From contig NW_015164218.1 in assembly GCF_001447785.1 (NCBI RefSeq), forward strand, positions 248,001-312,000: DNA of 64,000 nucleotides. The letters run 5' to 3'. The notes under the pieces are model-generated. The model was given only the letters and a program-made list of their open reading frames with translations. It ran no database searches and was not told where the DNA came from. Source of the DNA: Gekko japonicus (taxonomy: Eukaryota). Every line of letters begins with the position of its first letter. The first letter of the stretch is position 1. Of the stretch, positions 1 to 64,000 are shown piece after piece. A program made the translations under genes and the position numbers.

Positions 1-432
1 TACTGAAGCAAACCCAAAAGTCCCACAGCAGACCAGAAAGACGTTTTTGAGGATCTATCCAAAAGAAAGGAAACAAGTTTTTGAAGGACACATTTCTGGG
101 GATATAAGAAAGAGGGGGGGGGGACTCTCCCTTCCGCAGGGGTGCTTTGCTTTGTTGGAGGCCTTGGTCTGCAGAGGAATATCCACATGACATCGTCCTC
201 CAATCATTTGCTTCCCCTGCTTTGGTCCAACCCGCTGGGTACGATATTTTCAGAAAGACTGCAGTCAAAGTGGGTTTTCGGACTCAGTTGGGAAGGCCAC
301 ACTGGCACCATTTCCCCTTCCTCTATACCACCGAGGTCATGGTGAATCTTCCAAAAGCATCCCCATGACTGGCCCATTGCACTTCCGCAGGGCAAAAAAA
401 ACCCTTAGAAGAGCACTCAAGAGTAGTACCTT

Positions 433-836
433 CAGGGGTCATTTCCTGCAGGAGCGCACGGGAGCGGAGCTCCGGCAGTAAAGAGCCCAGGGGGCGGGCA
501 CATGCAACAAGCCCCACCCCCTGCTCCCAGCAGCCCTCAGTCAGAGCATAAAGCAGCCAGGTAAGTTGCAGAGCCCCCCCCCCCGCCACCCCAAACAGTC
601 CAGTGGCACCTTTAAGACCAAGTTTTATTCAGGTACAAGCTCTCCCTCCTCTGCGAGGACAGATCTGCACGTCCCCCCCCCATAAGCTAGCAATCCAAAA
701 CAGTCCAGTGGAGGTTGAGCGGTGGTGGGTGTTGCCTTCTGACACACTTCTGGTGATGTCAGAGGGTGTGGCAAATTTATGCTAATGAGTTATGCTAATG
801 AGCTCCTGCACCTCTTTGTCTACGAAATGACCCCCG
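433..836. mobile_element. hAT-type MITE (copy A)
   Basis: TIR CAGGGGTCATTT...AAATGACCCCCG; perfect 8-bp TSD AGTACCTT (425-432, 837-844). Confidence 0.88.
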
Positions 837-2545
837 AGTACCTTCAGCACTTCTCCAATCATCCCCCTTTCTGCTTGTTTCCCAAAGGCTCATAGGGATG
901 CTTTTGAAAGGTTTCACCATGACCTAGGTGTATACAGCAGGACTGGGCTAGCAGAAAGGCAGATTGTTGGAGATGTATTGAAGTTTACCACTCTTGAGTG
1001 CCCTTCTGACTGCTCTTGCCCCATGGAGGGGTATTTAGAATGTATTTTATGTTGGTTTTAAAACTGTAAGCTGCCCTGAGCCGCTTTGGCGGGAGGGCGG
1101 GGTAGAAATCTAATAAATAAACATTTAAATGCCTTCTAAAGGTAATTAACTGCCATCTGAGCTGTCTTGCCTGCTGGAGGTTCATGGGTAGATCGTGGGA
1201 GACACATTTCTCCTGGGGTCCATTTGTTGGTGTCATTGTTGATGTCACTGCATTGGGAGGGGTGTGACCCTCCCCAAATTCCACAGCCCCCCCCGCCACA
1301 TTTTCTGACTAAGGGGTAGTTCATAGGGTTGCCGCTCACCATAAATTGGGACTTCGTTGGGACTTCACAGCCCTTAACACAAAGTTTGAACCAAAAGAGC
1401 TACTATTGTTTCGACTGTTGCTTCCAAATTACAGCAGCATAGGAGCAAATAAGGTCATAGTGAGTGGGAAGGAGGGATTTATAAAGTTATTATAGGTATG
1501 AGAATGGGGGAGCGTCTAAATGAGCATGTTTCAATTCTCTCAGAAATGCTGGAGATAAAGGGTGCACCCCACTCAACTAGTTAAGTGTCATTGCCACAGT
1601 GGTTTGTAGCATCAGCACACTGGGCTGGAAACGGCACCATGGTTGGGCGCTGGACAGCCATTGCAGAAGCCTACCTCTTCGACAGCGTCTTAAGAGCCAC
1701 CGCTGACGGCTGTGGCACTGTGCAAATGCGACAGGAATAAGGAGAGGAATCACCAACACTTGAAATCCAGCGTTTGCCCTTGTGCCTGGTTGCAAAATTT
1801 CCCTGAATATCTGGGGCACGACTTTTTAAAGGGGTAAAAATGTCTGGCTGCGCAGATGTCCTCCATCAACCTCCGGCGCCGAAAAGTTTTTCAAAGAATG
1901 CATTTGCAATTATGTATGCGTTATGACCCACTACTAGGGCGAGATAAACAACCAGAACTCCTCGCATGATGATGACGCCATCACGGAGTGACAGTTTTCC
2001 CCGATGACGATAGCACGACGTGATGACCTTTCCCTGGTCTCCATGGAGACGACATTGCTGCTGGGGAGGGGCTGGAAGGCCCCGCTTTACTCCACCCTGG
2101 AAGGCTCCGCTTTACTCCACCCTGAAAGGCGCACCCCACCACACACACATACAAAAACTACATTTCCCATAAAGCTCAAGATAAAAAGGCGCTGCAAGGT
2201 ACTATGGGATAGGGCAAAGGCTTTGGGTTAGTGACGCTTTCTGCCTGGCAATCCTGTCTTGGTCTTGGAAGATCGTCTTTAGGCACAGGCATTACATTGT
2301 ACTTATTGATTGCACATTGTCGAATGCTACACTTCCCCTCGCGCTTATTTCCGAGGAAAAGAGGCGTCTATACTTGAATCTTCCATATACGGGGCAAAAG
2401 TACAAAATTATTAAAATCTCGTGTTTACCTGCAGCAGCAAAAGTAAACAGTGGTCTCATGGCACTTAAAAAAAATAGAACATTTTGTTATGACATAAATG
2501 TTCGTGGACTGGAGTCTACGCTAAGCAGGATTAGTGCTTTCAGTC

Positions 2546-2875
2546 GTTGTTGTTCAGTCGCATAGGCGAGTCTGACTCTTCGTGACCCCATGGACCACAT
2601 CACGCCAGGCCCTCCTGTCTTCCGTCATGCTCTGGAGTTTGCTCAATTTCATGTTCGTTGCCTCGATAACACCGTCTAACCATCTCATCCTTTGCCGTCC
2701 CCGTCTTCTTTGACCTTCAATCTTTCCCAGCATCAGGGTCTTCTCCAGTGAGTGCCCCCTTCTCATTTGGTGGCCAAAGTATTTGAGCTTCAGCTTCAGT
2801 ATCTGGCCTTCCAGGGAACAGTCAGGGTTGATTTCTTTGAGGATTGACTGATTTGATCTTCTTGCAGTCCAGGGG
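2546..2875 (-). mobile_element. RTE/BovB LINE 3' fragment
   Basis: Translates as WTARRSNQSILKEINPDCSLEGQILKLKLKYFGH...LEKTLMLGKIEGQRRRGRQRMRWLD...VHGVTKSQTRL, the BovB ORF C-terminus, followed by a (CAA)n tail. Confidence 0.92.
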
Positions 2876-3057
2876 AGTAACCAGGACACCATGCTAGTTT
2901 TCTAGGTTAGGCGGAGAGAGAGTGACTAGCTCAAGGACACCCATTTGGCTTGGGATTTAACCCCATCTCCTTCATCAGTCATGTACAACACTATAATGAC
3001 TAGGGTTTTCACATCCATTCTCATAACAACCCTGTGAGGTAGGCTAGGCTAAGACTA

Positions 3058-3856
3058 TAGGGTTGTCAGCCTCCAGGTGGTGGCTGCAGATCTCCTGGAA
3101 TTACAACTGATCTCCAGAGATCAGTTCGCCTGGAGAAAATGGCCGCTTTGGAAGGTGGGCCAAATATGGCATTATATCCCACTGGAGGCTCTCCCAAACC
3201 CTGCCCTCCTCAGGCTCCACCCCAAAATCTCCAGGTGTTTCCCCAACCTGGAGCTGGCGGCTAAGAGAGAGCAACTGGCCTAATGACATCCAGTTGACGG
3301 AGGATTTGAACCTATCTATCCCCTCCTCAGCAGGCCTTGGGGTAAAATCTTTTTTTGATCCTTAGATGGACCTAATCCCTCATTGGCTGTTTGGAACTAG
3401 GGTTACCAATCTTCAAGAAAAGCCTGGAGATCTCCTGGAATTAACATTTGATCTCCAGACTACGGAGATCGAGACGCCCTAAAGACAACAGCAGTTTTGG
3501 AGGACGGGCTGTATGGCATATCTCTCCTGAGCTCCTCCTCCTTCCCCACACTCTGCCCATCGCCCAAATCCAGGAAACACCCCCCCTCCCGAAACCAGCC
3601 GCGCATCCAAGGGTTGCCAGGTCCCCTTTGGCCCCCGGCAAGAGATGGACGGGTAGAATTGCCAGCTCTAGGTTTGGGGACTCATGGAGATTTGGGGATG
3701 GAGCCTGGAGAGGACAGGGACCTCAGTGAGGTACAATGCCATAGAGTCCCCCCTCCAAATCAGCCATTTTATCTAAGGGAACGGGTCTTTGTAGTCTGGA
3801 GATGAGCTGTAATTCCGGGGGATCCCCAAGTCCCACCTGGAGGCTGGCATCTCTAG
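3058..3856. mobile_element. Cluster of short TAGGGTTGCCA-terminated interspersed elements (MITE-like)
   Basis: Repeated tagggttgcca / ggagatctcctggaattacaactgatctccag / ggaggctggcatcccta blocks; further copies at about 37297-37515, 44644-44826 and 45525-45712. Confidence 0.7.
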
Positions 3857-3949
3857 CGCATCCCCACTATGAGCGCACACAGAATTCCGTGCATGCCCAC
3901 TGTCCCCGCACATGGAGGACCCTAACTAAACAAATGTCATCGGCAACTC

Positions 3950-4340
3950 GAAATCTTCTTCGAGAATTAGGAAGACCGTAGCCCTTTGGTCTCGCACAGC
4001 ACTGCGGGAGCGGCCGCCCTCCGTTCCTACATCTCCCATCGCACCGTGCGCACCGTTCCCCTCAACGGGAATTCGAGGCATTTCGGGAGTTGTAGTCCGT
4101 TCGGCCGCTCTTTGCGCGAGGGATGGTGCCCTGTGGACTGCATCTCCCAGAACGCTCAGAAGCTCTGTTGCCCCGCCTTTCTCGACCACCCTCCCCGCAG
4201 TAGGGCCGAGCTGAGTAAAATGGCTGCCGCAGAGGCCGGGCCCGGGCAGTGTCGGCGGCAGTGGCCGAACCTCCTCCTCCTCCTCTTCTTGTGCTAAAGA
4301 GGGGCGGGCGGAAGGCCTAACTTTGCTGTGGAGCCGGGTA
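3950..4340 (+). promoter_or_regulatory. SCAF1 CpG-island promoter and probable non-coding exon 1 (to about 4337)
   Basis: CpG-rich; three ZNF143/THAP11-type ACTACAnnTCCCA-like motifs (4026-4045 +, 4078-4098 -, 4135-4155 +); YY1 motif AAAATGGCTGCC at 4217-4228; candidate donor gg|gtaatt at 4338 followed by a G-rich intron start. Confidence 0.75.
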
Positions 4341-6949
4341 ATTATGGCAACCTGATGGGGAAAAGCATTGCTGAAGAAGCTAATATTGTGGCCGGGAGTG
4401 GGGGTGGTATTTTTGGGGGGGGGGGGGGGGGTTGGTTTGGGGGGGGGGGGGGGGGGGTGTATTAGGTGTGCGCAGTGCAGGGGTGAAGGCCTGAAAACAA
4501 CAGAGGCGGCGGCATTGGGGTGACATTAGAGAAGGGTGTCATTTCTAAGGCATGGGAGGGGGGGTGATGAGGAGGGAGATCGTTGGGGGGCTGGTTTGGG
4601 GCTTAATTTGGAGTCGAGAGGATCCCCCTAATTGTGGCCGGGGGGGAGGGGCTTTGGAGCTGCGAAGGTTAGAAATTACGAAGGAAGAGAGACAATGGTA
4701 TACGGAGAATACGCTGTGTGTTTCTCTCGGAAGGGAGAGAAAGGTCTTGGAAGGGTCAGTGCGCGCTTTAAGGGTCTTCCGAGTGTCTTCCGAGGAAGCC
4801 ACTAACTTTGGTGGGAATGGAAGCGTTTTGCGGCCTGCACATCTATGCAAGCTGGTAGTGTTGGGACATTTTAATGTGGCTTGGAGATGCGGTGTGGGGC
4901 TTTTGTTGGCCTTGGCAGGATGTTGGGGGGCCCTTTCTATGTGTTCAAGGTAAGAAGCTGATCGTTGAGAAATTGGGGGAGGTCTGAGTTAGTGGCCTGT
5001 GGATCTAAGGTTGGGGGAGGAGAGCTCATTTTAACATTCCGAAACCTGGATTGTTGGAGGAAATGTGTGATTAATGGAGTTCGTATACATCAAAGGGACT
5101 GTGGGCCTAAGATGCAGGTTATGGAGAACAACAACTCCGGCCAAACATTGTGCAGATCTGAAGAGTGAATAAGGGTGAGAGCAGGAAAAATGAAAGTAGA
5201 AAGTGCACGGTGAAGTGATAGATACAGCTGCTAACAGGCTGTTCAAAATATGGAGTTTTGGGGGGTCCTGTTTGGCAGCCTGGTGGTGTGATGCTTGCTA
5301 AGGGGAGATGACATTCAGATGTTGCAATTCAGTATGAGAAATTGGTGGGATGGTGGGTTAGAGTTCTGGTGTGTGTGTGTGGGGGGGGCGGGCGGAGATG
5401 CAGTCCTGAGTGAAATGACTTGGTTTTAAAGAAGAGGTTGGATAAAGAACTGTTATGAGTTTTTAGGTGTGGGGCGTCATTGGGGAAATGAAGTTGGGCA
5501 GATGGTCTGCTGGGTGGTTTCCTACTGTCTGTGCTTTTTGCAGTATATAACAACAGTGCACATCTTCTGGTTCTGCTAATGTGTCGCATCTGACATGCAA
5601 TGGTACAGAGCAAACAGATTATTTAATAGACGGGGAACTTCGAAAGACTAGGTGAGCAGTTGAGGCTCTTTGGTCCTTACCTCCTTAAAGCTTAGAAAAC
5701 GTGTTGAATGTCCTAATCCTTCCAGCAAATCCTAAGTGGTATTTTGCCATTCTCTTGATTTGCTTTGTCATTCCAGTGCTAAAAATCCCACCTCTTGGAC
5801 ACCTTCAGCCTGTCATTTGAGTTCACTCCTGTCACTTTCCCTGATGTGCTCGTTGCTTTTAATTCTTGAGTTGTTCCATCAGGCTTTTATAGAAGGGGTG
5901 GACTGTGTCTTCAAGTGGAGAAAAAAGTCACATACACTGGGAAAGGCAGAAAAGATGCCGGGTTGTGGGCAAAGGGGGTGGGGACACAGGAGGAAGCCTG
6001 TGAGCCTTAAATGGGCTGAGTCTTGGTATGGAAGTCAGGCAGCTAAGGAGGAGAGTTCATGTGTGGGTAGTGTTTGACTATGGAAACCTGATTTAGCAGG
6101 TTTTAGATATAAGGGCTAAGGAGGAAGGAATTAGTAGCAGAAGAGGACATGAAACAGTGAAGTCTAGATGAGCCTTATATCAGGCTTTGGCTTTTATTAT
6201 AGGGAATGGAAGCATTTTATTATTTAACATTTCCCCACCAAGAGAGGGGCTCTTAAAGCTCACCGGTGCTCATCCTGGGAACACCTCTGGCTTTAGGCAC
6301 TTGCTGTGATACAAGACAGCTTCTGGGGCTAGATCCTGATGTTTTCCCCTTTCCTTCTTTCTGCCCCTGGCTTGCAAGTGTGCCTGGAACATGTCTCTTC
6401 TCAAAGGGAACAGGGATGATTGTATGTGGGATAAGACGCCTTAGTCTGCAGTTACTGTCTGATTTAAACACGCAGGCTTCAAACATGGCAAGTGTTTAAT
6501 ATTCGATCATGGCATTTTCTCTTGTTCACATTTGGGCAATAATTAGAAATGCATAATTGGCACGCCGAAGTATCTCTTAAAGAAAGCCAGACGTGAGCTG
6601 TTCATTCCCAGCCCTTCCCACCTCTCCCTGAAAATGCTTACCCCTGAATACAGGTGATGACAAATCCCAACTCTGGGTTAGAGTAGGGAAGGGGTGGGTG
6701 TTTTCCTGAGAAGGGAGTAGGGTCTGGTGGTTAGAAATGCAGGCCAGGAGCCAGGTCTGTGGGTGGTGCGTGACATATCTGTGCGTGTTCCAGGCTTGGA
6801 TGCCAGGATCCCTGAATTCTGCGCAAGCGGGATGCAGTGTGCAAGAAACTAGACTGAAGCATTCAAGGGGGTCAGATGCTAGAATATTGCTGATATTGCT
6901 GACCCTTCCCTCCCTCGGTCATCATCCAGGATTTGCAGTTCCTGCAGAC

Positions 6950-7087
6950 ATGGAAGAGGAGGAGAATGGACACCCCCCGGTAAGGGAGGATCCTGCACGA
7001 GGTGGGGAGAAGCCGGCCGCTGAACCGTCTCTCGATGCAGATTGGGACCAGTCGGGTGCCTTCTGTGCTGGCCAGGTTATCATTTTG
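6950..7087 (+). CDS. SCAF1: SCAF1 coding exon 1 ([10 protein letters not shown]...GQVIIL)
   Basis: ATG at 6950 (gacATGg) after a pyrimidine tract and AG; donor gtaatg at 7088, phase 0. Confidence 0.8.
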
Positions 7088-10000
7088 GTAATGGCTGCCT
7101 CTCTTTCTCATGGGTCTGTGATGGGCATCGCTTCTGAACTTTTGTTTTTGGATTGTGGTTGGCAGATGCTATGCATGCTGGGAAACTCTGCCTTGTGTGG
7201 TTGAGCTCATGGGGAATGGGAGCAGCCATTGTGGGAGAGTGGGCTTGGCATTGCTGGGAGCATTAATTTGTCTTGTCCACTCTAGAGATGCAAATGAGTG
7301 TCTAAAGCTAGGTTGCTTATTTACATATGTAAAATGGGCAGCAGATAGTTTTGGAGAGCTCTCCCTGCCTCTCTCTTAGAAGGGTTAGCCTGGCATGTTT
7401 GCCAGTCCTTCCCCTGCCCCTGTCAATGTATAACAAGTTGCTCATGTGTGCAAACTTTTGTCTTGTACTCTGCCTGGGGCACAGGACAGCATATAATGTA
7501 TTATCTTTATGAGGGTTCTTGCAGGAATCTGGAAGAGGCTGGTATAGCTCTGCATGGCATCCTGCCACTGGGTCAAGATTGGATGATGAATTCCCACCAC
7601 TACCACCAACGTAGTACAAGCCCTTTCCCCCTTTTCTCTCTACAATTGAACCTGTAGTGGTGGATTAGAATTCTCTGCTCAGAATCTCAACTCTACATCT
7701 TTGTTGCAGTAGCCACTCCACTCCCACCCCCACCCCAGATTGCATATATGTACACACACAGAGAGCAAGTCCTCTTTGGCTTTGCGGGGACATGGGGAGG
7801 GCTTGGCTTTGTAGGAGAATGGTATGCTTGTAAGGGTGGTGGAGCAAGCCCTGCAGTCCGCAAGAAGGGGCACAGCTAGTTATGAAGGGTGGATGAGCCA
7901 TCCTTGGTTCTTTTATAGTATAATAAGCCCTGGAGGTGTCAGTGTCTCGTCTTCGTGTTTATTGCAAATCTGAGGCCTCTTGCAAGAATCTGGAGGAGGT
8001 CACAAGGCTGACATCAGACAGCGTGGCCTCCTGCCACTTGCTACGGCAACAGCGATTTGTGTCTCCTCTCCTTGTGCAAACTGGAGTTTTGCAGGATTCT
8101 TCAGATGCAGCTGGATTTCTCCACTCACAGCCAGTGATGCTTGGTATGACTGTGGCCCTAAGGATTCCCAGGGCTACTTTTTCTGTCCAGAGAAAACAGC
8201 AAACAAATCCCAAATGGTACAGCGGATGACCAAAATATCTGTCTTACATATATCTCACTCATGTCTCAGATTTCGAGATCCTTGGGCCGTCTCACAACTT
8301 AAAGACTAAACATTAACAGATATTTGTTCCTAATGTATCTGACAGAGTGGGCCATCGTCCCTGAAAGCTTATGCTAGAATAAAAGCTTGTTTGTCTTTAT
8401 GATGCTGCACAAGGCCTCTGTTTATTTTTGCTACGACAGACAAACAGGGCTCCCACTCTGAAATTATTCACTTTCCCGGGGAATCATGAGATAATAGCTT
8501 ATTAAAAATGCCAATTTAAGTATACATTAAGCAGTTTTATGACATGTAACATCCCGTTTTATAGTCTATTCTGTAGGTTCTGTAAATTGTAAAGTACATA
8601 AAATTGCAAGGAATTAAAAATATACGCACACCCAAAAACCCAGCTGGAGGAGTGGAGAATACAGAAGTAATTGTTGAATGAAATGTAGGACTGCCCACCT
8701 AATCCACCTGCATTTTATTGATGGATCAGCCCGTCATTCATCTCTCCCTCCACCCCTTAACACAGTGGGCAATCAAGTGTTTGGCTATCTTGAATGCTAG
8801 AATTTGAAGGAGTAAAGAAATGTAACAGATGTTGATAAGGGACTCCCACTGGGTTAAACAAGGGCTTCAAGCCGAATGCCTTATTATAGCAATAACTGAA
8901 TTGCGTGATTGAGATCTCACTGCTAATTGGGCTCCAGTGGAAATAAGCTCCAGGTAACCTACACAACCATAGATGATGGTGAAGTGTGTGCGTGTAAATC
9001 AGAAATGAGGCAACCTTGCAACAATGACATGAAAAGGCCCTGGAAAAAAGCTTTGTCTTTGACCATGGCTTTCCTGCATATCAAAAGGATTTCACAGGCC
9101 CTCTTCTGTGCCTGTCTGTAGGTGGATGTTTGTAGGCTTCTCGGAACTTCACAATCATGTTTTACATCAGCACTTAATTCGTTGCTGAAACTCTGATCCG
9201 AGTTGTCTCTGTGCACGTCAGTGATCTTTTTTTCTTGGCTACCCTTTTTGTTGTGGCTCCTTGTGTTCCCCAATAAGCCATTCCTAAGAATACGGGGCCC
9301 ATTCTGAAGCAGCATGCAGAGGAGCATAGGAAGAGGTCCCCTCCCCCGGCTTAGGGTTCTTTCCATCTTAGGTCTCACTGCTTCATTTTGTCGGAAGCTA
9401 ATTCTTGCATGTTGATGCCTTGTTAACATTTTTCTATTACCGCGCAGGCTTTTTGAAAACCACACCAGCCTTATTTTAACTAAACTTTTTTTGTTTCATG
9501 TTATCCCTGATTGGGTATTCATTAAAGCCTAAATTCTTTATATATGTTTTTAATTTTCTCAAACAAAGTGGGATACAAAAGGAAAGAGGGGATAGGGGAA
9601 AATATAGCTTCATCAAGTTGATCAAATATTATGAGTTATTACATGTAGCAAGTCAAATAAGATGTATTATCAGATGTATTACGTATTTCAGATATAGAAG
9701 CAGACAGTAAAACGTCAATATGAAACAAAAACTTTAATATTAGCGATAATCTATTAATAATAAAAGAGAAAAGAGATTACATCTTTAGCAGTTAAACGTC
9801 TATGCTAAAGCCTAAATTCTGTATTTATTATCCGTCCCCCCACTTTCCCAGGTATGTGTTGTTAGTGATAATCTTCTTTAATAATAAAAGAGAAAAGAGA
9901 TTATATCTTTAGCAGTTAAACGTCTACGCTAAAGCCTAAATTCTTTATTTATTCTCCGTCCCCCCACTTTCCCAGGTATGTGTTAATCGTTCTGTGGGGG

Positions 10001-13000
10001 AATTGTTTATGTATTCAAGCTGTGTGGATTCCAGATCCATAGGATGGTGTTTTCATCTGCCTTTCCAAGAAATCCACCAGAATTGCCAGCTCACCTGCCC
10101 CCCCCATGCATGGATTTAAAAAAAGAATATTATCCTTTAATCTTATACTCCTAAGAGCAATGGTATAGGAGCAGCTGTTCTGGGTTTGGAGGGTTAAGCA
10201 AGAACCAAATAGTATTTCTCTCGTGAGTGCTTCTATCTTTAGCCAAATCAGCCAACTGTGGGGGGTGGAATCCCTTTTTTTTGTCCAAATTTGACATGTT
10301 CTGCCTGATACAATGCACTTCAGTGGGGTTCAAGTCTGCTCTGCTGCTTCCAGTGGGGCTTACTCTCAGTAGGACTTGCTTTCAGGCAAGCATAGGTTTG
10401 TGGTGTCAGGCAGAAATATGTTCCCATGCTTGGAAGTGACATTTCCTTGCAAGTCAGCATGCACTGGAGCTGGGAGCCTGGGAGAGTTGCATCCAGAAAG
10501 CATACTGTCAGTCTTTCCTCCAGAGAGAGAAAGAGAGAGAGAGAAAACATTTATAAAACTGGCTGGCTTCGGGGCATGCAGAAGAAAGGAAACAGAAAGG
10601 TAAATAAGCTGTACAAAGTCAGCACAGATGATCGAGCTGACTTAGACAATGGGAGAGTTTCAGTGAGGCAGGCTATACAATATATATATAAAGGTAACTG
10701 GTGGCAACAAAACCAAGGACTTCAGGTTTAAAAATGTCTCTGGATATGTGCATCAGCAACACAGCAGATTCTTCCTTGGTTGCAAGTAGTGGTGTGCAAA
10801 CCCCCCCCCCCAGTATTTTTTGGGTTTGGATATATAGCACCAAAAATATCGGTATTTCTCAATATTCCTGAATCCCAATAAAAGTATGGTATTTGGATGC
10901 AGGAAATATTTGGTTGTCGATTTCCCCCCGGATCCATTGTACCCTATTGGGGCCATTATAGTCCATAGTACCCGTAGAGTATAATGGAGAATCAATCCAG
11001 GGTTATCTGGGGTTTGGGGGGGCACCAGATTTGCTGCATAGTTGCTGGTGCCCTCAAAAAACTTCCCAAGTTTCAAAAAGATTGGACGAGAGGGTCCTGT
11101 TATATGGGACTTAGAAGAAGGTGCCCCCATCCTCCATTGTTTCCAATGGAGGAAGGAAAAGGCTTTTAAAGGGCTCACAGTCCCTTTAAATGCCTTCTCC
11201 AAGCTGAGAGTTCACTCCAAAGGCATTTAAAGGGACTGAGAGCCCTTTAAATGTCCTTTAACAGTGGCTATCCAGCAGTCCTGAAAAATCCCAAATATTT
11301 TCAGGATTTTTGGGGTTGGACATTTTTAGATAGCTTGATAAGTAGCCCACTGGCTAACCAGCTGGAAAAATACCCCCAAAATACCAATAAGGTATTTCAG
11401 TTTGGTTTATGCCAAATGTATACCCCTAATTGCGACTTGTGTGTCCCTTGCGAGCGCATGGCGATTTGAGAGTTCAGCTTGAATGAGGAAAGCTTTTAAG
11501 CAATGCTTTGTCTTTGCAAATGATTCCTTTTGATGACCTGCTGTAGTCACTTTTGGGATTGCCTTGTGAGATACTCTTTCACTCATGTTGGGCTGAACTT
11601 GTTCTCCTCATTCATATGATTTCACAGATCATCATTGTGGAGTGGGGAAAGCTGGCTGCTTGTAGTCAGGCTTCTGGTTGTTAAGTTCTTGATCTTTGCA
11701 CCTTGCGCTAACTCTATTTCTTGTTTCCTTTTTAATCTTCCCAGAAAGCTTTGCAGCAAGCTGTGGGCAGTGGCTTGGCCGCTGAACTGCAAGATCCAGC
11801 CAGCGAAAAAGGTATCTCAAAATTGAGGGGCTAGCCTTAGATATTGAGAGGAGCTGGAGGAACTGGACTGGGGAGGGGGGTGCACCTTCAGCAATGATAT
11901 CCATGGGCCTTACAACAATTCTGTCTTGGCAATAGGGTTGCCAGTTGCCTGGTGGGGAGAATGTCCCTTTAATAGAGGCTAGGGGTGTGCAGGAAATAAA
12001 AATTCAGTTTTTTTCCCCAGATTCGGGTATAATAAAGCAGAATTTTTTCAGTATTCCTGAATATACCTGAATACCAATATCGGTATTCTATTGGTACCTG
12101 AAACTTTTCGGTATTCCTGAAAAGTTTTGGCTCCATTATATCCTATGGGGCATTGTAGTCAATGACAAATATCTTCTAACAAGTAATCAGGGGGCTGTGG
12201 GGGAGGGGGTTTGAGGTAAAGACACCAAATTTGTCCTGTAGCTGCTGGAGCCTCTCCCCAAAAGACCCCACAAGTTTCAAAAAGATTGGACCAGGGGTCC
12301 AATTCTAGGGGCATCCAAAGAGGGTGCCCCCAATCCTCCATTGTTTCCTATGGGGATGGGGAAAAGACAGGCAGCAGTGTCTCCCCGAGAAAGCCGAAAA
12401 AAACCTGAAAATGTTCAGGGTTTTTTTTTTGGCATTCAGTATTCGGCAGCTGAATCAGCTCAGGGAATCTGATTCAGTATGCCGAATACCAGAAAAATGC
12501 CAAAAAGGGTTATCACGGAGGGTTTTCAATTTGGTTTTACTGAATGCACACCCACAATAGAGGCTTAACACAGAATGCACCCCAACCTGGATGGCCCAGG
12601 CTAGCCTGATCTCATCAGATCTTCGAAGCTAAGCAGGGTCAGCCCTAGTTGGTACTTGGATTGGAGACCATTGAGGAAGTCCAGGGTAGCTGCGCAGAAG
12701 CAGGCAATGGCAAACGACTTCTGTCCATCTCTTGGACTGAAAACCCTTTGGGAGCCACTATAAGTCAGCTGCAACATGATGGTAAACCCCCCACACACAC
12801 ACACACAATGCATGCACCTGCCTTTGCTTCAGTCCGATAGCTACTCTGAGTGCCTGTTTTCATTTTCAGATGCTGAACGCAAGCGCACAAGCCGAAGGAA
12901 ATGGTGCCGGAGCTCCAGATCCGAAGGGCTGGGAGGAAGTTGGCTGGGAACAGGGGATCCTGCGTTGGTCTGTGATAGGAACCCCCCAATGGGTGAGGTA

Positions 13001-16000
13001 TGTTTGGATGCGCATGTGTTTCTTGTATTAGTGAGCTCACAGATCTTGGCAAATGGCAATTAGGGGGATGGTGCTGCTTCTCAGTGCTCTGCGATCTTCC
13101 AAATGAGTTTTGGTGAATTCACCCCCTAGGTTGGGAATGTTTCTTTGTGTGTGCAGGCATCATAATGGTACACTGGGATAAACAGTCACAGGTCTTGGGT
13201 TTGTATTGGTGTAGTGATTAGGAGAACCGGGTTCGATTCCTCCCTCCCTCACATGCAGCTACTGTTCTCTCACGAGTAGTTCTCTAGAGAGCTCTCTCAG
13301 CCCCACCTACCTCACAGGGTGTTTGTTGTGGGGAGGGGGAGGGAAAGGAGATTGTAAGCTGCTCTGAGACTCCTTTGGGTACTGAAGGGTGGGGTATAAA
13401 TCCGATCTCTTCTTCGTCTTCTATTCTACTATTCAGTGAAGTGCAGAGCCTGTTTCTCCAGCCAAGGGCTTTGCCCTCAGCTGAGCAGAGTGATTGGGTA
13501 CAACCCAATGTATTGTGAATGTGGGTCGATCATGGTGGTGTGTCTCTTTCCTTCCTCTCCTCTAGTGGAAGAGAAATTGCAGGTCTCAGCCTGCGCCTTA
13601 CTTATGCAGACTTCCCTTTTTCTCCAGGTTTTTGAGCCTCCTCCTGCTGCTGCAGTACCTGCCTTGGCTGGAGTCCTGGATTACCTGGAATGGGCACGCC
13701 ATTTGCCCCAGGAAGTAGAAAGCTCCTTGGGGACCCAGGTGGTTTAGTAAGTGGGATTCTTTAACAGGGTGACAATTGCAAGGGGGAACGAGCCCTGTCA
13801 GCTCTGTGTGCTGTGCCAGCATTCAGCTTTGATATTCTGCAAAAAACCCTGTGCGGAATAGTAAGATTGCATAATTGACGCAATGCAATAACAGCTTTGC
13901 AAACATGTTCACCAATTTCAACAGCAACTTAAATACGTTGGAGTCTTGTTTTAGTTGTTTGGTAATGATTTGGATCCAGTTGCAATAAGAAAAATGAGAC
14001 TCTGTGCGAGAGGGAGTTTTAGAATCCATCCCAGCCTACGAGGTACTGCCCTGACAAGTAACATTCAGACGGGGGCTGGGGGGCAAGAACTGCTGGTTCT
14101 GTGCAGTCCGATGACCTCAGGCATTGCCACCTCCCCAAGGAAAGGGGAGAGCAGTTGCTGAAAGCGCTTCTCAGCACATCTTTGATGTCTGAATGTGCTG
14201 CCTAGATGTCTGAGTTCACAAGCACCCCTAAGAAACCAGACTGTGTTAGTGAGCTCTGGAGTCCCCAGTGGACCACAGGGAAGGAAACCATCTCCAAGGT
14301 ACGTAGGGTGAAAATACCATGAATTACACCCACTGCCGTGTAGATCAAGGCAAACGCCAGGGCAGTAGAGCAATGATTCCTCCCACCTAGGGCCGCAAAT
14401 AGCTGTGTTCAGAGCTACCATCAACAGCCGGAAATGGACAGATTTTGGTGGTAGCTCTGTATACCTTGCATATCACCCTGTATACCCTGTATACCACCCT
14501 GGATTACAAGGGCATGAATTTTTGTGCTTGGAACAATTTAGGAAGCATTTGAACGTAGTGATTCTCAAGATGGAGAGCAGAGATTATATCTTCCAAGCCT
14601 TCACTGGTGAAAAGCAAGGCAGAGGCTTTCTGCTTGCAGTTATGAATTCTACAAACTTTCCTTATAAATCTGTTCCCATTAAGCTCCCTGGTTTTCACGA
14701 TCTGATTTGGCCCTAGGAATTAGGATTCTGGGACCACGATGTAGATTTTTTCTTTGTTCCCCCTCACCCCTTTTTTGTGAATTGCCTCATTTTAAAGCTT
14801 TACAGATTAGGTGCGGTGGGAATTCTGGAGGGCCAGTGAGGTTCCCATCCTGATTCCATTTCTCTCCCTTCCCTCTCCCCCTCCCCAATGCCCAAACAGT
14901 GGGGAAGAAGATATGGAAGAGGTAGAGCTGGTGGCTGAAGTCCGGCTGGGGGACGTTGGTGCCTTGTCGGGCATCTTTAGGAGAGATCGGTCCTGGAGGA
15001 TGCAGAAATCTGGTATGTGTCTGTGTGCGAACCCTGGAGAGTGCTTCTCGATCGGTGGTACACGTAATCGAGGAGAGACGCAGGGCTTTCATAACAATCG
15101 CCCCCAATCCTCAGGTCCACCTGCATGTGTGTCGTGCCATCTCTTGCCAACCATGCCTGTCACAGATTACCTATCTGTGACCTTTTGCGTGCTAGTATAA
15201 TAACCTTGGACGCTTGGTGTTCTCTCCTAATTCTCTTCCCCCCCCCATTCCTCTTGCCCATCAGCAGCTGTCTTTGATGGGCCACTTCCTGCTGGGCCTG
15301 CCTGCCACTGATTATCCACTGCGCCTTTGCCCCCTCCCCCCATGGATTTTGCAGTTACAGCAGCAAAAAATATACTCCGTGGAATTATTACCCTTCTCAA
15401 GTATGAGGTGCTTCCCAAGATACTAGTGCAGTTTTTCCCCGGAGGGTGGCCGTATCAGTCAGCAGTAGAACAGTTAGATTTGATTCCAGTAACACCTTTT
15501 GGGGACTGACAAGAGGTTCAGAGTACAAGCTTTCGATAGTCAGAAGCACATCCCATCAGTGTCCGACAGAGGGTGCTGTGGCTTTCGAAAGCTTATATAC
15601 CTTGAAGCTCTTGTTGGTCTCTAAGATGCTACTGGACTCAAATCTTAACTGCAGGGTGTTTTTTTTTGGTCTCTTTAAAAGTTACTGTAAATTATAAATA
15701 GAGTAATAGAATGCTTGTAAGCGGTGTTCCCTCTAAGATGAGTTAGTGCGAGCTAGCTCACAGTTTTTTAGCCTCCGGCTCACACATTTTTGTCTTAGCT
15801 CAGGCAGGATGGCTCCAGAGCAAACCGATTTATGCAGCAGCCAAATCGCTCGCTCACAACTTCAATGCCGGTAGCTCACAAAGTAGAATTTTTGCTCATA
15901 AGACGCCTCAGCTTGGAGGGAGCATTGCTTGTAAGCATATAAATGTTGTCCTCAGAAAAAGCGGGCTTTAACCTGGTGAGACCCAAGGTCTTTCATAGAG

Positions 16001-19000
16001 TGCTTGGCGGGGCATAAGATACAAAAGGCTGAGAACCACTGCCCTATAGAGAGAAGCACAATGTTGTATGTTCTTTAAAACGGTAGATGAAAGTTGGGTT
16101 TGCCGACAGGCCACAGGGAGGCCTGTTCAGGCATTTTTAACAGCATCCAGATGTTGTGCCCCCTGTTTAAAAGCCTCCTTATCACCTTCCCCACCCAGGA
16201 TACTTGTCTTGGAAAGAGGCGGGGACCTGTTGGCAGTTGCAGGCACCTGCAGCTCTCTTCCCCGAAAGTTTCTCAGTTCCTGGCTGGCGCTTAGGGTCCC
16301 CAGTCATCAGCCATGGAGGAGACCTGTGGTCGGAGGACCAAATAGCAACTTTCCTGAGGCAAGGTTTGGGCTGAGGAGTTCCGAGGACACACCACAGCTT
16401 CAGGGCTAGAGAGTTCTGTTACTTGGTGGCCAGTGGACAAGGGGAGGGCTTGGATATGTTGAGACCCTGACCTCTAAGGCGCGCCAGGTCCAGTTTAGGG
16501 CTGGGAAGGTTAAAGTGGAGGAAACAGCGCTGAGGAATGGTCTCCTCCTTTCTCAAAGGGCAGGAAATGAAAACGCAGCTCCTGTAAGCCTCCTAACCGC
16601 TTTTTAATTTTTTTTTTTAATGCTCTCAACAGTCTGCCTTGGATCATCCGCACCTTGCTGGAGAGGAAGAAGGGACTGCCCCGTCGGCCGCTCTTCCCTC
16701 CCAGAACAGCCCTACCCTCTGGACCCGCACAGAACTCTGCCAGTAATGGACAAGGGCCCTTGGACTTCTGCTTTAGTCAGGAGTGAGGTTTCGCAGTCCC
16801 CCAAAGTAGACAGGACTTCACCTTATCTGGGCATGACTCTGGGCACTGGCATGGGGATATCCAATGGGGGGCAGCAACGCCCACAGGGCGCCACGGGCCG
16901 CGAGTCCGAGTCCCAGCAGCGTTCCCAGCCGCCGCCTGCCAACTCCCTGGACAAGGCGGATTCCAGCACCTCCTCCTCTTCCTCGTCCTGCTCCTCATCA
17001 GCGTCCTCCGTGTCCCGCCATCAGGGCCTCCCTGGCGAAGGAGGCGGAGGTGGCTCCATCAACCCCTGCCCTGCCATGCGCTCCCCAGACTTGGATATTT
17101 ATGATCCCTTCCACCCTACTGATGAGGATAACCTGAACGGCGACTTCGGCTTTGGTGACTCACCCCACAAAGAGGCAGAGGGTGGCCGGCATGACCAGAA
17201 ATATGACCCCTTCGACCCCACAGGCTCCAACCCCAGTTCTTCGGCTACCACCCCTTCTCCCGAGGAGGATGACGACGATGACGACGAGGAGGAAGACGAT
17301 GACCGTGACCAGCCTCCTCCCGACATGTCCCACAGCATCAGCCGCATCTCAGAAACGTTGGCCGGGATCTACGATGAGAACAGCTTGAGCCAAGACTTCC
17401 CCAGCTCAGACAAAGGGCAAGAGGATTCGGAGCCCGAAGCGGAACCTGGCAGGGATTACGAAAGCGAGTCGGCCTGTCCCGCTGAGCCCCCCGAAGGCAA
17501 GGAGCCCCCCGGTGCCGATTCCACGCTGCCCGAGGAGCTTCTTCCTGAACAGTTGGAATCTAAAGCCCCTGAGCCGCGCCGAAGGGTCTTTGTGGTAGAC
17601 CTAGCTCCTAAAGGCCGCTTGGATGCTGAAGCAAAGCCTCAGCTTGAAGGTAAAGTGTCCCTGGAAGTGGTAACGGTCGGGAATGCCAAGCTAAGGACTG
17701 GGGAGAAGGCATCCAAGGGAAGCGGACATCACCGGGGTGGACGCCGGTCCTCAATGGAGTGGGATGGGAGTGGAGGTGGGGACTCAGAAATCGAGGAAGG
17801 GGAGATTGTCCAGCCAGAAGATGAGAGGTACAGCCCCATCCGACTGTTCCGGAGCAGGTGTCGCCCCGCTGAGCAGCGTACCCTGCGGGTGGTGGAAGGA
17901 GATGACTTCCTGTCATTACACGCCGACTCAGATGACGAAGGAGCCTTGCAGATTGACTTCAGCGAGAGCCAGCCCGACCCACGTTGGAAGGGGGTGGACC
18001 TAAGGCGGAAGATCCTGACTCAGCGCCGAGAACGCTACCACCGAGCCCCGTCCCCCTTGCCGCCACCTCCACCTCCTCCAGCCCCCAAACGTCCCGCTTC
18101 CAAGTCCCACTCTGGCTCCAGCTCCGGCTCCTGTAAGAAATCAAAAAGGGAGCGGAAAAGATCACGAGAACACAAGGCCTCGAAATCTAAGGAATCGTAC
18201 ACCTCTTCGTGGAACCCGAAGAAGAAATCCAAGTCACGCTCCAAATCCAAGGAGCGTCGACGCTCGCGCCACAGGGCCTCGCGGTCTCGCTCACACCACC
18301 GAACGTCCCGTTCCTGGTCACCCTCCATCAGCACCAGCTTGTCCGCTGTCGGTTCCTCACACACCTCTGCTGAGCGCCGCAAGAGCAGGCGTTCTAAGTC
18401 GAAGGAGAAGAGGCGGGGGCGTCGTTCCCGATCACGCAGCAGTAGCCGCGCCCATCGCAGTAGGCACAAAGACAAACACCGAGGGGATAGCAGCAGGAAG
18501 AAGAAGAAACGCTCCCGGTCTCACTCACGTGAGAAACATCCTTCCCGTCGCTTATCCAAGGACAAGGAGCGGGAACGAGAAGTCCACCTGTTGGAGGAAC
18601 CCAAGTCGGAAAAGGTCTTGCTGGAAAGACGGAGAGATGCACGGACTGTGGTGCCGCCATCGATCCAAGACCTCAACGACAATGACCTCTTCACCATCAA
18701 GAGGACCATCACGGTGAACCAGCAAGAGAAAATGGAGAGCCTGCTGGAGACACCGGAAAGAGCGAAGCGAGAAGTGCTGTATGACTCAGAGGGAATGAGC
18801 TTTGATGCTTGTTTCTCGGACCGTGAGCCCGCCGAGGAATCCAAATCCGGTGGGGCTCGCTCAGGAGCCAAGGAGGAGACAGTCCCCTCCCGTAAGGACA
18901 AGCGGCCCGAGGAGGACACAAAGCAGAAGTTGCCCAAGGAGAAAGAGCGCAAGAGGGCCTACCCCGAGGACCGTCCCAGTGCCCGCGACAAGTACAAAAA

Positions 19001-22000
19001 GAAGCTCAAAGAGGGGCCTCCCTGTTCTGAACAACAGGAATTGCCCAAGGCGGAAAAGAAAGCCCGACCCGATCGAGACAAGGCCGGGAAGAAAATCAAA
19101 ACTGGAAGTCACAAGGAGAGCGGCAAGCTAGGCTCGGGTCGGAAAGTGAAGCTTCAGTCTAAGGTGGCCGTACTGATCCGGGAAGGGGTAAGCAGCACCA
19201 CGTCAGTGAAGGAAGTCGGCTCCATCGGTGTGAAGTTCAGCCGTGACAGGGAGAGCCGGTCGCCTTTCCTCAAGTCAGAGGAGAAGGTGCTGATGGTCGG
19301 GGCTTCGGCGGCAGGCCAAGGCGAGATGACGGACATCAAGGAGCCAGGCTTCAAGCCCAAGAAAGTCAAAGGACTGAAGGCTAAGATGGGTGTGAAGAAG
19401 CTGAAGGGACTCAAGCCAAAAGGTGCCTCGGAGCCCAAGAAAAAGAAGAAGCTCAAGGTGAAGACGGGGCTGAAAAAGTCCAAAGCAGACAGCTGCAGCC
19501 AGGGCGCGAGCAGCCCTTTGAGGGTCAAGGAAGAGCCCTCGTGGTCTGGCTCGGAGAAGTCGGAGGGCACCGCCAAGCCTCCGAGCCCTCAGCTGTTGGC
19601 TCCCGGCCAGGAGCTCACGCCTGATTCCCAGACCGTGGACAGCAGCTGCAAGACACCCGATGTCTCCTTCCTTCCTGATGACCCCCCAGCTGAGCAGCCC
19701 AGCGTGCTAGAGGATGAGCCCGAAGCAGACAGCTTGTCCGAGACCAAAGAGGAGCAGCCACCACAGCAGCCGCCTCACACTTCGCGCACTTTGCCTCCGC
19801 CCTCCGCTCCCATGTCTTGGAACCTGCAGGGTGGGGTAGACTGCACCAGCGGAGTGTTGGCATGTATGTATCCTGACAGGGGATGAAATGGGATGGGAGT
19901 GAGGGAAGGTAGCTTTTTGTGCAGCCCTGCTTGAGGCTGGCCGCGGCAGCTCCTGGGAACAGTTTTACAGCCCTGCAGACCCATCCTAAGTAAGCTGTAC
20001 TAAGAAACCAGCACTGGGATTTATTTTGGAACAGATTTGTGTTATGCGACCGTCTTGATCTCTTATCAGAAGCCGGATCCTCTGTCCTGTGGAGAAATAA
20101 GCCCAGTTTAGATTCAGGTCTCCCAAAGGTTCACTGCCTAAGCATCAAAGTTTCTGTCTGGAACAGAGGGTTGGACCCAGCCTGGTTTTGCTCCATCTCA
20201 GCAAGTCCCCCTCCTTATTACAGCCTCCATCCTATGTAGTTTTTGTCCGTGCAAGTCCCACGATCCCTGGCATGGCCTTTTTGGGGTGACGGATGGGACC
20301 CTCCCTTCCTTTTTCCCCACCAGCAGATAAATTTGGTTGGTTCCAACCCAGATTTTGGAACGCTGGCAAATGCCAGTACCCCTTCAGAAAAGAGAGACAA
20401 GTCTGTTTTCCCACGATTGTCTGTGAAAGCTTCAAGATCTGCACTCAAACTAAGAAATCGGAGGGAGGGGTGGATGCCAGTACTCCCTGTCCCCCATCCT
20501 CCAGTCAAACTCCATGACCCCCCAAATCCCAAAGCCATTAATTGGCTGATGGAGAGGCACAAATGCGTGCATGCATAGTTTTTGCATACCTTTTTTTGGC
20601 AGAGTTAAGTTATTGCCCTTGTGATAACAGAGAGAGCCAAGGAGCCACAGGCTCTGATCTGCACATTCCTGCATTTGCCTATTTTGCATAGCTTAGCTTG
20701 CTTCTCCTTTGGGGGGGGGGATGAACGGAAGAAGGGTATGGAGTTTTATGGTCTTTAGAGGCCAGGGAATAGACACCAGCCCAGGGGCATTACAGAGTTG
20801 ACCTAGGGCATTAAACTAGCTGACTTTAGGGGCCTTTCCTTCACTACGCCTCCTAAAAATGCCTATGAAGTCTCACCTCCTCCTCCACCCCCACACTGAT
20901 GAACCCCATAAGTGTTTTTGAGCCATTTTCAAGGGGAAGTGTGCTCTTCATCTAGGCTTTCCATCAGCCTAGAGGCAGCATACAGAGCTGTTGGGTGACA
21001 GGCTGTATGCCTGCCCACTTGGTACACTGAGAACTGGCAGGGGCAAGAGGCTAAGCTCTGCGCACCTGTCCCATTGTGGCTCCAGGACAGGTGATCCAGA
21101 GATTGCTCTGGGACGTACTGACTGGAAAGACAGGGCCCTTCCATTATACTGAAAAACTGATCTGTCCCAAAAAAGGACAAAGTGGAGGCTTCCGACCTGT
21201 CTTAAGGCTGGAAGTAGAAACGCAAGCAGAACACACACAAAGCTGCTTTAACCTGAACCGAGCCCCTTGGTCTGTGAAGCTGAGTCTTCTCTACTACTCT
21301 AATTGGCAGTGGCTCTCCAAAGTCCCAGGTCTTTTGTAATGCTTGATCCTTTCAACTGGAGATGCTGGGGGATTGAACCTGGGACTTTCTGCATGCTAAA
21401 CAGTTGTTCTCCCACTGAGCCATGGCTGTACCTGCAAGTGGCCAGCCTGGCGGAGGAAGGGGATGCTAAGGTCTTCCAATGAGGACTGACCTTATTCTGT
21501 GTCTGCAGAACAGGCTGAGGCAAGGGCCGGCCAGGGCTGGGGATGCACTAATGTTCACATGTTTTAGGCCTGAGTCTAGGATTAGTCAGGGAGGTGGGCT
21601 TAGCAATTTGTCTGCTGCTCACTCCTGCAATTTTGGGGGCCAGTTCTATCCCTAAGGCTCTTGTTTCCCACCTAGTGACTGCCCTGCTCTTCAAGATGGA
21701 AGAGGCCAACCTTGCAAGCCGGGCTAAAGCCCAGGAGCTTATTCAAGCAACCAACCAGGTACGAAAGCCTGTTTTGTCAAAGTGCTGGAATATAATTCAT
21801 GGTGTCGATCAAACAATTGGACGGATGCGCAGGGTGTGGATATCGTTCCTGCTCCTGCCGAAAAGGTGATGGTGGTGCTGATAATTCTGAGTTCAGCAGC
21901 AGCTTGTGTTCGACGCACCAGAATTTCAAACGCAGCCGAGAAACCTTATTTTGACAACTCTGTTTTGATTTTTCTGATTTATTTGAATTTTTTTTTTGAA

Positions 22001-25000
22001 AAAGTGTGAAAACGTTCTAGCTCTGATCTGTCAGGGGGAAGGTTCTGGGGCTCACTGGAGATCACTTTATGGAGAACAGAGGCACACAGTGGGTGTGAAA
22101 CTCCTGCAGAAAGCTTAACCTTTACCATGCATTAACAAAGGGGCCCTTATAGCAACACCCCAACACTTATGTGAAGTGGGATTGCTTCAAAACCCAGAGC
22201 GTTGCATACTTTTGATTTTACTGGGCAAGCGGGACCTGCATCTGATTGGTTTCTATTGTCACCCTCAGAATTGCAGGGCTTGTTAAAAATGGTCTTAAAT
22301 TGTATTTCTGGCCCTTATGGTCTGCAGTTCAAGCATGGCGATATGGGGTTGGCTCCCTGGGCTGGAAGAGGCTTGCATGAAGCTGGGGCTTGGTTTTCAT
22401 GCACGCGGGGGGGGGGGGGGCAGCCTCTCTTTCTCCGTGGCCTCCTTGTTCTCCCATCTCTTAAACTGGCCGGCTAGCTCTGATCTCTGTTCCTTACCAG
22501 TGCACTCTACTGACTTGTTACTTGACAAAGTTCCTGAATAATTTGACACACACACCCCTCAACTTTTGGAGGTATAATATTTGCACAACCCATGCAGATA
22601 GTTTTGGCTGATTTCTTCTGTGAAAGCGGGTTTGAGTGCTGTTGAATAAAGTGGGACTTACTTCTAAGCAAGCATGCAGAGGATGAGAGAAGAGCCTTGC
22701 TAGATCAGACCAGTGGCCCATCTAATCCAGCTCCCTGTTACACACAGCAGCCAACCGGTTGCCCTGGATGGCCATCAGACGGAGCATACAGGGCACACCC
22801 GTCACTGATGTTGTCTCCTGCCTCTAACTGTGGCTAGTGGCTATTGATGGACCTCTTCTCCATGAATCTTTGTCTACCCCCCCCCTTTAAAACCATATCT
22901 GCTTGTGGCCATCACTAAGTCCACTGGTGGTGGATTCCACCATTAATTAGTGAATGGCTGAGTTCTGATTTGTGGTCTAGGACGCCAGACTGTTCTGTCC
23001 AGTTAGCTTGGATCCTGCAAACCAGTTCCATACTTGCTTAGGTAGCCTCTGCCACGGAGCGTAAGGGCTCATTGAAAACCACTGATCTTGCACAAGCGGA
23101 AATGCAAGCACGAGAGAAAGGATTCAAGCCTTCTTCTAGTGCCAGACAGATGATGTAACATTTGGAGCTACCTGCATGGTGTGCGTGTGATATGGGCTGC
23201 ACTGATAATGGCATACTCCAGATATCAGGACATGTAATAATGGAGCCCTGATGAAGATGCCGCTTGCAACGCATGCTCTCTGCTGCTGCTGGACTCCTGG
23301 TTAATTTTGCTCAAGCAGACTCGGGTTAGTCTGGGCTTGGAAGACCTTTTCTTGACATTGAAATAGCCATGCGTGGCAGAAGACTCGCTTTACCTAAAGG
23401 AGTCTCGCTTTCAGCTGATTATCCTGCCATTTGTGGCTTCTGGTTTCACCTCCTCCTGATCAGTTGTTTTTCTTGACTATTTATTTAAAACACACACACA
23501 AACAAGTTGGAAGCTTTTTTTTTTTTTACTATTTTCTGTGAGTATTTTGTGTGTATGTGCGCGCGTGCTTGCTTAGCCTGGAAGTCATGGTGACTTCTGG
23601 CGACCCCTAGTGGGACTAGGACATTTCAGAGAGGTGGCTTAACTATTGCCTGCCTCTGTGTCCCGGCCCTGGTATTCCTTAGAGGTCTCCCTTCTGATTA
23701 CTTGCCAGGGTTGGCCCTGCTTAGCTTCCAAGATCTGACGAGATCAGGCTAGCCTGGGCTATCCAGGTCAGGGCAAAGTTTGGAAGCTTCATCGCACTAG
23801 TTCCGAAGGCTTGTTTTGGCAGTAACCAAAGGGTAAACCCTTCTCATCTTTGAGAGTCCCAATCACTCTGCAAACCCCCCTTTAAAGGCTGAGGGAGCAA
23901 ATCGAAGAGCAGCCATTGGAGGGGATCCTAGCAGTGATGGGCCCTTTACAGAGAAAGAGACGGGAGGTTGCTTTTCTCCCCCGGGGGAGCGGAATGTATG
24001 CCAGCCCTTCCACTGTGCAGCAAATTGCAGGTTTCCCACTTAGGGCCAGGCATTCCCGGATTGAGCTTCGAAGCGCGGACAACAAAGACATGCGGTGTGC
24101 CACCATGGCTGGCATCTAAGTAATGGCGCGAGGATCTCTCTCGCTTTTTCCATTTTAACCACGCTCCCCTGCTCTTTTTCCTCCTTAGATCCTGACCCAC
24201 ACCAAGCCTTCGACCTCCTTGGGGCCTCCCCAACCACCGGCACCGCCCGCCCACCCGCCTGCGTCGCACCTGGCCACGCCACCCGTCTCATACCTGCTTC
24301 AGAGCTCCTTGCCTATGGGAGGATGTGGCTCAACGCCCCCCACCCCTACAGGGGTGTTGCCGGGGTCTTTGAGCCAGACTCCGGTAGGCCCTCCCTCGGC
24401 TGGCATCTTTGCTTCCTCGTCGGGCACCGATCTGGGCAGCACCAGCTCTGATGGGCGCGGAGACAGTGATAAGGTAACAAAACGATACGGAATTGTTAGG
24501 AATAGGAGAACAGTTGTCCCTGGAGGGTGTGCAGCTGCAGTTTAAAATCTCTCGGAACTTTTTGGTTCAGGACTTGCCGCCCTCCAGACAGGGGATGCTG
24601 CTTGCTTTGTGATCAGTCTTCATTTGGGGTGGGTGGGGGTGAGTTCCACAGCAGGGGGTTGCATCACAGTCTAAGGTTGGGTGCAGTAGTGGCATTCCCA
24701 CCCTTCATGTAGTTTAACAGAGTGATTAGTTTAATACAGTTAGAGCAGTTCCTCAGTGGAATAGGCTTTCTTGGGAGGTGATGGGCTCTCCTTCTTTGGA
24801 GGTTTTCAAACAAAGGCTAGATGGCCATCTGAAAGCAATGCTGATTCTGTGAGCGTAGGCAGATCATGAGAGGGAGGGCAGGAAGGGTTGCTTCAGTGCT
24901 TAGTTCTTGTGGCCCTTTCTTACACGCCCAGGGAAATGCCGATTGCCACTTTGGGGTCGGGAAGCAATTTTTCTCCAGGCCAGTTTGGCAGGAGATCCTT

Positions 25001-26828
25001 GGAGGTTTTTTTGTCATCTTCTGTGCGTGCAACAGCAGTCACCAGGGGTGGTGGTGGTGGGGAGGTATTTGTGAATTTCCTGCATTGTGCAGGGCATTGG
25101 ATTAGATGACCCTGGAGGTCTCTTCCAACTCTATGATTCAATGGAGGGAGAGCGACCAGAGGCAAAGGGGGTCTGAGTGTTCCCATAGTCATTGGGCAGT
25201 TTTAGTGATTCTGGAGCTTGGGACAAAACTCAAGAATGGGGCCACAGGACCACTCAGGTATCAAGTCAGGGGGGGCCTAACTACCCTACAGTTAATCACC
25301 CTCGAAACTGCCTAACGAAGCACAGGGGGACAGCTGTAAGGCGGTTAGGGCCCCCCACCATCCTACAGCTGATTGCCTCCCCTTCTGCCTGTATCTTGGG
25401 CAATATGGGGGATCAGCGGTGACTCAACGGTGGCGGGGGCTTCAAGGCAGCGGTGGGTCCCAGCGTGTCCCCTTGACTGCGGGGCCCATGGCAGCTGATT
25501 GCGTAGAGAAGGAGTATCTGAGCCAGTGCAGCTATACCACCACCACCCCTTGCTGGGCAACTGGATCTACCAAAATTTGCTATCCTCTGTTGCTATTTAA
25601 AATATAGGGGCTGGGTCCTGTCTTTAATTTGGCTACCACAAGGAGAAACAGGGAGATGACCATCTCTAGTTTAAAAAAAATATCAAAAGCCGGTTCCATG
25701 CTGTAAGTCATAAAGGTGGGAACTAAGTTAAGAAAGGCAACTTCCATAAGCCTCTAAAGAGTAATACCCCAGTTTTTGGGCAAGGAACAACCCAGTTTTT
25801 CATATGCATGAGAAAATTATTTCTGAATCCTTGTCAGTTACTCCAGTAAGGGGATGCTGTAATGTGTACATGAACACATGAAAATGCCTTATACTGGATC
25901 AGACCCTTGGCCCATGGAAGTCAATATTGTCCGCTCAGACCAGAGGTGGCTCTCCTCCTGGGTCTCAGGCAAAGGTCTTTCACATCACCTCTCACCAGTT
26001 ACTTTTAACTGAACCTGGGACCATCTGCATGCCAAGCGGATGCTCTTACACAGAACCACAGCCCCTCTCAAGGAGTTGATGAAGGCTGAGCTAAGGGGAG
26101 GGTTTATTTAGCGTCAGGACAAAATGGAGACTCCAGTTTGGCATGAACTCCTCTGGGGGATTTTGGGCCAGTCTCTCTCTCACTAATTTACCTCACAGGA
26201 TGGTGGTGAGGATAAAATTAGGGAAGTTGCATAAACTATGCACTGTCCTAAGGTCCTTGGAGGAGGGGCGGGATAAAAATCTACTGGATGGGCAGAAGTC
26301 CTGAAAGGCTTGGAAGAAAACAGGGCTTGGCTAGGCCAGAGTTGCTCCCTATATGGCCCGTTTATCTGAGACTCGCTCTTCATGACATTCCCGTTTCCCA
26401 CTAATTTGTCCCTGCTTCACTTCAGTACCTGAAGAAGCTTCACACCCAAGAGCGGGCTGTGGAGGAGGTGAAACTGGCGATTAAACCCTATTACCAGAAA
26501 AAGGAGATCACCAAGGAGGAATATAAAGATATCCTGCGCAAAGCCGTCCACAAGGTTAGAAGGGGTGTGTGTGTATGTGTGTGGGGGGAATTGGGAGCAG
26601 GGGACCACAAGGGGCAAAGTGTTAACCCCCTCCTTTTCTGCTCCCGTCTAGATCTGCCACAGCAAGAGTGGAGAAATCAATCCAGTCAAGGTGAACAACC
26701 TAGTGAAGGCCTACGTCCAGCGATACAAGTACTTTCGAAAACACGGGCGCAAGATGGATGAGGAGCCAGGCTTCCCCAAGGAAATGGGGGGGTTGGACAA
26801 GTCTGGCTTGCCCATGCCCCCACTCTGA
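6950..26828 (+). CDS. SCAF1: SR-related CTD-associated factor 1, spliced CDS: join(6950-7087,11745-11811,12870-12997,13628-13746,14900-15012,16633-19863,21676-21758,24189-24473,26426-26554,26652-26828), 4470 nt, 1489 aa
   Basis: Recognisable SCAF1 motifs in order: MEEEE start, [86 protein letters not shown]-rich block, [43 protein letters not shown]-terminal [26 protein letters not shown]. All introns are GT-AG, phases match and total length is divisible by 3. Confidence 0.95.
9740..9985. repeat. Tandem duplication, two copies of about 122-124 bp
   Basis: ttag(c/t)gataatc...aagagaaaagagatta...gctaaagcctaaattct...cccaggtatgtgtt repeated. Confidence 0.9.
10787..11428. mobile_element. Non-autonomous hAT-like element (TAGGGGTGTGCA family), diverged
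   Basis: Termini tagtggtgtgca...tgtataccccta; internal similarity to 11980-12556 and, inverted, to 37990-38445. Confidence 0.65.
11745..11811 (+). CDS. SCAF1: SCAF1 coding exon 2 ([22 protein letters not shown])
   Basis: Acceptor tcttcccag, donor gtatct; resembles mammalian RAIQQAVGSSLQ. Confidence 0.85.
11980..12556. mobile_element. Non-autonomous hAT-like element (TAGGGGTGTGCA family)
   Basis: TIR TAGGGGTGTGCA...TGCACACCCACA; perfect 8-bp TSD ATAGAGGC (11972-11979, 12557-12564). Confidence 0.82.
12580..12787 (+). mobile_element. 5S rRNA-derived SINE
   Basis: gcctgatctcatcagatcttcgaagctaagcagggtcagccctagttggtacttggattggagacc matches the 5S rRNA internal control region and is followed by an unrelated body. 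Confidence 0.78.
12870..12997 (+). CDS. SCAF1: SCAF1 coding exon 3 ([19 protein letters not shown]...MGE)
   Basis: Acceptor cattttcag, donor gtatgt; phase 1 to 0 fits neighbours. Confidence 0.75.
13205..13422 (+). mobile_element. tRNA-derived SINE, same family as 41834-42107
   Basis: ggttcgattcc B-box; shared ctctctcagccccacctacctcacaggg...ggggtataaatcc body. Confidence 0.78.
13628..13746 (+). CDS. SCAF1: SCAF1 coding exon 4 ([22 protein letters not shown]...)
   Basis: Acceptor ccttttttctccag, donor gtaagt; phase 0 to 2. Confidence 0.75.
14900..15012 (+). CDS. SCAF1: SCAF1 coding exon 5 ([18 protein letters not shown]...QKS)
   Basis: Conserved ELVAEVR(L/I)GD; acceptor aacag after a long pyrimidine tract, donor gtatgt. 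Confidence 0.88.
15722..15927. mobile_element. hAT MITE (CAGTGTTCCCTCTAAG family)
   Basis: TIR cggtgttccctctaag...cttggagggagcattg; perfect 8-bp TSD CTTGTAAG (15714-15721, 15928-15935). Confidence 0.85.
16633..19863 (+). CDS. SCAF1: SCAF1 giant coding exon 6 (3231 nt; acidic, proline-rich, RS and lysine-rich regions)
   Basis: Lies within ORF 16620-19886; acceptor caacag, donor gtatgt, phase 1-1. Confidence 0.95.
21270..21426 (-). mobile_element. tRNA-derived SINE fragment
   Basis: Reverse complement has gctcagtgg...cccaggttcaatcccc A/B boxes; related copy at about 25865-26065. Confidence 0.6.
21676..21758 (+). CDS. SCAF1: SCAF1 coding exon 7 ([28 protein letters not shown])
   Basis: Conserved peptide; acceptor cacctag, donor gtacga. 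Confidence 0.93.
23575..23775 (-). mobile_element. 5S rRNA-derived SINE
   Basis: Reverse complement gcctgatctcgtcagatcttggaagctaagcagggcc...gggagacc...ggaatacc; a deleted third copy lies at about 27830-27925. Confidence 0.78.
24189..24473 (+). CDS. SCAF1: SCAF1 coding exon 8 (ILTHTKP...[10 protein letters not shown]...DGRGDSDK)
   Basis: Acceptor ctccttag, donor gtaaca, 285 nt, phase 0-0. Confidence 0.92.
24730..25140 (+). mobile_element. CR1 LINE 3' end
   Basis: cagtggaataggct...ggaggttttcaaacaaaggctagatggccatctg and terminal ttagatgaccctggaggtctcttccaactctatgattc typical of CR1 tails. Confidence 0.8.
26426..26554 (+). CDS. SCAF1: SCAF1 coding exon 9 ([43 protein letters not shown]), Pol II CTD-binding region
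   Basis: C-terminal domain shared by SCAF1/SCAF11/PHRF1; acceptor cttcag, donor gttaga. Confidence 0.95.
26652..26828 (+). CDS. SCAF1: SCAF1 last coding exon ([27 protein letters not shown]...PMPPL*)
   Basis: Acceptor gtctag; TGA at 26826-26828. Confidence 0.95.
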
Positions 26829-27969
26829 TCTCCTCTGACGTGGAAGAAATCAAAATCAAAATGGGGCCCTTTTATGCAAATAGGCTTGGCTGAGCTCCCG
26901 AACCCCCCGCCCCGTTACTGTGGGGTGTGGATGGAAGGGTTGGGATGACTCGTGTTTTTTTTTTTGTTGTTTGGGAGGGGTGGCATTTGGAGAATGCAGT
27001 TCTTGTTCATCTGCTACCTGCCCCTTGACCCCCCTCTCCTTCCCCCCCTCCAACACTTTCAGCTTTTAGCCACAAAATCGACGTGTGTTTTACCCTGTAA
27101 ATACAAGATGGAAATGAATGGGACTAATTTTTAGTTCCACCGCTCTGGAATCCCCCACGATGAATCGGTGGATGTTCTTCCTTCTCCCCCCCCCCACCTA
27201 GTTTTTACTCATTTAGCATGTTTTAATTTGACGGTTTTATTCTTGCCCTCCCTCCCCACCTCCAGCAGCTGAGAAAACAGCAGTACCACAACCGGGTGAT
27301 AGACGGCAACTTCTTGCCAAGGTTGGGCAACACCCCCTCCCGCAGTTGTAAGTTTGTCTGTCATACTCTCCCCCACCCTCCTCTTATTTCCCTTTCTCCT
27401 CATAAAACTGCATTTAGCCATCTAAAACCCGGCTCATCTCTGTGATCCTTTTAGGCCAGTGTGTTGCGTTGGTTTGGCGGAGGACTTCTTGGCCCTTGTG
27501 GGCAGTGATCGCCCCCCCTCCACCCCTCCCTCCTGCAGAACTCTTCACAGGAAGCCCGATTGCATCTGCTGCTTTAATCCCCCTCCCAAAAGTTTCCTCA
27601 CAGCTACCAGGTGTTTTGCAAGTGGCCCCCCTCCAGTCCTAGAGGTCGTCCCAACGCTGTATGAAGGCTCCTGGGATTGCGGGGTGTGTGTGTGTGCAGC
27701 ATAACTGTCTCACTTTACGGGAGGGAATGGGAGCTCCCTTGTGCCTTGGGGCCCCTGACTGCAGTAGACTACTTTTGCACACTTCCCTTTCCTCACCACT
27801 CTTTCGTCTTCTTTTTTTGCCATCAAGTCGTCTTCTGGCGACCCCTGGTGGGGCTTGAAGGCAAAGGGATGTTCAGAGGTGGCTTGAGGAGATCGGGCTT
27901 GCCTGGGCTATCCAGGTCAGGGCCCCTTCTTTCCTCACCATTCTTGAGCTCGCTACAGAGCATTGCCTG

Positions 27970-28850
27970 TGTGGCGAAACGGGGACCCACCCTCAGCCCT
28001 GGGGAACCGAGGTGCCGTCCTGTGGCTTGCAAGGCCCCGTTTTGTCCTTCCCACCCTACCTGGTGGGGCTATTCCTCTTCGTTCCGGCTGCCACCACTCA
28101 CTGAATTAAGTCACCGCCTTCCTTGAGGGACAGTGAGACCCCTCTGGCTAACTTTCCCACCTCGGGAAGTGGTTATCTCAATGTTTGGGCGCCCCCTGGA
28201 GGGTTGGCAACCCACCAGTTTTAGGCCCGTTTGAGTCCCCCGGCCTCCCTTTGCCCCTGGTAACGTGTAGAGCGGGGGAGTCTAGGTGGTTGAGGCACAC
28301 CAGGCTTTTTAACCTCAACAAAGGAAGATTTATTGAACTATATACATTTTTGGGCATAGAAAATAAACTCAGGCACTTCAACACAACCTGGGCACACAAA
28401 ACAAACAGGATCGAAACGCAAGTCTTCTGTCCCTACCACACACCCTCTCTACCTCGGTAGTGGATTGCGGCCTCAGGCCAGGATTTGCGTTTTCCTCTCC
28501 GGTTGTGGAGAGAAACTCCAGCCCTTCTCCACGGGACTGGCCACCAGCACTGCCACCCTCCTGGCTCTCCACCACGGTCAATAGTGGCCTGGATTGCCCT
28601 CAGAGTCTCTGGTGACAGGAGTCCCACCTGCGCTCTTCCTTAAGCCTGCCAGGAGCCAAACAGTCACTCTCTCCCTGGCCCCACCTCTTGGCTCTGTCCC
28701 TCTTTTCCCGCTCTTTCCCCCCAAGGGATGCTGGGAAGTGTAGGCAGGGAGGTATGGCAGCTCCATTGTTCCCTATGGAGTACCCCCACACACACATAAG
28801 GAACTACCAGGCTGGTATCCGTTTTAAGGCCTGGCAGCCATTTCGTCACA
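27970..28850 (-). mobile_element. Solo LTR (881 bp)
   Basis: TG...CA ends with short inverted termini TGTGGCGAAA / TTTCGTCACA; perfect 5-bp TSD GCCTG (27965-27969, 28851-28855). Orientation inferred from minus-strand AATAAA at 28329-28334. Confidence 0.8.
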
Positions 28851-30641
28851 GCCTGGTTGTCTGATTAGTTCTTCTCACTCTCTCACACTCACACAAACAC
28901 ACACACACACAGCAGGAGGCCTTTGCCATTCTTGGGGCCAAGTATTTGCAATTCCAGCTTTTTAATATTTTTTTTTAAACTTGAGGTGGGAAGTAGGCAC
29001 AGATCCAAGAATCTTGGGTGACAACGGGACAGGGTGGGGTTACATGGCAGAAGGGGCCAGGGAGAGAATGAGCCAGACTCGACTTCTGTGCCCCCATTTT
29101 CACATTCTGAATCGGATACCTCTCTCCCCCCCCCCCCCCACTCCCGCCGTGAGGAGGAGCACACCAATTTCACGGCCGGCATTAGAGGAGCTTGGGACCT
29201 CGTTCTATGGTTAAGCCACTGGACAGGGTGACATCACACAGAGGGTGCTAATGGACTAGCGGGGCCCAGCTAGTCTTGCGTGGGGGTGCATCTTGCTTGG
29301 GGTAACAAAAAACCCTTGAACCAGCCCAGACGGAGTAAATATGGGTCTGGAAGGTGGGGGCGGCAGGTGTGGGTTAGCATATGGCTAGAAGACAGTAAGC
29401 CTGGCAACGCAGGTGGAGTTCGATGTTCTAAGTGTTCAGTAGCAGTCGGGGTGTGTGTGTGACTGAGTGCTGACAGAAGAGGGATGGTGAGAAGCAGGAT
29501 TTTGATTTAAAATGCAGGGTAGGGGAAGAAATGGGGTCTTCAGGGCGCAGCTTCCACCAGCTGGGCATGCAGGCATCCAGTGTGCTATAGGGAAGAAGAA
29601 AGCTGGACTTCAAGGCAGCTGGGTTATTGTTGTGGTTCCTGGTAAAAGGAACTTAAATAGGATGCAGGAGGAGAACAATAGCTGTTTAAGCCCTTGTTTT
29701 TCTGTCCTATTGCTATTTGGGGCTATTACACTAAACCAAACTCCTTTCAACTGTTTTCTTGTTCTTTCCTCCAAATTGTGGGTTGAAACTGCGAATCCGT
29801 CCGGTCGCCTCTACCGGGGGCCCGTGTACAGTAGGTTCAGAACTGGCTGCTTGCAGGCTCACAGTTTAAAATGGATCAACATGAGTTTGAAGAGTAAGGG
29901 AACAGATGGGGAAGGGCGAGGGTTGGGGGGGAACCAAAAGGAAATCGGTAAAAAACGAATTCTGAGCCCAACCTCTAACAGCTTAAAGAGTTTACTGAAG
30001 AAAATGCAGCACGGAACACGTAGGTTTTCTTAAAACGCCCCTCAACAGAAGGAAGCAACAACTTGGAACAGCCGACAGTGCAGAAGAAAGGGGAAGTTGA
30101 GCCAAAACGGTAAACTGAGCAGAAAAAAAAAGAAAAGGGGAAATGGAATCAGAGCCAGGCAGAATCAAGAAAAACGAAGAACCTTAAAAGCAAGCAAGAA
30201 AGGTTTTTTTTTTTTGGGGGGGGGGCATAGTACCAAGGGCTTGAAATAAACAAGAGCTGAGATTTGTGACCAGACTTTTCTGTACCTTTCCATTGCCCTG
30301 AACACACCCTGAGTGCAAACAACAGAAGTAGTCGTAAAAAGAAAATTACAGCGTAACTTGGAACAGTTAAAGAAAGTGGCTTTGCCTATGCTTGGCTTCA
30401 GACAGTGCAGTGAGGATTATTAATGTGGTAATTCTGAAGGTGAGACAAATTTATACTGAGTTGCTCTGAGTAAAATCAACTGCCCCACAGGAAGAATGAC
30501 TAAGGAACAGTGGTCATCACCTTAAGGGGTGGGTGGGCTGCAGCTCAGGTGGCTGAACAGGCCCTTCCTGAAGGCACAGGTGATGCGAAGGGCCCAAAGG
30601 AAGAGCGCCCAGTGTGACTGAAACAGCCGTGGCTTGTGAGG

Positions 30642-30812
30642 TTAGCTGCTGAACTGCACATCCATCCTCCCCTCCCAGTCTCTCAGTCGCTCCAATAAGG
30701 AAGGGTCCTGCAGCGAGTCCGATATCCTCAGGTCTGGTTCGGCTCCATTTAGCGACGACGCCCCGCTCGCCTTGCTCAGTTCGTGGAGTGTTTCAAAAAC
30801 CTTGGGGATGAC
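30642..30812 (-). CDS. IRF3: IRF3 last coding exon (serine-rich regulatory domain)
   Basis: [33 protein letters not shown]...QFSS*; SS pair and LxIS phosphosites retained. Confidence 0.93.
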   Translation of the reverse strand, partial: VIPKVFETLHELSKASGASSLNGAEPDLRISDSLQDPSLLERLRDWEGRMDVQFSS

Positions 30813-33800
30813 CTGAATGGGGGTAATAAAATGAGGAGAAACTGAATTCCCATTCAAAGTGCTGAAGCATCAAAGATTTTGGTACTGCAGTATTAAGTTT
30901 TTCATAGACCGAGTTCATGTTATCATGTAGGATATTCTGTTGGTTGATATGTGGGTAATTTTTTTTTGGGGGGGGGGTTGAGCAGCTGTGGGATGCAGTG
31001 AGGAGCAACAGGCCTGTTACTTCTATGCAGAATCAAAACATAGCTTTTCATTGCCAGCGGATGTAGCGATGGCTGTTACCGTAAAGGTAAAGGTCTCCCT
31101 TGCTTGAAAGCCAGTCGAATCTGACTCTTGGGGGCGGTGTTCATCTCCGTTTCCAAGCCAAAGAGCCAGCGCTGTCCGGAGACGTCGCTGTGGTCATGTG
31201 GCCAGCATGACTAAACACCGAGGTGCATGGAACGCTGTTACCTTCCCACCGAAGTGGTACCTATTTATCTACTTGCAATTTCCTGCTTTTGACCTGCTGG
31301 GTTGGCAGGAGCTGGGGCCAGAGATGGGAGCTCACTCCGTCCCGCAACACTGGGGTCTCGAATTGCTGAACTACAGACCTTCCGGTCTGCAGCTCAGCGT
31401 CTTAACCTCTGAGCCACCGCGGCCCCAGCTGTAACCGTACGCAGCTTTAAAAGGGGATCAGACAGGCTGATGCAGATGTCCCTCAGCGGCTAGTAGCCAT
31501 AGTGATAAAATGGAACCTCCGCATTCCAAGGCAGCCAATCTCTGAAGTCCAGTGCCAGGAGTCATCATTGGGGAAGGCCTTGGCCTCTGTGCCCTGTTCA
31601 TTGGCCTTCTGAAGTAACTGGTTGGCCAGTGTGAGACAGGCTTCTGAACAAGAGGAAACACTGCTCTGATCCAGTGGGAACCTTGATGGCTGCAGTTCTT
31701 GTGTTTCTCTTGTACACATTTTGGCTTTCCATAGAAAAGACAGACTTACTGTTAAATTCATAGCCTTTTAGTCCTTGTTTGAGTCCCTGCCCCGCCCCGC
31801 ATTTACCCACATAATCTGCCAATAGAGGATGCCATACATCTGAAGACACTCCATGCAGTTCACAATTTGCATTCCAGTCTATGAAACGTCAGTTCATCAC
31901 AGTGACGCTGGTGTTTGCTGCAATCAGGCTAAGTTGCTACTCTAGAAGCTGCCGCCTCCCCCCACGCGCACCTTTCTGCCCTGCAGCTCTGAGACAAAGG
32001 TGGAAACCTGTTATGCACCGAGTATAAAGTTGATGCACTTTGTGGGAGAACAAGGCTCTGCAGTTTCAGGAATTAATGGAGTTTGTGCTCTGTTCTCAAC
32101 TAACCTCAGAGTTTCATGGAAGCGAGGCCTCTGGCCTTTGTAAACTGAAAACAGCCCCTCTGCGAATAGAGGACTATTTTTCTGTGGCTGTTCATTCCCC
32201 AAGTCACACACACACACTGTTCGATTCCAGAGGGGTGGCTTTCGTAGTCTGGTGCAACAGAACATGCGGCATAAGCCAGACTAATGGCTTTCTTGTGTGG
32301 CTATCCAGACAGCTCAAACTGGCGAAGGGGATGCTGGAATAAGCGACTGACAGAACAGCCAGGCTGCTGCAGAAATACAAATAAAGTGGTGGGGGGAAGG
32401 TTGTCCGGGAAACTGTTCTGGCTGGAGAACAGCACGGCAGAAGACTGAATGTGGGACAGCAACAGCTGAGCTTCAGCACAAGCTGAGTATGGAGAAGATC
32501 TAATCTGCGGGGGTGGGGGGGGGTGATGATCCTGGAAGCAAGGACTCCGGGCCCCATAGTGCAGTGGAGATGGGGGTCTGTGGATTTCCACCCAAAGAGA
32601 AACACCTGTTTTTAACTCAAAATACAAATATGCTTAAAACATTAACACTCTTAGAGTACTTCCTTAAAGTGTCTTCCTGAAGCCCACCCTCCCACATCCA
32701 CCACCCATAACTCATTAGCACTGGGACAGCATACAGGGACATAATGCACAGCGTCAGTCATTTGGCAGTAATGGCAATGACCCAGGGCTAGGGTCCTACT
32801 TACTAGAAGCCAACTTTTATCTCTATGGAAAGATGTGGCCACTGTGCCTATCCCTGAAGCACTTGCTGCCCTCTAGATAACCTTCAGAGGAAAACGTCAC
32901 ATCAGTTGGGGCTAGTCTTTCCATGAGTACAACCAAAAAAGGAGAGAAAAACACAACTCTGTGCAAGGACAGTAACCAAAATAGTTGAAACAAAGAAAAA
33001 GGCAGCAAAATATAACCATGCATGTAGTACAAGTGTACAAAACACCAGTATATAATTTAATAATGCTCCAGAACTACTAAAATAGTTAAAAACAAAAATG
33101 GTTCAATATCTTAAGTACCTAATCCCAATATAAAGGCAAATGTCCATTTACAAAAATACAGCTTTAAAAGTACATATTGTCTCCATATGAAAGAACCAAC
33201 CAATACCCAATGCGTTTCGGCCCCAGGCCTTCCACAGCAGTATAAGTCAAACTCAGCACTCCATTAATTGAACAATAACATATGGAAAATTGACCATACA
33301 AAGAATGGACCTTACACTAAGGTGTTCACCCGTGGAGTAAGTGATATCAGATTTTCCTGTGATACAACAGGGGCAACTCATCAAGATGCAAAATGTTTTG
33401 AAACATTTGTCTTTATATTGGGATTAGGTTCTTATATGCTGAACCATAAGATTGTAAAGTAAGTAAAGTAAGAAGTAAAAACTGCTTTTTGTTACCTCTC
33501 TACTTGTTATATCTTTGTTCCCCCTGAGAAAAATGCTGGTGGGACAGCTGTTTATTGGTCCCCCCCAGCAGATATACATGCCCTACAGCACAGGTAGGAT
33601 AAAGAGGACGGCAATTTCCAGGGAGGGCAGAAGTCCCTCACAGATGTTTGTATCTTCCCCCATTGGGCCTTATCTGTCAGAACCCTCAGTGTATCGCAGA
33701 GCGCTCTGAAAATCTGGCCCATCGTTTTAGCAGCATATCCACAAGAGTTCATTAAATTATCTGCTATGTGAGGAAGATACAAGCATGAAGCGGGCGTTGC

Positions 33801-36800
33801 CATCCTTACAACAAGTTTACCCTCACGTTTGTCTTCCTCCAGACATTCTCCCTGGAGCTGGGTTATTAATCCACGTTAAATTTGACTGAGTCTGCACCTG
33901 TAGATGTTTCCTTACAAAAGTGGGAGGAGCAGATGAGGAGGGGCAGACCTGAAGACACGTACCTGCACCATGATCAGTTTTTTCTTCCAAAGGCGTGTGG
34001 GGTCGGGGTCAGGCCAATCCTCCCCGAAGCAAAACCACAGGGTATAGTCAGGGGAGCCACGGCGTCCCTCCATGAATCCAATCAGTTCTGGAGTGGGAGA
34101 GGGGGGGGAAACTGTATTTTTCTCTGCTCCCCGTTGTTCCACCAGAGGAAGATGTCATGCTTTAGTTGGTGGCTGGACAAAGAAATCTCCCTCCGCTGTT
34201 GCAAAAGGGAGTGCCTTTTGTTCCAAAACTGCCCCCCCCTCCACAGCATAATGCAAGAGTATTATGGAGAATTCCTCTTTGGTTGTAAGTCACATCAGAC
34301 CTTGTACTGATAACCTTTAAATGATCAGCGGCCTTCAGAGTGCTATTCCTCCTACTGGGGTGCCATCAGGCCATGGTTCCCTTTGCTCGTTAAGAGGAAT
34401 GACAAACAGTGTTCGCAGCCACTCATTAGCACAGGAAGGCAAAGGAAGTACTTCTTCACCCAAAGAGTGATTAACACATGGAATTCACTGCCACAGGAAG
34501 TTGTGGCGGCTACAAGCATGGACAGCTTCAAAAGGGAATTAGATAAGCATATGGAGCAGAGGTCCATCAGTGGCTATTAGCCACAAGGTATAGATAGGGA
34601 CTCTGGGGCAAGTGATGCTCTGTCATCTTGGTGCTGGGGGGGGGGTCAAGGGGGGGGGCTTCTAATGTCCTGGCCCCACTGGTGGACCTCCTGATGGCAC
34701 TGGTATTTCTGGACACTGTGTGACACAAAGTGTTGGACTGGATGGGCCTTTGGCCTGATCCAACATTGGCATCTCTTATGTTCTTAAGGCCCGCTCAGCA
34801 GCAATCTGGAGCAGCGCGGGGTCTTGCAATGCCCATTTTATGATTATGTTGTCGAAGGCTTTCACAGCCGGAGATCATTAGCTGTTGTAGATTTCCTGGG
34901 CTGTATGGCCGTGGTCCTGGCATTGTAGGACCTGACGTTTCACGAACAGGTGTGACTGGTGTCCTTAGAGGTATAACACAGAAAGATGGAGTACTCTCTG
35001 TGTCAAGGTGGGTACTCTGTCGACACAGAGAGTACTCCATCTTTCTGTGTTATACCTCTAAGGACACCAGTCACACCTGTTCGTGAAACGTCAGGTCCTA
35101 CAATGCCAAGACTACGGCCATACAGCCTGGAAAATCTATAACAACTAACCATTTTAAGATTACAAATGAAAAGATAAAACTCCCCCCCAATTTTTTTTTC
35201 AAAGACAAGTAGTGATGCTCATAGAAATAGATTAAATATTCTGAATATATAAACACAATGCTTCAAGAAAATGTAATGCACATCATAAAGTCTCACAAGC
35301 CACAGAACGCTAATTCTTAAAGAAACACAATCCTAAATAGTCCACAAACACAAGCTTTCCTTATTTGCCTGCTAGAGTTGATACCATTGGGTTGTGAATT
35401 TGTTAAGAGGCTTTGGACTCCACTTGATGGAAAACAGAATTGAGATTTCTGCATGGTCATTGTACCTACCTTGACTCAATATATCCTTTGATGAAGGATT
35501 CTCTTTGAAATGGTCTGAATATCATGTACGATACCGTTGGAGTATACTGGACGGTATTTTTTTCCCTTTGGAGGGCTTGTGTTTGTGGACTATTTAGGAT
35601 TGTGTTTTTAAGACCAACCATGGGGCGAGTGCTCAGTGAAGCTGGTTCAGGGTAGGATGTCTGATCAAAACTTCCCACAACTATTTAAACCTCCGCAAAT
35701 AGAGGTGTGGCCAGATCGTGCCGAGCCTCCAGCATTACCGCAGCCTTAGTTGGGCCCAGGGTCTGATTCAGTATCAGGCAGCTTCATGTGCTCAGCCCCC
35801 AGAAGGTTAGAAGCCATACCACCACACCTTGCACAAACTGCTGCAGGCTGTAAATGGGGCCAAGGTGTTCCTTGGGGAGCCCTCCACAACGCATTCCAGC
35901 AGTGGGCGTCTCAGACTGGCTCCAGAAGACATGGCAACGGCCCAGCCGGCTGCCGCAGAGCAACGGACCCTCGATGCGAAGCAGCACCCCGGGGGCCAAG
36001 CGGTGCAGAATGCGACTGGTTAATGTCGCTTGCATCTGGTCGTTCAAGATAGCAGCGTCAGGCAACACCACAGCGGCCAAATCCGGATAAGGGACCTGGG
36101 ATCCGGGAGGCAAGAAGCACAAGCCCCGTACGTTGCTGAATGTGTCGTTGAAGACCAGCCGACCTCGATAATAGGCCCGCACTTCGAAATCTGTTTCTGA
36201 AGAACAGAAGGGACAGGGGTTTGGGGGAATAGGTGAAAACCTTTCCTGTGTCTTGCATCATTACATGCAGTGGTACCTTTCATTATTCCTCCACAGGATA
36301 AAGCTATTCATACCTCGACTTGTTCAGGCACTGGCAACATTATTCTTGGGAAAACAAAGGGCCAGAAACAGGCATTTTGCCACTGTGCCACTCTATCTCC
36401 CCACCCTCAGTCAAAAGAGTGAAATCATTCAATGTCACCTTCCTCTAACAGTCCCGATTGCGCCTTTATGTAGCCTACAAGATTGCCTCGGGCCTTTTTA
36501 CAAGGAAAACTTGGAACTGCACACTGGTATGCAATTATAATTCATGCATGCAGGACTATGTCCGTGCATTTCCTCGCACGCATGCGCATGCTTCACTGCT
36601 TAGAGTCACATTCCATGACATTTCCAAACAGTAGGAGAAAATCTTCAGAACTGGGAATCGGACCGCCTTAGTGCAGAAGACCTGAATGTTTGAAGGGCAA
36701 AAAATTGTTCTTTCAGAACTACACTGCCCCTTCCTAAAAAAACTCCACTTTTTTTTTGTCTGGTGTGTGGTGGGGTGAGAGGGGGGGGGAAATGGCTGCT

Positions 36801-39800
36801 GCTCAATTCATGATGAAATCCTAGCTGGGGGGAACTAGGCAGTGAGCCACAGAAGGTCTATTGATCCCACTCTTCCTTCACGGAGCTCAGAACAGCATAC
36901 ATGGTTTTCCCATCCCCAATTTATCCTCACAACAACAACCCTGTGAGGTGGGTAAGGCTGAGACTGTGACTGACCCAAGGTCACCCATGGCAGAGCATGG
37001 ATTTGAACTTGGCTCTCCCAGATCTTAGTATGATACCCTAACCACTGCACGATACTGGCTCCCTAAAGGGATGAAGAGAGGACAAGGGTTGCCAAGTCCC
37101 CCCGGGGGGTGGGGAAACCCTGCCCGAAGGACTCGTTCCCCGCCGGCGGGGATTGAGCCGCCGGGGGGGACCCCATCCCCAAAGCGTGTGACGTTGTCTG
37201 CCCCCAACTCCCCCCCCTATTACAAAGGTAGGATTTGGCAACCCTAGAGAGGAGGGAGAAAAGAGTGCATCACAAAATTATGAACAGGTCCTTAGGTAGG
37301 TTATCCAATCTCCAGGTGGCACCTGGAGATCTCCTTCTATTACAACTGATCTCCAGGAAATAATGATCAGTTCCTCTGGAGAAAATGGCTGATTTGGAGG
37401 GAGGACTCTATGACATTATACACTGTTGAGGTCCCTCCCCCTCCCCAAACCCTGCCCTCCCCAGGCTCCACCCCCCAAATCTCCAGGTATTTCCCAACCC
37501 AGAGCTGGTAACCCTATCCTTAGGGTTAGAGGTTGGCCCCTGGACCAAAGGGCCGAAAACCCTGAAGTACAAAAAGGAAATGGTGGCAGTAGCTTTAGAT
37601 GCAATCTCAGTTTTGGCCACAAGAGGGCCTGCATCCAAAAAGCTTACCTAACACACTGGATTCCATGATCTGCTGCAATGGGAGCAGTGGGGTTGCTGGT
37701 GGGGCCTGATCCAAACCAGATGGAGGCAGGCCTACACAGGAAGCTGTGTTATCTGCTGCTTGCACTGAACAGAGAACAGGAAAAAAAGACAACAGAGTAC
37801 TTGAGAACTACACTGATCTACAGGGCTGGAGAAAAATGCCTGTATTAAATGTCAATTTAATAAAGGCATCATGAGATGTTATTTACCTCTATGCTGTGAA
37901 AATCTTCCACTGTCCATTTTCATGCAATAAACCTCTATTCAAGGGACAGGGCATTTTTCTCCAGGCCTGCTGGCCACCCAAACAGGCTGTCCCTATTCCC
38001 TCCATTGTTCTCTATGGTGGGAAGAAAAAGTAACTATGGTGGGGGGGAAAGGGAATATTGTGGAAGTTACTTTTATCCCACCACAGAGAACAATGGAGGT
38101 GATAGGGGCAACCTGTTTGGGGACCCATAGAACTGGACCTCCTGGTTCAATGTTCTTGAAACATGGTGGGTATCTTGGGGAGAGGCCCCAGCAGCTACCC
38201 TGTGAGTTTGTAGCCTCTCCCTCAAACCCCTCCCCTCCAGCCCCCAGAATATACCCTATGTTTTCGCCATTGACTTCAAGGCCCATAGGATATAATGGGG
38301 CAAAAATTGACATTCGGCTGGCTGAAAGACTCTCCAATGAGCTCCTACTGCCGAAATTGACATGCAGAAGTCTTTCTGCCATTGATTCTGTCCGACTCTG
38401 CCAAATCCGAATCGGGCCAATTTTTTTTTTTTTTGCACACCCCTACTAAAGATGGCTCCTGGGCCTGGAATACTGAAGACCACTTACTCTAGAGGGAGAA
38501 AGGGGTGGCAGAATGATTGAACACAGTAGGGGTGTGTGAGATATATCCTCCAGATTCAAGAAGCCTACCAAAATTATTGGCGCAAAAGGCTGGTTCCAAC
38601 GGTATCATTGGGACTGTCAGCGGAGTCAGATCCAAACCAGATGGGGACAGGGCGGCATAGTAAGCTGGGTTTTCTGCTCCTGGCACAGAATATGGAACAT
38701 TGTGGAAGAAAGAAAGACAACAGAACGCTTGAGAACTGACAAACGCAAGAGTTCGGGAATTAAAGAGTGACCTAGCACATGAACCATGGATCGTGCTGAA
38801 GAAGAGGTTTCCTAGATTCCTTTGGAGGACATGGAACATGGGGTGGAGTGGGGGTCTGGGGTGCGGGGTTCTTCTTGCCAGTCCTTCCCACCAAACCCTT
38901 GCTGCCTTCGCGGTTTGGTTGTTGGTAGCACGTTTTCTAACAGATCTCTGTACGGTCAGAAAAGTGTGAGCAGCCCTGGACTCCTCTCTGTTGAGTGAAT
39001 GAATTTTTAGTGATTGTTATGAACATTGGGTGTCCCATTCTGAAGCCTAGGTTTAACGGCTCCCTCCCCGTTTAATTTTTGTTCCTGTTTAGAAGAGCTG
39101 GATACTTCTGGCAAATGGAGAAATTATCATGTGGTTTTTGTTAAGAAGGAAGCCTTTGCTTGTCAATTTGAAAAGGTCAACCTTGTTAAATCGTTATTTT
39201 GTTAGTTTGGAGATAACAGTGTAATTGGCAAGCAAAAGCCAGGTTCCACACAATGGTGGAGGGTGGGTCTCTAGCAGCTGAAACTGGCTTCGGTATGGTT
39301 TCTACTTCCGCATTGTCATTTTTGTCACTCGTTTGTCCCTATTGCTTCAGGGTTTCTTCCACCACCACCCCAAAATGTGTTTTGTCCTCTCTAGCAGTGT
39401 TTCCTCTAAGCTGAGTTAGTGTGAGCTAGCTCATAGTTTTTTAGCCTCCGGATGACTCCAGAGCAAACTAATTTGTGCAGCGGCCAAATCGCTCGGCCAC
39501 AACTTTAATGCCAGCAGCTCACGAGGTAGGATTTTTGCTGCACAAGACTTAGAGGGAACAGTCCCAGAGGGAGCAAAACACATGTGGAGAAGGGATGGGA
39601 AACCCAAAGCAACAGGGACAAATGAGTGACAAAAATGTCAATGCGGAAGTGCCCTTTGTTTGTCAAGACTGAAAGTTTCTTCATTCCTGTGTGGAAGATT
39701 TTTGCCTGAAGGAAAACCTTTCTTTTAGGGGAAAGTGTAGGTAAGCCTATCAAGGGCCCCGGTCACATGGACCGGATATCGCGCGGGGGGGAGGCGTGGC

Positions 39801-42800
39801 TAATTGCCCCGGCGATCACACGACAATTCTGCAGCATGGCGAAGAAGCGGCATGGCATGATCACACCAGCAATGGCTAGGGGCCGCTGCCGTGACAAACG
39901 GGGTCATTTATTTTTTCTAAGCCGAAACGGCACTTTCGCTTTCCTCTTTGTGCGCATGCGCCGTTGGGTGCTTGTGCGCATCTTGTGGAGACGTGGGGGG
40001 GAAAAACCTGTTTGCGAAGGGACATGGGCGGGCGCCGGATGCCACCACCGGAAACGCGATCAGACGCCAGCCCTTGCCCCGTGGTTTCCGGAAACTAGTA
40101 CCTCAGGGGTACTAGTTTTTAACTCCGCATCTTCGGCGGGAAGCCTCGGGTTCGCCACGGGAGCTCAACGCTTCCCAGAAGTTGCGGTGTGATCGCGCCC
40201 GGAAAATCTACCTATCTTCCGTCTCTGTAGCGTGGCTAATGCTCCATGTGACCGCAGCCTAGGTGTCTTTTTTTGTTTTGTATTTGTGTTGGGAGTCTTG
40301 TGTGGAGTACTGACATTTCTTCCATTTGTCAAACAAATCTTTCCTGTTCTCTCTCCTAAGGAAAGTTGTGGATATTTGGCGTATACCCTGGGTCCTGGAG
40401 TGTGGCTAAGCTTCCTGGGCTGGTCTTAAAGGTGCCACTGGACTCAAACATTGTTCTGCTACTTCAGACCAACAGGGCTACCCACTTGAATCTATTGCAG
40501 GAGAGAGAAAGACAACATAAATGTTTGGGGAGCAACATAATGCAGAGCTCTGTACCTGGGGGCCTTTAGCACACAGCAGTTTTGGATTCCTTGGGGAAAG
40601 AAGAGTGATCTAGTCAGGGGTCATTTTGTAGAAAAAGAGGTGCAGGAGCTCATTAGCACAACGCATTAGCATAACTTATTTGCATACGCCACACCCCCTG
40701 ACATCACCGGAAGTGTGTCAGAAGGCAACACCCACCGCTCAGGCGCCACTGGACTGCTTTGGATTGCTAGCTATTGGGGGGGGGGGCGAGAACGTGCAGA
40801 TCTGTCCTCACAGAGGAAGGAGAGCTTGTACCTGAATAAAACTTGGTCTTAAAGGTGTCACTGGACTGCTTTGGGCCGGGGGGAGCTCTGCAACTTACCT
40901 GGCTGCTTCTTGCTCTGACTGAGGGCTGCTGGGAGCAGGGTGTGTGGCTTGTTGCATGTGCCCACCCCCTGGGCTCTTTACTGCCAGAGCTCCGCTCCTG
41001 TGCGCTCCTGCAGGAAATGACCCCTGGATCTAGTGCACTGGGGCAGGCGGCACTAAAGATCAAGACTCTGGGATCCCCTTGGAGGGCAAAGAATACAATG
41101 GGGGTGGAATGCAGGACTCCCCCCACTTGGCAGTTTGACGGAAAGACTCTAGGGGGTGGGAGGATGTCAGAATGTCCAGATTCAGGTGGGAAGCCATGTT
41201 GGTCTGAAGCAACGGAACAAAGTATGAGCCCAGTGGCACCTTCGAGACAAACAAAGTTTAATTCTGGGTATAAGCTTTTATGTGCACGCGCAGTTCGTGC
41301 AGGTATCTGAAGAAGTGTGCACGCACACAGAAGCCTATACCCAGAATTAAACTTTTGTTGTTCTTAAAAATGCCACCGGACGCAAACTTTGGTAGACTGT
41401 ACAGATGTTACTCCTTGCTGCACCATTCATGCCCAACTTCTCTCCCGACGGGGGTCCGTTTCTTGTGCTTCCTAATGCACAGAGTCTGGTCCCTGAAGCA
41501 GGACTTCTGTCCCATTTACAGTGCAGTGAGCAGAGCTCCACTATAGCTTTGGAATGGTGTGCCTCTGCTTTGCGGTGCAGTGCTAAGACTTCCAGACCAC
41601 ACACACACTTTCCTAAGAGTAAGGAGACCTGTCCAAAAATGTACATGTTGCCTCATGCAGATTTCTTATAGCTGCCTTCCTCCAACCATCTTCTCCATCC
41701 GTAGGTGACCAACCAACCATTCCTTCCACTACAGCACTTGCACCCCCCCCAAAACATTACAAAAAGCTTCAGGCACAAGATGTTGATGGAAAAACAGTAC
41801 ATCTGCATGCATTACTATTTATTTATTTATTTACAGTTTGGTGTAGTGGTTAGGTGTACGGACTCTAATCTGGGAGAACCGGGTTTGATTCCCCACTCCT
41901 CCACATGTGGCTGCTGGTGTGACCTTGGGTTAGTGACAAGTTCTCTCAAAGTTGTTCTCTCATGAGCAGTTCTCTCAGAGCTCTCTCAGCCTCACCTACC
42001 TCACAGGATGTCTGTTGTGGGGAGGGGGAGGAGATTGTAAGCCGCTCTGAGACTCCTTCGGGTAGTGAAGGGCGGGGTATAAATCCAATCTCTTCTTCTT
42101 CTACTACTTTGTACACTGCCTTTCTTCCCAACAGGGATGCGAAGTGGCTTACATCATTCCCCTCTCCTCCATTTTAACCTCACAACAACCCAGTGAAGTA
42201 GGTTTAGGCTGAAAGAAAGTAACTGGTTGAAAGTCATCCTAGTGAGCTTCCGTGGTAGAGTGAAGATTTGAACCTGGGTCTACAAGATCCTAGTCTGACA
42301 CTCTAACCACTATGCCACACCATCAGATCTTGGAGGTGGCATGCAAGACACTTTTCACTGACTTCTTTTGGCCCCTAATTTCTCCAGCATCCTACCCAAC
42401 CTTCTACCAGACCCCACATTGCTCACCTTGTTCAGAACCGGAGAGGTCCAGGGACTTCAGCACATTCTCTAGTAAGTCATCCTGAAGAAAAGGATGGAGA
42501 CGGCTCAAAGTCCTTCATTCTTTCCCCCTTCCTCCCCCCCACTTATTCCTCCCCTTTGAGCTCCTCTTATTCATCGTTTTATTTGTATTTCACAATTCCC
42601 TGGTTGGTTGGAGGGAGGAGGGGGAGAGAGAAAGAGAGAGACTGACCTGGCAAGAAGGTGAACTGTCTCCACATGCCCCCAGGTTTTCATGCACTTCATC
42701 AGCCACTGGCTGCGCATAGTCATTTGGACCTATGAGAGAAAATAATACATAAACAGTGATGCTTTCCATCTCACCTACAGCATTTGTTCCTCCGTCTGGA

Positions 42801-44326
42801 TTCCCATCAGAAACCCTTTTCCAGATATCTGGCCAGACTGTTCTTACCGACAGGATGCTGGATTTCAAACACTTTGTGAGGGTCTTCCGAATCTGTGCTG
42901 TTATCAGTTATCAGTTTGATCTCTGGCTTTCGGTTCAGGGCAGAGCGGAAGTTTCTTTTCCAGTCCGAAGGGGTCCGGGGATCAGTCCTTGGATCGAAGC
43001 GGCCGCTGGCAATGGCCCAAGCCTAGAGCAAGAAGAGGAACTTTTTTCAAGTCTATAAACAAATTCACGAAGGATAAATCTATCAATGGCTATTAGCTGT
43101 GATGCTAAATGGAGCCTCCATGTTCAGAGGCAGTAGCCTGATAAACACTCATTCTGGGAACAGTAATAAAGGAAACTTTGCACTTTATGCCCTGCTTGTA
43201 GACCTTGCTAGGGGCATCTCGTTGGCCACTATGTGAAACAGGATGCTAGACCAGATGGACCATTAGTCTTATCCAACATGGCTGCTCTTAAATCCTGCCC
43301 ACCCCTTTTCATCAGTAGCCAATCAGAAGCCTTTGAAATCTCAGAAGCAGAGCACGAAAACAATCTCCTTGTCCTACTGTTTGTCACCAGCACCAGATAC
43401 TGAGATGTTCTGTCTCTGAGCATGGAAGTTGTTCAGCTATCACAATCACTGTCGACAGAACTGTTCCCCATGAATTTGTCTATTTCAGTTCTTTTTGGAA
43501 AAAGTCATCTTAACTAGCAGCTGTCATTACATCTTGCTGCAGTATATTCCGGAAGTTCATAGTTACCGATTTGGGATGCCTTCAACTAAACTTCTAATTT
43601 GCTGTGACAGCCAAGGAAAGGAGTTTGGTTCCATCCCATAGACCAGTATTCAAAACCAACCTTCATCTGTGCCTATCCTGTAAGACAGGGGTCCACAATG
43701 TGGCACCCATGGGAGCCCACAAAGTGTTTCTAGCAAGTCGGCGGGGCTAGGTAGAGCTCTTGCCCGGCAGCACTTCTGATTGGCTACAGGAGGTCTTGAT
43801 TGGCTGTGCAGATTAAAATATCATTTCCATGGCAACAGCCACACTAGTGTTGGTTTTATTCTCTCTCTCAATACTTTTAAAAAATATATATTTTATTGAT
43901 TAACCAAAACAAAATATACAATATTCTAATATACATAATATAAAAACTTAAAATTGAGAAGTTAAAATTGAGAATACATTATTAAATAAAGCTGGCTTTA
44001 CAGATTTCAACAGATTACGTGCACCACTTTGAACACTTGCTAGGCATTATTTTTTTAACAGCAGTTTAACAGTGGAAGATCACTGGAGGTAAACATAATT
44101 TTGTATGTGGTTCGTAAAAGAGTAGGGACACATCCACACTCCACACAGGCAACAGTTTTACCTCAAAAAGCTGGAAATCTTCTGGGATGGTACTGTGCCG
44201 AGACCCATGCTTCCACGGTATTCGGAACCTGGTCCGTTCCGGGTTCAGCCATGACACCCCTGGAAATCGCTGGGCATCCAGCTGTTCCAGCAGCCAGGGC
44301 ACAATGAGGGGCCTTTGGGCCCCCAT
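30642..44326 (-). CDS. IRF3: Interferon regulatory factor 3, spliced CDS: complement(join(30642-30812,33963-34087,35828-36196,37648-37764,38569-38679,42427-42481,42647-42729,42848-43022,44162-44326)), 1371 nt, 456 aa
   Basis: Five-tryptophan IRF DNA-binding domain ([17 protein letters not shown]...[18 protein letters not shown]...[12 protein letters not shown]...DPHKVFE); NES-like [13 protein letters not shown]; IAD ([10 protein letters not shown]...RLGRCHVFW; [15 protein letters not shown]); C-terminal GASSL and pLxIS motif DLRIS. Convergent with SCAF1 as in mammals. All introns GT-AG with consistent phases. Confidence 0.93.
31084..31427 (-). mobile_element. Sauria SINE, full length
   Basis: (ACCTTT)n tail, body gtggtcatgtggccagcatgactaaac...ttaccttcccaccgaagtggtacctatttatctac, tRNA head; 12-bp TSD GCTGTWACCGTA (31072-31083, 31428-31439). 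Confidence 0.9.
33963..34087 (-). CDS. IRF3: IRF3 coding exon 8 ([26 protein letters not shown]...KKLIMVQ)
   Basis: Conserved IRF3 peptide; acceptor actccag, donor gtacgt. Confidence 0.95.
34440..34786 (+). mobile_element. CR1 LINE 3' end
   Basis: [37 protein letters not shown] is the CR1 ORF2 C-terminus; tail cttatgttctta. Confidence 0.88.
34850..35148. mobile_element. Penelope-like inverted repeat (127-bp arms)
   Basis: 34878-35004 is the reverse complement of 35022-35148; contains gaaacgtcagg and tacggccatacagcc motifs I recognise from squamate Penelope-like termini. Confidence 0.72.
35828..36196 (-). CDS. IRF3: IRF3 coding exon 7 (IRF association domain)
   Basis: [16 protein letters not shown]...[12 protein letters not shown]...YSLQQFVQ; acceptor ttcttcag, donor gtgtgg. 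Confidence 0.95.
37648..37764 (-). CDS. IRF3: IRF3 coding exon 6 (linker, phase 1-1)
   Basis: Strong acceptor ttttttcctgttctctgttcag, donor gtaagc; [23 protein letters not shown]...[11 protein letters not shown]. Confidence 0.78.
37990..38445. mobile_element. Truncated copy of the TAGGGGTGTGCA hAT-like family
   Basis: Ends tgcacaccccta; interior matches the reverse complement of 12150-12360. Confidence 0.6.
38569..38679 (-). CDS. IRF3: IRF3 coding exon 5 (linker, phase 1-1)
   Basis: Acceptor tgtgccag, donor gtaggc, open frame [19 protein letters not shown]...; paralogous to the next exon. Confidence 0.62.
39395..39561. mobile_element. hAT MITE, second internally deleted copy of the 15722-15927 family
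   Basis: cagtgtttcctctaagctgagttagtgtgagctagctca...cttagagggaaca. Confidence 0.75.
39755..40259. mobile_element. PIF/Harbinger-like non-autonomous DNA element
   Basis: TIR ggccccggtcacatgg...ccatgtgaccgcagcc; CpG-rich; shares ggatatcgcgcgggggg(g)aggcgtggctaattgcccc with 61921-62285. Confidence 0.65.
40615..41026. mobile_element. hAT-type MITE (copy B, inverted relative to 433-836)
   Basis: TIR CAGGGGTCATTT...AAATGACCCCTG; perfect 8-bp TSD GATCTAGT (40607-40614, 41027-41034); near-identical to the reverse complement of 433-836. Confidence 0.9.
41180..41390. mobile_element. Short palindromic Penelope-like element with minimal hammerhead-like motif
   Basis: Inverted arms (aaagtttaattctgggtata / tatacccagaattaaacttt) around ggtatCTGAAGAagtgtgc..gcacac; related fragments at about 8335-8460, 15500-15640, 40420-40495 and 49480-49535. 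Confidence 0.65.
41834..42107 (+). mobile_element. tRNA-derived SINE with (TTC)n tail
   Basis: A-box tggtgtagtggt, B-box ggtttgattcc; near-identical shorter copy at about 13205-13422. Confidence 0.8.
42427..42481 (-). CDS. IRF3: IRF3 coding exon 4 ([18 protein letters not shown]; NES-like)
   Basis: Acceptor ttttcttcag, donor gtgagc; resembles human EDILDELLGNMVL export signal. Confidence 0.82.
42647..42729 (-). CDS. IRF3: IRF3 coding exon 3 ([12 protein letters not shown]...SPSCQ)
   Basis: Acceptor ctctcatag, donor gtcagt, phase 1 to 0. Confidence 0.8.
42848..43022 (-). CDS. IRF3: IRF3 coding exon 2 (DBD C-half)
   Basis: [14 protein letters not shown]...[12 protein letters not shown]...DPHKVFEI; acceptor ctctag, donor gtaaga. 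Confidence 0.95.
44162..44326 (-). CDS. IRF3: IRF3 coding exon 1 (DBD N-half, 55 aa)
   Basis: ATG at 44326; donor gtaaaa; upstream tandem cagcag acceptor at 44383-44388. Confidence 0.95.
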
Positions 44327-44829
44327 GGGAGATGTTGGACGTGGGGCCCAGGTGGAGAGCAAACAAGGTGTCACAGTGTAATCTGCTGGGGAGAGAGAAG
44401 GAATGAAATAATCTGGGTGTGTACACATTTAGATACACACCAGATTACAAAAACCTGGCTTGGCAGCAATCACACCCACCGTTTTCTGATCCTTTTTAAC
44501 GGGCTTCCCCCCACCTTCGCAAAACACATTCACACCTTCTAACCTGTCGCCCTCATAATAGCCCTGGATTATAATCTATCTGCCCCTTTTACAACTGGTC
44601 AGGGCTAAACGGAGGCCGGGGAGACAAACACATGTCCCAGAGGTAGGGTTGCCAAATCCAGGTTTGGAAACTCCTGAAGATTTGGGGATGGAATTCAGTG
44701 GGGTAAAATGCCATAGAGTCCACCCTCCAAAGAATCTATTTTCCCCAAGGGAGCTGATCGCTTTAGTCTGGAGATAAACTGTAATTCCAGGGGATCCCCA
44801 GGTCCCACCTGGAGGCTGGCATCCCTACA

Positions 44830-45440
44830 CAGAGGCGTCCCCCGGGAGGGGTATCCAGAGCTGGCTGTGCGTCCAAAGTCCAAAGCCGGCCAACTGAGAC
44901 CTTGGAGAACTCAGGGGGGCTGCGGAAACGGTTGCGAAACCGGTTTGAATCCTCGCCTCCTCGAAATCTGGAAGGGCCGCGTCTCTCTTCCTGCTTCCTC
45001 CCCCTGTATGCCTGACTCTCTTCGTCACCGCATGCTCCCCCACCCCGAGGCAAGACCCACCTGGCCAGGGCACCGCTTTTTCCTCCTCTCTAAGGTGCAC
45101 CAAAACAGGAGACTTCCTCGGCCTCCTAANNNNNNNNNNNNNNNNNNNNNNNNNNNNNNNNNNNNNNNNNNNNNNNNNNNNNAGCCGCTTCTGCAATCCG
45201 AACTCCTGGCTGGCGTGGCTCTGTTGGTGGAGGAGGGAAATTTCCTCGAAGGCAGGGAGGGGGCAGTTTCTTTAGCAAGAGACGGTTTTAAAAGCGAGAA
45301 GGATCATACTTTTCATTAGGATGACTGACTCGCGGCGTTACGAAATAGTGAGCGAGCTTCGGGGTTCTTCTGCAGAACTCATTGGTCAGGCTGGAGGTGA
45401 AGCCAAACAAAATGATGCGGGGGCGGAGGAAAATGTTCGC
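44830..45440 (-). promoter_or_regulatory. Probable IRF3 promoter and non-coding exon 1 (CpG-rich, interrupted by gap)
   Basis: CpG-rich patch 0.5-1.1 kb upstream of the first coding exon; candidate minus-strand donor cag|gtgggt at 45060; kB motif GGGAAATTTCC at 45235-45245; GC box ggggcggag near 45420. Confidence 0.6.
45130..45182. other. Assembly gap (53 N)
   Basis: Run of n bases. Confidence 1.
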
Positions 45441-45524
45441 TCAGCCTCATGGTGAAAGCTCTCCTTTTGGACTAGGAGCTGGGAGTCCCAGGTTCGAATC
45501 CCCACTGCACATGGAAACACAGTC

Positions 45525-45712
45525 TAGGGTTGCCAGATCTAGGTTGGGAAATTCCTGGAGATTGGGGGTGGAGCCTGGGGGGACACAGGGATCTCAGTGG
45601 GGTACAATACCTTAGAGTCCACCCTCCAAAGTATTCATTTTCTCTAGGGGAACTGATCTCTCTAGTCTGGAGATGAATTCCGGGGGATCCCACCTGGAGG
45701 CTGGCATCCCTA
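45525..45712. mobile_element. TAGGGTTGCCA-family MITE nested in a SINE upstream of IRF3
   Basis: tagggttgccag...ctggcatcccta termini; internal sequence shared with 44644-44826. Confidence 0.7.
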
Positions 45713-47249
45713 GAGCTCACTAGGAAATCTTGGGCCAGTCAGTCTTTTTCAGCCTTTTTATCACGGGGCTGTTGGTTGTGAGGATAACATGGAGGGGAGG
45801 AGAACAAGGTTGTACATTGCTGAGAGTCCCCGTTGGAGGCGGGGTATAAATGTCTAAGATAAACAAAGGCATTAAAATAAGAGGGAGAGGAGGAAGTGTC
45901 CTGCAGAATTAATTAACCTGAGATGTTCTTTGCGCCTAGAATAGACGGCTTAATGTAATTAAGTCTGTATAACACTTCCTGTGCTCTCTCTGAAGGCTGT
46001 ACAGAGTGGCAGACAGAACAGCTGCTCTGTCGCATCTGTGATGGATTTCCCCCCTCCTCTGCCCGCCCCCCCTTTAACATCGAGCCAGGGGGAACTCCAA
46101 AGCTTGAGCACTAAAGTGTGATGCTTTTGAAAGGCGCTAATCAAAGTATTACTTGTGCTTTGGGATTTAGAAAAAAGGGGGGGGGAGTTTCTGAGGAAAC
46201 AAGAAGTAGACAGTGGTGTAGGTTTGCTTGCTGGAAGACAGCTGCATTTCGTGTTTCTGAGCCTGGCTTTTGTCCAAAATGAACAGGAGTGGGCATCTTA
46301 GAGGGTGACTTTGGACTAGAATCTGGGGGTGGGGGTGGGTGAAGTCCAGTGTTCTGTCTCCTGTGCGCAGAGTGGCCACTCATTGGACGATTCTGCATCT
46401 AACATCCGCTCCACAGTTTCTCATCTGGGAGGGAAAGATGCAGCTCAAAACCACATTCAGATACCTCAGGGCAACACTGTACTGACTGCAAAGTCACCCC
46501 TGAATGTCCGTAAATCTATGCAGAAAGTACCATAAAATCCGATGATCAAAGAAATGGAAAGCGGCATGGAGTGCGGAGGATACCATAAAATCTGATGATC
46601 AAAGGAGGTGAAAGCAGCGTGCAATGCAGAGGGGAATTTCTGTTCCAAGGTGGGTTTTGTAAAACAACGGAGGGAAAAGCCAATGCAGAATCGCCCCATT
46701 AACACAGGAAGCCCCACTCAGCAGCAGTCTGGAGCCGTGCAGAATCTCCCACTGCCCACTTTAAGATTACAGCGGTTATATTCTGCTCAGGGCGTGAACT
46801 GCTCCACTCAGTGGGGGGGGATTAGAGGGAACATTACAGCTGATTTATGGTTCAGAAACATACTTGGGTAAAGGGTTAGGGATTGTGTGGACTAGACTAC
46901 TGTGTATAGTTCATGCTGTCTGTTCTTGTAAGCAGGTTCCAACTGTGTGATTTCTCCATCATTTGACACGCCGTGTTGATGCTTATGGTTTGTGTCGGTT
47001 CTGTGCAGATTTCTGCTGGGTTCCAGATTTCTACAGCCCAAATCCTATTGCATTGTTTATTGGACATCCTGTCCTGTTGACTGTATTAACTTACATTGTG
47101 TCATCCACCCTAAATCCCAGTGAGGAAGGCGACTGTGCATGTGCATACCATGTCCTTGTTCAGACACAGCAGGTGCCTGGCTATCCGTCTCTTCCTCCAA
47201 GGAGTCATTCCAGTATTCATTTTTGGAATTTGTAAGTATGTTCCCCCAA

Positions 47250-47922
47250 GGGTGCATTCAGACGGGGTATTTCAGCCGGCATAAACTGTACCGGTTGGAA
47301 CCATTGCAGTTTATGCCGGCTGAAACGCAATCACACTTACCTCCTGACTGCGGAGCCCATTGCTGTATGCCCGTTCACACACAGTGGGCGTCGGCGGTTT
47401 TTTTTAAACTCAGTTTGCGCATGCGCATAGGCAGCCATCCACAGAATGGCGATCTTTGCGCATGCACAATACACCCCTCCCGAAAAGCATGCCCTGAAGA
47501 GAGGACTTACCTTTAAAGTTTAAAGAGCAAACTGGCCTCCCTGAGGTCCCGGACTCCTCTGAAACGTTAAACTAAGGACCTTTTCTTTTTTGTTTAAACA
47601 AACGCCGGGGCGAAGCTTCGCCCAAGCGCATATCGCCGAAGCCAAAAAAAAAAAAAAAAAGCGGGTGAAAATCGGAAGCCCCGGGCTTCCGAACAGAAGT
47701 GGCTCTACAACAGTGGAGAGCGATCAGATGGGGGGGGGGGGAAGCGATTACAACCGTCGCACTTGATACCACCACTTGGGGACCTAGTGGCAGAATACAA
47801 CGGTTTAAATTTCTTTGCAACGGTTAGAGATGGAAGGCAGATGTTCGCCGTGTGAATGCCAGTAAGTACACCGATTCCAACCGGCACCTATACCGTAGCA
47901 AATGCCCCGTCTGAACGCACCC
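47250..47922. mobile_element. PIF/Harbinger-like non-autonomous DNA element (673 bp)
   Basis: 23-bp TIR GGGTGCATTCAGACGGGGTATTT / AAATGCCCCGTCTGAACGCACCC; 3-bp TSD CAA; CpG retained. Confidence 0.82.
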
Positions 47923-48047
47923 CAAGTGTCTTAAAAGAGAATTCATGACAGGATGAAGGGACTACTTTTCCTGTTTCTAAGAGATAACAGTAGAGGGTGC
48001 TAATGTCCAATATTTCCTGGTAGCTTTTATGATTTGTTTGTTTGATT

Positions 48048-48083
<36 letters not shown>

Positions 48084-50929
48084 TGAATCCAGGGCCTAAC
48101 CAGTTGGCTGGAGAATTTTGAAAGAGGTTATCTTCGATAGTCTTGTCCCCGCCCCTCCAGGGACTTTTTCAAAGAGACATGATTCCAAGCACTGGTCTTT
48201 TCCCTTAAAACATATTACATCAGCATGGATCTTCTAAAGTGGCACTGGATCCCAGAGATTTGCCCTGAGTTGCAGACCCATTGGGGAGGTGGCAAATAGA
48301 TCTCATTGCAAGTAAGATCTCTGCTGTGCTTTCCTTGTGACAGCCGGAAAGAGAGGCACAAAACGCTCTTTGTCATGTTATGGAGTGTGGTGCTCACGTC
48401 TAGACTCTGATTGTTTGCTTTCTTGCCCTGATGAAGAATATTGATACAGAAGGGTAGGGCTGGATTAATCACCAACTACAAGGAGTATTCTCCGGAGCAA
48501 AGCCCAAACCAGACTTTCAAGGAATTGTATGGGACGCCCCCCCCCTGTTCTGTTGCCAGGGTAGAGAGATCAGTTTTCAAATGAGGAAGGGCCTTTGTGT
48601 GCAGTTATGCCAGTGTAAGCATGGGGAAAGAGCGCTGGTTACAGGTGAGTGGAAGGCCCTTCAAAACAGCATTAGGCTCCCAAGCCACAATCTTCACTTC
48701 AGCATGGTGGGATCGGGGCCCAAATAATCTCATGCCATCCACTAACTGGAGTGGGTTCTGCAATACAGGCATCCTAATGGACCGTCTAAACTGATTGCTC
48801 CTCCTTCCAGTTAGAAATACCCCTGTCCCAATGTGGTGTAGTAGCTGGAGTGTCAATGGGTTTTTTTTGCCTGTTCCCTCATTGATTGCTGGAATAGAAT
48901 TTAGCAGTTTGGTTTTTTTAAAAATTAAGACAACAGTTGACCTGTTGGTGAGTGTGGTTGAGAAGAAGACAGCAAAAAAGTAACCAAAAAGGGCATTCCA
49001 TGTATGAGACTGTAATCGATTTGTTAAGCATTTTGGAACCTCTGTGTTCTGGCCTCTTCCCAATCTGACCAATGATTGTGAACCAACTGGTAGAATCTGA
49101 AACAAAACTTTCGTCTGTTCTTGTTTGTATGGCATGATTTGCCAGGGAGTGGGGACAGAGCGGAATGTGGGCATTTAGAACTGGCAGGGGGAGTGGGGAA
49201 CAAGAATGGTTAGTTGGAGAAACAGGTGTCTGGCCAACAAAATAAAGATGGGTCCCCCCCCACACACACATACTGTGAAAAACAGGAGCTTCACTCATTT
49301 GGGAGTAAGCCAAGTTGCACATAGTGGGACTTGCTCCCACATAAACAATTCTATGGTTGGGTTCCTGCTCTAAGTACACATCCTGAAGCCCCACTAGCTG
49401 AACATGGTAGGACTTGCTGCTGAATAAACACAACACAAGGATTGTAAAGTTGGATTCCCCAAAGAACACACATTTGTCAGCAGAACAAAATTCGAGTCCA
49501 GTTTTTGTGTGCATGCACACTTCTTCAGATACATTGAAATGGAAATTACCAGTCCATACATATAGGTAGAGGGTGAGCAGCAAATTAGCATACAACATAA
49601 TGAAGAAGTTTAACAGCTGCAAGGACCAAACAGGAATAACAAGCTTAGTTGTCTGTTGGCATACACCCCTAGTGAACTAGAAGAAATTTCATATTCATAA
49701 GATCCAGAGGAGCCCTTCGATGTTACAGACACAGCATTGGCCTCTGTTTAGACATTCCCGCCCTTTCAAATGGCTGCTTATGGGCAGAATTTCAAGAGTC
49801 TTCCATTGCCATTTCTCTACAAATAGGCAAATTCCTGTGTCTGTCTGTTGAACTGGCTATCATGCAATCTTTGAACCACATAGAAGACCTAGGCTGGTCT
49901 CCACCTCCCCATCCACAGCTTTGTTTTGTGTGTTCCGGAGTAGAGGACACAATGCCGTTAAAGATGGAGCCCACAACTCCTGTGCCTATATTTAAATATT
50001 TGTTGTAAATATCAATGGCTCTTTTTGTAGAAAAAGCCCAGCAGGAACTCATTAGCATAATAGGCCACACCCCGACAGCACAGCTCATTAGCACATTAGG
50101 CCGCACCCCCATGTTACCAGAAGTGTGGTCATCCAGCCACACCCACCTTTTGCTTCTTATTCTGTTTACCTTGTCTGTTGTCAAAGTTCCAGGGCTTTTT
50201 TTGTAGCAGGGACTCCTTTGCATGTTAGGCCACATTCCCCTACTGTAGCCAATCCTAATGAGTTTCTGCTGTTGGGTGTGGCCTATTATGCTAATGAGTT
50301 CCTGCTGGGCGTGGCCAACTCGGGAGCCAGCCGGAACTCCGTTCCTGTGCGTTCCTGCCCCAAAATAGCCCTGAATACATGAACACGTGGACCTGCCTTA
50401 TTAGACTGAAAGTGCCCTTTAGAAGTGCCCTTCTAAAGTTGTTTTTGTTTTTTTTTTTGCTCTGCAGAGTGATCACTGCCTGCTTCATTCTGTCTAGAAA
50501 TATGTTTACTCCGTGACTTGGAGAAAAGAAAGCCAGTCCCCGGCTGGGGGAAGCCCCCCTCCCAAAGGGTCTGGTGAGGAGACCCCCCCAGAGTAACCAC
50601 CAGGGGCTGAAAAGGACACTCAAGAGTGGTACCTTCAACCACCCCCTCATCTGCTAGCAAATTAAGACATGGAACTATCAGCCAATAGAGTGGTAATTCA
50701 ACAGGTGAAGCGTTTTCCCCCCTTGGATACTCCGTTTCCATTCGCCGAACTCCTGTTTCCCCTAAGGCTTTAATAGGGAGCCCTGCTGGCGGGAGGGTGA
50801 AAAGGCGACATTCTTTGCTTCTCTTCTTTCTACTTTTACGGGGCAGAAAACATGATACATTTTCGACAGAAGGGAGGGATGAGTTGTTCTTTAAAATCGA
50901 GAATCTCCAACCACCCCGCTCTGCAAAGA

Positions 50930-51400
50930 CCCGCGATGATGGGGGACCCGAAGCCTCACAGGGACACTTAGGAGACCGCAATCCTTAGAGAGAGACCCCG
51001 CCCACTTCACGGTCTCTTTCACCCCCGCCCGCCCCGCCGTCTTCCCTTCTGCGCGCGCACACGCCCCTTCGGCCGTTGCTCCGGGGCACGCACGCGACTG
51101 CGCCCCGCCCCTCGCTCCCTCCTCCCGCGCGTGCTGACGAGCAAGAGGGCGGAGGCGGGCGAGGAGTCCGGAGCCGCCGCCGCCGCCGCCGCCGCCGCTC
51201 GCCTCGCCCCTTCCCTCTCTCCCTCCCTCCCCCTCAGTCGCTGCCAGACGTTGCCGGGGCGGCTGCTCTCCCCTTTTTTCCTTCGCCTTCACCCCCGCAG
51301 GCGCGCACATTCCCCTCTGCGGGCACCCTCCCCGCCGCGGCCGCCTCCTTGGCTTCCCCGCAGCCAGCACAGCAGCCCCTCCGCGCCGGCCGCCATGAAC
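50930..51400 (+). promoter_or_regulatory. LASP1 CpG island promoter and 5' UTR
   Basis: Very high GC/CpG, multiple CCCCGCCC Sp/KLF boxes, (GCC)8 at 51173-51196. Confidence 0.85.
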
Positions 51401-51463
51401 CCGAGCTGCGCCCGTTGCGGCAAGATCGTGTATCCGACCGAGAAGGTGAACTGCCTCGACAAG
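51395..51463 (+). CDS. LASP1: LASP1 coding exon 1
   Basis: Kozak gccgccATG; donor gtgggt; 69 nt. Confidence 0.95.
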
Positions 51464-54400
51464 GTGGGTGCTGCCAGGGAGGAGACGGGCCGGAGTTGGG
51501 GGAGGGGGTTGGGGGAGGAAGAGGGAACTGACGGGTGGCTGAGGGAGCAATTTGGGGGGTGGTATAGGGGTGGATAAGGGAGGGGAAGGGGCGAATTGGG
51601 GGCTGGGAAAGGAGTAACGGGGTTGGATAAGGGAGGGGAAGGGGCAAATTGGGGGTTAGGAGAGGAGTAACTTGGGGTGGATTGGAGGTTGGGAAAGGGA
51701 GGGGGAAGGGGTAACTTGGGGTAGGAGAAGAGGGCAAGTTGGGGTCGAGAAAGGTGTTAATGGGGGCTGGGGGCAGGGTGTAATTTAGGGGTGGGTTGGG
51801 GTTTGGATGAGGGAGGGGAAGGGGCAGTTTGAGGGAAGGCGGGGGTAGGAGACGGGGCAGGGGGTTGGGGAAGGGTGTGACTCTGGGGTGGGTTAGGGTT
51901 TGGATAAGGGAGGGGAAGGCGGCAATTTGTGGGTGGGTGGAATAAGGGTGGGGAAAGGGGCAGCTTGGAGGGGAGGAAAGTAGAGCACTGTCCTGGGGGA
52001 AATTGGCAGGGAAGCGATGCAGGCCCCGAATTGCCGGAAGGAGAGTCTGAGAATAAGGAAGTGTGTGGAAGGCGCAAAGGGAGGGCAAGGGGGCCTTTGA
52101 TGGCTGGTGGAAGGCAGGGGGTGAAGAAGGGGCAGTTGTCCATGGGAAGAGGTACCCAAGGCAGGCTGGATTAGAAAGCGGGGAGGCGAAGGCTTGAGGG
52201 AGGGGGGAGTAGGTAGGAGTTGCTGAGAAGGGACCGGGGAGGGAAGGGTGTGGAGAATGGGCGAGGGGCCTGGGAGAAGGGAGGGACAGGTCTGGGTGGG
52301 CTAACAGGTTGATATGAAGGCAGCAAGTGCAGAGTTCTGGTGGAGGAACAAAGAGGATTGAATAAACAGGGGTGTGTGTTTGTTTTTAAATTGCCTCTAG
52401 GGGTGTAAGTGACAAGGAAATCAGTTTTGAGGCACGCCAGAGGAATGGGGTGTGGAGGCTGTGTGTGTGTGGGGGGGGGTTGCCTGTGGAGGATAACTGG
52501 CTTGGTTTAGGTAGGTCAAAGGTAGTGTATCTGGCCTGCCTCAGTGAGAAATGCAATTTGGTGGTTGACTTTGGGAGGAGGGATTATAGAAAGGAGGCAG
52601 AATGGGAAGGGTTTAATAAGACCGATGATCTGTGAACAGCTGGTCCCTTTGGGGATGAAGAAGTGACTTGGTAGGCTGCAGATGTTTGGTCCCACATATG
52701 TCATTGGGTAGGGATAAGCTGTGTGTGTGGGCGGGGTGTAATTTCACTTGGAGTCAAAAGGTTAGGCAGCTGAGATTCTCGATGGAATGGGAGTAAGGGG
52801 TTAGAATATCTGGGAATTAACACATTGTCTCCCAACAGTCTTCCTTTTGGGAAAGACTTGGGTTTAAGGGACAGAAGCAGGGGATTGTTTTGAGGTCCAT
52901 AAGCATGCAATAGCAACAGGAGAAATGACTGCAAGTGATTGTGTGTATGAATCTTATATCTAGCACCCTTCTTCTTTCCCTGTGAATGATGGCTGCCAAA
53001 GCAGATCTTCCATATTATAGCATTCTCGTTTAGTGGGAAGGTATGTGAGTTGAGCTCACCTAAATAAGCGCAGCAGGCCCCAAACCTGACTTTCTCTTTC
53101 CTCTTTTCTTTGTTAAACTGCTGGTAAGTCCAGTTGACATAAGCTTGCTTACATTTCTGATAGCATTTCTTCTCCATTCTCTCAAGAAGAGAGTGTGGCA
53201 TAAAAGAATACTGCTGGAGAACAGCACCTTCTCAGTTCCTCGGGTTTATGTTGCAAAGGGGAAAAACACACACTATGGAACAACTGAATTGGTGTTGGGG
53301 ATGTTCCAGACTTGACTGCCAAGGTCAAAAAACATTTTTGAACTGCCTTGATGGCTGTTGGTTTTTTTAAAAAAATATGTGTCATTGCCAGTATTTTAAA
53401 TTTTGCTTTTCATGAACAATTAACAGAATTATACCAGTGCTTATTTTATTCCATGGTAACACACACAGTTAGGGGTCTCAACAGACAAAATGAAAAGAAG
53501 GCTTCTCGGGGAATAACTAGCTATCATCTGCTTTACATTAAATTCTGGTCCCCTGGCTCCACCCTTTGAACTGATTGTTCTGCAGTGTTTCCAACTTTCA
53601 AAACTTAGTATTGGTTTTATAGATCTCTTGTAAGAATTGATTCCTTGTTTTGCAGTTAAAGTAGCTTACAAATATTTTAAATTGCAGCGTCTTCCCTGTG
53701 GAACTCCATAGTTTAGGAGAAATCAGTTGTGTGTGTTTTGTTGATATTCTCAGTGAAAGTGTCAATTCTAGTTTGTCTTTTGGTTGCTAATACCTGCACT
53801 TCGGGGCTGTTCCCTCCAGGAAGATGTCTTTGTGGCTTTTTCTGTAAAAAAATGAAGATATCTTGATACAAGATTCTACTCTTCCCCCTCCTGCCATATT
53901 CTGGGGGCATCTGATGGTCATGCTAGATGTTTAAACCTCAGTTGCCGCAGGGGTACAAAGAGAGAGAGAGTGCTGTATCCTGGCTATGCTTACTGCTTAA
54001 CTCCTTGTTATAGTATTTGAGCTTGGCTGAGCTAAAAAACCACTTAGGGGATCAGACTGTGGAGAGGTAAGCTACAGGTGAGAGAGCTTAGCCTTGCCCA
54101 GCTATTCATCTTTTTTTTTGCTGTACAGTAAATTGTGGATTTAAATGAATGGGCCTGCTGTCATTATCTAATGAGCCTCCTGTGGATAGACAATTGCAGA
54201 ATATGGATATGGTTCCTTATCATCCTGAAAGGGAGGATGTTCTGTGAGGACACTGACTTCAAAGGAAAAGCATGAACCAAAGCAATGAGGAGTGGCTGGC
54301 CTTTTCAAAGGAAAAGCATGAACCAAAGCAATGAGGAGTGGCTGGCCTTTTCTGTCAGTCACTTGTCTCTTACAGTTGTCTGCCACATGGTAATCACACT

Positions 54401-57400
54401 TGTCTTTCCCTCTCCTGCCCACTGAAAGAAGGTTCAAGTTCTTAGGTATTCAGTTAATACAGTATCAGGATCTGGGATTTTTCCAGTGCTACATATGCTG
54501 TGCAACACTTTCCTTGAAGGTGGCAAGGAGTACAGAACTATTTCCATGTTAGGGTTGTGAATGGCAGTATCTGTGCCTAGGAAGTGAAGTCTCACTCCAG
54601 TATTGATTATTCCTGAGATTTCAGGTGTAGACAGTGAGAGCCCTTTCCTTTAACACAGTAGTGGGACAGAATTTAACAGTGCCAGATAGCCAGTAGCCCC
54701 CTTGACCTAGTGCCATTCAAAGCAAGCTTACATTTGGAAGTACTTCCAAAGGGAATAGAGGAAGGAAGGGGCCTATCTCAAATTTACAGCTGTGACAGGT
54801 GCCCCCCTCCCTGTCGTGCAGTTGAATTCAACTCAAGCAGAGATTCATATGAAGTTCGGTTGTACATTTGGTGTTGCATGTGTTCTGAATTATTTTGGGA
54901 CTTAGCCTGGTCACCAGATTGAGCATTGTCACTTCAGGCGATCTGTCTACTGGAACTTCCAGCAAAACAAAAATTGTGCAGGGGGGGGACTCCATTGATC
55001 AGCTCAGATTGTGACCATATCCAGTTTCTTAGATCGTAAGTCAGGTAAGCTGAGAACTGCATTAGACTGATGTTATGGGGAAAATGTTAATAAGACATTA
55101 TGAGTCACTTCCATATATGGAGCCAACTAGCAGGTTATATAAAAATTTCAGTTTAGTGTAATTTTCCTTAGTATTCAAGTCCCTATCCCATCAGCTTTAT
55201 AGATAACACAATTCATATAACTCCCACTTCCTGGTATTGTCCATAGTTGGTAGTATGATTTTGGTGGCTTAATTCCAACTGCAGTTGCTAAGTTCCCCCC
55301 CCCCCCAAAAAAAAGTGTGGGTATGGGGAAACTTCTGCCTTGTAGTATTTTAAGTGTTTTAAGTATTTACTTCCACTATGAGGTGTTTGTGAGGACTGCT
55401 ATTACCCAAATCAGAACTGAGACTCTTGAATGATCTCCATTGTGGGATATAAAATGTTGGTTGATAATTTTTGTAGGAACTACTTTTTGAGACCACAGCT
55501 AATTCAGTGGTGCATCACTTCTGTACCTTGTGTCCTGCTAAGAACCTCATTGAATAAAAAGTAGTGATAAGCTGGATTTGACATATAAAATGTTTCATAA
55601 TTTTTCTTCCTCCTGTTTTTTTAATAACCATTTGATATGGAGTAGAATTCTACCACACCAATACAAGACTGAGGGTGAACAACAATGGACTCCCTCATTG
55701 AGTTTTAATATTTTACTAGATGCTGCCCAGCAGGCAAAACTGGTCATTGCATTTTGTAGCTTGTTGCGCATGTCTGTCCTAGTCTCTGTCATGTTTACAG
55801 CTGTATTTACACAAACACCCACACTGCGTTGTGGACATCAGATAGATATGTCAACTATGGTTTTGATTTCCATATTAATCTTGCATGGTGTGTAGTACTG
55901 TCCTTTTTTCCTTCTTTTTTTGGACTGCATTGGGTGCAGTTGTATGAAGATGCTTTTTTGTGCTTGTGGTTTCTAGTTATAAGTACACCCGTGCTCTCTG
56001 TGGTACCAGAGGAGCTTCCAGTATGGGAAGCGTGGAGTCCATCCTAATTTTCATACAGATGAGCAGTGGAGGCATATGTGTATGGTTCCTCCTAACTGAT
56101 CTCAAACAGTTTGGGGATTTTTAAAAACAATACGGACTAACCAGTTAGCAAACATCCTGAACACTGTACATACTGTAGACTAAGAGTTCTCAATTTACGG
56201 GTCTACATAAAGGGCCTCAACGTTAATAACGATGTGGTTACAAGTTCTTAGTGGTACATACTTGGTGGCATACTTACTATTTTACTGTTATTAATGACTT
56301 AAATTAGCAGTTTCTTCTTGTCTGCTGCAACATCAGAATTGTGAATTGCATAGGTCTTGGCTGTGTATTTTTGAAATACAGTTTGCAGACAGCCTGAAGT
56401 CTGTATATGTACAGGAGGTGGGAAGGCTGTGGTTTTGAATTGCTATTTCTCTGCAGACTTGCATCTTGGTGGCAGAAGACTTGTTATTGCCTAAATGTCC
56501 TGAGGCTCTGCTTGTCCAGGTGTTTTGCAATGAACAAAACAAATCTGCACAGGGAATCAGTTGTAAACTTCTGCCTCCAAAAAAGTCTGCAGTATGAGGC
56601 CAGTTCTGCAAATGCCAGTATTTTAGGTGGGCTTCAAAGGTCACTGAGTCAGGTCTTGGGTTTTGGGGTGGAATTGTCTTTACTTTTGAATGCTGTGGGC
56701 ATCAAAAAAGAAAAGAAAAATACAATGCAGATCTTAAATGAAATGTCATGATGGAGCATGAAATTAGTTACATCTCAGGTAAATGGAGAACGGGTTTTTC
56801 CAGCTGGAAACCGGAGGGGTCTGCTGAACAGAAGAATGTAAAAAAATTCTGCAAAAGGAGTTGGCCCACAGGTGAAGGTGCAAATCTGTTGCTCTAGGCA
56901 GTCAGAGTGAGGAAGACTTCCTTTTCTCCAGTAATGAGTCATTGCCTACTTCTGTCATATTGGGTTGTGGTGATGTTTAAATATTGGGTGTGGTGCTTTT
57001 CATTCACACCAGACTCTCCATAGTTGCTTCAGGGGTGGATGCTAAGTATTCTGAGCATGAATGGTTTAAGACTACTAAACCCAGTCATGCATTTGGACAT
57101 TAAGCATAAGTTTGCGCTTTGCTACATGTTAATGCTCGTTTGCAAATCTGTAACTTATGTATTTGATAAAGGAAATACTCTGAAGGTTTGTACAGAAAAA
57201 GATCTTAAATCCAAATTGAGGTGATCATATGACAAGATTACATAAAACATAGATTACATGACATCTATTAGTCTCTGCAGAACTGATTCTTGTTCCCTTC
57301 TGTTTAAAGCAAGTTTTTTTATATAGAGTTTTTTATTGCTTTTCAGTGTTTAAAGCAAGTTTCTAGTCCCCATGGATATAGAGAAGTTGTGGTAGAGTGA

Positions 57401-58976
57401 CTTATAAACAAGTCAAGCTGTTGTGACTGTGGGATTTCTGGGCTTGTAATGGTAAATTGGCCTGCATCTCCCTTGTTCATTTCCATAGCCCTGCATGGCT
57501 TTTTACTCATTGCTGAAAGGGTGGTGCTGTTAAACAATTTGTGTCAATATATTTCTCTGGTTTTCTCTTGCCAAAATGAGTATGTTCCAATTTTCTTTCT
57601 TATAGTAGTCTGCTTTTCTTGTGTGGAAGTCTTTATTGCCAAAACATTGACTTTTCTGATTGAGTAAATCATAAATGCTATGAAATATTTTCTTTAAGAT
57701 TGGCACATTTGAAAAACATAAACTTCTGGATGTGAATGGCCCTGTAGCCTCTGCCTCTCTCTCTACACAGTTGCCAGTGGGTCTTCCTGAACATGTGTAT
57801 TGCAGCTCATGATGTCCACCATATCCTTTACCCAGCACTTTTAATACTGAAACCTCTGAAACTCATCTGCAGAATTTGGTGTATGTGTAAGGCAAAAAAG
57901 ACACCTTTGGTTAATTTGCTCAGCTTGCATGAACAGGCCTACATGAACAAGTGTTCAGGCTGTGGAAGTTGAAAGAAGTTAGGATGGACTTTCAGAGGAA
58001 GGAAGAATTAGTGGAGATACAGGAGTCTCTTTTGTAGTGATCCACAAAACATGGACTGTCTTGCTGGCAACAGCTTGGCTACGAGAGTTTGGCAGTTCAT
58101 ATTGTGTTGCCTTTTTTCAGGTGACACGCGATGGGCGTTTTCCACTTGCAATCAGTGTAGTTGTTGCTTAATAACAATGCTGCCTGTTGCCAGAATGGAG
58201 TCTGTTTCTTCCTTAGGGCACTGTGCAGGAGGAAAGTGCCTCTCAGCTAACTCATTTTGTCCTGGGGTTTCAGGACTCTCTTGCATCCTCACATCAGCAA
58301 AATGAAAGCATTATGTCTTTTATGCATCTGGAAATTGAGGCTGTTCCTGCATCAATCTTGCATGAGGAGGAGCCATCTTCTGACACCATATGGGAAGCCT
58401 AGGTTGGCTTTGAAGTAACTGTGAAGGGAGACCTTGCTTGGCGTATCCAGATTATGTTTCTGTGCTTAAGGCCGCATAAGGCAACTTCCTGTCTGACTAG
58501 AGGCCTCTTGCTGCAGCTGGGTGACAGGTTGCAAATATTTCCTTTTAAGGTTCAAGCTTGTGTCAGTATAACACAATTTTTTTCAGGCTGAGCAAATTGT
58601 GTAAGCTATTAATGCTTGTTTCTTAAAAACAAAAGTAGCTGAACACTCAGGATTCCCCCCCCCAAAGAGTTTTCATTAAACACAGTGTTTTGGGTTGACT
58701 GACCACAAGGCACTTGAGGAAGTTTCTAATCAGGCACTGTATAATCCTGCCTAGAATGCTAACCTTATTCAAAATACAATTTCCAGCCCAAATTAGCATC
58801 CTTCAGGTAGGAAGTAGTAGTCCATTAGAAGCTCCCCCCCCCCCCCCAATTTATCAACTCTTCTTTTTCATTTCCCCCCAGTTCTGGCATAAAGCATGTT
58901 TCCACTGTGAGGTCTGCAAGATGACTCTCAACATGAAAAACTACAAGGGCTATGAGAAGAAGCCATACTGCAATGC
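51395..58976 (+). CDS. LASP1: LIM and SH3 protein 1, 5' partial: join(51395-51463,58882-58976), continues beyond window
   Basis: [23 protein letters not shown]|[35 protein letters not shown] domain. Residues KIV, FWHKA and TLNMK match LASP1 rather than NEBL/LASP2 (KVV, YWHKG, ALNMN). Confidence 0.92.
51490..52010 (+). repeat. G-rich degenerate minisatellite at the start of LASP1 intron 1
   Basis: Recurring ggataagggaggggaaggggc..ttgggg units. Confidence 0.75.
54261..54352. repeat. Perfect 46-bp tandem duplication
   Basis: aaaggaaaagcatgaaccaaagcaatgaggagtggctggccttttc x2. Confidence 0.95.
58882..58976 (+). CDS. LASP1: LASP1 coding exon 2
   Basis: Acceptor tttccccccag, donor gtaagt; 95 nt. 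Confidence 0.95.
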
Positions 58977-61920
58977 GTAAGTTGCTTATAATGCTACTGT
59001 CTCTTCCTTTCTTGATAGCACTAAGAGCGAAAAATATAATTAGAAGGGGCTGTGTGGATCAGTAGGCCTAAATGTTGGCTTGTTGGACTTCTTTACCAGA
59101 GGAAAGATGAGTGGGGCAACTGAGATACTATCTGCGCTGCTATCTGCTTCAGAGCAATCTTACTTGGTCTTCTGGCATCCTTCCAAAGCCTTGTCACTCA
59201 TGTGGATAGTATTTCTGTAGTTGAGTTTATATAGTTAATGGTATTCATGTGTTTGGTGATAATAGAGAATACCAAATATCATGGTTTTTGATAGAATGCT
59301 TGCAGTCTAAACACAGATGGTTAGGGCAAGAAACTGTCAGAACTTCTTCCATTTTGGTGGGAGAAAACCCTTTATATTTCTTTTCTGGAATGAGTAAAAG
59401 GCTTTTTTAAAATGGGGGATTACTCATTCAATGATTTTAATGTAAAATAACTTACAGAATTAATGCATATACCATAAATATACGCTATGTTTGTTCCCAG
59501 AGTATGTTTACTTAAATGGAAGTAATTTCTTCCACAATTATTGTGGTGGTAATGCCCTGTTTAAGTGTTAATTGTTTTAGTTGAAAAGCTTAAATGTGTA
59601 TCTAAGTAGGCTGCTACCCTGACTTGATTTCCAATGGTAAGCCAAAGCAGCTTGCATCATTCTCCTCTCCATCTTCACAACAGCCCTGTGGGGGTAAGTT
59701 AGGCCGAGAGTGTGAGTGGCCCAAGGTCACCCAGCAAGCTTCTATGGCAGATTGGACATTTGAACCTGGGCCTCCCAAATCCTAGTCTGATACTCTAATA
59801 ACTATGCCATGCTTTCTGTTTTCAGTTTAAATCTATATCTAAATAGATTGCTAGTCTGTGTAACTGTATACAACTGTTTCATTAATCTATTTTCAACTGT
59901 TTGTTTCCTGCCTTTCAGATGGCAGGAACTATGACATGTCATAGAGTAGCATAGGGGGCAGCAGTCTGCAGCTCTCCGTAGCACTGTGTCTATTTGCAGC
60001 TTTGCATATAGAAAAATTCTGAAGTGTATGCTCAAATTCCATAAACAAGATTGTACCTGCTAAGTTATAAATTATGCATTTTATGTTGACAATAAAATAA
60101 GTTTAGCATGGATTAGGTATTTCATATGTTTAAACTTTTCTTAAAATTTCTGTGTGCTTGTAGAGGAAAAGATCCTGCATTCTTTCGTGATTTCAAAATT
60201 TCTGGATATGTTACATCTCTGGTTAGGACATGGGTGGTGGAAGGTACAGCTAACTGGAATGTGTAGATGTGAGCTAATGGCAGCAATTCAGAAAAAGTAG
60301 TGGGTATGGGAGGAGGTATTTGGCAAAGATGGGTTCCAGACATAGAAAACTTTCTTACATGGCAATATGGTGGCATGAAAAGGAAGAGATTGGGAGATGC
60401 GACACCAGAAGAACACGGAGGTGTCAAAGAAGATAGTGAATTGAAATGTAAAGCTATACATGCTTTGAAAAGTAATGGTTTAAGTGTATAATTATATTTG
60501 GAGGAGGGAAATAATCATAGCATTTAAGACGAGAAAACTTTGTGAGAGGGGCATTTTGAAAACAGGTTGGGAAAAGCTGGGGAAGAGTTGGTGCTTAAAT
60601 ATTGGCATCCTCTGGAAACATCGACAATTTTCATAATATATTTGCTATCAGAGCTGTGTACTTGGAAATTTTTAATTTAAGAATTCATATCTTACTGCAT
60701 AAGGGACTGGGTAATACAGTTTTACTTGGAAACAGTTCTAAAGATGTCAGAAGGGGTACTGATGTTTTCTCTTCACAGTGAAAATCTTGGTAATCGAATT
60801 TAGGTGTTAATCCTTATAAGCTTCTTGTTTATATCATCTGTCACATAAGTAAAAACACTTTAAACTCTTAAACTTCGGTACACTCACACTGACCTGCGCT
60901 GAAGATGGAAATAAGCATATAAATATAAGAAATAATAACACAAGAGACTGGAAACACTGGGATTAAATGTGATCTACTGATATAAAACAACCTTGTCCGA
61001 AACCTCTGAAGGGAGTGACTGCTGCTGAAGCCCTTAATCCATACTTGTTTGGCATCCTCAGAGGTGGAAAAATTAATATTGCTCCACTGGGAGCTTCTAT
61101 GAGATTAATTTAGTGGTAACAAAAAGAATGAAACTGTTTTCTACTAATAACTCCAGGCACATCCAGTTATCTCTGAATGCTAGTAGAGGCCCTGTTTTGA
61201 CATTTCCACTTATGCCACCTACCATTACCTACTTATGCTGTCCAGACATATGTGCTGTTTCAGTCTATACTGATCTCTCTGACCTACATAGCTATGAGGA
61301 ACCAGTGCCAACTGTGCATTGCGGTGAGAAAGATCCTACTTTTTCTCCTGGCATGCGTTCTGTGTTTCTAGCTGTGTACTTAAATATATGTAGCCTCTGC
61401 TAATGGGAGAGAAGCAGCAATCTAGAAAGGTAGGCCACCACCACCCCAGCTCCCTAGTGGCCAAGATGGGTGGCCCCTGGCACATTGAAATGCCTTCAGG
61501 CCAACACAGCCACACTAAGCTTGTGTTTTCTGTTCAGCCCGCCTTTTGTATGGGAATGGGCTGTGCTGTGGGCTCTGTTCATATCCTGTTACTCATAAGG
61601 CAAAGAATGCAGACACTGTTTGATGAGAAGATAGGGAATAATGGGACAGAGCCACAGACTAGGGATTGTCTTTGAATAGGAATTTGGGAAATGCACACAT
61701 ACAGGAGTAGTTTAATAGGTTATTTTCAGCTAAAATTACCACCACAGCTTGGGGGGTGGGGGTGGCACCATGTTTGAATTAGTCCCCTTTTCTTTTAGCG
61801 AAGCAAATGCCATTATTATAATATTTGTTGAGATGTGTGTTTTTCTCTTAGATCTCTTATCTTTATTCTTATGCACATACATTCACATTTAAAGTGTTAA
61901 ACACCTGCCTGATTGACAAA

Positions 61921-62285
61921 GGCCCCGTTCACACGGGCTGGATATCGCGCGGGGGGAGGCGTGGCTAATTGCCCCAGCGCAGTTTGATCCGCAATTACGC
62001 AATCAGACGCGCCGGCAGCACACCACGGGTCCTTCCCTCCGTGCCGGTGGGTAAATGAGGGACTGGAGGGGAATGCCGTGCGCCGGCGCGATCACACCAT
62101 GGGTGTCTGGAGGCAGCCCGTGGCAAACGTTTACTAGTTCCAGAGGTACTAATTTTTTAATGTGCATTGTCGGCGGTAAGCCATGGGTGCACTCCACTTC
62201 CCAGATGTTGGGGTGTGATCGCGCCTGGATAATCCGCCCACCATCCGTGCCTCTCCCGTGGCAACTTTGCCGTGTGACCGGGGCC
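61921..62285. mobile_element. PIF/Harbinger-like non-autonomous DNA element
   Basis: TIR ggccccgttcacacgg...ccgtgtgaccggggcc; same family as 39755-40259. Confidence 0.7.
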
Positions 62286-63498
62286 GAAGATTTCTTTAAC
62301 TGAATCGTGGCAACCTGTAATTTTAATCCTTATAGTAAGAAATGTGTACTTCAAAACATGGAAGCAGTGTATGAAACGTTCTAAAGCTGAAGGGTTGTTC
62401 CTTGTCTCCAGTGCCTGTGCTTTTGTGTCCTCTCCACTGAAAAGCTTCAAGCAAAGGATTTACTATAAAGATCGTAAACTGAATATTCTAAGGCAGGGAG
62501 CCCCCTGCATATTTACACTTTGCCATAATATTTTGGCTAGGAGGAAGTGGGGTTCAGCTCCAATCAGCACTGTCAGAGTTTCGTCTTAGGTGTTCCCAAT
62601 GTTGCTCACAAGGCCCTCCTTTCTAAACAGTCTCCATAAAAACTGGAACTGCACAATGAAGTCCTATCATTCTCTGTGGAGTGTGGAGGAAAAAAGGCCA
62701 CGTTTATGCTGGCAGAAGTGAGTTTGTTTTTCCAAACATGCTTAATACAGGCTTTCTTCTGTCCATGCTCTGGCTGCCTGCCAAGCTGTAAGCTTATTTC
62801 TCAGCGAGAGCAGTAGGAAGAAGGCTGGGCTTCCTCTCTGCTTTCTTGATGCCATACGGTAATCTGGACATAGCCTTCCAATAGGATCCCTTTCTGTTTG
62901 ATTGTGTCTGAGACTTTCCCGTTCTGATGAAGGGGAACGGGGCATGTTTGCTCTGTTCTCAAGGGCTTCTTTTGTTAGAAGTCCCTAAAAATGAAACAAA
63001 TTTTTTAGTGACATGCCTCTTTAAACCCCAGTGTTAGCAAACTGGTGCAGTGTAGTGCTAGATATTAATCGAGATCTCTTTGGGATGCGTCTGATTGAAA
63101 ACTTGCCTCTGCCATGAACTTGCTAGATGTCTGTAGGCAAGTTGCTACACCATCTTCCCATACTACACCATCTTCCCATCTGCAGTATGTGGTTAAGGCT
63201 GACCTACCATATAGGTTAGTTGTAAGAACTACAATAAAGTAAGGTGTGGGTTTGTGAGCCTCTGATATAGTGAGCTTCAGGTAAGCAGTTGTGGAGTGCC
63301 TTAATAATTTGGGGTATACTTCACACCTCAGATTGAGAAAGTAGTGTACAAATGTTGTATTTTAAACTTTCTTATAACAGATTGCCTTTTAGTAGTATAG
63401 AAGCACTTTCACTATTTTAGGATACACTTCATTTACCTATGTGAAAGAGAGATGTTTGTTTCTAGTAACTGGAAGGTTGTGAACCATACATATACTGA

Positions 63499-64000
63499 TC
63501 TTCGGTGTGGTCTCTGTGCTTCACACCCATGGGATCTAGTGCGTACGGCATTGTAGTAAGCTCTTTTAACGGATTTTTGTGCCCAGACCTCGGACATGCG
63601 CAGGAACCCCACCGCACATGCCCAGAGGGGAGGGCGCTGACATCCCGCCAGTTCCTTTCTTACCGCTGCATTGGAAATACCTTTTTCTTTGTCGGTCTGA
63701 TCGGTTCACGTGTTTTGGCTTTTTGCCTCACGGCTCTTTGGATTTTTTCCTCAGTTTATTCCTTTACTTCGTTGTTCTATCAAAAAACCCTTTTATTTTC
63801 TGCTGAGGGGGAGGTCAGCCCCGGTGTCGACCATATGTACAGAGTCCAAGAGACAGGGGCCGAATTCCTATTCTCCCATCCTCAACCAAACTCTATGGTT
63901 GTAACATCCTCCTCAAAATCTAAACGAACACACTCTGCACCTTCAGACAGAGAAAGTAAAAAATTGGACGCCTTCGGCAGACGCTTCTATTCCACCGGAG
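63499..64000 (+). mobile_element. Probable DIRS-like retrotransposon left terminus, continuing beyond window
   Basis: tcttcggtgtggtctctgtgcttcacacccatggg...catgcgcag...cagttcctttcttaccgc resembles reptile DIRS terminal repeats; abrupt CpG rise; recognised from memory only. Confidence 0.5.

Follow-up and report, generated by a model that had tools for sequence, protein, structure and literature searches.

The IRF3 gene of Gekko japonicus contains two adjacent homologous exons, referred to below as copies A and B, immediately upstream of the exons encoding the IAD. They lie on the minus strand of a 64,000-nucleotide stretch (NCBI RefSeq assembly GCF_001447785.1, contig NW_015164218.1, positions 248,001 to 312,000), which we call the window and to which all coordinates refer. 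The pair is an old tandem duplicate of the last linker exon of IRF3, the two copies being apparently spliced together into one message. We favour, with reasonable though far from complete confidence, a reading in which the pre-IAD helix that functions is the one of B, A serving as a spacer with a preserved Ser-Pro motif, and in which both are normally included in the same message.

The whole IRF3 coding span (30642..44326, minus strand, the low end being the approximate position of the stop) comprises nine coding exons for 456 amino acids, with intron phases 0,1,0,1,1,1,1,0. This length is that of the G. japonicus RefSeq isoform IRF3 X1, to which exon 7 of our model is 100% identical. As expected for IRF3, the protein combines a DNA-binding domain at its N-terminus (Pfam IRF, residues 8-109) with a C-terminal IAD (Pfam IRF-3, residues 237-412), and its best matches among solved structures are IRF3. 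Exon 4 (42427..42481, minus strand, 55 nt, phase 0-1, residues 142-159) encodes a leucine-rich stretch, predicted by AlphaFold2 as a helix over residues 142-155, which is NES-like judging by its sequence similarity to human residues 139-149 as they are presented in a passage of a review (PMC7411613). Downstream, and also on the minus strand, are exon 5, which is copy A (38569..38679, 111 nt, phase 1-1, residues 160-196), exon 6, which is copy B (37648..37764, 117 nt, phase 1-1, residues 197-235), and exon 7, the first exon of the IAD (35828..36196, 369 nt, phase 1-1).

Two further features of the window flank IRF3. Head-to-head with the gene, an ATG-initiated exon of 23 codons ending at GT lies in a GC-rich stretch (51395-51463, plus strand). 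By its sequence it resembles the initial half of a LASP/nebulette-type LIM domain, and in Pfam it gave weak zinc-finger-type matches only, below the cut-off. Tail-to-tail with IRF3, an open frame of 1092 codons with arginine/serine-rich stretches (16608-19883, plus strand), for which no Pfam match was obtained, is likely the large exon of SCAF1, a known neighbour of IRF3 according to a passage of PMC12220609.

The initial annotation of this DNA had described A and B as a tandem duplication of a symmetric exon, and the analysis bears this out. The positions of both exons, their lengths of 111 and 117 nt, their AG/GT ends, a shared 16-mer and 13 identical residues out of 36 were all reproduced. 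Over their last 109 nt, aligned without gaps, the copies are identical at 70 positions, the top of 20,000 shuffles being 45, and blastn within the window pairs A with B (E 9.7e-17) in a match that begins in the upstream intron. This intron is homologous too: the flank upstream of A (38680..38737, minus strand, detected by blastn) corresponds to the flank preceding that acceptor of B which is homologous to A's (37759..37809, minus strand, blastn and flank alignment), and the 60 intron bases before the two acceptors align with a score of 44 (z 7.4), the other 27 acceptor pairs of IRF3 reaching 13.5 at best. Splice sites and flanks are copied in register and with equal phase, the likeness downstream of the donors being weak (z 1.6-2.4), so that homology is not claimed there. 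In the whole genome, the B region has two matches, B itself and A. Six comparisons searched the three introns between exons 4 and 7 for more copies in a decayed state, and none rose above shuffles; a weak match at 40520-40494 (E 0.15, window blastn) was dropped as a further copy. The duplication is real.

Copy B has four tandem in-frame acceptors (37752..37764, minus strand), at 37764, 37758, 37755 and 37752. The acceptor at 37758 is the one in register with that of A, the one at 37764 is used in an assembled contig (run X11), and the 453-aa RefSeq isoform X2 of G. japonicus fits the acceptor at 37755. Between the copies, dN/dS is about 1 (dN 0.51, dS 0.44; 36 codons), a value in which long divergence and possible conversion are mixed and which we do not count as evidence on selection; dS rises from 0.22 over the first half to 0.83 over the second. 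Among six geckos, mean identity is 72% for A, 71% for B, 76% for the IAD exon and 70% for the NES exon.

How the copies are spliced was judged from assembled sequences and protein records. Both exons have the form of symmetric cassettes, with lengths divisible by 3 and phase 1-1, and, as initially proposed, the reading frame survives the loss of A, B or both (419, 417 and 380 aa). One assembled contig (run X11 record 1, 1383 nt, depth 16.4) carries, with 0 mismatches, A (65-174), B (175-291) and exon 7 (292-660), A and B having equal depth; the run consists of contigs, which lose rare variants, and its RNA status is guessed. Since A is present in this spliced contig with B and exon 7, it is not a dead duplicate, an eventuality that the initial annotation had allowed for. 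The mutually exclusive use that it had envisaged did not survive either, because both copies stand in series in the contig as well as in 10/10 gecko protein records; as the main mode it is ruled out by the A-B-exon 7 contig. Such use is frequent among exons duplicated in tandem with equal phase (PMC9013439, in the passages on this class), and A and B do resemble the exons described there in being adjacent, homologous and of equal phase, with a duplicated flanking intron. They differ from them in that both are included in one transcript; besides, the A-to-B intron measures 804 nt and joint inclusion keeps the frame. Taken together, we regard mutual exclusivity, or a dead A, as extremely improbable. 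The term IRF occurs 0 times in the main text of PMC9013439.

No gecko protein record skips A or B (0/10, from 7 species), both copies are present in 7/7 geckos, and gecko isoforms differ by a few residues at acceptors only. A search with the linker only brought up no extra gecko cluster (7 matches among 150 candidates). In all three raw RNA runs (X19-X21), B had less depth than A once the values were scaled by hand to exon length (about 2.2 vs 8.0, 3.2 vs 6.6 and 4.8 vs 5.4), at tiny depths and with the A bin bordering a repeat; this could reflect skipping of B, but the hint is too thin and too near the repeat to be trusted. In one of these runs (X21), depth in the middle of the IAD exon (window 35947-36193) was 0.07 although upstream exons were covered, which could be due to a tool filter, to low counts or to in-frame exon skipping as in human IRF3-nirs.

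Linker-length isoforms, also suggested by the initial annotation, are absent from the gecko records and are annotated in four other squamates. Varanus komodoensis has exon-exact isoforms without A (X2) and without B (X3), Crotalus tigris has isoforms without B (X3, X4) and without both (X5), and Podarcis lilfordi and Laticauda have isoforms without B. Skip forms were found in 4 of the 14 non-gecko squamate species with listed clusters and 10/14 show none, in a set enriched by choice, as its second list was selected after skip forms had already been seen; these isoforms are annotation products and hence predictions. In Gopherus, one isoform (X2, P0054) lacks the matching 30-aa segment. Together with Crotalus tigris X5 (P0157), it is devoid of the pre-IAD helix segment, and both are candidates for a less autoinhibited IRF3. 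In Podarcis, an optional stretch of 22 residues separates the NES exon from A in some isoforms (P0127, P0129, P0130, P0032) and is possibly another cassette exon.

The two copies differ in what they are predicted to form. In the AlphaFold2 model of the 456-aa protein, a helix spans residues 224-231 at the end of B, and pLDDT is below 50 over residues 168-220, a range that takes in the greater part of A together with the beginning of B; A is predicted as disordered. The structural alignment of the model with 1qwt, the human domain in its autoinhibited form, starts at residue 223, equivalent to human residue 189 (Z 19.9, rmsd 3.4, 211 aligned residues), and the predicted B helix superposes on human IRF3 residues 189-196 in 1qwt, 1j2f and 5jej. 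We take this human helix to be the linker autoinhibitory element, and Qin's crystal structure of 2003 reportedly presents 189-196 as an autoinhibitory helix. In the predicted model, B alone packs a pre-IAD helix as human 189-196 does, in line with the position initially assigned to the pair; AlphaFold2 favours the helix that adjoins the domain, by adjacency and alignment, and competition from A stays compatible with the model. The helix packing on the IAD, likely the linker autoinhibitory element, is thereby predicted to come from B, and A is likely a flexible spacer of 37 residues. The human segment starting at residue 189 reads ENPLKRLL (human sequence in the supplement of PMC12220609), and part of the IRF3 linker is presented as an autoinhibitory element in a passage of the review cited above (PMC7411613).

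The sequence motifs of the copies follow a similar division. A proline occupies position four of the helix motif in A of 13/28 squamates, including 7/7 geckos, in B of 0/28 and in 0/6 single copies. Conversely, a Leu-Ser-Pro-Ser/Thr motif, counted by eye, is present in A of 11/28 squamates (5/7 geckos) and in B of 0/28, gecko B reading Leu-Pro-Pro where A mostly has Leu-Ser-Pro. Leu-Ser-Pro is also found in 4/4 of the placental mammals shown and in some turtles. It is missing from all four single-copy squamates and is thus dispensable in them. The copies therefore seem, on motif counts, to have split ancestral features: A would mostly have kept Leu-Ser-Pro, with a proline in its helix motif, and B the intact helix, and this division would favour the retention of both. 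A natural A-only protein exists in Laticauda, where A carries the same proline; its AlphaFold2 model shows a helix of 4 residues vs 8 in gecko B, with pLDDT values of 59 and 78 in the matching blocks vs 70 and 90.

The initial annotation had also considered that A and B could be ancient constitutive exons across all sauropsids, and this was confirmed only insofar as the pair is not gecko-specific. The distribution was surveyed with a profile derived from both gecko modules, applied to 32 squamate proteins and 17 outgroup records, the squamate sample having one inclusion-type record per species, with partial or duplicate records (Phrynosoma, Ophiophagus, Protobothrops, Laticauda and others) excluded. 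Two modules were found in 28/32 squamate IRF3 proteins and a single one in Hemicordylus (a girdled lizard), Lerista and Tiliqua (skinks) and Salvator (a tegu). In contrast, 0/7 turtle and alligator proteins have two modules: turtle proteins never yielded more than a single weak match, and nothing noteworthy came from alligator, mammals or amphibians. No tuatara IRF3 record was present among the best 120 of the 288 matches listed. Unlike the gecko linker, those of archelosaurs and frog have no internal repeat above shuffles (7/7 turtle and alligator proteins; the 12 scorable amphibian-type linkers), and the same was observed for frog, shark, lungfish and coelacanth linkers among those scored, 10/34 proteins without the anchor motif being left unscored. 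This self-repeat test misses old repeats, as Anolis carolinensis falls below and Python barely above the shuffle maximum though the profile finds two modules in each.

The exon count does not mark the duplication. As stated in the initial annotation, the NES-to-IAD stretch is a single exon in human, with intron phases 0,1,0,1,1,0 (Table 1 of PMC2885996), human IRF3 having seven coding exons. The three exons of the gecko had been taken as a mark of duplication against this single one, an argument that falls: the phase string of frog IRF3 equals the gecko's in the same table, from a 2010 draft-genome study in which the anole row differs, and IRF3 has nine exons, as in gecko, in turtles, crocodiles and palaeognath birds (PMC12220609, in the passages on gene structure). 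Mammals have likely lost two IRF3 introns. In turtles, the last linker segment, of 30 aa, matches the terminal part of the squamate module in the alignment, and the segment before it is unlike it, the turtle exon borders being inferred from one isoform (the Gopherus isoform without the 30 aa). Squamate A may have either replaced an older middle linker exon or overwritten it.

Linker growth is also seen in other lineages. In the axolotl IRF3 records (P0060, P0099, P0160, P0161), a pre-IAD unit of 29 residues occurs in two copies in X4 and in four copies in X1-X3, where a pair of 58 residues is duplicated almost exactly; from the protein sequences, this looks like two further duplication rounds of the pre-IAD segment. 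Reedfish (Erpetoichthys) IRF3 X1 (P0107) has a near-identical tandem repeat of 53 residues ending at the IAD, either a recent duplication or an assembly artefact. In a Polypterus record, the pre-IAD segment is absent altogether. The axolotl repeats (tested with the profile) and the reedfish repeat (compared by eye) do not match the squamate profile and therefore look like events separate from those of squamates. Such separate repeats suggest that the pre-IAD site either tends to duplicate or tolerates duplication. In emu IRF3, a separate four-fold repeat extends coding exon 2, another case of growth by linker repeats (supplement 2 of PMC12220609).

Under either of the two histories considered, the gecko pair is older than the split of the roughly four gecko lineages sampled. 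One history, to which we give an even chance, is that geckos duplicated the exon independently of the group formed by lacertids, snakes, iguanians and anguimorphs. In a maximum-likelihood tree of 62 modules, gecko A and gecko B form a group that excludes every other module (SH-aLRT 93.7, UFBoot 89), lacertoids, anguimorphs, iguanians and snakes having their A copies united in another (88.4/81), and in AU tests on the full module the two-origin tree is best (p 0.96). The still recognizable likeness of the intron flanks of A and B argues for the same history, as do the single-copy Scincoidea, which we take to branch between geckos and the other group. About equally likely is that one duplication on the squamate stem was followed by gene conversion, which in geckos affected the 5' half, and by loss in skinks, girdled lizards and the tegu. 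On the full module, the AU test does not reject a single-origin tree (p 0.117). The first 18 columns reject such a tree (p 0.042), but the last 19 rank it best (p 0.66); the lower dS of the first half is moreover what conversion of the 5' half would give. The module tree rests on 37 core columns only, and the AU tests use the same 37 columns with fixed species topologies.

Two other explanations of the pair have to be weighed against the favoured one. The copies could be regulated cassette exons, B, A or both being skipped at a meaningful and regulated rate. Skipping of B would leave beside the IAD either the proline-broken helix of A or no helix, resulting in a less autoinhibited IRF3. The exon-exact skip isoforms annotated in Varanus komodoensis, Crotalus tigris, Podarcis lilfordi and Laticauda and the Gopherus form without the matching 30 aa would fit such regulation, together with the weak donor of A (5/9 consensus matches), the lower raw depth on B and the shorter, lower-pLDDT helix of the Laticauda A-only model. 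However, the ten gecko records are free of skipping, the X11 contig runs unbroken through A and B at equal depth, and the annotated isoforms are predictions that 10/14 non-gecko squamate species lack, so that we consider regulated skipping unlikely. From these data we infer that skipping is rare in geckos, where the frame-neutral loss of A, B or both would probably be a minor by-product.

Alternatively, both copies may be included while A has no role and persists as a harmless lengthening of a disordered linker, an explanation that overlaps with the favoured one and differs from it only on whether A has a role. The disorder of A in the model, IRF3 linkers ranging from 81 to about 200 residues across vertebrates, the four squamates that manage with one module, the A/B dN/dS of about 1, and a conservation of A among geckos (72%) no higher than that of the NES exon (70%) are consistent with this neutral lengthening. 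The retention of A in 28/32 squamates, with a conservation like that of B, argues against it, and we hold it to be a tentative possibility, somewhat less improbable than regulated skipping. A working B helix accompanied by a spacer A remains the explanation that we prefer.

The closest known case is the exon encoding helices H2d-H2a of vertebrate COE/EBF (PMC2394523). As with A and B, a helix exon of a transcription factor was tandemly duplicated and both copies are included. In COE/EBF, the duplicated helices are part of a dimerisation motif, with alternative splicing described as counter-selected, whereas in squamate IRF3 the helix precedes the IAD, the helix motif of one copy has decayed, skip forms are annotated in some species and copy number varies. 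Human IRF3 shares with the gecko protein its domain order, the linker autoinhibitory element and the existence of activity-modulating isoforms, but its variants IRF3-CL, IRF3a and IRF3-nirs, as described in a passage of PMC7411613, change the DNA-binding domain, the IAD or the C-terminus and not the number of pre-IAD helix modules. The archelosaur and frog genes resemble the gecko's in their nine exons (PMC12220609 and PMC2885996, in the parts on exon structure). A full-text literature search, with most subscription journals outside its coverage, found no paper describing the squamate IRF3 exon duplication.

Tandem exon duplication is common, and the IRF3 case already sits unremarked in automatic annotations. 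The gecko pair is an old, widespread and probably mostly constitutive duplication, and its importance is modest, as it touches a segment likely to help hold IRF3 inactive. A broader scenario, which we offer as a rather improbable one, is that the exon of the pre-IAD brake helix is a repeatedly duplicated module (in geckos, in other squamates, twice over in axolotl, in reedfish) and that squamates could tune the threshold at which the interferon response is activated through the splicing of an intact-helix versus a broken-helix copy. In this context, the annotated isoforms of the monitor lizard and the rattlesnake, with two, one or no module, would constitute a natural series for the effect of linker helix and length on the IRF3 threshold.
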